IMG/VR virus record: IMGVR_UViG_2778261643_000010
Source of the DNA: a virus
Taxonomy: Duplodnaviria > Heunggongvirae > Uroviricota > Caudoviricetes
DNA length: 24,518 bases
Direction: 5' to 3' (one strand)
The translations under genes and the position numbers were made by a program. Shown here one piece after another: positions 1 to 24,518 of this stretch. The notes under the pieces were generated by a model. The model was given only the letters and a program-made list of their open reading frames with translations, was not told where the DNA came from and made no database searches. How positions within the stretch are numbered: position 1 is the stretch's first letter; each line of letters begins with the position of its first letter.

Positions 1-10590: not shown

Positions 10591-13500
10591 CTATATTTTT
10601 CCGCCTACGCCTTTAAACTTCTCAATAAACGAGACGATTTTCTGGAAAACTGCCTGTTTTTTCGTTTTATATTGCGGATTCAACGGACTAAGTTTTGGTA
10701 ATGTTTCGTTTAATTCTGTGCCATTTTCGGTGGCGTATTCGCGTTTTAAAGACGTGCGAATATAGCGTTTTGCTGCTTCTTCATTGAGGTTTTCTTCTTT
10801 TATCAATGCTTCTGCTTCACGTTGCTGTTCGCGTTGAGCAAACGTAAAGAATGCCTCAATGATACTGGCTTTGTCTGGTAAATCATCCAGGTTCGTTTGC
10901 TGAATAAAATCGACCACCAGGCCCTCTTTCGCCCGGTTTCCCAGGCTTGAACGAATTAAGCGTTTGACCTCTTCGATCATTTCGCCCTTGCCTTTATTTT
11001 GTCTGTTGTGTTCGAAAATCAGTCCAAGGATATAATCCAGGTTTATTTCCTGAGACTTCAGCAAATCGACCTCAAAAACTACATCATCCCAGTCAGTGGT
11101 TGATTTCTCTTTTTTCTCAGCTTCTTTCTCACGGCGCTGCCAGTCGCGAATATCGTTATAGGCAGAACGATAATCCTGAATCTTGCGATCAGCAGGGAGA
11201 CGAATTGTTTGCAATTCAGCGAACTTTTCATCATCCACATAATGTTCTGCTTTGAATTTTTCTACCGCAACAGGATCGCTAAGATCGATTTGTTGCAGGG
11301 CTTTTAGCGTGGCAAATTCATCATAGTTTTGCAGGATGTTCTCGGCACGCAGGTATTCGCCAAACAGTTTAACGAAGTCTTTCTTCTCTTTTTCACTTTC
11401 AATACTGGTAGGGTCAGGGAACCGTTGTTCCAGTTCTGAAACTACTGTCATGAAGCCGCGTTTAGCTTCACCAGTGGCAGCATCAGTAAAGCCTTCCATA
11501 TACTCTGCATAACTCTTTTCTAAAACCACATTTTTGGTATTTTTGTCACCAAACAGCGTTATGGCATCAATGGTTGAGCGTTCCAGATCCCGGAACGTGA
11601 CGATATTACCGAAGGTTTTAGTCGCGTCATAAATGCGGTTGGTGCGGGAGAATGCCTGCATCAGGCCGTGAAAACGCAAGTTTTTATCGACGAATAGCGT
11701 GTTCAATGTTGGAGCGTCGAAGCCGGTTAAAAACATCCCAACGACAATTAACAGATCGATATCCTGATTTTTAACCCGTTGGGCTAAATCACGATAGTAG
11801 TTCTGAAAACCGTTACTGTCGGTACTGAAGTTAGTTTTAAAATAGCTGTTATATTCACGAATTGCAGCGTCGAGAAACTCTTTAGCACTGCTGTCCATTG
11901 CGCTGGTATCAAAAGTTTCATCGGAAATTTCACCAATGGCATTTTGTTCTTCATTAGCGGCAAAGGAGAAGATTGTCGCAACACGTAGTGGTTTATAGGT
12001 AGCAGATTTATAAGCGGCTTCCTCTTGTAACCGTTTAAACGTCGCGTAATAGGCTTTCGCGGCATCCACGCTGCTCACTGCCAGCATGGCATTAAAACCT
12101 TTGGAGCCAGGGAAAGTACGGTGGGTTTTCTGGCGGAAGTTATTCAGGATATATTGCGTAATTTCCTGAATACGCATGGGATGAAGGAACGCCTGCTGAT
12201 TTTCAGCCGCACTCAGTTTTTTCTCGTCAGTTTCTGTCTCTAAAGACTTAAACTGTGGCCGCACATCGTTGTAGTCCACCTTGAATTTAAGCACTTTTTC
12301 ATCACGAATCGCATCGGTAATAACATATGAATGCAATTCACGGCCAAATACGCTGGCGGTCGTTTCTGAGCCTAAGGCGTTTTCCGGGAAAATAGGTGTG
12401 CCGGTAAAACCAAACTGATAATAGCGTTTGAATTTCTTCTTCAGGTTTTTCTGTGCTTCTCCAAACTGGCTGCGGTGACATTCATCAAATATAAACACCA
12501 CTTGCTGATTGTATACAGGCAGGTCGCTTTCTGCTTTCATCAGGTTATTAAGTTTCTGAATAGTGGTGACGATAATTTTGTTATCGTCCTTATCCAGATT
12601 TCGTTTAAGACCTGCGGTATTTTCCGAGCCGTTGACGCTGTCTGGCGAAAAACGCTGATATTCCTTCATGGTCTGGTAATCGAGGTCTTTCCTGTCGACC
12701 ACAAAGAAAACTTTATCAATAAAGTCCAGTTCTGTTGCCAGACGCGCGGCTTTAAAGCTGGTCAGGGTTTTACCGGAACCCGTGGTGTGCCAGATATACC
12801 CACCGCTTTCCGGTTTTGACCAGTTCTTCGCTGTAAAGGAGCTCTTAATTTTCCACAGAATGCGCTCGGTGGCGGCAATCTGGTACGGTCGCATCACCAG
12901 TAGCGTCTGACTACTGTCAAAAACGCTGTAGTTCACCAGAACATTCAGCAGAGTATGTTTCTGGAAAAAGGTAGCGGTAAAATCTTTGAGGTCTTTAATC
13001 AGCGTGTTGTCTGATTTCGCCCAGTTCATGGTGAAGTCAAAACTATTTTTATCGCGCTTTGTGGTGTTGGCAAAGTAACGGGTATCGGTGCCGTTAGAAA
13101 TGACAAACAGTTGCAGATACTTAAACAGGGAATTTTCGCTGTTAAAACTCTCTTTACTGTAACGATGTATCTGGTTGAAAGCCTCACGAATCGCCACGCC
13201 GCGCTTTTTCAGTTCGATTTGCACCAGAGGCAAGCCATTAACCAGGATAGTTACGTCATAACGGTTAGCGTGAGAACCTGCCTGTTCAAACTGCTGGATA
13301 ATCTGCACTTTGTTGCGCATGAGATTCTTTTTATCTATCAGATAGATGTTCTCAAGACGCCCGTCGTCAAAAATAAAGTCGCAAATATAGTCGATATGGA
13401 TTTTACGGGTCTTATCCAGAATGCCATCGCTCGGGTTGTCCAGATACTGCTCCGTGAAACGCCGCCACTCGCTGTCATTAAACACCACACCATTGAGGCT

Positions 13501-13707
13501 CTGAAGCTGTTCCCGAACATTGGACAGCATAGCCGACTGAGATTTTACGGATATAAATTCATAGCCCTGATTCCGCAGGTCCTGAATCAGTTCACGTTCC
13601 AGGTCCGATTCGCTCTGGTAGCTGTCGCCTGTTGGCTCAGCTTTGATGTACTTATCAAGGACGATAAAGTTATTGGATTCAGCAATAGTGTGTGTCTGAT
13701 GAGTCAT
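10591..13707 (-). CDS. hsdR: Type I restriction enzyme R subunit (HsdR), EcoR124-family (Type IC)
   Basis: Walker A motif [11 protein letters not shown] and DEAD-like [10 protein letters not shown] are present. The ORF track begins at 13767, but ATG 13707 ([11 protein letters not shown]) has an AAGGA ribosome-binding site and gives about 1038 aa, the length I recall for EcoR124I HsdR. Confidence 0.9.
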
Positions 13708-13828
13708 AGCGCATCCTTTGTGCCGTCTGGCAAGGGCCGGAAGGGAGTTAAGGGTGACTTCCGGCACGTAAAAAATAGTCTATATACAGACCGGATGTTA
13801 AGGTGGTCCGGTCGGTAGCAATGGTCAA

Positions 13829-15085
13829 TTAATTACTGACAGTTTCAGGTTTCGGGAAACTGAACAGTAAGTCACGATAGTACTCGTATTGTTTCTGGCG
13901 CAACTCGATTTCACGCGGGAGACCTTCGGTGATGGAGTTGGTCAGGGTGTCGAATTTATCGAGCAGAGCAGATATTCGCTCTTGTTTCTGTTTATCAGGC
14001 AATGGCACTGGTAATGTTTTTATAATATCTGCATTCAAGTTACTGACCGACCCGCTATTGATTTTACTTTCCCAATAATTTTTCACCTTTTTTGATGAAA
14101 GATAGTGATACAGATAATCAGCATTTAATTTTTCACCAAAATTGCTGATTGATGCCCATCCATCATGGATAGCTCCGGTTATCCTTAAAATATATGGTCT
14201 GCCAAAGCTCATAGAGTTAGAAATGACGAAATCACCGGGGTTCAAGATTCGCGATTTTTGGGCACCCTCTGCAGTTATTTTTTGTAAGGTTTTGTCAATG
14301 TATTTAGAGCCGGGGATAGTATCTCCGATTTTAATCCATGGGATACCATTTCCTTGTTCAGTAAGATAATTAACAATTGGCCTGGGGGATGCCCCACGTT
14401 GTATTTTGGCTACTTCTCCCAATGCCTTCCACTCAACCTCACCCTCTTTAAAACTCAGCAACTGGTCGCGATAGTAGTTGTACTGTTTTTTACGCATGTT
14501 AAGCTCAGCGGTAAGCTCAGCGGTAAGTGCAGTAAATTTGTCCAGAATCCGAACGATTTCAGACTGGATGGCGAGGGATTTTTCCGGATTATCCGGGCAG
14601 GGAATTGGGATGAGTAGTTTTGACATCAATGCATTTGAGCTTAGATTCGGTTGTGCTCCGCCCCCGGCGAGGATATAAATAGTCTCTGTATTTAACAATA
14701 AAAAATGGTATAAATAATTATTGTTTAGAATATTTTCTTTGGGTATGAATTTTCCAACCCGTTGGTTAAGATAACATTTTGTTCCTTTTTTATAAATTCC
14801 CACTTTTCCTGTAGTGGCACCTGACATTGCAATCAATATATTTCCCATAGATACCTCAAAGGAGGATAAATCTTCCTTGTAATCATTTAGTGAAAAGTAT
14901 TTCACCTCATCTAAGTCAACATTAAATCCATCTATATTTGTGATTCTAACTATCGGTAACCCAGTTTCTTTAAATAAGCTGCTTTTAAATGCAAATCCAT
15001 TTTTAAAATCACAAACATCCTTCAAGGGTTTCCACTCAACCTCAACCCCATCCAGCAATTTTTCCAGATAACTCAACTCGCTCAT
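13829..15085 (-). CDS. hsdS: Type I R-M specificity subunit (HsdS) with two target-recognition domains and a central TAEL-repeat region
   Basis: It has the conserved central block [54 protein letters not shown] and a conserved C-terminal block. The start overlaps the hsdM stop (ATGA). Confidence 0.9.
14501..14536. repeat. Two perfect 12-bp tandem repeats (AAGCTCAGCGGT) plus a degenerate third unit, encoding LTAEL-TAEL in hsdS
   Basis: Direct reading of 14501-14512 and 14513-14524, then the diverged unit AAGTGCAGTAAA. Confidence 0.85.
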
Positions 15086-16638
15086 TTCTGCACCTCGCAG
15101 CCTTCAATTTCAGCCACAATCGCATCAATATCTTTACGCAACTGGTCGATTTTGCTGACCGTGATTTTCAGCTCTGCATTCAACTCAGCGATATCGATAA
15201 TTTCGCGAGTATCTTTCGCTTCAACATAGCTGCTCACCGACAGGTTATAGTCATTAGCAACAACGGTCTCAAACGCGACTGATTTCGCCAGATGAGCAAC
15301 ATCTTCCTTGCTGGCAAATACCTGCATAATCTGTTCGATATGGGCATCGGTCAGGATATTGTTGTTGGTCTCTTTTTTGAATAGTTCGCTGGCGTCAATA
15401 AACTGAACTTTTGTATCTGTTTTATGTTTAGACAACACCAGAATGTTTACGGCAATGGTGGTGCCAAAGAACAGGTTCGGTGCCAGTGAAATCACGGTTT
15501 CGACATAGTTATTATCAACCAGATACTGACGGATTTTCTGCTCCGCGCCGCCACGGTAAAAAATACCCGGGAAGCAAACAATCGCAGCACGACCTTTGGC
15601 AGAAAGATAGTTCAGCGCATGTAGTACAAAGGCGAAGTCAGCTTTTGATTTGGGGGCCAGAACGCCAGCCGGGGCAAAACGTTCATCGTTAATCAGCGTC
15701 GGGTCATCGCTGCCAATCCATTTCACCGAATACGGCGGGTTAGAAACGATGGCATCAAACGGTTTTTCATCTCTGAAGTGTGGTTCAGTCAGCGTATTGC
15801 CCAGCTTGATATCAAACTTGTCGTAGTTGATGTTGTGCAAAAACATGTTCATACGCGCCAGGTTATAGGTCGTATGGTTGATTTCCTGACCAAAAAAACC
15901 TTCTTCGATGATATGGTCATCAAACTGTTTTTTAGCCTGCAACAACAGCGAACCGGAGCCTGCTGCCGGGTCGTAGATTTTGTTAACGTGGGTCTGCCCG
16001 TGCATAGCCAGTTGTGCAATCAGCTTAGAGACGTGCTGCGGTGTAAAGAACTCGCCGCCGGACTTACCGGCATTCGCGGCATAGTTAGAAATCAGGAACT
16101 CATAGGCGTCACCGAACAGATCAATCTGATGTTCGGTGAAGTCACCAAGTTTTAACCCTTCAACCCCTTTCAGAACCGCAGCCAGGCGGGCATTTTTATC
16201 TTTAACGGTGTTACCCAGGCGGTTACTGGTGGTATCGAAATCAGCAAACAAACCTTTGATGTCTGCTTCTGAAGGGTAGCCGTAAGCAGAACTTTCGATA
16301 GCAACGAAGATACTGTTTAAATCTGCATTCAGTCTGTCATTGGTATTTGCTTTCGCAGCTACGTTGCAGAAAAGCTGGCTTGGGTAGATGAAGTAGCCTT
16401 TGGTTTTGATGGCATCGTCTTTAATGTCATCAGTAATTACGCTGTCATCCAGTGCTGCATAACAGATGCTGTCATCATCGGCTTCCATATAGCTGGAAAA
16501 ATTTTCGCTGATAAAACGATAAAAAAGCGCGCCCAGAACGTACTGCTTAAAATCCCATCCATCGACTGAACCCCTGACATCGTTAGCAATTTGCCAGATC
16601 TGGCGATGAAGTTCTGCACGTTGTTGAATACTTGTCAT
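15082..16638 (-). CDS. hsdM: Type I R-M N6-adenine DNA methyltransferase (HsdM)
   Basis: Contains the AdoMet-binding motif [11 protein letters not shown] and the catalytic motif VSNPPYS. Confidence 0.9.
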
Positions 16639-16768
16639 TTTCTTCCACTTATTTCAGGCTTAAGTAATTGGCGGTGATTCTACAGCAACTTTGATGCTTT
16701 AGCAGTTCGGACATTAGGCAACGAATGACCTAATTAGAGCTTTTTGGAAAAGCGGTATTGTCGGTGCG

Positions 16769-16993
16769 ATGATAGCTATGTTTGGGTTCGCGATGGTGCA
16801 ATACAATGACGGTGAAAAGGTAAGCATCCAGTCTGATGGCTGGTATGGGCTGGATAGCCTGCAAAAAACCGCAGATAAAGCCTGTCAGCAATATGGAAAG
16901 TCTAAAGCCGTATATCAGCATAGCGCGAACGCTAATCCACATCTCGCGCCCGGCACGGGCGTTCAGAACACTATTTGGAAATGCGAACCATAA
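16769..16993 (+). CDS. Hypothetical small protein (74 aa)
   Basis: ORF only; no clear ribosome-binding site. It overlaps an antisense ORF (16730-16942), so the coding status is uncertain. Confidence 0.25.
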   Translation: MIAMFGFAMVQYNDGEKVSIQSDGWYGLDSLQKTADKACQQYGKSKAVYQHSANANPHLAPGTGVQNTIWKCEP

Positions 16994-17176
16994 CGCAGGT
17001 TGGCTTTTTACATCTTGGGCCGAATACTGATTCCGCGCTAAGTTGTTTGTGCGGAAGTGACACTGTGGAGCTTAGAAATAGTAAATACTGGTGGGCAACA
17101 AATTGAGCCTTCACACGCTCACCAGCACACACAAAAAATGGTTAAACAGCAAGGGAATTAATATCTCAGCGCGACA

Positions 17177-17314
17177 TTAAATAAGCCAGCGCACGCCTCT
17201 GTTTATCACTGACTTGAAAAACCATATCAGAACCACGATGAAGACAATCGCCAGCACTTGGCTAAGAACAGGCGCATTTAAAAATGCACTTAGAAACTGA
17301 AAAAATACAATCAT
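17177..17314 (-). CDS. Candidate small membrane protein (45 aa, MIVFFQFLSAFLNAPVLSQVLAIVFIVVLIWFFKSVINRGVRWLI)
   Basis: Has GAGGA eight nt upstream of the ATG and is strongly hydrophobic. It lies in an otherwise gene-poor spacer. Confidence 0.3.
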   Translation of the reverse strand: MIVFFQFLSAFLNAPVLSQVLAIVFIVVLIWFFKSVINRGVRWLI

Positions 17315-17782
17315 CAGGGTAATCCTCGTCAAATGTAAAGCTGTGTGCTCTCACGTTGACGTAGAAACCCAACCTCTATATAGTTGGATTCGGTGAAAGA
17401 AAGTCGTTAACGTGAACTTACGGCACATGTTTTCGGTATAAAAATCAGGGAACTGTGAATTCCTTGATGTAGTTGGGGCCTGTAATGCAGGCCCTATCTA
17501 TTAATGTCATGATTACATCTCAAATTTTCTCCTTATCATTATTATTTAATAAAATTCAATTAATAAAATATCCATTTCCTGTGTGTGCAAACACAGTATG
17601 AGGAAAATGGCCTCGTTGCAAGTGCATAACTTTGTGGATAACTCTGAAGGCGAATTTACATTTCGGCGCACCGCAAGCCAGATAAGCTGTGCGCAAAAAG
17701 CAATGGGGTGAGAAAAAAACTTTGAAGATATTGCGGCGACTAAATAATAGCCGTTATTCAATTATTCTGGATGGGATTTAAT

Positions 17783-18022
17783 ATGAACGAATGGAACATA
17801 GCAGCCAAAAGCCAGGAAGAAAGGAATAAAGTTAACGTTGACCTGGCTGCCAGGGGGGTTGCCTACAAAGAGCGATTGAACATACCTGTCATAGCTGAAC
17901 AGGTAGCCCGCGAGCAACCAGAGAATCTGCGCACCTATTTCATGGAACGTCTACGGCACTACCGGCAGTTAAGCCTCCAGTTGCCAAAAGGGAACGATCC
18001 GGCATATCAGAAAACAGAATAG
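17783..18022 (+). CDS. hot: Homolog of DNA polymerase III theta subunit (HolE-like; P1 Hot-like)
   Basis: [42 protein letters not shown] closely parallels E. coli theta as I remember it. The annotated ORF starts at 17771; ATG 17783 is preferred. Confidence 0.75.
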
Positions 18023-18033
18023 TTGTTAGGCTA

Positions 18034-18396
18034 TTACGCAATGCCCGCGCCATTCATAGCGGGTTTTAAGCCATATTCACCGTTGTAGAAATTACTCATG
18101 TTCCATTCATTGGGAAGCTCTTTTCTGTCCAATGTATAGTGGCGTACGATATAACGATCTTCATCTTCTTCGATGGACAGGCGGACATAGCCAATGTGAA
18201 TTACCGATACGGGCGGCGTCCGTATTGCATAGATGTCGCGGAGATATACCGGTAGCTCGACAAATGCGTCAGGTGCATCTGTGATGCTCATTTTTTCACA
18301 GTATTCATATAACGCATCGTTGATATCGTTAAGAGATTCATGATCGTATATTTCCAGGTAATTACCGCGATCGCGATGGTACTCGATTTTAGCCAT
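18034..18396 (-). CDS. Hypothetical protein (120 aa)
   Basis: ORF whose start abuts the stop of the upstream gene at 18397, so the two form an operon. Confidence 0.5.
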   Translation of the reverse strand: MAKIEYHRDRGNYLEIYDHESLNDINDALYEYCEKMSITDAPDAFVELPVYLRDIYAIRTPPVSVIHIGYVRLSIEEDEDRYIVRHYTLDRKELPNEWNMSNFYNGEYGLKPAMNGAGIA

Positions 18397-18981
18397 TCAA
18401 AATCCCCTGTTATCGTTTTGCATTTCTCTAATCCGGTTCAGAACTACTTCATGCTGGGCTTGGATAGCGGCTTTTTCGTTTTCAAGTCGGGCAATAGACA
18501 TCTCTAATTCTTTGCTGTACCAGGCGAGTTGGGCCAGGTTCATCCGGTTGTGGTCGAGAGTTGGAGACACTTCGACGCGATCCCTTTCTTCCTGCTTTAA
18601 TGAGAAGAGATTCATCTCATCCCTAGAGGAAAATTCAGCAACAATTTCTTGTTGATGATCCGGTCGCTGCGGCATCCTCGCCAGTATAAATGGCGGTTCT
18701 TTTGAAAACATGAATGTCGGTTCATAACGTGTTTTTACCCAGCTTGCCTGCTGTCTTTCGGCAAGTTCACAGGCTTCATCATAGTTATTTGCCAAACCAA
18801 GCACGGATGGACGGTCCCACGCCCCACCATTCAGACAATAAACTACAATTTTCCCGTCAGGTTGTGTAACCCCATATGGATGGTCCCACCAGGCGTCCAA
18901 CTGAGCTTTAGAGCGTTTCTCGTTAGGAGTGCAGTCAAAATTTTTGGGCAATACAGGATCGAGAGGAATGCGGGCAGGCAT
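18397..18981 (-). CDS. Hypothetical protein (194 aa), divergent from humD
   Basis: ORF with a C-terminal predicted coiled coil. Confidence 0.5.
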   Translation of the reverse strand: MPARIPLDPVLPKNFDCTPNEKRSKAQLDAWWDHPYGVTQPDGKIVVYCLNGGAWDRPSVLGLANNYDEACELAERQQASWVKTRYEPTFMFSKEPPFILARMPQRPDHQQEIVAEFSSRDEMNLFSLKQEERDRVEVSPTLDHNRMNLAQLAWYSKELEMSIARLENEKAAIQAQHEVVLNRIREMQNDNRGF

Positions 18982-19116
18982 AGCTAATTCCTTATTAACT
19001 GATTGGCAACGAGGTTACGCTGATCCGTTGGTGATGAATAGTAGCAAAGCGCACAAAATCATCTGCGGTGGTTGATGTACATAACGCGTTTGCACCAAAG
19101 GTGTCTCTTTAATGTA

Positions 19117-19136
19117 TGCTGTATAAATGAACAGTA
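19117..19136. promoter_or_regulatory. LexA (SOS) box TGCTGTATAAATGAACAGTA
   Basis: A perfect CTGT-N8-ACAG core overlapping a TATAAA -10-like hexamer, 20 bp upstream of the humD start. Confidence 0.75.
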
Positions 19137-19155
19137 TTATTGAGGTGAAAACGCT

Positions 19156-19545
19156 ATGGGCTTCCCTTCTCCTGCGGCGGATTATGTTGAAAGCAGAATT
19201 TCTCTTGATCAGCAACTAATCAGGCATCCATCAGCGACCTACTTCATGCGGGCGGCAGACAGCCATCACCGCGAGGGAATATTGCAGGGTGCTTTGCTGG
19301 TGGTTGATTCTTCGCTTACTCCAGTTGATGGTTCGCTGCTTGTGTGCGCTATGGAGGGTGAATATCGCATAAAGAGATACCGAAAGTATCCGCGCCAGCA
19401 CCTGGAGGATTTAAGCACCGGGAAGAAAGAGGCGTTACCAGTAGATGACGATGGTTACACGGGCAGTAATGCTGTTTTTGGTGTGATCACTCATGTCATC
19501 AATGATGCCCGAAGTGGGGAATTTGATGATTGTCCGGTTATTTAA
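19156..19545 (+). CDS. humD: UmuD'-like S24 peptidase-fold protein
   Basis: The N-terminus GFPSPAADYVE...LIRHPSATYF is the signature of the UmuD/MucA/ImpA family. GAGGTG ribosome-binding site. Confidence 0.8.
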   Translation: MGFPSPAADYVESRISLDQQLIRHPSATYFMRAADSHHREGILQGALLVVDSSLTPVDGSLLVCAMEGEYRIKRYRKYPRQHLEDLSTGKKEALPVDDDGYTGSNAVFGVITHVINDARSGEFDDCPVI

Positions 19546-19585
19546 GCTGCAAAGTGCTGGTGCTTTATGCCTGTGAAGTTTATAA

Positions 19586-19610
19586 TTGTGTACACATAAC
19601 GAGTACACGA
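19586..19610. promoter_or_regulatory. Putative Phd/Doc autoregulatory operator (10-bp palindrome TGTGTACACA plus GTACAC half-site) beside a TATAAT -10
   Basis: Perfect palindrome directly downstream of TATAAT (19581-19586). Confidence 0.45.
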
Positions 19611-19617
19611 GGTGTTT

Positions 19618-19839
19618 ATGCAATCCATTAACTTCCGTACCGCGCGCGGCAACCTTTCTGAAGTGCTCAACAATGTTGAAGCCGGGGAAGAGGTTGAAAT
19701 CACCCGCAGAGGCCGTGAGCCAGCAGTAATTGTCAGCAAGGCTACTTTTGAAGCCTACAAAAAAGCGGCGCTGGATGCTGAATTTGCATCCCTGTTTGAC
19801 ACCCTGGACTCCACCAACAAGGAACTGGTTAACCGATAA
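19618..19839 (+). CDS. phd: Phd antitoxin (prevent-host-death), 73 aa
   Basis: [41 protein letters not shown] is the Phd/YefM fold and appears near-identical to P1 Phd from memory. TAATG overlap with doc. Confidence 0.9.
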
Positions 19840-20219
19840 TGAGGCATATATCACCGGAAGAACTTATTGCGCTTCATGATGCGAATATAAACCGCTACGG
19901 CGGCTTGCCGGGAATGTCAGATCCGGGTAGGGCAGAGGCCATTATCGGGAGAGTTCAGGCCAGAGTTGCCTACGAAGAGATCACCGACCTTTTCGAAGTC
20001 TCCGCCACCTACCTGGTGGCTACAGCGAGAGGGCATATATTCAATGATGCCAATAAGCGTACCGCGCTAAACAGTGCGCTGTTATTTCTACGCCGTAACG
20101 GGGTGCAGGTATTTGATTCACCTGAACTGGCAGACCTTACCGTAGGGGCTGCGACCGGAGAGATATCTGTATCTTCTGTCGCCGACACGTTACGTAGATT
20201 GTATGGTTCCGCGGAGTAG
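19839..20219 (+). CDS. doc: Doc toxin (Fic-fold kinase), 126 aa
   Basis: Contains the Fic-type motif [11 protein letters not shown]. Same size and position as P1 Doc. Confidence 0.9.
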
Positions 20220-20223
20220 ATTA

Positions 20224-20403
20224 ATGGCACGTAAATACAACAAATTGTCCCGTGAAGCGTTAAAGATGCTTCTTGATGGCGTGAGTCGCCGCGAGGTAAA
20301 GCAATACCTGGTTGGTAAGCAAATTGGTGCCAGGACCGCTATTGCTGTGTTATGCCGTCAGGAAATGGTTGTGCTTAAACAGAGAATGCCGGGCAGCAGA
20401 TAA
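20224..20403 (+). CDS. Small basic hypothetical protein (60 aa), in the position of the P1 post-doc gene
   Basis: ORF with GCGGAG upstream of the ATG. Confidence 0.4.
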   Translation: MARKYNKLSREALKMLLDGVSRREVKQYLVGKQIGARTAIAVLCRQEMVVLKQRMPGSR

Positions 20404-20430
20404 AGCCCAATCAGTGATTAAAGGTGTGAT

Positions 20431-21474
20431 GTGAAAGCCGTAATTACTCCATTTGTACAGAAAGAGCTTGGCCTCGCCACGTTCAAAGTGGACCAGGAGG
20501 TCAGAAAGCTGGTGGAGGCTGGCCGTAAATTTATTATGGAGCCGGTGCCGCGTGAGTTAATCGAGCACATGGACGACGGCCTCGTTGTTTCCGAGCAAAC
20601 TATGGCAACAAATGAGGCGTTGCAGCCGTTTTTTAACAGCGATGAACTGTTTCGCCGTATTGGTGGAATTGACTCGCTGGTGGCGTGGTTGCGCAGGAAA
20701 GAGGGGCAATGCCAGGCCGCAGATCGTAGTTGGTGTGACAACCATATTGTCCACGCTGAACGAGACAATAGCGCGGTGTTGTTGTGCTGGCATCACGATA
20801 ACCATTACCGGATGCGTGGTTTTAATGAGCTGAAAGAAACGCTGCATAATAATCGCGTTAACTGGATACTGGATGTCGCCCGTCAGGAAATGGGGCTTTC
20901 AGATGGCCATGATTTAAGTATTCAGGAACTGTGCTGGTGGGCTTTCATGCGCAACATGATGCACCTGATGCCGGAAGAAGTCTGCCGCATATCAATAAAT
21001 AAGATGAAGGCTACTCCGCAGGATAGCGGACCTCTGAAAGAGGCGGATATTCGCCCGTATGACGATCGCGCTATAGCATATGTTCAGATGATGGAAGAAC
21101 GCGCCGCGCCGATGCGTGCAAAAGTATGTCCTGTGGATGTTGACTCCGACCCAGGTATGGCGCATTTCAAAATACCAAAACTTCAATCGCTAAAATTACC
21201 TGAGTACATGGACTTTGTTGCTTCCCGTCCATGCTGTGGCTGTGGAGCTGCGGGAGCTGGCGCTCACATTACGCCTTATATCGTTCGTCATAGTCGATTA
21301 TGCGCGCATGACATTTATGCTATTCCTCTGTGCCAGTCATGCCAGCGTGATATTGAGCGTGACCGCGATAATTGGGAGAAAACACACGGTAGGCTGGCGA
21401 TGCATCAACGATTGTTCTTTGATTACGCGCTTGGAGTCGGCGCTATCACAAGTCACTCGTCGAGCGTTAGATAA
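20431..21474 (+). CDS. Cysteine-rich hypothetical protein (347 aa), in the position of the P1 post-doc genes
   Basis: GTG start with AAGGTG ribosome-binding site. Contains [12 protein letters not shown] and CQSCQ motifs. Confidence 0.5.
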
Positions 21475-21475
21475 A

Positions 21476-21492
21476 ATTGCTCTAATGTATTG
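21476..21492 (+). promoter_or_regulatory. C1 operator-like 17-mer ATTGCTCTAATGTATTG overlapping a candidate promoter (TTGCTA -35, TATTAT -10)
   Basis: Matches the consensus at 14 of 17 positions and sits upstream of the putative lpa. Confidence 0.45.
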
Positions 21493-21562
21493 CTATTTAT
21501 TTAATCGAGGGTATTATATTCCACGTTGATTAGTTGACATGGGCTAATCAGTAGGTGACAGG

Positions 21563-22015
21563 ATGTTACTTAACTGGCAGGGACGCCACTTCATGGAAAT
21601 AAATCACTCACGAATAACATCGTACGAGATTGCGGATTACATGATCCGCACTAAATCTCTTCTATCAGCGAAAGAACTCGCAGCAATTCTTGAAAAGGAA
21701 TACCCGCATCTGGATGTCGATAAGCGCGATGTTTATCTGCGCTTAAAGGCTATCGCTGTGTCTAAGTATTCGTCTGTTTTGATTGATGACAGTACACGCC
21801 CACGTAGATTTCAGATCCACTCTCTGAATCCTGAATTCTTTCGCCGTAGCCGCGCTCCGCGCCGGTTTGATGAAAAACTCCAGAACGAACTCTATATGAC
21901 GCAGGACGAAAAGGAACGCCGGGAGCACCAGCCTTGGGTAATGGCGCGTCAACTTTTCAATAAGGTGGCCCGTCAGCACCGTCATTACGGTAATGCCACA
22001 TCCGCACGTATCTGA
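21563..22015 (+). CDS. lpa: Putative late promoter activator (assigned by synteny only); start may be ATG at 21593
   Basis: A 150-aa ORF between the doc-distal genes and pacA, which is where P1 carries lpa as I recall. No motif-level support. Confidence 0.45.
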   Translation: MLLNWQGRHFMEINHSRITSYEIADYMIRTKSLLSAKELAAILEKEYPHLDVDKRDVYLRLKAIAVSKYSSVLIDDSTRPRRFQIHSLNPEFFRRSRAPRRFDEKLQNELYMTQDEKERREHQPWVMARQLFNKVARQHRHYGNATSARI

Positions 22016-22100
22016 TTGATTGCTTGCCCGTTCCGGGCCTTTTGACATGTGACTTTCGTTACCCTCGCGTCAAAAAGAGTTTTTACGAAAGGAAGCATAA

Positions 22101-23294
22101 GTGACCTGGGACGATCACAAAAAGAATTTTGCTCGCCTGGCGCGAGATGGTGGTTACACCATCGCACAGTATGCCGCCGAGTTTAATCTTAACCCTAATA
22201 CCGCACGTCGTTATCTCCGTGCCTTCAAAGAAGACACCAGGACTGCGGACAGCCGCAAGCCAAATAAGCCAGTCAGGAAGCCACTAAAAAGCATGATCAT
22301 TGATCACTCTAATGATCAACATGCAGGTGATCATATTGCGGCTGAAATAGCGGAAAAACAGAGAGTTAATGCCGTTGTCAGTGCCGCAGTCGAGAATGCG
22401 AAGCGCCAAAATAAGCGCATAAATGATCGTTCAGATGATCATGACGTGATCACCCGCGCCCGCCGGACCTTACGTGATCGCCTGGAACGCGACACCCTGG
22501 ATGATGATGGTGAACGCTTTGAATTCGAAGCTGGCGATTACCTGATAGATAACGTTGAAGCGCGGAAGGCCGCGCGCGCTATGTTGCGTCGGTCCGGGGC
22601 TGATGTTCTGGAAACCACTCTTCTGGAAAAGTCTCTCTCTCATCTCCTTATGCTGGAGAACGCCAGGGATACGTGTATTCGCCTGGTGCAGGAAATTCGC
22701 GATCAGCAAAAAGACGATGATGAAGGAACTCCGCCTGAATACCGTATCGCGAGCATGCTAAACAGCTGTTCCGCGCAGATAAGCAGTCTGATCAACACCA
22801 TTTACAGCATCCGGAATAACTATCGAAAAGAAAGCCGGGAGGCGGAAAAGCACGCTTTATCTATGGGGCAAGCTGGCATTGTTAAGCTGGCATACGAACG
22901 AAAGCGTGAAAATAACTGGTCAGTGCTGGAAGCAGCTGAATTCATCGAGGCGCATGGCGGGAAAGTGCCGCCCCTGATGCTGGAGCAAATCAAAGCCGAT
23001 CTGCGTGCTCCTAAGACCAATACCGATGATGAGGAAAGGCAAACAGCCGTCGGTGGCCCTTCTCTTGAAGATCTGGACAAAGTTGCGCGAGAACGGGCCG
23101 CCAACCGCCGCGCCGATGCCGCATTGTGGATTGAGCAGCGTAGGGAAGAAATCGCCGATATCGTTGATACAGGCGGTTATGGAGATGTTGATACTGAAGG
23201 TGTATCAAACGACCCATGGCTGGAACAAGACCTGGACGAAGACGAGGAGGAAGACGAAGAAGTTACCCGCAAGCTATACGGGGATGATGATTAA
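22101..23294 (+). CDS. pacA: Terminase small subunit / pac-recognition protein PacA
   Basis: GTG start with AGGAAG ribosome-binding site. The N-terminus [38 protein letters not shown] matches what I recall of P1 PacA. The pac hexamer cluster lies inside the gene. Confidence 0.85.
22294..22452 (+). promoter_or_regulatory. pac packaging site: four TGATCA hexamers (22294, 22301, 22313, 22328) and three TGATCA/G (22424, 22436, 22447) flanking the presumed cleavage region
   Basis: Direct reading gives seven Dam GATC sites in a 4+3 arrangement, the architecture described for P1 pac. Confidence 0.8.
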
Positions 23295-24493
23295 TGGCCA
23301 GAAGTTGCGTAACGGATCCACGTTGGCGCGAGCTGGTGGCGCTATATCGTTATGACTGGATTGCTGCCGCTGATGTTTTGTTCGGCAAAACACCTACCTG
23401 GCAGCAGGATCTGATTATTGAGTCTGTGCAGGAACAGGGTAGCAAGACATCTGTTTCGTCTGGTCACGGTACCGGGAAATCAGACATGACTTCTATCATG
23501 ATCATGTTGTTCATAATCATGTATCCCGGTGCCCGCGCCATTATCGTTGCGAACAAAATTCAGCAGGTAATGACCGGTATATTCAAGTACATCAAGATAA
23601 ACTGGGCTACTGCCACCAGCCGTTTTCCATGGCTTGCTGATTATTTTGTTCTGACAGAAACCGCTTTCTATGAGGTTACTGGTAAAGGTGTATGGACTGT
23701 AGTACCGAAGGGCTTTCGTCTGGGAAGTGAAGAAGCTCTCGCCGGTGAACACGCAGATCATCTTCTGTATATTATCGATGAAGCCTCCGGTGTCAGTGAT
23801 AGAGCTTTCGGTATCATCACCGGTGCTCTTACCGGACAGGATAACCGCATCTTATTACTGTCACAGCCTACACGCCCAAGCGGCTATTTCTACGATACTC
23901 ACCATAAACTGGCCAAGCGTCCTGGTAACCCAGATGGCGTTTATACGGCGATCACGCTTAACAGTGAGGAATCACCGCTGGTAACGCCAGAATTTATCAA
24001 AATGAAGCTGGCGGAGTACGGCGGGCGTGATAACCCTATGTACATGATTAAGGTGCGTGGCCTATTCCCTAAATCACAGGACGGCTTCCTTCTTGGACGT
24101 GATGAGGTTGAACGTGCAACGCGGCGGAAAGTTAAGATTGCCAAAGGATGGGGCTGGCTTGCATGTGTGGACGTTGCTGGTGGTACGGGACGGGATAAGT
24201 CAGTTATCAATATCATGATGGTGTCCGGCCAGCGAAATAAACGCCGTGTAATCAACTATCGAATGCTGGAATACACAGACGTTACAGAAACGCAGCTTGC
24301 CGCCAAAATTTTCGCAGAATGTAATCCTGAGCGATTCCCAAATATCACCATAGCGATAGACGGCGATGGCCTGGGTAAAGCAACGGCGGATCTGATGTAC
24401 GAGTATTATGGTATTACCGTACAGCGTATACGCTGGGGTAAAAAGATGCATAGCCCTGATGAATCCCCTAATGATTTTTATCAAAATCATTAA
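23294..24493 (+). pseudogene. pacB: Terminase large subunit PacB, truncated by IS10; native sequence ends at 24455 and the last 12 codons plus stop are IS-derived
   Basis: Walker A GHGTGKS and Walker [10 protein letters not shown] are present. The coding sequence runs into CTGATGAATCCCC at 24456. TAATG overlap with pacA. Confidence 0.8.
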
Positions 24494-24518
24494 GTTAAGG
24501 TAGATACACATCTTGTCA
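24456..24518 (+). mobile_element. IS10 outside-end fragment; terminus at 24456, element body extends rightward out of the window
   Basis: Begins CTGATGAATCCCCTAATGATTTTTATCAAAATCATTAAGTTAAGGTAGATACACATCTTGTCA, which is the IS10 outside end as I recall it. Confidence 0.8.

Follow-up and report, generated by a model that had tools for sequence, protein, structure and literature searches.

A P1-like phage-plasmid with a complete, probably active EcoR124-family (Type IC) restriction-modification cassette as accessory cargo

The families of Type I restriction-modification systems have been defined by cross-hybridisation and subunit complementation, and they also differ in gene order: Type IA and IB loci begin with hsdR, while Type IC loci are arranged hsdM-hsdS-hsdR, with hsdR transcribed from its own promoter. 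The Type IC prototypes, EcoR124I and EcoR124II, are encoded by the plasmids R124 and R124/3. The number of TAEL repeats in the specificity subunit fixes the spacing of the target half-sites in Type IC enzymes, and EcoDXXI, another member of the family, has three such repeats (PMC3874165). A link between Type IC systems and bacteriophage P1 was published as early as 1997, when Tyndall et al., according to the title cited in reviews, described Type IC hsd loci flanked by P1 DNA. The same link is written into the P1 GenBank record, in which homology 'downstream of EcoDXXI hsd / R124/3 hsdR' ends at P1 84482 and homology to 'upstream of EcoDXXI hsd' is placed at phd-doc. More recently, Venturini et al. 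(2019) identified the interval between pap and lxr as the hot-spot RD-5 and reported that in pSvP1 a Type I system stands there in place of the pmg genes (PMC6906374), although that study neither called the system Type IC nor connected it with the 1997 work.

The locus described here lies in a window (the whole stretch of DNA analysed) of 24,518 nucleotides from a member of the Caudoviricetes, IMG/VR record IMGVR_UViG_2778261643_000010. It is the locus already published in 2019, since pSvP1 (MN510446) is identical to the window at 100% of nucleotides over the cassette and both of its junctions; pSvP1 differs in having, on the right-hand side of the cassette, approximately 3.7 kb of IS91-family DNA that is missing from the window. 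A first-pass annotation had proposed an EcoR124-family operon as an accessory insertion into a P1-like backbone. The analysis presented below agrees with the family and the cargo status, and it is very likely that the window carries a complete, probably active Type IC cassette, the features of which are listed in Table 1.

Table 1. Features of the Type IC cassette and its flanks (window coordinates)
Feature	Position	Strand	Basis or remark
C1 operator ATTGCTCTAATAAGTCT (OpmgT/Op88 in P1) and PpmgT promoters	10326..10370	+	P1 annotation, alignment to P1
Intrinsic-terminator hairpin, T-run on the hsdR-transcribed strand	10375..10397	-	z -4.3; P1 and P7 also have this DNA
Conserved 28-codon hydrophobic ORF, MNTAFKIIMAAIYFWLFSIIFGGIVAHG	10425..10511	+	Kept in window, P1, P7 and 673R5
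Whole cassette (hsdM, hsdS, hsdR)	10516-16743		6.2-kb segment
Cassette DNA 3' of hsdR	10516..10590	.	Holds hairpin 10546-10575
hsdR, restriction/translocase subunit, 1038 aa from ATG	10591..13707	-	Aligned to 2w00; Pfam domains
Promoter-like site TTAACA-18-TATTTT, candidate separate hsdR promoter	13772..13801	-	Consensus scan only
hsdS, specificity subunit, 418 aa	13829..15085	-	Two Methylase_S domains (Pfam)
TRD2-encoding DNA, HsdS residues 222-368	13982..14422	-	GC 0.38
Two tandem TAEL codon repeats, central conserved helix	14501..14524	-	TAELTAEL, HsdS residues 188-195
TRD1-encoding DNA, HsdS residues 19-158	14612..15031	-	GC 0.32
hsdM, Type IC methyltransferase subunit, 518 aa	15082..16638	-	TIGR00497, N6_Mtase, HsdM_N
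hsdM leader, presumably the promoter region of hsdM-hsdS with ribosome-binding site	16639..16743	-	Moves with cassette
Phage ORF, 74 aa, phrog_7757; backbone, outside hsd	16769..16993	+	Full-length PHROG match, E 3e-54

The ORF list of the window contains three adjoining minus-strand ORFs, whose coordinates agree exactly with those first annotated and which follow the hsdM-hsdS-hsdR order that the window shares with EcoR124I/EcoR124II. All three reading frames are full length and free of frameshifts, and every nuclease, helicase and methyltransferase motif that was checked is intact. The HsdM protein matches TIGR00497 with 646 bits (NCBIfam) and contains the N6_Mtase and HsdM_N domains (Pfam), the AdoMet motif DPAAGSG at residue 223 and the catalytic NPPY at residue 300. 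It differs from EcoR124 HsdM (7bst_D) by 8 substitutions in 518 residues (98.5% identity), while the match to the Type IA subunit EcoKI HsdM reaches merely E 2e-17. The consensus scan of the leader sequence found no strong consensus promoter upstream of hsdM.

The HsdR subunit places the system in the same family. It matches TIGR00348 with 767 bits (NCBIfam) and contains the HSDR_N, SWI2_SNF2, T1R_D3 and EcoR124_C domains (Pfam), the last of which, the family-specific C-terminal PF12008, is covered over positions 1-260 of its 260 at 241.5 bits. The motifs found comprise D151, E165-x-K167, QxxxY, GSGKT, DECH, TGTP and QAFSRTNR, and the protein is approximately 99% identical to EcoR124I HsdR. 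The open frame extends upstream to a GTG at 13767 (10591-13767, 1058 aa); nevertheless, the 1038-aa EcoR124I subunit (2w00) is matched over its full length by residues 21-1058 of this long frame (2288 bits), the internal ATG is preceded by an AAGGA ribosome-binding site, and transcripts from the promoter-like site, which lies in the 121 bp separating hsdS from hsdR, would begin beyond the GTG. Together, these observations indicate that the internal start giving about 1038 aa, as originally annotated, is the right one. In relatives, hsdR is likewise annotated by PGAP as a 3117-bp gene, and the NCBI label on one hsdR pseudogene reads 'EcoR124 family'. With HsdR and HsdM at 98.5-99% identity to the solved EcoR124I/II subunits, the clustering with this family that had been predicted is evident, and the operon can be read as an intact, ordinary EcoR124-family (Type IC) restriction-modification system.

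The specificity subunit combines a conserved framework with variable target-recognition domains (TRDs). Its layout is that of Type IC subunits, namely a short N-terminal constant region, TRD1, a central constant region with the TAEL repeats noted in the initial reading, TRD2 and a C-terminal constant region that resembles the central one. The three constant regions match those of EcoR124 HsdS exactly or almost exactly, whereas both TRDs differ and are unrelated to those of EcoR124I (GAA / RTCG), so that the window HsdS is predicted to recognise a different target, that is, to have a specificity unlike that of EcoR124I. The EcoR124I subunit also has two TAEL repeats, and thus a spacing of the EcoR124I type, with methylated adenines 7 bp apart, is predicted for the window enzyme. 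The TRD-encoding DNA is AT-rich compared with the backbone (GC 0.47), and the domains are modular: TRD1 recurs at no less than 99% identity in many HsdS proteins that carry an unrelated TRD2, and TRD2 recurs at the same level (at least 99%) beside many unrelated TRD1 partners. Internal DNA repeats, D2 and D8, connect the central and C-terminal constant regions of hsdS, and shuffling of TRDs inside the gene probably generates new specificities. The exact protein is found on approximately 110 public contigs under a generic name, and the look-up of its exact cluster gave no specificity name. No named or characterised homologue occurs among the 8,000 matches listed, all of which bear generic names, and an accession-based literature search for a recognition motif returned only the pSvP1 paper, which contains no motif. 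The allele is rare, being present in two strains among 5,426 complete genomes, while about 24% of complete E. coli genomes contain an EcoR124-family hsdR.

On the left, a 98.5% match to P1 continues as far as 10515, the position equivalent to P1 84482. The breakpoint (10515|10516) lies directly after the stop codon of the 28-codon ORF, for which the Pfam, NCBIfam and PHROG searches gave no match. Downstream of hsdR, the DNA is thus P1 sequence from after pap to 84482, as in the P1-flanked Type IC loci: EcoDXXI shares the family and this breakpoint with the window, and the EcoR124I/II loci have the identical 84-bp P1-derived DNA, although they reside on a conjugative plasmid and not in an otherwise P1-like phage-plasmid backbone. 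In many conjugative plasmids the P1 DNA is reduced to these last 84 bp, from window 10432, and the complete pap|hsdR junction occurs in 257 plasmids. The segment that follows hsdR within the cassette is shared by the window and phage 673R5 and missing from P1 and P7; its hairpin has a 10-12 bp stem, no T-run and a fold energy of -26.8 kcal/mol (z -4.7), and the z-scores of the two hairpins on this side range from -4.3 to -5.1. A hydrophobic-peptide gene and hairpins, once taken as marks of an insertion, are indeed present; however, the ORF and the terminator hairpin also belong to the P1/P7 backbone and are therefore no signs of insertion.

Collinearity with P1 and P7 ends at 10515 and resumes at 17120. 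P1 has pmgT-pmgU-pmgV where the window has the cassette, and neither P1 nor P7 has hsd genes here, which supports the description of the operon as accessory cargo. The original placement between the ppp block and hot identified the correct P1-like slot and can be refined: the cassette replaces pmgT-pmgU-pmgV between pap with the 28-codon ORF on one side and the phrog_7757 ORF with upfM-hot on the other. It thereby occupies the variable pap-lxr slot RD-5. Homology of the hsdM leader to other hsd carriers stops at 16731 or 16743. The 74-aa ORF that follows matches nothing but a PHROG of unknown function in the Pfam, NCBIfam and PHROG searches, and in a P1-like plasmid without hsd at that place its segment immediately precedes hot. 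In EcoDXXI the upstream DNA matches P1 phd-doc, according to the P1 annotation, whereas in the window hsdM is not joined directly to phd-doc (P1 87969 onward) but is separated from phd by 2.8 kb of backbone comprising the phrog_7757 ORF, upfM-hot, lxr and humD. The junction that keeps hot-lxr-humD was found in 18 plasmids, compared with 661 that have the classical hsdM|phd junction, and is a minority variant inside the same kind of locus. This junction and the rare hsdS allele are the mildly unusual details of the system.

Several P1-like elements carry a Type IC cassette after pap, including phage vB_EcoM-673R5 (ON470615), phi456 (OR339795) and the IncY plasmid pRHB27-C18_2 (CP057418), all with hsdS alleles other than that of the window. 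The complete P1-like genome of pRHB27-C18_2 has the window architecture at 97% identity. The cassette of 673R5 adjoins phd-doc directly. Relatives frequently carry the insertion sequences IS91/ISEc84, IS1203 and IS903 close to this region.

How the cassette reached its slot and whether it functions can be read in more than one way. An inserted island, as initially proposed, would suggest transposition or site-specific integration; the insertion sequences frequent around the region, together with the involvement of insertion sequences in pSvP1 suggested by Venturini et al. (PMC6906374), favour such an arrival. However, the repeat search for terminal repeats or target duplications at the cassette ends gave, apart from the duplications inside hsdS, nothing above chance level; positions 10516 and 16743 lack inverted and direct repeats alike, and neither the window ORF list nor the flank search revealed a transposase, integrase or recombinase in or beside the cassette. 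A single left breakpoint is, moreover, common to the 257 plasmids and to the classical EcoDXXI and R124/3 loci, and different elements hold unrelated cargo between identical conserved flanks, which makes transposition or site-specific integration very improbable. The cassette represents a replacement within the known hot-spot RD-5, most likely exchanged among conjugative plasmids and P1-like elements through homologous recombination, for which the conserved P1 flanks offer the substrate. Such exchange cannot account for every transfer, since the one chromosomal Type IC copy examined has no P1 flanks. A broader proposal has two parts, which we consider unlikely to hold together. In the first, P1-like elements would be the original home of Type IC systems: P1-like phage-plasmids would have been the main vehicle for all enterobacterial Type IC systems, P1 would be a derivative that lost the cassette and kept the hsdR-oriented terminator, and the form that retains hot-lxr-humD and replaces only pmgT-V would be an evolutionary intermediate. 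The second part starts from the retained C1 operator and PpmgT promoters, which face the 3' end of hsdR; convergent, C1-repressed transcription from PpmgT into hsdR might turn restriction down upon prophage induction by an antisense effect.

With respect to function, relatives offer some grounds for regarding the operon as a decaying or modification-only remnant that methylates or is inert but does not restrict, since IS1203 interrupts hsdR in an otherwise 100% identical ETEC1731 plasmid, and the annotation of 673R5 shows both hsdR and hsdM in fragments. These cases suggest that loss of restriction may be tolerated, or even selected, in relatives. In the window itself, the full-length frames, the intact motifs and a divergence of only about 1% from a crystallised active enzyme speak against decay, and a remnant is accordingly quite improbable. 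A system similar to EcoprrI, coupled to the abortive-infection anticodon nuclease PrrC, was also considered, because EcoprrI is itself a member of the Type IC family (reviews, including PMC3874165) and automated annotation of one relative names its HsdS 'EcoprrI subunit S'. The gene map refutes this proposal, leaving it a negligible probability: the start of hsdS overlaps the hsdM stop by 4 bases and hsdR is set apart by a gap of just 121 bp, which leaves no place for prrC, a gene that EcoprrI-type loci carry between hsdM and hsdS, and the cassette holds no further family-matching ORF.

By analogy with EcoR124I, two HsdM subunits and one HsdS would form a methyltransferase that marks both strands of a bipartite target, and the addition of HsdR would yield an R2M2S1 endonuclease that binds unmethylated targets, translocates DNA at the expense of ATP and cuts at distant sites. 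The cassette may thus shield the lysogen, and hence the prophage, from incoming unmodified phages and plasmids, while the DNA of progeny phages would be marked by its methylation. Type IC restriction is controlled by assembly and not by ClpXP (reviews, including PMC3874165); control of this type permits establishment in naive hosts and would therefore suit a mobile element.

As a discovery the locus carries little weight, as it belongs to a textbook restriction family and is correctly annotated in public records. Nonetheless, the element probably endows its E. coli host with an uncharacterised restriction specificity, and cassettes of this kind in P1-like phage-plasmids may affect the entry of phages, plasmids and resistance genes into livestock and clinical E. 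coli. The combination of one conserved slot with the shuffling of two recognition domains exemplifies how restriction diversity can be generated on mobile elements.

The cassette between pap and upfM-hot was confirmed to be a Type I restriction-modification operon of the EcoR124 family, a feature that is already known and ordinary; what is new here is confined to an allele of uncharacterised specificity and a junction of a minority type. The three ORFs lie exactly where the first-pass annotation had placed them (10591-16638), in the order M-S-R on the minus strand, and Pfam, NCBIfam and PADLOC all identify their products as Type I subunits. The proposed Type IC assignment is settled by comparison with solved structures, as HsdR aligns with EcoR124I HsdR (2w00) over all 1038 residues (2288 bits, approximately 1 % substitutions) and carries the family-specific EcoR124_C domain, while HsdM differs from EcoR124 HsdM (7bst_D) at 8 of 518 positions. 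The internal hsdR start suggested earlier is the true one: the ATG at 13707 (gene 10591-13707, 1038 aa) is preceded by an AAGGA ribosome-binding site, which the upstream GTG lacks, and PGAP annotates the same 3117-bp gene in relatives. The 121-bp hsdS-hsdR gap contains a promoter-like site (TTAACA-18-TATTTT, 13801-13772), from which transcription would likely begin at the GTG or downstream of it. An embedded prrC-type gene is ruled out by the 4-base overlap of hsdM and hsdS. Every motif checked in HsdR and HsdM is intact.

Features of the hsd cassette and its flanks (nucleotide positions in the window; residue numbers for protein motifs)
Feature	Position	Strand	Remarks
Cassette proper	10516-16743		
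hsdM	15082-16638	minus	ORF 518 aa; Pfam, NCBIfam, PADLOC
hsdS	13829-15085	minus	ORF 418 aa; Pfam, NCBIfam, PADLOC
hsdR	10591-13767	minus	ORF 1058 aa counted from GTG; Pfam, NCBIfam, PADLOC
HsdR nuclease motif	D151 and E165-x-K167		intact
HsdR QxxxY	residues 179-183		intact
HsdR GSGKT	residue 310		intact
HsdR DECH	residue 408		intact
HsdR TGTP	residue 435		intact
HsdR QAFSRTNR	residue 684		intact
HsdM DPAAGSG	residue 223		intact
HsdM NPPY	residue 300		intact
C1 operator and PpmgT promoters	10326-10370	plus	retained; facing 3' end of hsdR
Intrinsic terminator hairpin	10375-10397		minus-strand T-run; ~P1 84342-84364
Hydrophobic ORF	10425-10511	plus	28 codons, MNTAFKIIMAAIYFWLFSIIFGGIVAHG; good ribosome-binding site
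phrog_7757 ORF	16769-16993	plus	74 aa; full-length PHROG match, function unknown

The specificity subunit matches EcoR124 HsdS in its constant regions only (N-terminal 1-18, central ~159-221 and C-terminal ~369-418), and both of its target-recognition domains (TRDs) are different. The TAEL repeats noted earlier number two (residues 188-195). Type IC enzymes with two repeats (EcoR124I) recognize targets with 7 bp between the methylated adenines, and those with three (EcoR124II, EcoDXXI and EcoprrI) targets with 8 bp (PMC3874165, PMC12707154); the two repeats thus predict a bipartite target with EcoR124I spacing, the half-sites of which would be unlike those of EcoR124I. Among 120 homologues, TRD1 and TRD2 were each found again at at least 99 % identity beside unrelated partner TRDs, the pattern classically expected from TRD shuffling. 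The GC content is 0.32-0.38 in the TRD-coding DNA, 0.43 in the cassette and 0.47 in the flanks.

The window is a segment of a P1-like (Punavirus) phage-plasmid and has the same gene order as P1, P7 and numerous E. coli plasmids of 93-115 kb. Positions 6000-10515 correspond to P1 79968-84482 at 98.5 % identity, and the match resumes at 17120 (P1 85929, upfM-hot) at only 82 %, with a third match from 18414 (lxr to pdcB) at 97 %. The view of the island as accessory cargo absent from reference P1 is borne out, since it lies between collinear P1 segments and neither P1 nor P7 has hsd genes there: pmgT-pmgU-pmgV occupy the corresponding 1.45 kb in P1, and 4.3 kb of other genes the interval in P7. 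Homology with other hsd carriers ends on the right at 16731 or 16743, and a search for repeats at the cassette ends revealed neither inverted nor direct repeats, nor was a recombinase found there. The phrog_7757 ORF, in the 376 bp immediately beyond the right end, is assigned to the backbone because in NZ_CP086513, a P1-like plasmid lacking hsd at this position, the same segment is directly upstream of hot. No CDS is listed for it in the gene tables of two relatives, L004 (the ETEC1731 plasmid) and L005, the PLSDB tables being incomplete. The backbone itself is mosaic, the upfM-hot block (17120-18013) being 82 % identical to P1 and 77 % to P7, and lxr-pdcB (18414-21498) 97 %; the intervening stretch without a P1 match (18014-18413) contains an ORF (18034-18396, phrog_5797) that P7 does match, with upf93.6 in the equivalent place.

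The association of Type IC loci with P1 DNA has been described previously. According to the annotation of the P1 GenBank record, the EcoDXXI hsd locus is matched on its downstream side by 84263-84482 (96 % identity) and on its upstream side by 87969-88647 (phd-doc; 98 %), and the R124/3 DNA that follows hsdR downstream is matched by 84399-84482 (98 %). The two stretches ending at 84482 stop exactly at the left breakpoint in the window. That Type IC hsd loci are flanked by P1 DNA is the title statement of Tyndall et al. (1997), as given in citing papers. Five hot-spots of recombination in P1 were defined by Venturini et al. (2019, PMC6906374), one of which, RD-5, lies 'between pap and lxr'; there they described a Type I system in place of pmg genes in pSvP1 (MN510446), which is 100 % identical to the window over the cassette and both junctions.

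The small hydrophobic-peptide ORF and hairpins that the first-pass annotation took as signs of insertion do exist, but the 28-codon ORF and the 10375-10397 hairpin are also present in P1 and P7 and are not insertion scars. The left breakpoint (10515|10516) is just past the stop codon of this ORF, where the variable slot starts. The ORF is conserved in the window, P1, P7 and the P1-like phage 673R5, with two amino-acid changes in total; no match was found in Pfam, NCBIfam or PHROGs, and no CDS is annotated at its position in the P1 record. It could encode a leader peptide or a small membrane peptide. The strong 10375-10397 hairpin is oriented as an hsdR terminator, although the P1 annotation shows no gene on the minus strand between pap and lxr that would need one. 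It may be left over from an ancestral hsd cassette of P1, or may shield pap from antisense transcription. A further hairpin (10546-10575), which lacks a T-run, is part of the cassette. The C1 operator has one mismatch to OpmgT of P1. Since the PpmgT promoters face hsdR and the intervening DNA showed no terminator on the plus strand, prophage induction might lead to antisense transcription into hsdR.

Of 5,426 complete E. coli genomes, 1,327 contain EcoR124-family hsdR; 860 of the locations are chromosomal and 667 are on plasmids. The pap|hsdR junction is complete in 257 plasmid records, and in many conjugative plasmids the match starts only at 10432, which leaves the 84-bp piece of P1 DNA already described for R124/3. 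On the right, the classical hsdM|phd junction occurs in 661 plasmids versus only 18 with the type seen here. The exact hsdS allele was present in three complete assemblies of two strains (ETEC1731, 100 %; AW1.7, 98.4 %), and the exact HsdS protein on approximately 110 contigs of a large collection. A chromosomal Type IC operon (NZ_CM125652.1, 4052-10117; 95 % identity), in an island beside GTPase and dynamin-family genes, shares homology over the genes alone (10591-16641) without P1 flanks, and therefore chromosomal and plasmid copies differ in their surroundings, at least in this example. The complete relative CP057418, an IncY plasmid with the same architecture, carries cre, pacAB, darB and tail genes, and no Type III res/mod is annotated anywhere in its record; the Type IC cassette is therefore the sole restriction-modification nuclease annotated on the element in this lineage. 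Between the mat and lxc homologues of CP057418.1 (52894-54443) lie two small hypothetical genes. The lack of an annotated res/mod and the presence of these genes agree with Venturini et al. (2019, PMC6906374), who reported that res-mod (RD-1) was replaced in the P1 variants under study and noted its absence from variants of this type.

By analogy with the near-identical EcoR124I, M2S1 would methylate the bipartite target and R2M2S1 would translocate DNA and cleave where the target is unmethylated. Homologous recombination in the conserved flanks would be the simplest mechanism of cassette exchange. Relatives often carry a damaged hsdR, a caveat on the activity of the system: IS1203 lies inside hsdR of the 100 %-identical ETEC1731 plasmid (NZ_CP122822.1, 6234-7447), and hsdR and hsdM of 673R5 (ON470615.2, 6679-12630) are annotated as several fragments; either errors in sequencing or genuine decay may lie behind this. 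Type IC restriction is controlled by assembly via an R1 intermediate rather than by ClpXP proteolysis, permitting efficient establishment in naive cells, according to a review. Such assembly control fits a phage-plasmid, for which entry into a new host is a recurrent event.

Follow-up and report, generated by a model that had tools for sequence, protein, structure and literature searches.

Three adjacent, intact genes, hsdM, hsdS and hsdR, lie on the minus strand of the 24,518-nt stretch of viral DNA analysed here (the window), in the order that is a trait of type IC restriction-modification operons. The hsdM gene (15082-16638) encodes a 518-aa N6-adenine methyltransferase subunit with Pfam N6_Mtase and HsdM_N domains, and hsdS (13829-15085) encodes a 418-aa specificity subunit with two Pfam Methylase_S stretches. 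The hsdR gene (10591-13707) encodes 1038 aa from the ATG at 13707, although its open frame runs further, to a GTG at 13767. Its product has HSDR_N, SWI2_SNF2, T1R_D3-like and EcoR124_C domains in Pfam, the last of these at the C-terminus (PF12008, E = 1.5e-71, residues 748-1051). The junction sequence shows a 4-nt overlap (ATGA) between the hsdM stop and the hsdS start, and the minus-strand ORF map shows a 121-nt gap from hsdS to the hsdR ATG, with no prrC between these two genes. The HsdS protein is identical to RefSeq WP_001293041.1, and the gene is a 100% nucleotide match to the annotated hsdS of NZ_CP122822.1 and NZ_MN510446.1.

Within hsdS, three conserved blocks enclose two target recognition domains (TRDs), all read from the minus strand. 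The N-terminal block (15029-15085, residues 1-19) is identical to EcoR124I HsdS at 17 of 19 residues and is followed by TRD1 (14612-15028, residues 20-158; 32.6% G+C, with a G+C fraction at third codon positions, GC3, of 0.29), which holds the AT-rich stretch discussed below. The central coiled-coil region (14429-14611, residues 159-219; 61 of 61 identical to EcoR124I) separates TRD1 from TRD2 (13961-14428, residues 220-375; 38.9% G+C, GC3 0.34), and the C-terminal block (13829-13960, residues 376-418 plus the stop) is identical to EcoR124I at 44 of 44 positions. Two tandem 12-bp repeats in the central region (14500-14523; repeat D6, copies 100% identical) encode TAEL-TAEL and are the predicted setter of spacer length. 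Both TRDs are flanked by short direct repeats within the conserved blocks. Copies of repeat x (D3, 25 nt, 84% identical) lie at the 5' edges of TRD1 (15023-15047, encoding GVEVEWK) and TRD2 (14420-14444, GEVEWK), while copies of repeat y (D1, 46 nt, 72% identical) lie in the central (14451-14496) and C-terminal (13857-13902) conserved regions.

HsdM matched the EcoR124 HsdM chain 7bst_D over its full length with 1142 bits (self-score 1161), and HsdR matched the EcoR124I HsdR chain 2w00_A over residues 1-1038 with 2288 bits (self-score 2311), so that both reached 98-99% of their self-scores. HsdS scored only 289 of 941 bits against EcoR124I HsdS. In global alignments to 7bst_A, identity was 25 of 139 positions (18%) for TRD1 and 38 of 157 (24%) for TRD2. 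The similarity of HsdM and HsdR, the EcoR124_C domain, the conserved HsdS blocks, the TAEL repeats and the gene order place the system in the EcoR124 (type IC) family, and all type IC sequence features that could be tested were present. The family was originally defined by subunit complementation and antibody cross-reaction with EcoR124I (PMC3874165); our assignment is a sequence-based one.

Positions 1142-24462 of the window were 99.97-99.99% identical to a 99.95-kb plasmid of the pig E. coli strain ETEC1731, whose one difference is an hsdR split by IS1203. Annotated neighbours include a DNA polymerase III theta subunit, an S24 peptidase, a Phd/YefM antitoxin paired with a death-on-curing toxin, a late promoter-activating protein and a terminase, which correspond by position to P1 hot, humD, phd/doc, lpa and pac, respectively. 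Upstream of hsdM, the DNA shared ~79% identity with upfM-upfO/LPr91 of phage P1. From these neighbours and this match, we identify the carrier replicon as a P1-like E. coli phage-plasmid. The same hsdS is carried by pSvP1_F of strain SvETEC. A literature search combining P1-like phage-plasmids with hsdS returned nothing relevant. We also observed type IC hsd genes with other TRDs in phage records whose sizes (89 and 95 kb) suggest P1-like phages.

Base composition of the recognition domains

The original prediction held that roughly residues 20-150 of HsdS, in the N-terminal TRD, are encoded by DNA close to 70% A+T that stands out from the rest of the operon. This was confirmed for positions 14640-15020, which encode residues 23-149 within TRD1 and have 32.0% G+C (68% A+T), compared with 45.8% for hsdM, 44.2% for hsdR and 44.7% for the two combined (z = -5.0 against hsdM plus hsdR, binomial test). 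The whole window has 46.7% G+C, and sliding windows of 381 bp have a mean of 46.8% (sd 3.7), with only 0.2% of them falling below 14640-15020. The minimum of this profile over all 24.5 kb was found at 14670-15050 (30.7%), mostly inside the same stretch.

The central and C-terminal blocks had the ordinary composition ascribed to them (47.0% and 46.5% G+C), and the N-terminal block had 43.9%. TRD2 was depressed too, with 13999-14379 ranking third from the bottom in G+C across the window. The compositional contrast is therefore one of both TRDs with the conserved blocks; the N-terminal TRD is the lowest, but it is not the only one affected.

Exchange of TRD cassettes

A search of 5426 complete E. 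coli genomes gave ~1315 that match hsdS, only 14 that have TRD1 and only 3 that have the whole gene. For a closer comparison, 13 enterobacterial hsdS alleles were fetched and their proteins read. Among intact E. coli alleles, at least four different partners took the place of TRD2 next to TRD1 (WL164, MB15, 1919D3 and JX21CE8), and a Klebsiella plasmid allele that is 86% identical at the nucleotide level had yet another. The hsdS of ET201 also diverges after TRD1 and is split by IS3. TRD2, in turn, was found with at least three other TRD1s (PER07-33, UTAK-6 and EB12-05/ETEC6335). Of the last pair, one allele has two TAEL repeats and the other three. Homology to alleles with other TRD1s ended at 15029-15032 and returned at 14587-14611, and these breakpoints give the limits of the TRD1 cassette. 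Position 2 of the FG92-1 and M21170 alleles (L083 and L094) was occupied by the same TRD as window TRD1, at 97% nucleotide identity. Together with this moved TRD came 13 residues from the N-terminal block at one edge and, at the other, 26 residues that form the start of the central block.

The shared TRDs were far less diverged than their surroundings. TRD1 was 99.5-99.8% identical in the E. coli alleles with other TRD2s (1-2 mismatches per 417 nt) and TRD2 was 98.7-100% identical in the alleles with other TRD1s (0-6 mismatches per 468 nt), while in the same comparisons hsdM was 95.0-96.6% and the 5' part of hsdR 93.0-96.5% identical. The hsdM/hsdR rate would predict 15-23 mismatches in the shared TRDs, a shortfall with Poisson P values of 2.5e-4 to 4e-10 (1e-6 to 2e-8 for TRD1). 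TRD1 is not in itself a slowly evolving sequence, because its Klebsiella counterpart (86.1% identical) has diverged like hsdM (84.0%) and hsdR (83.6%). Since the shared TRDs differ so little and TRD1 is not slow, these data indicate that the TRDs are exchanged cassettes that spread recently over already diverged E. coli backbones. The proposal of a recently swapped domain is thus upheld as far as exchange is concerned, and it extends to TRD2, but the sign from which it was drawn, AT-richness, did not hold up, as described below.

The AT shift and the age of the swap

In all 13 enterobacterial alleles every TRD was AT-rich (32-45% G+C, GC3 0.24-0.36; hsdM 45-47% and hsdR 44-47% G+C), and two other TRDs fell below window TRD1 in GC3. 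The comparison was widened to 80 loci picked by similarity to the window HsdS. Of 72 type-IC-like loci, drawn from a very wide range of bacteria, 94% had a TRD1 poorer in G+C than its flanks (by 6.0 points on average) and 92% such a TRD2 (by 4.5 points on average), with the conserved blocks above the flanks by 3.3 points. When the upstream hsdM served as the reference (56 loci), GC3 of the TRDs was ~19 points lower in 98%, and TRD G+C was ~7 points under the amino-acid expectation, again in 98%. The result was unchanged, at 98-100%, in 46 loci after 20 with TRDs related to those of the window had been dropped. Across hosts, GC3 was ~0.34 in TRD cores and ~0.53 in the hsdM next to them, the slope for the cores against host-gene GC was ~0.45, and the conserved arms were slightly above hsdM in composition. 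Within this range the GC3 deficit of window TRD1 (-0.24) is unremarkable, at the 19th-21st percentile of 46-56 loci. Its total-GC deficit (-14 points) lies at the 4th-5th percentile, a marginal position within the family to which an amino-acid content rich in K, N, I, F and Y contributes.

The Klebsiella TRD1, which has co-diverged with its backbone, still has 35% G+C. Because the shift occurs in nearly all loci and this old copy remains AT-rich, AT-richness has no dating value, contrary to the step from composition to recency in the original prediction. The shift is instead a stable, family-wide property of TRD cores. An AT-rich block inside hsdS marks the recognition domains themselves and is not evidence of recent transfer.

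By the logic of the original prediction, TRD1 would be a recent, not yet ameliorated import from a low-GC donor. Its GC3 of 0.29, compared with ~0.50 in hsdM and hsdR, fits such an origin, as do a relative in the low-GC species Fusobacterium vincentii (71% nucleotide identity) and others in Anaerovorax, Haemophilus influenzae, Phocaeicola and Clostridia (57-69% amino acid identity). However, searches of 5.8 billion proteins and 185,579 species genomes did not reveal a plausible recent donor, and the nearest non-enterobacterial relatives among the listed matches were only ~71% identical at the amino acid level. No listed protein match to TRD1 fell between 88% identity, seen in enterics, and ~71%; the best copies outside Enterobacteriaceae, at the lower of these values, came from hosts in several phyla, and no near-identical copy was found there. 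The Klebsiella/Enterobacter copy, diverged to the same degree as hsdM and hsdR and yet at 35% G+C, makes TRD1 a long-standing member of the type IC pool of enterobacteria. TRDs also lie under their flanks in 92-94% of all loci, even in low-GC hosts (28.7% compared with 33.8% in locus L010 and 30.9% compared with 36.1% in L011). We therefore consider recent import from a low-GC donor improbable as the source of the AT-richness.

If low G+C simply followed from the abundance of Lys, Asn, Ile, Phe and Tyr in a DNA-binding domain, the G+C expected from the amino acids of TRD1 at hsdM/hsdR codon usage should approach the observed value. This expectation, 41.8%, is indeed ~3 points under the operon, and G+C at first codon positions is lowered (0.38 compared with 0.51-0.53), but the observed 32.6% lies another 9 points below it. 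About 9 of the ~12 points of the deficit are synonymous, with a GC3 of 0.29 compared with 0.49-0.51 for hsdM and hsdR, and the family-wide difference of -7 points between observed and expected G+C (98% of 56 loci) agrees. This synonymous-site analysis largely refutes amino-acid composition alone, which we regard as very unlikely. We put equally little weight on a role of the DNA itself besides coding, whether as a promoter (internal or antisense) or as the place where H-NS-type silencing nucleates. H-NS typically targets AT-rich tracts, and pairs of hexamers resembling promoters occur on the plus strand, antisense to hsdS, at 14620-14647 (matching at 10 of 12 positions), 14692-14721 and 14814-14842. 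These promoter-like sites are not in excess, however (11 compared with 9.7 ± 3.1 in shuffled sequence), and scanning the AT-rich block for promoters and terminators gave no more than shuffled sequence does; no conserved non-coding element was detected, and the AT shift also occurs in phyla without H-NS. Chance has in its favour only that short windows fluctuate in composition. The lowest 381-bp region of the 24.5 kb lies ~4 sd under the mean, and the edges of the dip coincide with TRD1 limits set independently by homology breakpoints; together with the z of -5.0, this agreement refutes a chance fluctuation.

More speculatively, an AT-shifted synonymous composition could be a general law for TRD cores of this hsdS family in almost any host, a generalization that we offer as possible but somewhat doubtful. 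Such a law may fit a pool of specificity cassettes that is shared across bacteria and never comes to equilibrium with a host, and it may also fit GC-biased conversion in the crossover arms, with the non-homologous cores drifting to AT. If it is general, composition alone would delimit specificity modules, and the pattern would bear on how recombination shapes base composition within single genes. Sharp and colleagues reportedly noted the atypical composition of hsd genes in 1992 (PNAS), and our search of the literature on low G+C in TRDs found no explicit statement of it. Only the uniformity of the synonymous shift across bacteria is mildly new.

Proposed reading, specificity and known systems

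Collectively, these findings are best explained by an EcoR124-type operon on a P1-like phage-plasmid, with reassorted TRDs whose AT-richness is normal for TRD cores, a reading to which we assign a probability of roughly 85%. By analogy with the family, one HsdS would bind two HsdM subunits, and each of its TRDs would read one half-site of the bipartite target. With two TAEL repeats as in EcoR124I, the central coiled coil would fix the distance between the two methylated adenines, and the addition of two HsdR subunits would yield the translocating endonuclease. Recombination in the conserved arms around each TRD, which contain internal repeats, would have reassorted TRD cassettes into many alleles, of which this is one, consistent with the occurrence of the same cassette beside different partners and at either TRD position. 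Mainly synonymous, the AT-richness would be a long-lasting and undated signature that is normal for TRD cores in this hsdS family.

The prediction of a specificity other than the EcoR124I site, GAA-N6-RTCG, was supported by the low identity of both TRDs to those of EcoR124I, and on this dissimilarity to EcoR124I only, the specificity should differ. The supposed swap had been placed in the N-terminal TRD. TRD1 is indeed foreign to EcoR124I, but TRD2 is as well, and neither half-site is therefore expected to match its EcoR124I counterpart (GAA and RTCG). Sameness of both TRDs with a characterised HsdS, which would speak against a distinct specificity, was not seen with EcoR124I (18% and 24%). 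The number of TAEL repeats sets the spacer in the EcoR124 family, two giving N6 and three N7, and each TRD sets its own half-site independently (PMC3874165). The spacing should therefore be EcoR124I-like, as predicted from the two TAEL repeats.

EcoR124I HsdS was the only close PDB match to HsdS. We rejected a transfer of half-sites to TRD1 from EcoKI TRD1 or the 7vru S-subunit TRD (E = 3e-4 each) and to TRD2 from the 1yf2 S subunit (E = 1e-20 for the whole protein, 6e-14 for the best stretch) as too distant, and one from H. pylori relatives of TRD1 (58-61% identity) as too low in identity to be reliable. The TRD1 matches listed from the 5.8 billion proteins were fragments and half-size S subunits of at most 238 aa with generic names, and no characterised enzyme was among them. 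A literature search for the accession WP_001293041 found no papers. Strain AW1.7 has TRDs identical to those of the window at the protein level, and a literature search for its methylome gave nothing relevant. One methylome experiment would define the motif of the window allele.

The allele WP_001293041.1 is an uncharacterised specificity variant of a well-known system, and TRD reassortment, switching of TAEL repeats and domain movement are already textbook for type I systems. In P1-like phage-plasmids of pig, cattle and poultry E. coli, EcoR124-type specificity would be reshuffled cassette by cassette, such that close plasmid relatives differ in the methylation patterns that they confer and in the barriers that they raise to incoming phages and plasmids. 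Compared with EcoR124I/EcoR124II, the type IC prototype (GAA-N6/7-RTCG), the operon described here has near-identical HsdM and HsdR, the same gene order, conserved HsdS blocks that are 89-100% identical and, like EcoR124I, two TAEL repeats. It differs from EcoR124I in both TRDs, which are unrelated (18% and 24%), and in its carrier, a P1-like phage-plasmid rather than plasmid R124.

The arrangement x-TRD-y-x-TRD-y and the associated domain movement (DoMo) were described for hsdS of H. pylori and S. pyogenes (Furuta et al. 2011, PMC3077401). Both features of DoMo are present here, since repeats flank the TRDs in the order x-TRD1-y-x-TRD2-y and one TRD sequence occurs at position 1 or 2 depending on the allele. 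Unlike those loci, the genes studied here are enterobacterial type IC genes on P1-like plasmids, and the unit found at position 2 in FG92-1 and M21170 includes the 13 N-terminal-block residues and the start of the central block. The alleles also resemble the reviewed TRD hybrids, both natural and engineered, EcoDR2 and RD2 from EcoR124I and EcoDXXI and, in type IA, StySQ and StySJ (PMC3874165), in which N- and C-terminal TRDs recombined within conserved regions to give new specificities. In the alleles described here, exchange is read from sequence mosaics rather than from phenotype, and they can be regarded as natural cases of such hybrids within one plasmid family.

Base composition of hsdS and its recognition domains

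We surveyed base composition in 80 hsdS loci from diverse bacteria (L002-L081). In this survey, G+C content at third codon positions (GC3) was 0.57 in the conserved coiled-coil blocks of hsdS versus 0.53 in the adjoining hsdM, with the blocks exceeding hsdM in 72% of loci (p = 1e-3). GC3 of the target-recognition domain (TRD) cores lay about 19 points under that of the adjoining hsdM, and TRD G+C content followed that of host genes with a slope of merely 0.4-0.5. The second TRD of the window HsdS (TRD2, 13961-14428) is AT-rich too, at 38.9% G+C and a GC3 of 0.34.

Movement and spread of recognition domains

Sequences of the window TRD1 type were also found at the second TRD position, in the enterobacterial alleles L083 (NZ_CP142679.1, 527-1807) and L094 (NZ_CP133922.1, 2501-3838). 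In both, the second-position TRD is ~97% identical to window TRD1 at the nucleotide level and is bordered by a duplicated N-terminal-type block of 13 residues. Judged from sequence, this arrangement is domain movement inside type IC hsdS. The wide spread of the TRD1 family is shown by blastn matches to window TRD1 DNA in Fusobacterium vincentii (NZ_CP084075.1, 1840297-1840620; 71% identity) and on a Shewanella baltica plasmid (NC_017580.1, 61499-61900; 67% identity). The former, a 2.1-Mb record in the plasmid collection, is presumably a chromosome. Relatives of window TRD2, at 68-75% amino acid identity, are TRDs of Neopusillimonas, Idiomarina, Rhodoferax, and a UBP8 MAG, and a relative in Shewanella atlantica occupies position 1.

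Flanks and integrity of the hsd genes

A low-G+C region of 1.1 kb (16640-17770) separates hsdM from the theta-subunit (hot-like) gene; its trough (17278-17658; 36% G+C) is the second-lowest stretch of the window. No ORF of at least 80 aa was present within 16640-17770, and its 17120-17770 part shares ~79% identity with the phage P1 region upfM-upfO/LPr91. Some related plasmids instead have phd-doc directly next to hsdM.

Upstream of its ATG, hsdR stays open for a further 20 codons, as far as a GTG (13708-13767). This extension is probably untranslated, since the 1038-aa protein starting from the ATG at 13707 can be aligned with EcoR124I HsdR along its entire length. The ETEC1731 plasmid, otherwise identical to the window, carries an IS1203 in hsdR (L001, 16253-17466; window ~12888-12890) that is absent from window hsdR; its hsdM and hsdS are intact. 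In ET201 (L084), a chromosomal E. coli allele, hsdS is interrupted by IS3. Partial inactivation is often seen among type IC systems of this enterobacterial pool.

TAEL repeat number in natural alleles

Two hsdS alleles from P1-like plasmids, L090 (NZ_CP062905.1, 2085-3281) and L091 (NZ_CP122597.1, 2085-3293), have a common TRD1 and the same TRD2 as the window. As read from the proteins, they differ only in carrying two versus three TAEL repeats, which is the naturally occurring equivalent of the spacer switch between EcoR124I and EcoR124II.

Follow-up and report, generated by a model that had tools for sequence, protein, structure and literature searches.

The 12-bp repeat in the hsdS gene studied here is very probably a module that sets the spacer length of a Type IC specificity subunit of the EcoR124 family, gaining or losing units occasionally and at low frequency. 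The window, by which we mean the whole 24,518-nucleotide stretch of DNA that was analysed, holds two perfect copies of the unit, each encoding the tetrapeptide TAEL, and a natural three-unit form of the same allele exists on another viral contig. The underlying mechanism is textbook knowledge, and the finding amounts to the correct recognition of a classic case rather than to something newly discovered.

The repeat lies in a three-gene operon encoded entirely on the minus strand, in the order hsdM-hsdS-hsdR (16638 to 15082, 15085 to 13829 and 13707 to 10591), with hsdM and hsdS coupled by an ATGA overlap and a gap of 121 nt before hsdR. In EcoR124 a separate hsdR promoter is found at the position of this gap. 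The features on which the argument depends are as follows, in the direction of transcription.

15082-16638, minus strand: hsdM, 518 aa, with a full-length alignment to the M subunit of EcoR124 (1142 bits)

13829-15085, minus strand: hsdS, 418 aa, intact, its start overlapping the hsdM stop by 4 nt

14606-15028, minus strand: N-terminal target recognition domain of HsdS (approximately aa 20-160), unlike the GAA-recognising domain of EcoR124I

14459-14587, minus strand: central conserved helix D1 of HsdS (aa 167-209), a continuous predicted helix of 43 residues that contains the repeat

14525-14533, minus strand: TAL remnant, ACT GCA CTT (T185-A186-L187), 9 nt without a Glu codon

14501-14524, minus strand: two perfect 12-bp units, ACCGCTGAGCTT twice on the coding strand, encoding TAEL-TAEL (HsdS aa 188-195)

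14000-14434, minus strand: C-terminal target recognition domain of HsdS (approximately aa 218-362), unlike that of EcoR124I

13865-13993, minus strand: C-terminal conserved helix D2 of HsdS (aa 365-407), which according to alignment and predicted structure forms a coiled coil with D1

10591-13707, minus strand: hsdR, 1038 aa from the ATG at 13707, intact

Upstream of the operon, the approximately 1.13 kb between hsdM and a DNA polymerase III theta homologue (16639-17770) contains no open reading frame of more than 74 aa, no Rfam match and no tRNA.

All three products point to the EcoR124 family. HsdM, with N6_Mtase and HsdM_N domains, matches 7bst_D, and HsdR aligns over residues 1-1038 with EcoR124I HsdR (2w00_A, 2288 bits) and contains the EcoR124_C domain (PF12008). 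As this alignment runs from the ATG at 13707, we place the start of hsdR there and not at GTG 13767, where the mechanical list of open reading frames begins the gene (1058 aa). HsdS comprises two Methylase_S domains and can be aligned along its whole length with the S subunit of EcoR124 (residues 1-418 against 1-404 of 7bst_A, PDB 7bst; E 4.6e-85). Its residues 159-220, a run of 62 that includes both TAEL units, are exactly those of EcoR124 HsdS, as are the last ~45 residues, whereas both recognition domains are divergent. Moreover, the primers with which one TAEL unit was deleted from EcoR124II in published work, accgctgagcttaacatgcg and ctgcacttaccgctgagctt, match the coding strand of the window exactly in both repeat and flanks, so that the repeat is the same as the prototype at the nucleotide level. 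The alignment to 7bst, the identical residues and the primer identity together bear out the earlier suggestion that the repeat belongs to an EcoR124-family spacer, and the domain architecture of HsdS, the homology of HsdR and HsdM, and the order and coupling of the genes are those of Type IC systems. Type I families were originally defined operationally, by genetic complementation or antibody cross-reaction. Given the near-identity of HsdM and HsdR, the subunits encoded here would likely complement, or cross-react with, those of EcoR124. Judged by its sequence, the hsdS gene combines recognition domains in a way that is new for the EcoR124 scaffold, which makes its specificity new as well, because its target recognition domains differ from those of EcoR124.

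The repeat itself is unambiguous. On the plus strand AAGCTCAGCGGT occupies 14501-14512 and is repeated at 14513-14524, and Tandem Repeats Finder reports a perfect tract at 14500-14527 (period 12, 2.3 copies, 100% matches) as the top-scoring repeat of the window. No other perfect tandem repeat of period greater than 5 occurs in the 24.5 kb, the remaining perfect tracts in our scan (at least 2.3 copies) being period-4 and period-5 micro-repeats only. From base composition, period-12 tracts of such length are expected by chance about 6e-6 times, and 300 first-order Markov resamples yielded no comparable period-12 tract. The coding (minus) strand of the tract reads ACC GCT GAG CTT twice, giving T188-A-E-L-T-A-E-L195. 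Tandem Repeats Finder, translation and resampling thus confirm the 12-bp tandem repeat with two perfect TAEL copies described in the earlier note. The degenerate third copy that the note also proposed survives in part: 14525-14536 (AAGTGCAGTAAA) agrees in register with the unit at 6 of its 12 positions, but encodes F184-T185-A186-L187 (TTT ACT GCA CTT), in which the TAL lacks a Glu codon. We therefore rejected it as a third 12-bp unit, and treat it as a 9-nt TAL remnant plus a Phe codon. EcoR124 HsdS has an identical TAL that is left out of its repeat count, and the corresponding residues of relatives are TAL, TEL or SAL. Elsewhere in the window, Tandem Repeats Finder detects weak, imperfect repeats of period 12 or 6 at 23227-23260, 22401-24, 11109-31 and 13371-93 (80-90% matches, ~2 copies), while Rfam and tRNA scans of the window returned no matches.

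The position of the units within HsdS is consistent with a role in spacing. In an AlphaFold model built from a 32-sequence alignment (mean pLDDT 84) they lie mid-way along the continuous helix of aa 167-209, and aa 365-407 form another long helix. The distance from LDKF to RQKQY in D2 is 17 aa, and the equivalent stretch of the two-unit D1 is 13 aa. D2 therefore has the length of a three-unit D1, from which the D1 of the window falls 4 aa short, and this supports the proposed geometry.

The functional consequence of unit number is known from the prototype. According to a 2014 review, EcoR124I, with two units, reads GAA N6 RTCG and EcoR124II, with three, reads GAA N7 RTCG; unequal crossing-over at the 12-bp repeat, which lies in the first connecting helix, is given as the cause of the change, and with each extra unit the recognition domains are displaced by about one base-pair step. 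Hybrids between EcoR124I and EcoDXXI follow the same rule, with unit number setting the gap independently of the recognition domains (2014 review). The statement about EcoR124 on which the earlier note had relied, that two or three units give N6 or N7 and that unequal crossing-over makes the change, agrees with this literature. Furthermore, deletion of one unit from EcoR124II altered the set of phages that were restricted. We found no published figure in the literature for the switching frequency of R124.

By analogy, we propose the following model for the system in the window. The two TAEL units in the middle of the central helix, which would pair with the C-terminal helix, may fix the distance and twist between the recognition domains, such that the two-unit enzyme would read its half-sites across the shorter gap, N6 if its domains act as in EcoR124I. 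With an additional 12-bp unit the helix would be approximately one turn longer and the enzyme would prefer a gap of one more base pair, N7. As the units are perfect direct repeats of DNA, unequal crossing-over or replication slippage could occasionally add or remove one in frame, which would create a new specificity of both restriction and modification with unchanged half-sites. Such a change, at low frequency, would make the repeat an evolutionary switch in a system that travels on a P1-like phage-plasmid of E. coli. Both the change in gap between the two- and three-unit forms of this allele, drawn from EcoR124, and the molecular route of unit change are inferred, and the rate of slippage with just two full units is expected to be low.

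The likeness to EcoR124I and EcoR124II of plasmid R124 is extensive, covering the three-gene system, the central conserved region, the 12-bp unit with its flanks, and the natural pair of two- and three-unit forms. What defines that switch, a TAEL unit at the homologous position in the central helix and alleles that differ in unit number only, is also found here. In contrast to the prototype, both recognition domains of the window differ, and its half-sites are consequently predicted to be other than GAA and RTCG; the R124 systems are carried by a conjugative R plasmid, whereas this one is on a P1-like phage-plasmid and its gap change is proposed by analogy. EcoDXXI and EcoprrI, which are Type IC enzymes with three TAEL units and N7 gaps, share the scaffold and the repeat with the window and have other recognition domains. 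Unlike them, the window has no prrC between hsdS and hsdR.

The two-unit form of this allele is by far the more common. Its protein (P0001 and P0002) is found on ~112 contigs (91 and 21), and an exact look-up of one-, three- and four-unit versions of the HsdS in a collection of 15 billion proteins found none. With the two- and the three-unit gene as queries, 5,426 complete E. coli genomes and PLSDB yielded no three-unit form, all full-length matches among those listed having two units, and a search of the GenBank phage collection for hsdS gave partial matches only. L091/L170, a copy of the allele that has diverged to 96% DNA identity, likewise carries two units. A three-unit counterpart was nevertheless recovered in the IMG/VR scan. 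This 51-kb contig (L092/L171; IMGVR_UViG_648276648_000009) encodes the recognition domains of the window in an HsdS of 422 aa with three ACCGCTGAGCTT units. It is 99.2% identical to the window over 20.6 kb, and within the 6-kb hsdRMS operon differs from it by one substitution (at 13612) and the 12-bp insertion. On the basis of these sequences, the contig is the natural counterpart, for this allele, of the EcoR124I/EcoR124II pair. Outside the operon, mismatches between the two fall in two blocks, at 3831-7000 (~59 substitutions) and 20000-24462 (~84), either side of an almost identical 7-20 kb, which indicates a backbone mosaic around a shared hsd block.

The three-unit form accounts for one contig of the ~115 that carry this allele (~1%), a proportion that argues for a low-frequency event and against rapid phase variation. 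The specificity switch that the earlier note had considered likely is therefore upheld in so far as variants differing by a single unit exist in nature, both in the three-unit contig and in four further pairs described below, as the note's own check for copy-number variants among relatives had anticipated; since the variant is rare, the switch is to be understood as an infrequent event, and the accompanying change in gap is an analogy with the prototype. The same rarity could be read differently. If the repeat were a fixed feature of the helix, practically unchanging in this lineage, the three-unit contig would be an assembly artefact or a dead-end mutant, and the uniformity of the ~112 contigs, the diverged two-unit copy and the failure to find variants in the protein collection, the complete genomes or PLSDB would follow naturally. 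However, a 36-bp tract is far below read length, making mis-assembly unlikely, and the wider family, to which we now turn, contains independent twin pairs in other recognition-domain combinations and phyla. We consider a fixed repeat improbable.

Among the top 120 protein relatives, ranked by similarity to the two-unit query, the spacer between LDKF and RKKQY could be assigned in 116, of which 103 have 13 aa (two units), nine have 9 aa (one unit) and four have 17 aa (three units). When grouped by matching recognition domains, 4 of 30 clusters with at least two members each are polymorphic for spacer length. The closest natural pairs differ by little else. In chromosomal E. coli, P0059 (two units) and P0068 (one unit) are separated at the DNA level by two substitutions and 12 bp; P0005 and P0007, from a cyanobacterial MAG and a metagenome, have two and three units and are separated by one substitution and 12 bp. 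Two IMG/VR viral contigs of 100.7 and 106 kb (L147 and L156), a phage-plasmid-sized pair with recognition domains other than those of the window, likewise have two and three units, with one substitution and 12 bp between them in 4.3 kb of DNA. For P0096 (two units) and P0113 (three), compared as proteins only, the middle unit is mutated to TAGL.

Variant forms can also be abundant, which again sits poorly with an unchanging repeat or with dead-end mutants. The single-unit P0068 (FTEL-TAEL-TM, 422 aa; L004-L007), a chromosomal E. coli allele, is present on 47 contigs. Among the best 80 loci per scan, for which the proportions of unit numbers are indicative only, matches from one genome per species across many phyla include 35 genes with two TAEL units, 22 with three and one with five, and viral contigs include 36 with two units and 25 with three. 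The five-unit gene, from a Thiothrix MAG (L013), has the longest tract in the sample, TAL-TAELx5-SM. Natural alleles with one, two, three and five units therefore exist.

The DNA of the units provides a further line of evidence. Among the loci listed, adjacent units within a gene are identical in DNA in 66 of 83 cases, most of the exceptions differing just at the final base of the last unit, whereas units from genes of different species are identical in only 211 of 1653 pairs (12.8%). This contrast between homogeneity within genes and divergence between lineages implies that units have been gained and lost recurrently across the family, and is difficult to reconcile with a repeat that is fixed. 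Taken with the commonness of two- and three-unit forms across phyla and the existence of one- and five-unit forms, it suggests, from sequence comparison, that unit turnover is a general and ongoing feature of the family rather than a peculiarity of R124.

How units are exchanged is a separate question. Unit number might be altered mainly by gene conversion with a co-resident Type IC hsdS, instead of by intragenic slippage or unequal exchange. E. coli genomes contain up to six places that match this hsdS, and the conserved regions are near-identical between alleles. In many E. coli hsdS alleles the C-terminal recognition domain of the window, at 96-98% DNA identity, is joined to other N-terminal domains, and the 3' 62% of the gene (13829-14610) recurs at the same level of identity in many E. 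coli plasmids with a different N-terminal domain; these half-gene matches indicate that recognition domains are shuffled by recombination through the conserved regions. Furthermore, since ACCGCTGAGCTT is the unit common to most E. coli phage-plasmid alleles, conversion between them would leave no other trace. Against this as the main route, the twins differ by exactly 12 bp and 0-2 substitutions with their flanking markers unchanged, and units are homogeneous within genes in species of many phyla, with codons specific to each lineage, for which intragenic events are the simplest explanation. Conversion is a plausible contributor, compatible with the intragenic routes and leading to the same outcome, and we judge it unlikely to be the predominant one.

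The preferred reading, a spacer module whose unit number changes infrequently, also needs to be distinguished from faster repeat-based switches in other hsdS genes. NgoAV of N. gonorrhoeae, a Type IC enzyme with LEAT/EATL repeats, resembles the system in the window in that strains vary in the number of 4-aa repeats in the helix, with N6 or N7 gaps. Natural repeat number and a downstream frameshift have been reported to track its N6 and N7 methylation motifs together. Unlike the window hsdS, which is full length and without a homopolymer switch, NgoAV varies in addition through a poly-G frameshift that truncates HsdS. Genes of hsdS that contain simple sequence repeats, and invertible hsdS shufflons, likewise change Type I specificity without new genes, but do so at high frequency, through long tracts or through site-specific inversion that swaps domains, whereas the repeat in the window would alter spacing only, and rarely. 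Were the tract a contingency locus of this kind, the system would be a phase-variable methyltransferase controlling a phasevarion, like the simple-sequence-repeat hsdS genes of host-adapted pathogens, and a survey of repeat-containing hsdS genes does raise tract-length change beside the TAEL region as a modifier of spacing. However, the 12-mer is present in 2.3 copies only, the variant makes up ~1% of the contigs of this allele, and carriage on a phage-plasmid together with an intact hsdR fits defence rather than gene regulation. The long hypermutable tract and high-frequency reversible switching that mark a phasevarion are not seen here, and such a role is extremely improbable.

The carrier is identifiable from its neighbours. 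Genes for phd/doc, a C1 repressor, a late promoter-activating protein, a terminase and the DNA polymerase III theta homologue mark the element as a P1-like phage-plasmid of E. coli, and the window matches the 99.9-kb E. coli plasmid NZ_CP122822 at 100% identity, save for a copy of IS1203 there, and NZ_MN510446 at 100% identity over 94% of the window length. In NZ_CP122822, the ETEC1731 plasmid, the insertion splits hsdR (L001 9792-11005), the gene that is intact in the window, and that copy of the system should, from its sequence, modify DNA and not restrict it. P1-like phage-plasmids have been reported to carry restriction-modification systems, among them Type III systems and PrrC, which that study classed with Type I.

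Our analysis adds to the classic mechanism a three-unit twin of this allele, natural one- and five-unit forms, and a pattern of concerted evolution across phyla. It also provides a predicted gap class for a Type IC specificity that is new and uncharacterised; the P1-like phage-plasmid that carries it is widespread in E. coli from livestock. Looking forward, the two- and three-unit pair, which differs by one substitution and 12 bp in 6 kb, offers a ready isogenic test of helix length against DNA spacing. More tentatively, and with considerable doubt on our part, the TAEL tract may be more than a spacer: a conserved evolvability device, with unit number serving as a cheap dial for incompatibility or superinfection exclusion between phage-plasmids. 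This reading draws on the DNA identity of units within each gene and their lineage-specific codons across many phyla, which imply continual gain and loss, on the natural range of one, two, three and five units, and on the coexistence in nature of such twins among P1-like phage-plasmids. If it is true, twins that share half-sites and presumably differ in their gaps could let otherwise near-identical phage-plasmids restrict each other.

Follow-up and report, generated by a model that had tools for sequence, protein, structure and literature searches.

The closest described systems are the ldrD/rdlD and ldrA-C/rdlA-C pairs of E. coli K-12, hok/sok of plasmid R1 and, for one promoter, the E. coli nrdAB operon. 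In the ldr/rdl pairs, a gene for a small hydrophobic peptide is carried on an mRNA with a long 5' leader; here, such a gene was found with a putative long leader. On the strand opposite ldrD, the start of the rdlD sRNA lies 49 nt ahead of the peptide ATG; the corresponding distance here would be about 76 nt. The peptide was 45 aa long here versus 35 in Ldr, and the candidate sRNA about 115 nt versus 64-68 nt. The ldr/rdl genes form a chromosomal long direct repeat, whereas the present locus is on a phage-plasmid and carries a copy of the nrdA promoter.

Between Ldr and the peptide, there was a resemblance at the level of a motif (AF..L[DN]APV[IL].. versus AFWHDLAAPVIAGILA). In the Fst/Ldr superfamily, the transmembrane helix begins with a PXXXG motif (PMC7472228). 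This motif was not present in the peptide, which read PV[LIV]SQ in all lineages, with the Pro invariant and Gln in place of Gly. Membership in Ldr was rejected: the hhalign probability was 9%, Pfam gave no Ldr match at E values up to 1, and Rfam gave no rdlD match. BLASTP of the peptide against Ldr returned an E value of 0.002, which holds only within a four-sequence database. Pfam, NCBIfam and PHROG gave no relevant match to the peptide, only sub-threshold, unrelated ones.

The hok/sok system is plasmid-borne and encodes a small membrane peptide, as is the case here. Its antisense RNA, made from a strong promoter, targets the leader and not the start codon of the toxin, and the same layout is proposed for this locus. 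A short upstream frame with a strong Shine-Dalgarno (SD) sequence may correspond to mok. On the other hand, no similarity to hok/sok was found in sequence or by covariance model, no counterpart of the hok mRNA elements for fold-back and processing was seen here, and the upstream mini-ORF was not conserved as a frame. Since these tests of family membership failed, we call the module type I toxin-antitoxin-like, and not a member of Ldr or Hok.

The promoter facing the peptide gene shares with that of E. coli nrdAB the DnaA boxes, the -35 element TTGCAA and the spacer, arranged alike in order and in orientation to the downstream gene. The homology ends at the -10 element, and the leader and downstream gene are unrelated to nrdA. 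Inspection of the module promoter by eye revealed no NrdR-box-like ACAC..GTGT palindrome. The same site had already been annotated as an 'nrdA-like promoter' by Lehnherr and co-workers (GenBank M95666). In the literature, we found no P1 transcriptomes, no sRNAs or type I system at this locus, and no published transcript map.

Mosaic setting and spread of the module

The stretch analysed, here called the window (24.5 kb; 24,518 nt), is that of a P1-like phage-plasmid. The spacer under study, 16994-17770, separates a 74-aa ORF from hot (Table 1).

Table 1. Positions of genes, signals and putative RNA features in the window.
Feature	Position	Strand	Remarks
pap	9820-10326		Left of hsd cassette
hsdR	10591-13767	minus	Type I restriction-modification
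hsdS	13829-15085	minus	Type I restriction-modification
hsdM	15082-16638	minus	Type I restriction-modification
74-aa ORF	16769-16993	plus	PHROG 7757 match
Tail of alternative variable module	16994-17119		Module ends with the 74-aa ORF; absent from P1; contains hairpin 17031-17056 and distal arm of putative mRNA terminator
Putative terminator of peptide mRNA	17074-17125	minus	Stem CTGGTGAGC...GCCCACCAG (17125-17088), then TATTTACTATTTCT
45-codon ORF	17177-17314	minus	Single-pass hydrophobic peptide; ATG 17314-17312, TAA 17179-17177
SD sequence GAGGA	17323-17327	minus	8 nt before ATG
13-nt block CTTTACATTTGAC	17328-17340	minus	Directly upstream of SD
Long-range inverted repeat TCACGTTGACG / CGTTAACGTGA	17351-17415	minus	Encloses hairpin 17365-17391, centred on TATATA
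Sigma-70 promoter TTGACG-17-TATAGT	17356-17384	plus	Top promoter match in region, 10/12
Candidate antisense sRNA, ~115 nt	~17390-17505	plus	Conserved 5' domain, SL1-SL3, then TATCTATT
SL1	17404-17436	plus	RNAalifold
SL2	17443-17469	plus	RNAalifold
SL3	17471-17499	plus	RNAalifold
Strong SD AAGGAG and ATG-TAA start-stop mini-ORF 10 nt later	17512-17533	minus	Predicted from sequence only
nrdA-like promoter	17593-17641	minus	Toward peptide gene; inferred start ~17586
-10 TACTGT	17598-17593	minus	17-nt spacer to -35
-35 TTGCAA	17621-17616	minus	
DnaA box TTATGCACT	17629-17621	minus	DnaA boxes abut TTGCAA
DnaA box TTATCCACA	17641-17633	minus	
nrdA upstream (ypaB) homology, 115 bp	17603-17717	minus	76-78% identical
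Counterpart of P1 late promoter LPhot	17725-17748	plus	Alignment with P1; a match in sequence
hot	17771-18022		Pfam DNA_pol3_theta, E 3e-32
lxr-like genes, humD, phd-doc, pacAB			Beyond hot

Junctions were mapped by megablast against phages and plasmids, and by direct BLAST against hsd-free relatives. Direct BLAST against hsd-free P1-like plasmids delimited the hsd cassette to 10516-16734, and direct BLAST placed P1 homology at 9700-10515 and 17120-18013. Hsd-free P1-like plasmids, such as CP055025, matched 16735-18013 at 98.4% identity, and P1, P7, SJ46 and about 200 plasmids matched from 17120 onward at about 78-79%. In about 700 plasmids, the sole shared part was the region upstream of hsdM (16640-16743). 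The right hsd junction, 16734/16735, is thus situated 260 bp to the left of the spacer, ahead of the 74-aa ORF. Inside the spacer, P1 homology starts at a second mosaic junction, 17119/17120, and mosaic breakpoints lay at both ends of the module (17120 and about 17693).

The sequence-only reading of this DNA had proposed that the spacer could hold the insertion junction and that small hydrophobic-peptide genes mark both flanks of the island. Alignment with P1 and its relatives, which it had suggested, located both the cassette and the start of P1 homology. The hsd junction proved to be outside the spacer, and the suggestion of a junction within it survived only as the second one at 17119/17120. 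The idea of island flanks was not borne out. Because 17120-17770 is present in P1, which lacks the hsd island, the peptide gene is not an island-flank feature; the other small ORF (10377-10511) was also within P1-homologous DNA.

At the type IC hsd loci EcoR124 and EcoDXXI, a P1-like segment adjoins hsd, as at the left junction here (10515/10516). This junction is the end of a P1 segment that is 96-98% identical to the DNA downstream of EcoDXXI/R124 hsd, according to the P1 record. Published accounts of the type IC loci deal with the cassette and not with the spacer. Unlike in those loci, the right hsd junction here lies in a different variable module and not beside phd.

The module sits in a region described as hypervariable among P1-like plasmids (PMC9603915). 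Its core (17170-17520) was found in about 229 plasmids, compared with about 578 pacA-type P1 plasmids in PLSDB (about 40%). The possibility that the spacer is conserved backbone in all P1-like genomes was therefore half right: the module is shared by P1, P7 and SJ46, and missing from the majority of P1-type plasmids.

Relatives were sought by exact DNA patterns, back-translated peptide patterns, a word-index protein search and a full HMM search. They fell into four lineages with pairwise DNA identities of 67-83% across the module: A, the type of the studied stretch; B, P1 together with P7/SJ46; C (L007-L010); and D (L100-L103), whose surroundings differ, with the module between theta and an H-NS gene. 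Save chance 19-mer matches, none of these searches revealed anything outside A-D: neither the full HMM search of 1.84 billion representatives, nor the word-index search, nor the scans with back-translated patterns in genome and viral collections and with exact DNA patterns in viral, genome and metagenome collections.

P7/SJ46-type elements retained the module without hot, and lineage D retained it in a non-syntenic context. Judged by this distribution among the sequences, the module travels as a unit. We read 17075-17720 most readily as an accessory module, complete in itself, that P1-like phage-plasmids carry.

In the counterpart of LPhot next to hot, the -10 element AATAAT (17743-17748) was retained, and the -22 element, AAGATATTG versus AAGTTACTT in P1, matched at six of nine positions. 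The late-operator pattern AAGTNACTT showed no enrichment in the 24.5-kb window. No C1 operator was found in the spacer, so that nothing there predicts repression in the lysogen.

The probable minus-strand peptide gene and its putative leader

The spacer contained no long ORF, as the sequence-only reading had stated; the longest was a 71-aa ORF with a TTG start, and several others were at most 51 aa. The same reading had picked out the 45-aa hydrophobic ORF with its GAGGA, a GC-rich hairpin (GGGCCTG-N5-CAGGCCC) near 17477-17497, an AT-rich tract at 17520-17580, and the possibility of regulatory RNAs. The four sequence features were upheld, at or near the places given. The ORF is a credible gene, the hairpin was at 17476-17494, and the AT-rich tract extended over 17500-17599 (23% GC). 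The stem-loops behaved like selected RNA structure, which made 'regulatory RNAs' a good call. The covariance-model search that it had also proposed gave nothing: Rfam at E values up to 10 returned only spurious sub-threshold matches.

The product of the ORF, MIVFFQFLSAFLNAPVLSQVLAIVFIVVLIWFFKSVINRGVRWLI, had a GRAVY of 1.72, a single 19-residue hydrophobic span (residues 15-33) and a basic tail. It is of the size and type by which type I toxins are recognized (less than 60 aa, hydrophobic, one transmembrane span). The FL.AP motif was invariant across the lineages. The ORF was open from the same start in 32 of 32 unique sequences, its length being 45 codons except in lineage D (42), and its frame was the sole stop-free one among the six. 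The ATG and the AGGA core of the SD sequence were invariant in the four lineages, while the 8-9 nt between them varied. The 13-nt block upstream was invariant in A, B and C, and differed by one base in D.

A 20-nt deletion in lineage D, which replaces the tail of the peptide, was the sole indel in the ORF among the lineages, versus several in the neighbouring DNA. The C-terminus was also replaced in rare frameshift variants. The dN/dS ratios (NG86) were 0.28-0.45 for most lineage pairs, 0.69 for A-D and 0.80 for C-D; an antisense frame sharing the third positions scored alike, so these values are supportive and not decisive. We consider that the ORF is probably a real gene. That its product is a toxin, as analogy with type I systems would have it, is doubtful.

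The gene has been annotated as a hypothetical protein by PGAP in P1-type plasmids (WP_000123562.1) and as J46_0085 by the authors of SJ46. The P1 RefSeq record (NC_005856) carries no annotation for it; in that record the same DNA as the module is assigned to upfM, upfN and upfO, with the conserved gene on the strand opposite upfM and upfN. Neither upfM nor upfN was accepted as a gene. Indels break both frames: in lineage A, upfM has no start and upfN is interrupted, and in C, upfM is truncated and upfN missing. The third, upfO, is merely a ypaB-like frame overlying the DnaA boxes. The predicted P1 promoters P1upfM and P2upfM were not conserved in lineage A, as judged by eye from the alignments, and the predicted 'PupfN' is the plus-strand promoter of Table 1. 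Lytic growth of P1 showed no phenotype when upfN and upfO were knocked down by CRISPRi (PMC10695390), a result neutral for a maintenance function. The current annotation of this region in P1 is probably wrong.

Upstream of the gene, the 115-bp match to the nrdA upstream region was found in 5426 of 5426 complete E. coli genomes searched. Two DnaA boxes directly upstream of the -35 element, the arrangement of a DnaA-regulated nrdA-type promoter, were found in the sequence. Both boxes were invariant in the four lineages, and TTATCCACA was the sole perfect DnaA box in the 24.5-kb window. The -10 element, TACTGT, is weak. On these sequence features, we put it at an even chance that the nrdA-like promoter drives the ORF.

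The AT-rich tract forms the start of the putative leader and showed the lowest conservation of all (5% of columns invariant; an indel of 12-19 nt). The leader mini-ORF read ATG-TAA in lineages A and D and GTG-TAA in C, and was a 3-codon ORF in B. A 21-codon minus-strand ORF (17445-17510) did not qualify as a conserved leader peptide; its start is missing in C and its stop in D.

Farther down the leader, a long-range stem of 11-13 bp pairs 17351-17361 with 17405-17415. In lineage D it showed one compensatory double change from A-T to T-A, along with leader changes that stay paired on the minus strand only. The inner hairpin kept nine of nine pairs on the minus strand versus seven of nine on the plus strand. 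We interpreted the inverted repeat as a putative minus-strand RNA leader structure or, alternatively, a symmetric DNA site.

At the other end of the predicted mRNA, the stem at 17088-17125 was retained in lineages A, C and D, with a double change from T-A to C-G in C. The z-score of this putative terminator stem was weak (-1.8), and the hairpin is followed by a U-rich run.

The plus-strand promoter and stem-loops

Both hexamers of the plus-strand sigma-70 promoter were invariant in all four lineages. The promoter lies in the most conserved stretch of the spacer (17350-17437), of which 90% was invariant among A, B and C, compared with 25-70% in the flanks. The DNA downstream carried 1-nt indels which, together with the broken upfM and upfN frames, indicated that it is non-coding.

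The predicted RNA folded better than its complement: the minimum free energy of the candidate sRNA was -37.9 kcal/mol on the plus strand (z -3.5) versus -24.5 on the minus strand (z -2.2). SL3 is the GC-rich hairpin, with GGGCCTG (17476-17482), TAATG and CAGGCCC (17488-17494), and is extendable to 17469-17503. Its folding energy was -20.8 kcal/mol for the plus strand versus -14.4 kcal/mol for the minus strand; the plus-strand value had z = -5.0 and was equalled by none of 200 shuffles.

Compensatory double changes were observed at three pairs in SL2 and SL3, two of them in SL3, versus 0.7 in shuffles (0 of 500 shuffles equal) and 0-1 in slid controls. With only four lineages, each of these covariation counts is based on one or two events. 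When G-U pairs were included, pairing in SL1-3 was complete on the plus strand (12-13 of 12-13) versus 9-10 on the minus strand. Lineage D had a U-U mismatch in SL3 and one broken pair in SL1. The invariant promoter and the compensatory stem-loops suggested an antisense RNA of about 115 nt, and the existence of a structured plus-strand RNA appears rather likely.

The tail after SL3 was UAUCUAUU in lineages A, B and D, which is poor in U, and UAUCUUUU in C, where the sequence after SL3 is TATCTTTT. A consensus scan for terminators did not return SL3. We regard SL3 as a putative weak intrinsic terminator. With the U-poor tail, read-through toward hot is plausible.

A type I toxin-antitoxin-like reading and its alternatives

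Our preferred reading, held tentatively at a little short of an even chance, is an antisense-controlled small membrane peptide of the type I toxin-antitoxin-like kind. What was observed in its favour in the sequences is the conservation, the integrity of the ORF, the promoter motifs, the strand-specific covariation and the nrdA homology. A transcript from the nrdA-like promoter, starting at about 17586, would run through a structured leader of about 270 nt into the peptide gene and end at the hairpin at about 17088-17125. The plus-strand promoter inside the leader would produce the non-coding RNA, ending at SL3. The two promoters are convergent, with 196 bp between them, so this sRNA would match the central part of the leader with full complementarity over about 115 nt, an overlap that hinges on the putative mRNA start at about 17586.

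Abundant antisense RNA would pair with the leader and keep the peptide off, through cleavage of the duplex, blocked ribosome loading or promoter interference. Loss of the antisense RNA, or firing of the DnaA-controlled promoter, would switch peptide synthesis on. Type I toxin-antitoxin and post-segregational modules, ldr/rdl and hok/sok among them, follow this logic. We infer that both RNAs would be made and would interact, and that the peptide may be toxic.

Some of the same evidence could be read otherwise. The plus-strand promoter aims at hot, whose sole documented promoter is the late LPhot. It might thus be the vegetative (lysogenic) promoter of hot, with the block and the stem-loops as a hot leader or attenuator of about 380 nt and the peptide gene as an unrelated neighbour. 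The U-poor tail after SL3 favours this, as does the fact that module and hot occur together in A, B (P1), C and D. Yet in P7/SJ46-type elements the promoter and SL1-3 are all intact, with hot missing and no plus-strand gene in over 1.5 kb of downstream DNA, and the DNA from SL3 to hot is the least conserved part and bears the convergent promoter. We consider this explanation unlikely. A benign membrane protein, encoded by a real gene under DnaA/nrdA-type regulation, with the stem-loops serving only as a cis-acting leader and no antisense RNA, would agree with the better fit of the long-range stem and inner hairpin to the minus strand, with the folding of SL2 and SL3 on that strand too (z -2.6 and -3.5), and with the absence of any toxin family matching the peptide. 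It is improbable all the same: the G-U pairs of SL1-3 turn into A-C mismatches on the minus strand, and it would be strange for a 10/12 sigma-70 promoter with invariant hexamers to arise by chance.

It is also conceivable that nothing is expressed, and that the ORF is a chance frame in DNA that acts as such, through protein-binding inverted repeats, titration of DnaA beside a replication gene, or as a recombination anchor between cargo modules. Symmetric changes in an inverted repeat would also be expected of a dimeric DNA-binding site, the mosaic breakpoints coincide with the two module ends, and the dN/dS evidence is modest. Against this, the start codon, the SD core and the hydrophobic span are kept without stops at 67-83% DNA identity, the ORF contains only the 20-nt deletion of lineage D where the neighbouring DNA has several indels, and strand-asymmetric G-U pairing is not expected of DNA sites. 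We hold this to be quite improbable. The view that the spacer marks where the hsd island was inserted, with the small peptide genes as features of its flanks, can draw on the mosaic junction relative to P1 inside the spacer. It is hardly credible in the face of a cassette that ends at 16734/16735, of adjoining DNA 98.4% identical to an hsd-free plasmid from 16735 to 18013, and of the presence of 17120-17770 in P1 itself.

The antisense-controlled peptide could be taken one step further. The module may represent an unrecognised type I toxin-antitoxin family residing beside phd-doc in P1-like phage-plasmids. Its toxin promoter would be a captured host nrdA promoter, wired to DnaA and replication and gated by the antisense RNA, and the whole would act as a second addiction or abortive-infection switch. 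We rate this extension as unlikely. If true, replication stress, plasmid loss or superinfection might be among its triggers through replication status. If the peptide is not toxic, the locus would be a routine small membrane protein gene with a structured leader.

P1 is among the best-studied phages, and P1-like phage-plasmids matter as vehicles of resistance genes. Should the proposal hold, the upfM/upfN/upfO annotation of P1 would be wrong, and the P1 map would gain an unannotated peptide gene and an sRNA. The locus would also serve as a clear-cut case, found in nature, of antisense control by convergent promoters. P1 would then possess, beside phd-doc, a second maintenance or defence module, one controlled by RNA and with a promoter borrowed from the ribonucleotide reductase operon of its host.

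The putative leader and the peptide

The start–stop mini-ORF in the putative leader (see table) lies just past the predicted 3' end of the candidate antisense RNA. Its form differed among lineages of the module: ATG-TAA in lineages A (the window type) and D, GTG-TAA in lineage C, and a three-codon ORF in lineage B (P1 and P7/SJ46). This element could serve in ribosome loading or be mok-like.

In four rare natural variants of the 45-aa hydrophobic peptide (P0003, P0004, P0005 and P0006), the C-terminus was frameshifted or replaced after residue 30–37; the N-terminal part and the beginning of the membrane span were preserved. Such alleles may have been inactivated; alternatively, the peptide may not need its tail.

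The P1 upfO frame corresponds to ypaB of E. coli, a frame overlapping the nrdA promoter. The apparent conservation of upfO is accounted for by two kinds of element on the opposite strand, the DnaA boxes and a -35 hexamer.

Features in and around the spacer and the hsd cassette
Feature	Position	Strand	Details
44-aa hydrophobic ORF, MPQGAACIQSITGAENMNTAFKIIMAAIYFWLFSIIFGGIVAHG	10377–10511	+	second small hydrophobic ORF, far side of hsd island
hsd cassette	10516–16734		exact limits
74-aa ORF, PHROG 7757	16727–16993 region		internal ATG at 16769
Start–stop mini-ORF, ATG-TAA	17512–17533	-	putative leader; 10 nt after strong SD AAGGAG
upfO of P1	17603–17717

The module in other elements

In the P7/SJ46-type elements (L005 and L099), homology ended at about window position 17693, and the hot gene was absent. 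IS903 was found close by in P7, and SJ46 had a gap of about 860 bp without annotation.

In lineage D (L100–L103), the module had a theta homologue on one side and a gene of the H-NS family on the other; VRR_NUC and TsiV-domain genes lay further out. This gene order differs from that of P1. Here a gene caller had called leader and peptide together as one 106-aa ORF. In the P1-like plasmid pHXH-2 (NZ_MH257954, 4421–6141), humD was directly followed by two housekeeping genes of chromosomal type, apbC and metG.

The hsd cassette and its flanking ORFs

Sites with two to three mismatches to ATTGCTCTAATAAATTT were scored as C1-operator-like. Five were present in the window (4560, 8184, 8233, 10326 and 21476), against a chance expectation of 0.09; none of these lay within the spacer. 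The site at 10326–10342 directly precedes the 44-aa ORF, which maps to the Op88/pmgT promoter region, within DNA homologous to P1. PGAP annotated this ORF as WP_001312275.1 in the hsd-free plasmid CP055025; in P1 itself it is without annotation.

The limits of the hsd cassette were obtained by comparison with hsd-free P1-like plasmids. In CP055025, the PHROG 7757 ORF is annotated as 88 aa (3993–4259), versus 74 aa in the window. The longer start was lost through the hsd junction at 16735, and the gene in the window therefore either has an altered N-terminus or starts at the internal ATG.

One P1 segment ends just where the left junction of the cassette falls (10515/10516). The P1 record flags this segment as sharing 96–98% identity with sequence downstream of two type IC hsd loci, those of EcoDXXI and R124. 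The coincidence suggests that recombination has recurred at this junction.

Follow-up and report, generated by a model that had tools for sequence, protein, structure and literature searches.

The humD locus and its setting

Does the 20 bp box directly 5' of humD in a P1-like phage-plasmid serve as an operator for the host LexA repressor and, if it does, is it an operator of humD alone or also of the gene pair that is transcribed away from it on the other side of the same gap? The question is raised here by a stretch of DNA of 24,518 nucleotides (IMG/VR virus record IMGVR_UViG_2778261643_000010), called the window throughout, which comes from a P1/P7-like phage-plasmid. The region is 96–98% identical to phages P1, P7, and SJ46 and to many P1-like plasmids, and positions 10000-24518 are essentially identical to the E. 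coli plasmids NZ_CP122822.1 and NZ_MN510446.1.

The gene order is hot (17771-18022, + strand), an upf93.6-like gene (-), an lxr/upf94.2-like gene (-), humD (+), phd, doc, pdcA, and pdcB (Table 1). An initial sequence-only reading of the window had described a gap of 174 bp between humD and a leftward pair at 18034-18981 starting at 18981, and the coordinates of the open reading frames bear this out. The two leftward open reading frames abut as TGA-ATG, with the stop codon of the first gene running directly into the start codon of the second, which fits an operon.

Table 1. Features of the humD region, in window coordinates, with the evidence for each
Feature	Position	Strand	Evidence or remark
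Leftward gene 2, Upf93.6-like, 120 aa	18034-18396	-	Homology; PHROG 5797
Leftward gene 1, Lxr / Upf94.2-like, 194 aa	18397-18981	-	Homology to P1 and P7 proteins
Divergent intergenic region, 174 bp	18982-19155		Between leftward start 18981 and humD start 19156
Candidate -35, TTGCAC, of inferred humD promoter	19090-19095	+	Conserved TT(G/T)CAC at a fixed 19 nt from the -10 candidate
Candidate -10, TATGCT, of inferred humD promoter	19115-19120	+	Conserved; overlaps box positions 1-4
Predicted LexA operator (SOS box), TGCTGTATAAATGAACAGTA	19117-19136	none	Sequence, matrix score, P1/P7 annotation, conservation
Alternative -10-like TATAAA	19122-19127	+	Inside the box; candidate of the sequence-only reading
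-10-like TATTAT	19135-19140	+	Overlaps the box
Shine-Dalgarno-like GAGGTG for humD	19142-19147	+	19142-19146 conserved in 89-98% across relatives
humD, 129 aa, stand-alone pre-truncated UmuD'-like	19156-19545	+	Peptidase_S24; alignment to UmuD'

The box is a rediscovery of a long-annotated feature, since the homologous 20-mer is marked in the records of both P1 and P7. In P1 (AF234172, 87545-87564) it is a protein_bind feature, "LexA binding site in the regulatory region of lxr and humD", and the leftward gene is named lxr, "LexA regulated function". In P7 (AF503408, 94404-94423) it is annotated "LexA; regulation of humD expression". The site is at the same position relative to humD in both phages, where the 174 bp gap is 95–98% identical to that of the window, and the order of hot, lxr, humD, phd, doc, pdcA, and pdcB is also the same. 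The window differs from both in having G and not A at box position 2, and in carrying hot, as P1 does, together with upf93.6, as P7 does.

Sequence and strength of the LexA box

The box reads TGCTGTATAAATGAACAGTA and has the perfect CTGT-N8-ACAG core that the sequence-only reading had given it; its description there as a canonical LexA box directly before humD is correct and agrees with the GenBank annotation of P1 and P7. It is a 20 bp sequence of the TACTGT-(AT)4-ACAGTA type, with four mismatches to TACTGTATATATATACAGTA, all outside of the CTGT/ACAG core, and its end is 20 nt before the start codon of humD. Box position 2 (19118) is a G here (TGCTGT), found in only 2 of the 46 unique upstream sequences described below; P1 and P7 have A there, and with G the LexA score is about 2 bits lower (22.5 vs 24.4).

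There is a single CTGT-N8-ACAG match in the 24.5 kb window, at this site. The bare core is weak evidence when taken alone, because at least one match is found in 21 of 100 dinucleotide-preserving shuffles of the window. The whole site is far more distinctive. On a symmetrised LexA matrix made from 20 E. coli sites known from the literature, a rough and uncurated guide, TGCTGTATAAATGAACAGTA scores 21.7 bits, which is comparable to the E. coli sites themselves (13.4–26.6 bits). The next-best match in the window reaches 9.7 bits and the maximum over 200 window shuffles is 17.0 bits.

The 20-mer is not a chance occurrence. The frequency of the bare core in shuffled sequence is what could be said for a chance palindrome, or for a relic without a regulatory role, but either is extremely improbable given that the full site scores above all 200 shuffles, that its core is invariant over 88 humD loci and 17 box variants, and that a box is also present in six other phage lineages.

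Conservation of the box across humD loci

The window was compared with 87 other humD loci, these being P1, P7, five plasmids or phages, and 80 IMG/VR contigs. A perfect CTGT-N8-ACAG is present in all 88, 36–39 nt before the ATG. There are 17 variants of the box among them, and every variant that was scored lies between 20.8 and 29.0 bits. When the loci are reduced to 46 unique upstream sequences, none of the eight core columns varies, against five of the eight in the spacer; elsewhere in 19084-19155, 21 of 64 columns are invariant. The invariance of all eight core columns has a hypergeometric p of 3.6e-4, although the sequences are related and the value is hence indicative only. A core that is kept in every locus while its spacer drifts is the pattern expected of a functional operator. 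The SOS control of humD that the sequence-only reading had thought probable is therefore strongly supported by comparison, both within these loci and through the boxes of other lineages, and the box, which is real and conserved, is almost certainly functional.

Stand-alone umuD'-like genes are found in six other temperate phage lineages (N15, phiKO2, HK639, BTP1, Aeromonas pAEv1818, and Hafnia yong1), with products 45–70% identical to HumD at the amino acid level. As with humD, these genes, which include N15 gp26 and phiKO2 gp23, have a LexA box, and in each of the six lineages it scores 19.6–27.4 bits and is 34–64 nt before the start. There is no upstream similarity between these and humD beyond the LexA box, and their promoter sequences are unrelated to that of humD. 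The neighbours differ as well, being tail fibre, integrase, or sopB genes in the other lineages and lxr and phd-doc in the case of humD. M/V-(G/E)-FPSPA is the beginning of the protein in five of the lineages, the exception being pAEv1818, whose annotated start is five codons upstream of the equivalent ASPAADYVE.

The humD module is present in 684 of 5,426 complete E. coli genomes, and 690 of its 708 places are on plasmids. Being this common in E. coli, it would add to the capacity for damage-induced mutagenesis in many clinical and animal isolates. The box itself matters little beyond annotation, as this is the standard P1/P7 arrangement, with a ready-made UmuD' analogue under what would be host SOS control.

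HumD and the proposed mode of control

HumD of the window is 99–100% identical to HumD of P1 and P7. It carries a Peptidase_S24 domain (PF00717, E = 5.7e-9) and matches the UmuD' structure 1umu with E = 2.4e-23. In alignment, residue 2 of HumD falls on residue 1 of UmuD' (1umu) and on residue 25 of full-length UmuD (8gmt_B), so that the protein begins at the Cys24/Gly25 cleavage position of UmuD. There is no adjacent umuC, the genes after humD being phd and doc. This alignment would mean that HumD is made directly in the form that UmuD reaches after RecA-stimulated cleavage. McLenigan and colleagues are said to have found in 1999 that HumD complements UmuD' function and that it is poorly expressed in vivo.

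The umuD gene of E. coli K-12 has a strong LexA box, TACTGTATATAAAAACAGTA, at a distance from the ATG similar to that at humD, and the two products belong to the same protein family. Outside of the box, however, there is no sequence homology between the umuDC operator-promoter and that of humD. Unlike umuDC, humD has no umuC beside it and encodes the already shortened UmuD' form, which would mean that the post-translational RecA checkpoint of E. coli umuDC is missing.

It is very probable, from the strength, conservation, and position of the box, that host LexA represses humD in undamaged lysogens and that RecA-stimulated self-cleavage of LexA releases it. In the undamaged lysogen, a LexA dimer on the box would cover the core promoter of humD and block RNA polymerase. 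DNA damage would activate RecA, LexA would cleave itself, and humD would be transcribed. HumD would then skip the RecA-dependent cleavage that normally delays the activation of UmuD; since it needs no processing, LexA repression would be its only visible SOS checkpoint. The protein may then pair with host UmuC, itself SOS-induced, in translesion synthesis. Between humD and phd-doc the search found no terminator-like site, and transcription may to some extent read through into these genes.

The box with its strength, conservation, and linkage to humD, and the UmuD'-like character of HumD, are observed; in this scheme we infer the occupancy of the box by LexA, the promoter hexamers with their start point, and the induction of humD. 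A literature search that covered part of the P1 and humD papers found no direct measurement of LexA binding or of damage induction for humD, and one paper that calls humD LexA-regulated rests on the citation of a umuDC study. In a study of P1 (PMC4713147), a LexA site is mentioned only at the coi promoter, and humD was used in rt-qPCR as a gene outside C1 control.

Promoter geometry around the box

There are three -10-like hexamers overlapping the box, and a conserved TTGCAC is found 19 nt upstream of one of them. The humD promoter is most likely made up of TTGCAC, the 19 nt spacer, and TATGCT, with the start point inside the box. A transcript starting here would have the conserved GAGGTG in its leader. 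The match to consensus is weak, with 3/6 positions at -35, a spacer of 19 nt, and 4/6 positions at -10 in the window. Among the 46 unique sequences, the -10 candidate is TATACT in 43, TATGCT in two (including the window), and TGTACT in P1. The A-to-G change at box position 2 turns TATACT into TATGCT in the window, a weaker -10 match; the P1 form loses the key A.

A standard sigma-70 scan of 18700-19400 found no promoter, and a looser home-made scan of the gap returned background-level candidates only, so that none is assignable from the sequence alone. Whichever of the hexamers is used, a LexA dimer on the box would cover the -10/+1 region. Comparison within gaps of the lxr type adds little as a form of footprinting, the sequences being too alike to be informative.

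The overlap of the box with a -10-like hexamer, as proposed in the sequence-only reading, stands in so far as TATAAA does lie inside the box, but this hexamer varies among relatives, where TACAGA, TATGAA, TATGGA, and TGTAAA are found. It also has no -35 partner at 16–18 nt, and was rejected as a conserved -10. TATTAT has the best scan score but was judged unlikely, because the start point would then fall downstream of the conserved Shine-Dalgarno sequence. A terminator-like hairpin at 19092-19104 is not kept in other upstream contexts and was also set aside.

Against a proximal promoter is the GenBank record of P1, which predicts a promoter, PhumD, about 480 nt upstream, inside lxr. Its sequence is identical in the window, at 18652-18678. 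Were humD transcribed from PhumD, LexA bound about 440 nt downstream would be a roadblock that hinders elongation and not initiation. Such an arrangement is very improbable. PhumD is itself only predicted, with a poor -10 (CATCCT), and a terminator-like hairpin (18678-18696, +) comes directly after it, so that humD mRNA is unlikely to stem from PhumD. Furthermore, the PhumD segment is absent from the approximately 40 hot-type loci, and these still have the module that runs from TT(G/T)CAC to the box. A promoter next to the box, blocked directly by LexA, is therefore preferred to PhumD.

Which gene the box serves

The sequence 5' of humD is not the same in all of the 88 loci. In about 40 of them the upstream gene is hot, on the same strand and without lxr, and in about 40 it is a divergent lxr-type gene, with or without upf93.6. 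Two loci have a toprim-domain gene, and in a few the sequence is of another kind. In at least five upstream contexts (lxr-type, two hot-type, toprim-type, and other) the box is kept with humD. Across these contexts homology starts abruptly just upstream of TT(G/T)CAC, which is followed by a variable stretch of 12 nt and then by a conserved TTTAATGTATACTGT and the box, the spacing being constant. In a plasmid search, distant relatives match only positions 125-174 of the query, equivalent to 19106-19155 of the window. This abrupt shared start and the restricted matches of the distant relatives would suggest that the segment from about 19083/19085 to 19155 behaves as a portable humD promoter-operator module. 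The remainder of the gap, 18982 to about 19082, is present only together with the lxr cassette.

The converse comparison was made with lxr genes that are not beside humD. In the 260 nt before full-length Lxr orthologues (58–70% identity) at loci without humD, from Salmonella (L099/L100), a further locus (L101), and E. albertii (L102), there is no LexA-like site, and there is no box upstream of the short-form Lxr relatives on Klebsiella phage-plasmids and on Pseudomonas/Xanthomonas plasmids (L088-L097). In none of these contexts, therefore, is a LexA box kept by the leftward gene. That the box is kept without lxr in about half of the humD loci, and is absent at lxr without humD, indicates that it belongs to humD, and its association with lxr appears to result from the two being neighbours. 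The sequence-only reading had the region shared with the leftward operon. This holds in the sense that the gap, with one box between the divergent starts at 18981 (-) and 19156 (+), is physically common to both sides, but the comparison ties the box to humD only.

An operator that works in both directions has a precedent in E. coli, where the divergent pair uvrA-ssb shares one LexA box. As at uvrA-ssb, there is one box between divergent genes in the window; the comparison of humD loci, however, does not link the leftward genes to it. With such an operator, the same LexA dimer would repress a leftward promoter, and the SOS response would induce the lxr-like and upf93.6-like pair along with humD. 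Both the P1 gene name lxr and the sequence-only reading imply this, and the P1 record places the site in the regulatory region of both genes. The record of phiKO2 likewise has an annotated LexA binding site between divergent dinI-like and umuD-like genes. The best leftward promoter match in the gap, TTCACC (19149-19144), 18 nt, and TATACA (19125-19120), would have its -10 inside the box; it scores 6.5, however, and matches of at least 6 occur about eight times per kb per strand in the window. The box is also 136 nt from the start codon of the lxr-like gene. When these are taken with the humD loci that keep the box without lxr, and with the Lxr orthologues and short-form relatives that have no box without humD, control of the leftward pair is possible but rather doubtful.

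Two tentative explanations can be put forward. The segment of approximately 70 bp from TT(G/T)CAC to the box might be a self-contained portable cassette that moves with humD, in which case the P1 name lxr is perhaps a misnomer. Alternatively the box might be bidirectional, making the two-gene module SOS-inducible only in the P1/P7 arrangement. Assignment of the operator to a portable humD cassette is a small refinement of the existing annotation, and would mean that the box says little for SOS regulation of lxr-type genes.

In the P1-like plasmid of E. albertii (L102, CP070291.2) humD and the box are both missing and the lxr orthologue directly faces phd-doc, which shows that the humD cassette can be lost whole. 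Elsewhere in a P1-like plasmid of Salmonella (L099) there is a strong LexA box, TACTGTGTTTTCATACAGTA, at 4832-4851 (23.8 bits), 16 nt upstream of a gene encoding 88 aa (4550-4816, -). In this relative, which has no humD, the gene is apparently an SOS-controlled cargo gene in its own right.

The leftward proteins

The 194 aa protein is 94% identical to Lxr of P1 and 97% identical to Upf94.2 of P7. The lxr gene of P1 encodes 190 aa, and the C-terminal end of its product differs from that of the window protein. No Pfam, NCBIfam, or PADLOC family was found for the 194 aa protein, which belongs to a PHROG of unknown function. Its N-terminal domain of about 110 aa is strongly conserved, with the motifs IPLDP.LP..FD.TPN, WWDHP, CLNGGAWDR, and QRPD, and also stands alone as proteins of approximately 130–140 aa on diverse plasmids. 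The domain constitutes an unnamed family with invariant WWD.P, CLNGG.WDR, and QRPD; its members carry the NCBI label "DNA-binding protein", which no model underlies. On Klebsiella phage-plasmids the short forms adjoin a HEPN/Toprim gene, and on the plasmids of Pseudomonas and Xanthomonas they are flanked by a gene for a 67 aa protein and a resolvase.

To this domain the P1-type Lxr adds a long C-terminal helix (AlphaFold2 model, pLDDT 86.5); the protein has a coiled coil. Fold searches with the model of the 194 aa protein gave no significant match; there was a recurrent weak local likeness, over about 50 residues, to the three-stranded-sheet DNA-binding domains of the AP2/ERF and integrase-N types. 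The 120 aa Upf93.6-like protein is small and acidic and is a member of PHROG 5797, of unknown function, with few relatives. Its model is poor (pLDDT 62.8), too poor for a fold search. Both lxr and humD were non-essential for lytic growth of P1 in a CRISPRi screen (PMC10695390).

Sequences flanking the locus

The window is a mosaic at 17771-18981, where hot, which is P1-like, is combined with upf93.6, which is P7-like and is missing in P1. The two genes are found together in only 4 of the 88 humD loci. Upstream of hot, at 17577-17598, there is an inverted repeat, CTGTGTGTGCAAACACAG, the spacing of which is CTGT-N10-ACAG, so that it is not LexA-like. In P1 the counterpart of this area has an annotated late promoter and a DnaA-box-like sequence. 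A search of the whole window against Rfam found no RNA family.

A complete type I restriction-modification operon is present at 10591-16638 (-). Its three open reading frames, of 1058, 418, and 518 aa, are annotated as HsdR, S, and M in the matching plasmids. The operon is about 1.1 kb upstream of hot, on the side where P1 has pmgT-upfO, which would suggest that the defence cargo of this P1-like element is a different one. In the P1 record, the humD-doc region is noted to resemble what is found upstream of the plasmid-borne EcoDXXI hsd locus.

Follow-up and report, generated by a model that had tools for sequence, protein, structure and literature searches.

In bacteriophage P1, the C1 repressor binds 22 operators with the consensus ATTGCTCTAATAAATTT, and expression of the late activator Lpa is under C1 control (PMC8546580). 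The closest described system to the locus reported here is the P1 operator-promoter pair Olpa/Plpa (Op94/Pr94; AF234172 89904-89945, M95666 3981-4030), which has pdcB upstream and the late promoter LPpac, pacA and pacB downstream. In the P1 genome record AF234172, the operator is listed as [quoted passage not shown] and the promoter as “sigma 70 promoter Plpa; corresponds to former P94.” The 1992 P1 record M95666 labels the same operator bases [quoted passage not shown] and it also reports “Transcriptional initiation site of Pr94, G at 4030.” In P7, the corresponding site (AF503408 96763-96779) is annotated as “Op(lpa); regulates expression of lpa, pacA and pacB.”

A comparable logic operates in the lambda-type switch, in which late genes are positively controlled and their activator is kept off by the lysogeny repressor (PMC10695390). 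The layout differs, however: Q, the lambda-type activator, is expressed from the PR transcript, which CI represses, whereas the P1 activator gene is served by a dedicated repressor-controlled promoter. Furthermore, Lpa activates promoters through a -22 box and is not an antiterminator, and there is no sequence or protein homology between the P1 system and the lambda-type system.

The window, by which we mean the whole stretch of 24,518 nucleotides analyzed here, contains the P1 arrangement with the same flanking genes (Table 1). Positions 21476-21562 read ATTGCTCTAATGTATTGCTATTTATTTAATCGAGGGTATTAT..., followed by the leader as far as the ATG at 21563. This region almost certainly comprises the operator, promoter and leader of lpa (gene 10), the late-activator gene of P1, under the control of C1; binding of C1, repression and the transcription start site are predicted here from homology and from the literature on P1. 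Across positions 21300-22100, the window has 98.5% identity to P1 and 98.6% identity to P7, and the range over P1, P7, SJ46, RCS47 and other punaviruses is 98.4-99.1%. The operator, -35 hexamer, -10 hexamer, start site, ribosome-binding site and Lpa sequence are all identical to those of P1. Aligning the lpa upstream region to that of P1 in a four-way alignment, we found that the sole difference from P1 and P7 within 21476-21562 is A21499, which reads C in both phages and is located in the promoter spacer; the A allele is the minority among the 88 loci tabulated. The P7 17-mer and P7 Lpa are likewise identical to those of the window, and the P7 promoter is the same but for A21499.

Table 1. 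Features of the window, with coordinates, strand and the basis of each assignment.
Feature	Position	Strand	Basis
O26/Op82, further C1 operator	4560-4576	-	identical to P1
OpmgRa/Op86a, further C1 operator	8184-8200	+	identical to P1
OpmgRb/Op86b, further C1 operator	8233-8249	-	identical to P1
OpmgT/Op88, further C1 operator	10326-10342	+	one change from P1
hsdR, type I restriction-modification	10591-13767	-	Pfam
hsdS, type I restriction-modification	13829-15085	-	Pfam
hsdM, type I restriction-modification	15082-16638	-	Pfam
pdcB (DUF968), gene upstream of the operator	20431-21474	+	ORF list, P1 annotation, Pfam DUF968
C1 repressor operator Olpa (former Op94), 17 bp, asymmetric, ATTGCTCTAATGTATTG	21476-21492	+	base-for-base equal to the annotated P1/P7 operator
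-35 hexamer TTGCTA of Plpa (Pr94)	21490-21495	+	promoter scan; annotated minus_35_signal in P1
Spacer, 16 bp	21496-21511	+	alignment with P1
-10 hexamer TATTAT of Plpa	21512-21517	+	annotated minus_10_signal in P1
Transcription start, G	21525	+	homology to the mapped start of P1
Predicted 5'-terminal hairpin of lpa mRNA, 10-bp stem, ~9-nt loop	21525-21553	+	covariation; starts at the mapped +1
Ribosome-binding site for ATG 21563	21550-21556	+	M95666 ribosome_binding_site 4055-4061
lpa (gene 10), late promoter-activating protein, 150 aa as annotated	21563-22015	+	150/150 aa identical to P1 Lpa
LPpac, late promoter driving pacA and pacB: -22 box ATGTGACTT, -10 TACCCT	22047-22065	+	annotated in P1/P7

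An earlier note on this DNA had described an operator-like site overlapping a sigma70-like TTGCTA hexamer. This description was confirmed: the bases are those of P1 Olpa and of the annotated Plpa -35, and the overlap is 3 bp, with the first three bases of TTGCTA inside the operator. Olpa matches the C1 consensus at 14 of 17 positions; bases 1-11 are exact, and the mismatches are at positions 12, 13 and 17. By comparison, the annotated P1 C1 operators of the region have 0 to 7 mismatches to ATTGCTCTAATAAATTT. At a threshold of ≤3 mismatches, we identified five consensus matches in the window, compared to 0.09 expected from shuffled sequences (none of 100 shuffles reached five). Besides Olpa, these matches are the P1 operators O26, OpmgRa, OpmgRb and OpmgT (Table 1). 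Olpa has three properties of the C1 operators of P1 and P7, namely a match to the consensus, an annotated P1 counterpart and overlap with the -35 hexamer of a controlled promoter. On its other side, a single nucleotide separates the operator from the end of the pdcB stop codon.

Other monovalent C1 operators of P1 that overlap sigma-70 promoters, for example OpmgT/P1pmgT (Op88), OpmgRa/PpmgR (Op86a) and Obana/P1ban (Op72a), resemble Olpa/Plpa in having a 17-bp asymmetric consensus with a ATTGCTCTAAT core and overlap with the -35 hexamer. The position of the overlap varies: the -35 of Plpa starts at operator position 15, so that most of Olpa lies upstream of the promoter, whereas the -35 hexamers of PpmgR and P1ban are inside the operator core. 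The co-repressor Bof, also called Lxc, strengthens C1 binding in P1, and Lehnherr and colleagues reportedly found in 1992 that complete repression of Pr94 requires both C1 and Bof. Its three mismatches to the consensus (positions 12, 13 and 17) would be in keeping with Olpa being a weaker site that benefits from Bof.

For the promoter, the earlier note had placed a TATTAT hexamer 16-17 bp after TTGCTA. Both the hexamer and the 16-bp spacing hold, and the 17-bp alternative does not. AF234172 annotates exactly these hexamers as those of Plpa, and M95666 gives the same pair. The initiating G of M95666 corresponds to G21525, the eighth base past the -10 with 7 nt between (position transferred by homology). 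TTGCTA-16-TATTAT has the form expected of sigma-70 promoters, in which the hexamers are separated by 16-18 bp; however, on its own this is not above chance, as the Plpa hexamers score 9/12 and a 2-kb region contained three promoter-like sites versus 2.6 expected from shuffles. The promoter call consequently requires outside support, which it receives from identity to the annotated, transcript-mapped P1 promoter and from conservation in diverged relatives. On the minus strand, a candidate promoter ATGTCA-16-TATAAT (21540 to 21513) scores 10/12, higher than Plpa, and shares its -10 region. This antisense candidate is probably a chance match, since its -35 is located in the loop of a predicted hairpin and is not conserved beyond the P1 clade.

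To examine conservation, we gathered diverged lpa loci via protein search and contig look-ups. This yielded 11 diverged lineages with Lpa sequences 67-83% identical, comprising Cronobacter phage JK004 and Salmonella, Klebsiella and metagenome contigs. A scan of genome contigs gave three loci only, and a scan of IMG/VR gave 80 near-identical loci, which are usable only for population variation. The diverged loci all have a DUF968/pdcB gene upstream, and nearly all have a pacA-like gene downstream. Averaged over pairs of the 11 lineages, identity reaches 89.5% in the operator, 97% in the -35 (TTGCTA in 10 lineages and TTGCCA in one) and 93% in the -10 (either TATTAT or TATCAT throughout), compared to 62% in the spacer and 70% in the 8 bases past the -10. 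Of the 12 sequences tabulated, 11 have a 16-bp spacer and one has a 17-bp spacer. The overlap of operator and -35 is common to all 11 diverged lineages. Polymorphism among the 88 close relatives clusters in the spacer and directly upstream of +1. A conserved operator, -35, -10 and spacing around a diverging spacer is the footprint that would be expected of a functional operator-promoter.

These comparisons bear on whether the 17-mer and hexamers could have arisen by chance in AT-rich intergenic sequence, with no regulatory function. Hexamers that reach only 9/12, promoter-like sites at the shuffled frequency and a 17-mer with three consensus mismatches could all be read in that way; however, such a reading would have to account for identity to P1 Op94/Pr94 as annotated, including a mapped start, for operator-quality matches far above expectation (5 versus 0.09) and for the conservation of operator, -35, -10 and spacing over 11 lineages while the spacer diverges. 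We consider it barely credible, and these observations effectively refute it already. A different proposal accepts the operator and assigns C1 bound at Olpa mainly, or additionally, the role of a roadblock to read-through from the phd-doc-pdcA-pdcB operon, which is expressed in lysogens. The operator begins 2 nt past the pdcB stop codon, and no plus-strand intrinsic terminator was predicted within 20400-21560. Similarly, none was predicted between doc/pdcA/pdcB and the lpa operator (20219-21475); the only plus-strand terminator candidate upstream is a weak one within doc, at 20063-20078. Given the lack of a predicted plus-strand terminator, read-through into lpa is possible and a C1 roadblock is a minor possibility. 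Against a main role of this kind, the overlap of operator and -35 in every lineage is the classical geometry of occlusion, and the P1 annotation assigns the operator to control of Plpa. We regard the roadblock as quite unlikely, although it and promoter occlusion are compatible with each other.

The ends of the window raise another question, namely whether Olpa/Plpa could be a relic here, with c1 and lxc lost and Plpa constitutively open rather than part of a switch. Positions 1-59 and 24457-24518 are inverted copies of the terminus of the IS4-family element IS10/ISVsa5, which is also found in Tn10 of plasmid R100, so the P1 segment is bounded by IS terminal repeats. P1 homology stops at 24459 inside pacB, which is cut there by the IS end to 399 aa (494 aa in P1), and no complete E. 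coli genome and no PLSDB plasmid spans the pacB/IS junction. The c1 gene, which in P1 is located directly past pacB, is not in the 24,518-nt window. Because pacB is cut and c1 is beyond the window, the circuit may be incomplete in the source. However, positions 59-24462 match an apparently intact 99.9-kb P1-like plasmid of E. coli at 100% identity, which means that any disruption must be recent, and IS ends at the edges are explained equally well by contig breaks at repeated IS copies, with c1 and the remainder of the prophage on other contigs. The simplest reading is that the window is a draft contig whose ends fall at IS copies that had inserted into a P1-like plasmid, and we consider a relic unlikely. 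The preferred interpretation is an ordinary P1-type operator-promoter in which C1 would act by occlusion. Elsewhere in the window, a ~6.6-kb segment (10516-17119) without P1 counterpart is present in place of pmgT-pmgV and carries the type I restriction-modification locus; together with A21499 and the IS10-type bounds, this replacement distinguishes the window from P1.

The gene downstream of the promoter was identified as lpa. In addition to its identity with P1 gp10, the protein matches the Pfam family BPP1_LPA (PF25716) with 193 bits (cutoff 35) over residues 15-145, placing it in the Lpa family by both profile and homology; the possibility that this open reading frame encodes something other than Lpa is thereby contradicted. 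A sequence search of the PDB with Lpa identified no solved relative. The earlier note had further suggested that the gene is repressor-controlled, following the logic of P1 early-to-late switching. P1 and P7 annotations and published work on C1 (PMC8546580) agree with this suggestion, which would extend to the window by homology, and a constitutive promoter is at odds with the P1 annotation of Plpa as repressor-controlled. LPpac, with coordinates transferred from annotation using an offset of 68428, begins 32 bp downstream of lpa.

In one relative, locus L096 (1153-1853; Lpa 83% identical), lpa is followed by a gene for a 622-aa ANT/KilAC-type antirepressor, not by pacA, and an Lpa fragment and a KilAC domain are joined in several database proteins (with L096: P0032, P0039 and P0042). 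Lpa fragments with 68-91% identity also occur in two records labelled as Firmicutes, L008 (a MAG assigned to Bacillota) and P0022 (Bacillus sp.); these are probably the result of contamination or mis-binning of enterobacterial P1-like DNA.

Between the start site and the gene, the lpa leader is predicted to form a 5'-terminal hairpin that begins at the mapped +1 and is without annotation in P1. In the 11-lineage alignment, compensatory double changes were seen at 9 of its 10 pairs, and pairing holds in 93.9% of cells. Control registers obtained by sliding the structure were 17-50% paired, and none of 500 shuffles reached the observed values. One lineage (L097) has a wholly different stem sequence in the same place. 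The minimum free energy of the window's lpa leader is -21.6 kcal/mol (z = -2.3). At the DNA level, no inverted repeat of ≥8 bp was found at the hairpin; 7 bp are exactly complementary, and the other stem pairs are G-U. The need for G-U pairs favors an RNA structure over a DNA palindrome. An Rfam scan of 21300-21800 gave no match at E ≤ 1. Certain stem-loops at the 5' terminus are known to protect E. coli mRNAs from 5'-end-dependent decay, and by analogy we suggest that the first hairpin may stabilize lpa mRNA.

Downstream of this hairpin is a nearly invariant block, AGTGACAGGA(T/C/A/-)GTTRCTT...CTGGCAGGGACGCC, which includes the annotated start codon ATG 21563. The block forms two smaller predicted hairpins, for which the support consists of one-sided changes or invariant pairs only. 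One of them would bury ATG 21563 together with its ribosome-binding site, and the other would show AGGGA in its loop. The annotated ribosome-binding site, which is inside the stem of predicted hairpin 2, is itself variable, as G21554 reads A in 9 of the 11 lineages. Within the leader, the sequence ATGTTACTT (21563-21571) is similar to the LPhot and LPpac -22 boxes, and we considered it as a site of Lpa autoregulation. This candidate was rejected because AAGTNACTT occurs 10 times at ≤1 mismatch, compared to 8.9 expected, and because the leader copy has no -10 following it.

The comparison of lineages also bears on where Lpa translation starts. The annotated ATG 21563 is lost in 7 of the 11 lineages, in which it is replaced by ACG or AAG or disrupted by a 1-nt deletion, whereas ATG 21593 (Met11) is invariant over all 11. 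Two lineages (L092 and L098) have no in-frame start upstream of the ATG equivalent to 21593. A Shine-Dalgarno candidate, AGGGA (21579-21583), is located 9 nt before ATG 21593. Because ATG 21563 is not conserved, ATG 21593 is invariant and the Pfam model begins at residue 15, the conserved start of Lpa is probably Met11, with AGGGA as its Shine-Dalgarno sequence, and the annotated start at ATG 21563 may be incorrect. Taken as one proposal, a conserved, unannotated leader hairpin acting in mRNA stability or Lpa timing combined with a 140-aa Lpa starting at Met11 is a tentative reading, to which we give somewhat less than an even chance. If true, the leader would be a post-transcriptional layer on the P1 early-to-late switch, and the Lpa start would be corrected.

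With C1 and Lpa acting as described in P1, the locus would operate as follows. In a lysogen, C1 bound at Olpa would block RNA polymerase from the -35 and from the promoter DNA upstream of it, and Lpa would not be made. When C1 is inactivated or absent, as in early infection or upon induction, host sigma-70 RNA polymerase would start at approximately G21525, leading to production of Lpa. Lpa would then activate late promoters that have a -10 plus a -22 box, such as LPpac. In this scheme, the sequence identity and the conserved geometry come from the present analysis, and the steps involving C1 and Lpa are taken from P1 annotation and literature.

In textbook accounts, Olpa/Plpa is what couples the P1 immunity repressor to the expression of late genes. 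The element has been described before and carries GenBank annotation, and its recognition here is correct but ordinary, since a characterized P1 switch is present unchanged in a P1-like plasmid prophage; it would only confirm that the canonical circuit is kept there. The geometry of operator, -35 and -10 is conserved over P1-like elements of Escherichia, Salmonella, Klebsiella and Cronobacter. What is possibly new is limited to the leader hairpin and the question of the start codon, which are of specialist interest. Together, the hairpin and the non-conserved ATG point to a small revision of the lpa annotation and to a post-transcriptional element that can be tested.

Follow-up and report, generated by a model that had tools for sequence, protein, structure and literature searches.

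Locus and Genetic Context

The stretch of DNA analysed here (hereafter, the window, with a full length of 24,518 bp) is the entire draft contig NLWS01000025.1 of assembly GCA_002513315.1. Its genes follow the P1 order of the Punavirus type, i.e., genes 5-6-24-7-25-26 ... hsdRMS ... humD-phd-doc-pdcA/B-lpa-pacA-pacB and, to judge from its sequence, the element is a P1-like phage-plasmid (plasmid prophage) of the SJ46/RCS47 type. At both contig ends, outside ends of IS10 are found as inverted copies that face inward onto a P1 segment of 24.4 kb (Table 1), and the right end of the contig lies 63 bp inside IS10. The insertion sequence IS10/ISVsa5 belongs to the IS4 family, is the insertion sequence of Tn10 and, when complete, measures 1329 bp. 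A search of the literature under the assembly accession GCA_002513315.1 returned nothing.

Table 1. Features of the window, in order of position.
Feature	Position	Strand	Description
IS10 outside end, inverted orientation	1..59	-	59/59 identical to the right-hand end and also to the DH5alpha IS10
Truncated gene 5 (baseplate hub) ORF	12..368	-	118 aa: 103 of 210 native codons plus 15 codons read from IS10
9-mer TACATAGCC adjoining the left IS10 end	60..68		NGCTNAGCN at 4/6; full fit to NRCNNNGYN
hsdR (type I restriction)	10591-13767	-	Uninterrupted ORF, 1058 aa
phd-doc addiction module	19618..20219	+	Intact
lpa (late promoter activator)	21563..22015	+	Intact, 150 aa; Pfam BPP1_LPA match
pacA (pac-recognition terminase subunit)	22101..23294	+	Intact, 397 aa; phrog_1711 terminase, E 2e-204
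pac site, inside pacA	22294..22452		4 TGATCA hexamers, central cleavage/IHF region, 3 TGATCR hexamers
Truncated pacB (large terminase) ORF	23294..24493	+	399 aa: 387 native codons plus 12 codons read from IS10, stop
9-mer TGCATAGCC adjoining the right IS10 end, presumed target site	24447..24455		NGCTNAGCN at 5/6; full fit to NRCNNNGYN
IS10/ISVsa5 outside end, first 63 bp	24456..24518	+	63/63 identical to the DH5alpha copy (L003)

The closest record is plasmid NZ_CP122822.1 from E. coli ETEC1731, with which positions 60-24455 of the window are colinear at 99.98% identity. Leaving aside an IS1203 present in that plasmid, there are approximately five mismatches in 24.4 kb and, in consequence, the match in pacB is not a chance resemblance. 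Both pacB and gene 5 are intact in NZ_CP122822.1. As for hsdR, the copy of the relative is split by IS1203 at a point corresponding to about 12882-12890 of the window, where the gene is whole. Neither the replicon nor c1 is present in the 24.4-kb contig, and tRNA and Rfam scans of the window gave no matches. The intact phd-doc module speaks for the element being kept as a plasmid, a point which is given here as context only.

Upstream of pacB, the packaging region is well preserved, as the first-pass annotation of this DNA had proposed for pacA and pac. PacA is identical to that of NZ_CP122822.1, and all seven TGATCR (Dam) hexamers of pac are kept, in two clusters that start at (i) 22294, 22301, 22313 and 22328 (to 22333); and (ii) 22424, 22436 and 22447 (to 22452). 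The pac region is identical to the annotated P1 pac region at 208 of 211 positions, one of the three differences being located inside the annotated IHF site.

The Junction Between pacB and IS10

At the DNA level, the pacB of the window is 98-99% identical to those of SJ46, RCS47 and phiW39, and 79% identical to those of P1 and P7, and the homology of these matches always ends at about 24455-24462. Over residues 1-387, the encoded protein shows 100% identity to the terminase of NZ_CP122822.1, from which it then diverges, and 86% identity to P1 PacB; both reference proteins are 494 aa long. Codon 388 begins at 24455, which is also the last native base; the window then continues, at 24456, with CTGATGAATCCCCTAATGATTTTTATCAAAATC..., a base-for-base match to the outside end of the IS10/ISVsa5 of E. 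coli DH5alpha, which contributes 12 codons and a stop to the pacB ORF. The composition first proposed for this ORF, some 387 native codons and then 12 from IS10, was thus correct. In the native arrangement, AAGATGCATAGCC is followed by GTGAAGATAAG; in the window, it is followed by CTGATGAATCCCCTAATGATTTTTATCAAAATC. The sequences GTGAAGATAAG and TGCATAGCCGTGAAGATAAG belong to the native 3' end of pacB, leading to c1, and the uninterrupted sequences are AAGATGCATAGCCGTGAAGATAAG (intact junction) and CAGGCGGTACATAGCCTTCACC.

The first-pass annotation described pacB as interrupted by IS10. This description stands as far as the gene runs into an IS10 end once 387 of its 494 codons are complete; the other side of the presumed interruption falls outside the contig, which breaks in a repeat (IS10), so that only one side can be observed. 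Seen from this side, the junction may correspond to a simple insertion, or to a deletion or rearrangement beyond the insertion sequence.

By the established organisation of IS10, the transposase gene of the right-hand copy would be codirectional with pacA-pacB; late-operon transcription would enter the insertion sequence, and its outward promoter would be directed antisense into pacB. As a separate observation, residues ~258-387 of PacB are near-identical to those of P1 (L015; three differences), as opposed to about 50 differing positions in the ATPase half. This mosaic pattern of sequence conservation suggests recombination inside pacB between P1 lineages.

What the Truncated PacB Keeps and What It Loses

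Full-length PacB homologues are ~494-505 aa long (those listed, among 739 homologues), rather than about 390 aa or less, and the alignment to P1 PacB places 107 C-terminal residues in the missing part. The terminase ATPase motifs that had been noticed in the ORF are indeed there: both Walker A (G57-H-G-T-G-K62-S63) and Walker B (D162-E163) occupy invariant columns in a family alignment of 39 sequences. Since no Pfam family was matched at E <= 0.01 by either the truncated or the intact PacB, PHROGs, PDB and a fold search were used in place. The match to phrog_2 ('terminase large subunit') covers residues 33-372 in the window ORF versus 33-474 in the intact PacB.

For the fold search, an AF2 model of the full-length homologue P0002 (89% identical; pLDDT 87.7) was compared using Foldseek, which retrieved Sf6 gp2 (E 1e-21), followed by T4 gp17, D6E and HK97 TerL. 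The two-domain TerL fold was found for this homologue model, to which the isolated Sf6 nuclease domain aligns over ~240 columns. On the basis of this model, the nuclease domain of PacB would comprise roughly residues 255-494. Furthermore, residues 424-468 align without gaps to Sf6 gp2 in HMMER searches (E 0.15 with a single sequence; E 0.004 with the family profile) and, once the 20 tag residues that shift the numbering of the crystallised chain are allowed for, PacB K444, D457 and D460 align with Sf6 K428, N441 and D444, respectively. In the PacB family, conservation at the three columns is 90% or higher. In Sf6 gp2, D444 belongs to the metal-binding triad D244/D296/D444, and N441 serves as a ligand of the metal, whose binding is controlled by K428 (PMC4678813).

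K444, D457 and D460 are all among the 107 residues missing from the window ORF, whose native part ends at 387; its C-terminal nuclease domain, of the RNase-H-like type, is incomplete, and so is the acidic triad. The C-terminal tail of other terminases contacts the portal. It had been claimed that PacB lacked its nuclease portion, which proved to be an overstatement: according to the model-based boundaries, about 45% of the ~240-residue nuclease domain would be lost and about 55% retained. The invariant residues D293 and D356 are kept; given their invariance and their position at the ends of the predicted strands 287-293 and 352-356, they are probably the first two catalytic acids. The part of the claim that holds is that the counterparts of Sf6 K428, N441 and D444 lie in the missing segment.

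A CRISPRi screen of genome-wide scope scored P1 pacB as essential, at an efficiency of plating (EOP) below 1.2e-7, and amber mutants of the gene have been recorded (PMC10695390). From the comparison of sequences we infer, on good grounds, that the truncated PacB would have lost pac cleavage and packaging.

A Second Junction in Gene 5

The left end of the contig, to which the first-pass annotation of pacB did not refer, presents an analogous situation. There, the first 103 aa of gp5 are 100% identical to P1 gp5 (the intact gene in L001 encodes 210 aa), and the product of the truncated gene retains matches to Phage_base_V and phrog_430. The native distal part of gene 5 corresponds to CAGGCGGTACATAGCC, next to which dbn and ban are located. 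P1 gene 5 likewise scored as essential (EOP below 2.1e-6; PMC10695390) and, since a second IS10 junction lies in it, the prophage is defective twice.

Both IS10 ends can be compared with the target preferences of the element, for which a classical consensus, NGCTNAGCN, and a relaxed one, NRCNNNGYN, have been quoted (PMC4574204). The two adjoining 9-mers, TGCATAGCC and TACATAGCC, are native sequences that occupy identical places in the intact relative NZ_CP122822.1, and both fit the profile obtained from 27 distinct IS10 flanks collected for comparison. Their fit to the target consensus speaks in favour of IS10 insertion at both sites.

On the other hand, TACATAGCC and TGCATAGCC are identical at eight of nine positions and constitute direct repeats on the + strand. 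Under a naive model, the chance of such similarity between flanks is 0.2-0.4%. Empirically, five of the 351 pairs formed by the 27 distinct flanks (~1%) are equally similar; one of these five pairs joins a window flank to the flank of L004, which was found by its likeness to that window flank, and without that pair the value is ~1.2%. At an empirical frequency of ~1%, the likeness can be regarded as a mild coincidence that leaves room for two independent insertions.

Neither window junction is present in PLSDB, complete E. coli genomes or IMG/VR, which indicates strain-specific events. Two candidate matches were rejected: (i) the flank similarity in the DH5alpha match is a chance gapped extension; and (ii) that in the ATCC 43896 plasmid corresponds to a separate IS10 beside TGCATTGCC. 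In neither case is it the same junction. Predicted ORFs spanning the IS10 inside end and gene 5 were absent from the searched collection. An 81-aa gene 5 remnant, considered as a trace of the source assembly, belongs instead to frameshifted alleles in other plasmids. The ORF of the pacB 3' remnant (MHSRED..., 110 aa) does exist in the collection, where it is indexed in 573 blocks, mostly from an unrelated deletion lineage (see below); the contigs read for this ORF did not include the sample of the window.

Origin and Fate of the Element

Taken together, these observations are, with good confidence, best explained by an IS10 at each end of the P1 segment of a P1-like plasmid prophage, the result of two insertions that disabled both PacB and gp5. 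In the simplest history, a prophage that was intact until very recently would have received IS10 twice, in independent events: one copy of active type (ISVsa5) would have become joined to pacB after codon 387, and another to gene 5 after codon 103. The truncated PacB would retain its ATPase domain and, of the RNase-H-like nuclease domain, the first beta-strands (with D293 and D356), and the lost tail would carry the counterparts of the metal-site lysine, the metal ligand and the third triad acid of Sf6 gp2. In consequence, pac cutting and head filling should fail despite an intact PacA, Lpa and pac site, and the loss of gp5 would pose a separate block to tail assembly. Since P1 pacB and gene 5 are both reported to be essential, the element is very probably unable to make phage particles. 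We infer that it could nevertheless persist as a plasmid, provided that its replicon, on other contigs, is intact.

Four other readings deserve attention. According to the first of them, which is unlikely and had been named as an alternative in the first-pass annotation (a captured fragment), the 24.4 kb are not part of a complete plasmid but an IS10-bracketed fragment that now resides in another replicon. Such a fragment could have arisen by two routes: (i) a single Tn10-like composite insertion in gene 5, followed by the loss of ~70 kb via a 7-bp microhomology (CATAGCC) with pacB; or (ii) mobilisation of the segment as a composite transposon by the inside ends of IS10. The inward-facing outside ends at both contig ends agree with this reading, as do the lack of a replicon and c1 in the window and the direct 8/9 repeats formed by TACATAGCC and TGCATAGCC, which have the geometry of one composite-element insertion and a low naive probability; besides, the hybrid TG+CATAGCC is the remnant expected from a microhomology deletion. 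Nevertheless, both 9-mers are native at their exact places in the intact relative, equally similar pairs do occur in the 27-flank sample, and a spontaneous deletion would, a priori, rarely have its endpoint in precisely the 9 bp beside an IS end. Moreover, the near-identity to a complete plasmid suggests recent events.

The second reading, much less probable, holds that the pacB insertion is carried by part of the culture only, or that a coexisting P1-like element has an intact pacB, so that packaging is kept at the strain level. Contigs from short reads, such as this one, end at repeats, and minor alleles may go unseen in them. Against this, the same contig is recorded for three samples, and a contig that ends in IS10 on both sides needs no assembler artefact. 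Regarding a second element, P1-type plasmids that share the replicon and partition system are normally incompatible.

Slightly more improbable still is the idea that the 24.4-kb block, with its pac, pacA, lpa, phd-doc and type I restriction-modification genes, is a mobile composite element which departed from a P1 plasmid and is packageable with a helper. Its rationale is that pac and PacA are kept and a working PacB is lost, so that, upon superinfection, a P1-like helper could initiate headful packaging on the block. If this were true, it would imply satellite-like mobilisation or lateral transduction of the DNA adjoining the block.

Finally, that the ATPase and the partial nuclease domain are enough for packaging is scarcely credible: the truncated PacB does retain 387 of 494 residues, both Walker motifs and the invariant D293 and D356, but about 45% of the nuclease domain is in the missing segment, which carries the sole sequence-detectable similarity to solved terminase nucleases and covers active-site residues, and full-length members of the family reach ~494-505 aa.

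Two insertions into a plasmid prophage remain the preferred explanation. From a practical point of view, this prophage should be marked as defective and left out of any count of P1-like phages that can be induced or that transduce. A gene that appears 'interrupted' at the edge of a window may reflect the break of a draft contig in a repeat, and both contig ends need to be read jointly. The case is one further example of IS10 eroding P1-like plasmid prophages, and its meaning lies mostly in annotation.

Comparison With Known Systems

Both the gene and the type of element are known, and a knock-out by IS10 is an ordinary event in such elements. With regard to the insertion sequence, the terminal 59-63 bp are identical to IS10/ISVsa5 and the adjacent 9-mers fit its target consensus; in contrast to the complete element, the window holds the ends only, without the transposase gene, the inside ends or the second 9-bp target copies. 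The abundance of IS10 ends is considerable in some E. coli genomes, with up to 42 per genome.

With P1 PacB (pacase B; NC_005856 P1_gp110) and the SJ46/RCS47-type allele, the window protein shares the gene, the lpa-pacA-pacB position and the ATPase motifs; but, unlike P1 PacB, it stops at residue 387 of 494, ends in a 12-residue tail encoded by IS10, and lacks K444, D457, D460 and the C-terminal tail.

Two complete P1-like IncY plasmids carry IS10 in the same packaging/immunity region, at sites other than those of the window. In p2017-03-3CC_3 (NZ_AP027786.1), a complete IS10 is located in pacA inside the pac site (L020 22495-23840), between the 4-hexamer and the 3-hexamer clusters, with a perfect 9-bp duplication, CGCTAAGCG. 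In p1_025943 (NZ_CP027199.1), it is the icd/ant region, which separates pacB from c1, that carries IS10 (L021 4630-6000).

There is also a widespread P1-like lineage in which lpa, pacA and most of pacB (to ~codon 375) are deleted (L005 3940-4010 of CP080596.1 and ~20 similar loci, L006-L014). In this lineage, a TTAC microhomology joins the beginning of lpa (ATGTTAC) to pacB, of which the 110-aa C-terminal ORF is left. A relationship of this deletion with IS10 was ruled out, because its TTAC-microhomology breakpoint lies 35 bp upstream of the IS10 site and carries no insertion sequence. In contrast to it, the window keeps lpa, pacA and pac. P1-like plasmids such as pJIE250-3 and pSvP1 have lost lytic functions, and IS-mediated losses of this kind have been published (PMC6906374). 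Like these plasmids and the deletion lineage, the element described here would be a plasmid prophage kept after the loss of morphogenesis or packaging genes, a loss which often takes place via insertion sequences.

Follow-up and report, generated by a model that had tools for sequence, protein, structure and literature searches.

With a probability of about 90%, the window, that is, the whole stretch of 24,518 bp analysed here, belongs to a P1-like phage-plasmid of the same type as pSvP1, RCS47 and SJ46 and carries the canonical pac site, situated in a defective prophage that was recently inactivated by insertion sequences (IS). In the draft assembly GCA_002513315.1, the window makes up the whole of contig NLWS01000025.1. 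The pac site confirms this contig as part of a P1-like phage-plasmid and marks the point from which packaging would start, and taken together with the two IS insertions it places the element among recently inactivated prophages. A pac site in a P1-like phage-plasmid is an already known feature, real but ordinary, and the finding has little import beyond correct annotation. A small addition to existing knowledge is that the pac hexamers are under clear selection at the DNA level across natural P1-like elements, with six of the seven kept in a distant relative.

The pac site and its match to P1

An earlier note on this DNA, made from the letters alone, had described a complete P1-type pac site inside pacA, with seven TGATCA/G hexamers in a 4+3 arrangement spanning positions 22294–22452. 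A search for the pattern TGATCR recovered these hexamers exactly, all on the + strand, and a gap-free alignment with the annotated P1 pac bore out the completeness of the site, with identical hexamers, spacing and cleavage region (Table 1). This alignment, which had been proposed as a check, covered positions 22260–22500 against NC_005856 and gave 238 identical nucleotides of 241 with no gaps. Every hexamer lies in the same column as its counterpart in the functional P1 pac, with no difference in spacing. The three differences from P1 within the 241 nt are at 22334, 22361 and 22462, none of them within a hexamer, and the eighth TGATCG, which lies outside the seven-hexamer site, is also identical to P1. 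This eighth copy is shared with P1 and with 81 of the 82 close relatives, and is not conserved in Cronobacter phage JK004. The 82 close relatives used throughout comprise P1, NZ_CP122822, 78 IMG/VR contigs and two entries for the contig of the window itself. The pac site occupies codons 65–118 of pacA, in the 5' third of the gene as in P1, and lies 3' of lpa and LPpac. The positions of the IHF site and of the primary cleavage were transferred from the RefSeq P1 record NC_005856, in which both are annotated inside pacA.

Table 1. Coordinates of the packaging features and of the two interrupted ends of the window
Feature	Position	Strand	Basis and remarks
IS10-family end (ISVsa5-type, transposase-proximal 'outside' end), 59 nt	1..59	.	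Perfect inverted repeat of 24456-24514
Gene 5 (baseplate) homologue, 5' remnant, 103 of 210 codons	60..368	-	Cut by the left IS
lpa, late-promoter activator driving pacA/pacB expression	21563..22015	+	99-100% nucleotide identity to P1 lpa; Pfam BPP1_LPA
Late promoter LPpac	22047..22065	+	95-nt lpa-pacA spacer 100% identical to P1, where LPpac is annotated
pacA, intact 397-aa ORF, pac-recognition subunit of terminase	22101..23294	+	P1 homology, PHROG 1711
pac HEX4 (left arm)	22294..22333	+	Four TGATCA at 22294, 22301, 22313 and 22328; sequence and position as in P1
Putative IHF-binding site of pac	22356..22368	+	Position from P1 annotation; AAACAGAGAGTTA here, AAACAAAGAGTTA in P1
pac cleavage positions, both strands (primary)	22376..22385	.	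Transferred from P1 annotation 90804-90813; sequence identical
pac HEX3 (right arm)	22424..22452	+	TGATCG at 22424, TGATCA at 22436 and 22447; same as P1
Eighth TGATCG, outside the seven-hexamer site	22475..22480	+	23 nt right of HEX3
pacB (large terminase), codons 1-387 of 494	23294..24455	+	Residues 1-387 identical to the intact PacB of NZ_CP122822
IS10-family (ISVsa5) end, 63 nt, to contig end	24456..24518	+	63 of 63 nt identical to ISVsa5 of NZ_AP027786

The study given for the pac site of bacteriophage P1 is reportedly that of Sternberg and Coulby from 1987. The P1 site has been described as a 161-bp sequence within pacA that holds seven TGATCA/G hexamers (HEX4 and HEX3) with Dam sites, an IHF site and a cleavage site, a description with which the earlier account of seven hexamers carrying Dam sites agrees (PMC10028697). 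The location of P1 termini at pac cleavage sites has been re-confirmed by sequencing (PMC5557969). Judged by its sequence, the window matches the literature definition of pac feature by feature, and cleavage and Dam dependence at the site would follow from homology with P1.

The hexamer cluster also exceeds what is expected by chance. The window contains 87 GATC sites in total (3.55 per kb), and its densest cluster is that of 7 sites in 159 bp. In 300 first-order Markov simulations, the top GATC cluster per 159 bp held mostly 3–5 sites and reached 7 once, and same-strand clusters of TGATCR stayed at 4 or fewer. A Poisson scan gave an expectation of about 3e-4 clusters of such size per window.

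Terminase genes and the truncation of pacB

The genes next to the pac site are those of a P1 packaging module. The lpa gene is annotated as such in P1 and its relatives. PacA has 96% amino-acid identity to P1 PacA, and the gene has 96% nucleotide identity to P1 pacA and 98.6% to that of phage RCS47. The protein matches PHROG 1711 'terminase' with E = 2e-204, and its matches in Pfam and NCBIfam are confined to weak helix-turn-helix or transposase-like hits at the N-terminus.

The disruption of pacB that had been claimed for this DNA was found as described, with the match to the intact 494-aa PacB ending after residue 387, at the point where an IS10-family end starts at 24456. The intact relative NZ_CP122822 reads GATGCATAGCC followed by GTGAAGATAAG at this point, and the window reads GATGCATAGCC followed by CTGATGAATCCCC. 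The truncated ORF continues through 12 IS-encoded codons after residue 387 to a stop at 24491–24493. Megablast alignments of relatives that extend to 24459 or 24462 owe their last few nucleotides to a chance resemblance of the IS end to pacB and were set aside; the junction proper is 24455/24456. Intact PacB has a match to PHROG 2 'terminase large subunit' that spans residues 33–474, and its residues 424–468 align weakly with the C-terminus of the Sf6 large terminase gp2. The window PacB, which ends at residue 387, falls short of the full-length large-terminase profile with its C-terminal nuclease region. Searches for the PacB family in Pfam and NCBIfam gave no match. The truncation thus takes away the last 107 residues, part of the presumed nuclease domain, and from the architecture of large terminases the function of PacB is likely to have been lost. 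Among the 82 close relatives, the pacB ORF is truncated at 89–343 aa in five (IMG/VR L017, L031, L038, L068 and L074), some of which are possibly sequencing errors. A broken pacB with an intact pac is not unique to the window.

IS ends and the nature of the window

The window is bounded by two copies of an IS10-family element that are inverted relative to each other, and only 59–63 nt of each copy are visible. The body of the left copy extends leftward beyond position 1. The reference used for ISVsa5 was the annotated 1,329-bp copy in NZ_AP027786 (IS10 family, IS4 family). Besides pacB, a second lesion lies in the baseplate gene 5, the remnant of which was compared with the intact gene of NZ_CP122822 (baseplate protein, locus L004 2678–3310) and with P1 gene 5, located just after dbn.

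Between the two IS ends, positions 60–24455 have 100% nucleotide identity to NZ_CP122822, and positions 1473–24459 have 100% nucleotide identity to pSvP1. The pacB junction was not found in 72,556 plasmids, 5,426 complete E. coli genomes or IMG/VR, and searches of the same 72,556 plasmids and of IMG/VR did not find the gene 5 junction either. Because of the complete identity to intact plasmids and the absence of the junctions from these collections, the insertions are probably recent and private to the source strain. IS10 has a target preference with the consensus NGCTNAGCN, and the 9-bp sequences adjoining the junctions, TGCATAGCC and TACATAGCC, resemble it. A reading of TACATAGCC and TGCATAGCC as the target duplication of a single transposon was rejected, as each is native backbone at its own locus.

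The claim that pac was retained even though pacB is disrupted held in its facts, pac being intact and pacB cut, but the combination is not remarkable. An intact pac is to be expected because the lesion is about 2.1 kb away and probably young, and there has probably been no time for the site to decay since the insertion. Its intactness gives no sign of selection for helper dependence.

A type I restriction-modification operon with hsdR, hsdS and hsdM lies on the - strand at 10591–16638, in place of P1 pmgT-pmgV, and is apparently intact; its hsdR is listed at 1058 aa and has an EcoR124_C domain. The P1 record notes homology to EcoDXXI/R124 hsd flanks at the position of the operon. About 1.1 kb between hsdM and hot (16639–17770) is free of ORFs longer than 75 aa and of gene calls in the source record; this stretch may be the equivalent of the small P1 genes upfM-upfO and their promoters. 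Rfam and tRNA scans of the whole window gave no matches.

Conservation of the hexamers

Identity to P1 at pac was considered as evidence of selection and dropped, as identity to P1 is 97–100% all along lpa and the first 900 nt of pacA; divergence from P1 appears at the 3' end of pacA (87–91% identity) and, most of all, in pacB (69–76%). Since identity to P1 is uninformative by itself, selection was judged by polymorphism at third-codon positions and by comparison with JK004. In the 82 close relatives, none of the 14 third-codon positions inside the hexamers varies, compared with 27 of 66 (41%) outside the hexamers in 22260–22500 (Fisher p = 0.0018). Counting all columns of the 241 nt, 51 of 199 non-hexamer columns and 2 of 42 hexamer columns are polymorphic in these relatives; of the two hexamer polymorphisms, one occurs as a singleton and the other, A>G, leaves a hexamer that still fits TGATCR. 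Of the 84 loci compared, 81 have all eight hexamers at the same offsets.

A search of GTDB genome contigs with a degenerate pattern for distant relatives of PacA yielded no usable match, and a scan of IMG/VR for PacA returned close relatives alone, with at least 97% amino-acid identity. JK004 is therefore the sole distant comparator. Aligned without gaps over the 159-nt site, JK004 and the window are identical at 37 of 42 hexamer columns and at 57 of 117 other columns (p = 7e-6). Hexamers 2–7 of JK004 have the same sequence as in the window and identical spacings of 12, 15, 96, 12 and 11, while hexamer 1 is not conserved, leaving a 3+3 core. In the same comparison, the PacA protein is conserved least in the stretch that contains pac (about residues 45–125). 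By the invariance at third-codon positions and the retention of hexamers 2–7 in JK004, these sequence comparisons show that the constraint acts on the DNA, as purifying selection at the DNA level.

Possible packaging by a helper phage

The earlier note had further suggested that the segment could be packaged in trans by a co-resident P1-like helper. Such packaging of window pac DNA is plausible, and its mechanism is sound and not new. In P1, pac is cleaved by PacA and PacB together with IHF/HU, and Dam methylation of the hexamers controls this cleavage. By analogy with P1, Lpa would activate LPpac in late lytic growth, PacA and PacB would bind the HEX4 and HEX3 arms with their Dam-methylatable hexamers, IHF would bend the DNA between the arms, and the PacA/PacB complex would cut at about 22376–22385, from where headful packaging would proceed processively in one direction. 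In the element of the window, one ISVsa5 copy has removed the PacB C-terminus and the second, inverted copy has interrupted gene 5. Because the element has no intact gene 5 either, PacB alone from the helper would not suffice. With PacB and gp5 from the helper and lytic replication of the element, cutting of pac and packaging of the DNA to the right of it would be expected. The window itself contains no functions for lytic replication.

Packaging in P1 is unidirectional from pac, towards pacB, c1 and lox. With this direction, the first headful would take the 2 kb right of pac and then pass through the IS into DNA beyond the window, and for the 22 kb left of pac, packaging would require a concatemer or a circle shorter than a headful. 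It is very doubtful that the IS10-bounded block persists as a helper-dependent element with its pac cut by a second, compatible P1-like phage-plasmid or by superinfecting P1 in lytic growth. If it did, high-frequency, one-directional headful transduction of host-replicon DNA right of pac would be expected, and the element would be a natural counterpart of engineered 'guided transduction' from a chromosomal pac. Defective P1-like plasmids could still move by means of a helper. This bears on how resistance or virulence cargo spreads and is already implied by work on P1 phagemids.

Alternative explanations

An assembly or population artefact, with most plasmid copies carrying an intact pacB and the element not being defective, is an unlikely explanation of the pacB break. 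It is prompted by the draft status of the contig, both ends of which stop within the same IS repeat with nothing visible past 63 nt, and by the absence of the pacB junction from all three collections in which it was sought and of the gene 5 junction from both of its two. However, at the junction pacB has no long k-mer in common with the IS end by which the two could have been falsely joined, both junctions adjoin 9-bp targets of the IS10 type (judged by the consensus given above) as expected for real insertions, and the contig is listed under three samples. Another reading takes the IS10-bounded block of 24.4 kb as a selected, helper-dependent transducing or satellite-like module and not as a freshly broken prophage. 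The block does hold pac, lpa, pacA, phd-doc and type I restriction-modification between two inverted IS10-family ends, and P1-like plasmids are known with two replicon types, IncY and p0111, so that two P1-like elements could in principle coexist in one cell (PMC9603915). This is nevertheless highly improbable, as the block is collinear with and 100% identical to ordinary P1-like plasmids, each IS junction lies within native backbone at one of two separate loci, neither junction is present in any other record searched, and contigs that end at IS repeats are a normal outcome of short-read assembly.

Two further alternatives concern the pac site itself. Faithful cleavage of P1 pac needs the IHF site, and the consensus for IHF binding, WATCARNNNNTTR, usually has R at the position equivalent to 22361. 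The putative IHF site of the window lies between the hexamer arms and matches that of P1 at 12 of 13 positions, the exception being 22361, which is G in the window and A in all the named phages compared (P1, RCS47, JL22, SJ46 and JK004). This A>G change is the sole substitution within an annotated functional sub-element of pac and raises the question of a site that is intact in sequence but functionally weakened. Such weakening is distinctly improbable. Of the 82 close relatives, 18 carry the G allele, which is common in nature and fits the R of the IHF consensus, a full-length PacB of 494 aa is encoded by 75 of the 82, and the IHF site of JK004 differs from that of the window at further positions, so the site tolerates variation. 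The idea that the GATC cluster is simply a coding by-product of PacA, with no function at the DNA level, starts from the dipeptides encoded by the hexamers (D-H, D-Q, D-R, M-I and V-I), the residues of which are conserved in PacA alignments. It can be regarded as excluded by the invariant synonymous positions of the hexamers, next to neighbouring third positions of which 41% vary, by JK004, in which six hexamers keep their exact sequence and spacing although the protein segment around them has strongly diverged, and by published experiments on P1 in which synonymous recoding of the hexamers lowered the titre about 9-fold (PMC10028697).

Comparison with known systems

The pac site of P1, annotated in NC_005856 at about 90.72–90.88 kb, has the same place in pacA as that of the window, the same 4+3 hexamers at identical offsets, an IHF site between the arms, and lpa and LPpac upstream. 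Cronobacter phage JK004 is more distant, with about 71% nucleotide identity in pacA, and has the pacA-pacB-c1 synteny in common with the window.

Among P1-like plasmids, the closest to the window are those of porcine enterotoxigenic Escherichia coli (ETEC). In pSvP1 (NZ_MN510446), a porcine ETEC plasmid known for IS-mediated rearrangements (PMC6906374), and in NZ_CP122822 of porcine ETEC1731, a type I hsd block replaces pmgT-V as in the window. In both records pacB is intact at 494 aa, as a direct check showed for NZ_CP122822, and unlike the window neither has IS10 at the two insertion sites. The IS10 of pSvP1 lies elsewhere, in nmpC, and NZ_CP122822 has an IS1203 in the hsdR region and no hsdR annotated.

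An ISVsa5 with 63 terminal nucleotides identical to those of the window has hit the same packaging module in NZ_AP027786, an IncY P1-like plasmid of E. coli. There, the complete 1,329-bp element (locus L002 23503–24831) lies inside pac at the point that corresponds to 22405/22406 of the window, with the target duplication CGCTAAGCG. It is inserted between the cleavage site and HEX3, and parts HEX3 from HEX4, the IHF site and the cleavage site. With pacB intact and pac split, this plasmid is the mirror image of the window, in which pac is intact and pacB cut. Several haplotypes among the close relatives carry a 22400 G>T allele that creates GCTAAGC, a perfect IS10 hotspot core, at the spot of this insertion.

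Engineered systems offer a parallel to a pac site that has lost its own complete terminase. Phagemids that bear pac, as well as pac inserts in the chromosome, have been packaged by helper P1 (PMC10999674, PMC8544901). The engineered P1 phagemids and chromosomal pac constructs are those of Westwater 2002, Kittleson 2012 and Huang and Masters 2014, as cited in these two papers. Like the window, such constructs have a pac without a complete terminase of their own, and they are packaged with the proteins of the helper P1. They differ in being engineered, usually with a P1 lytic replicon, whereas the case of the window is one of natural IS insertion.
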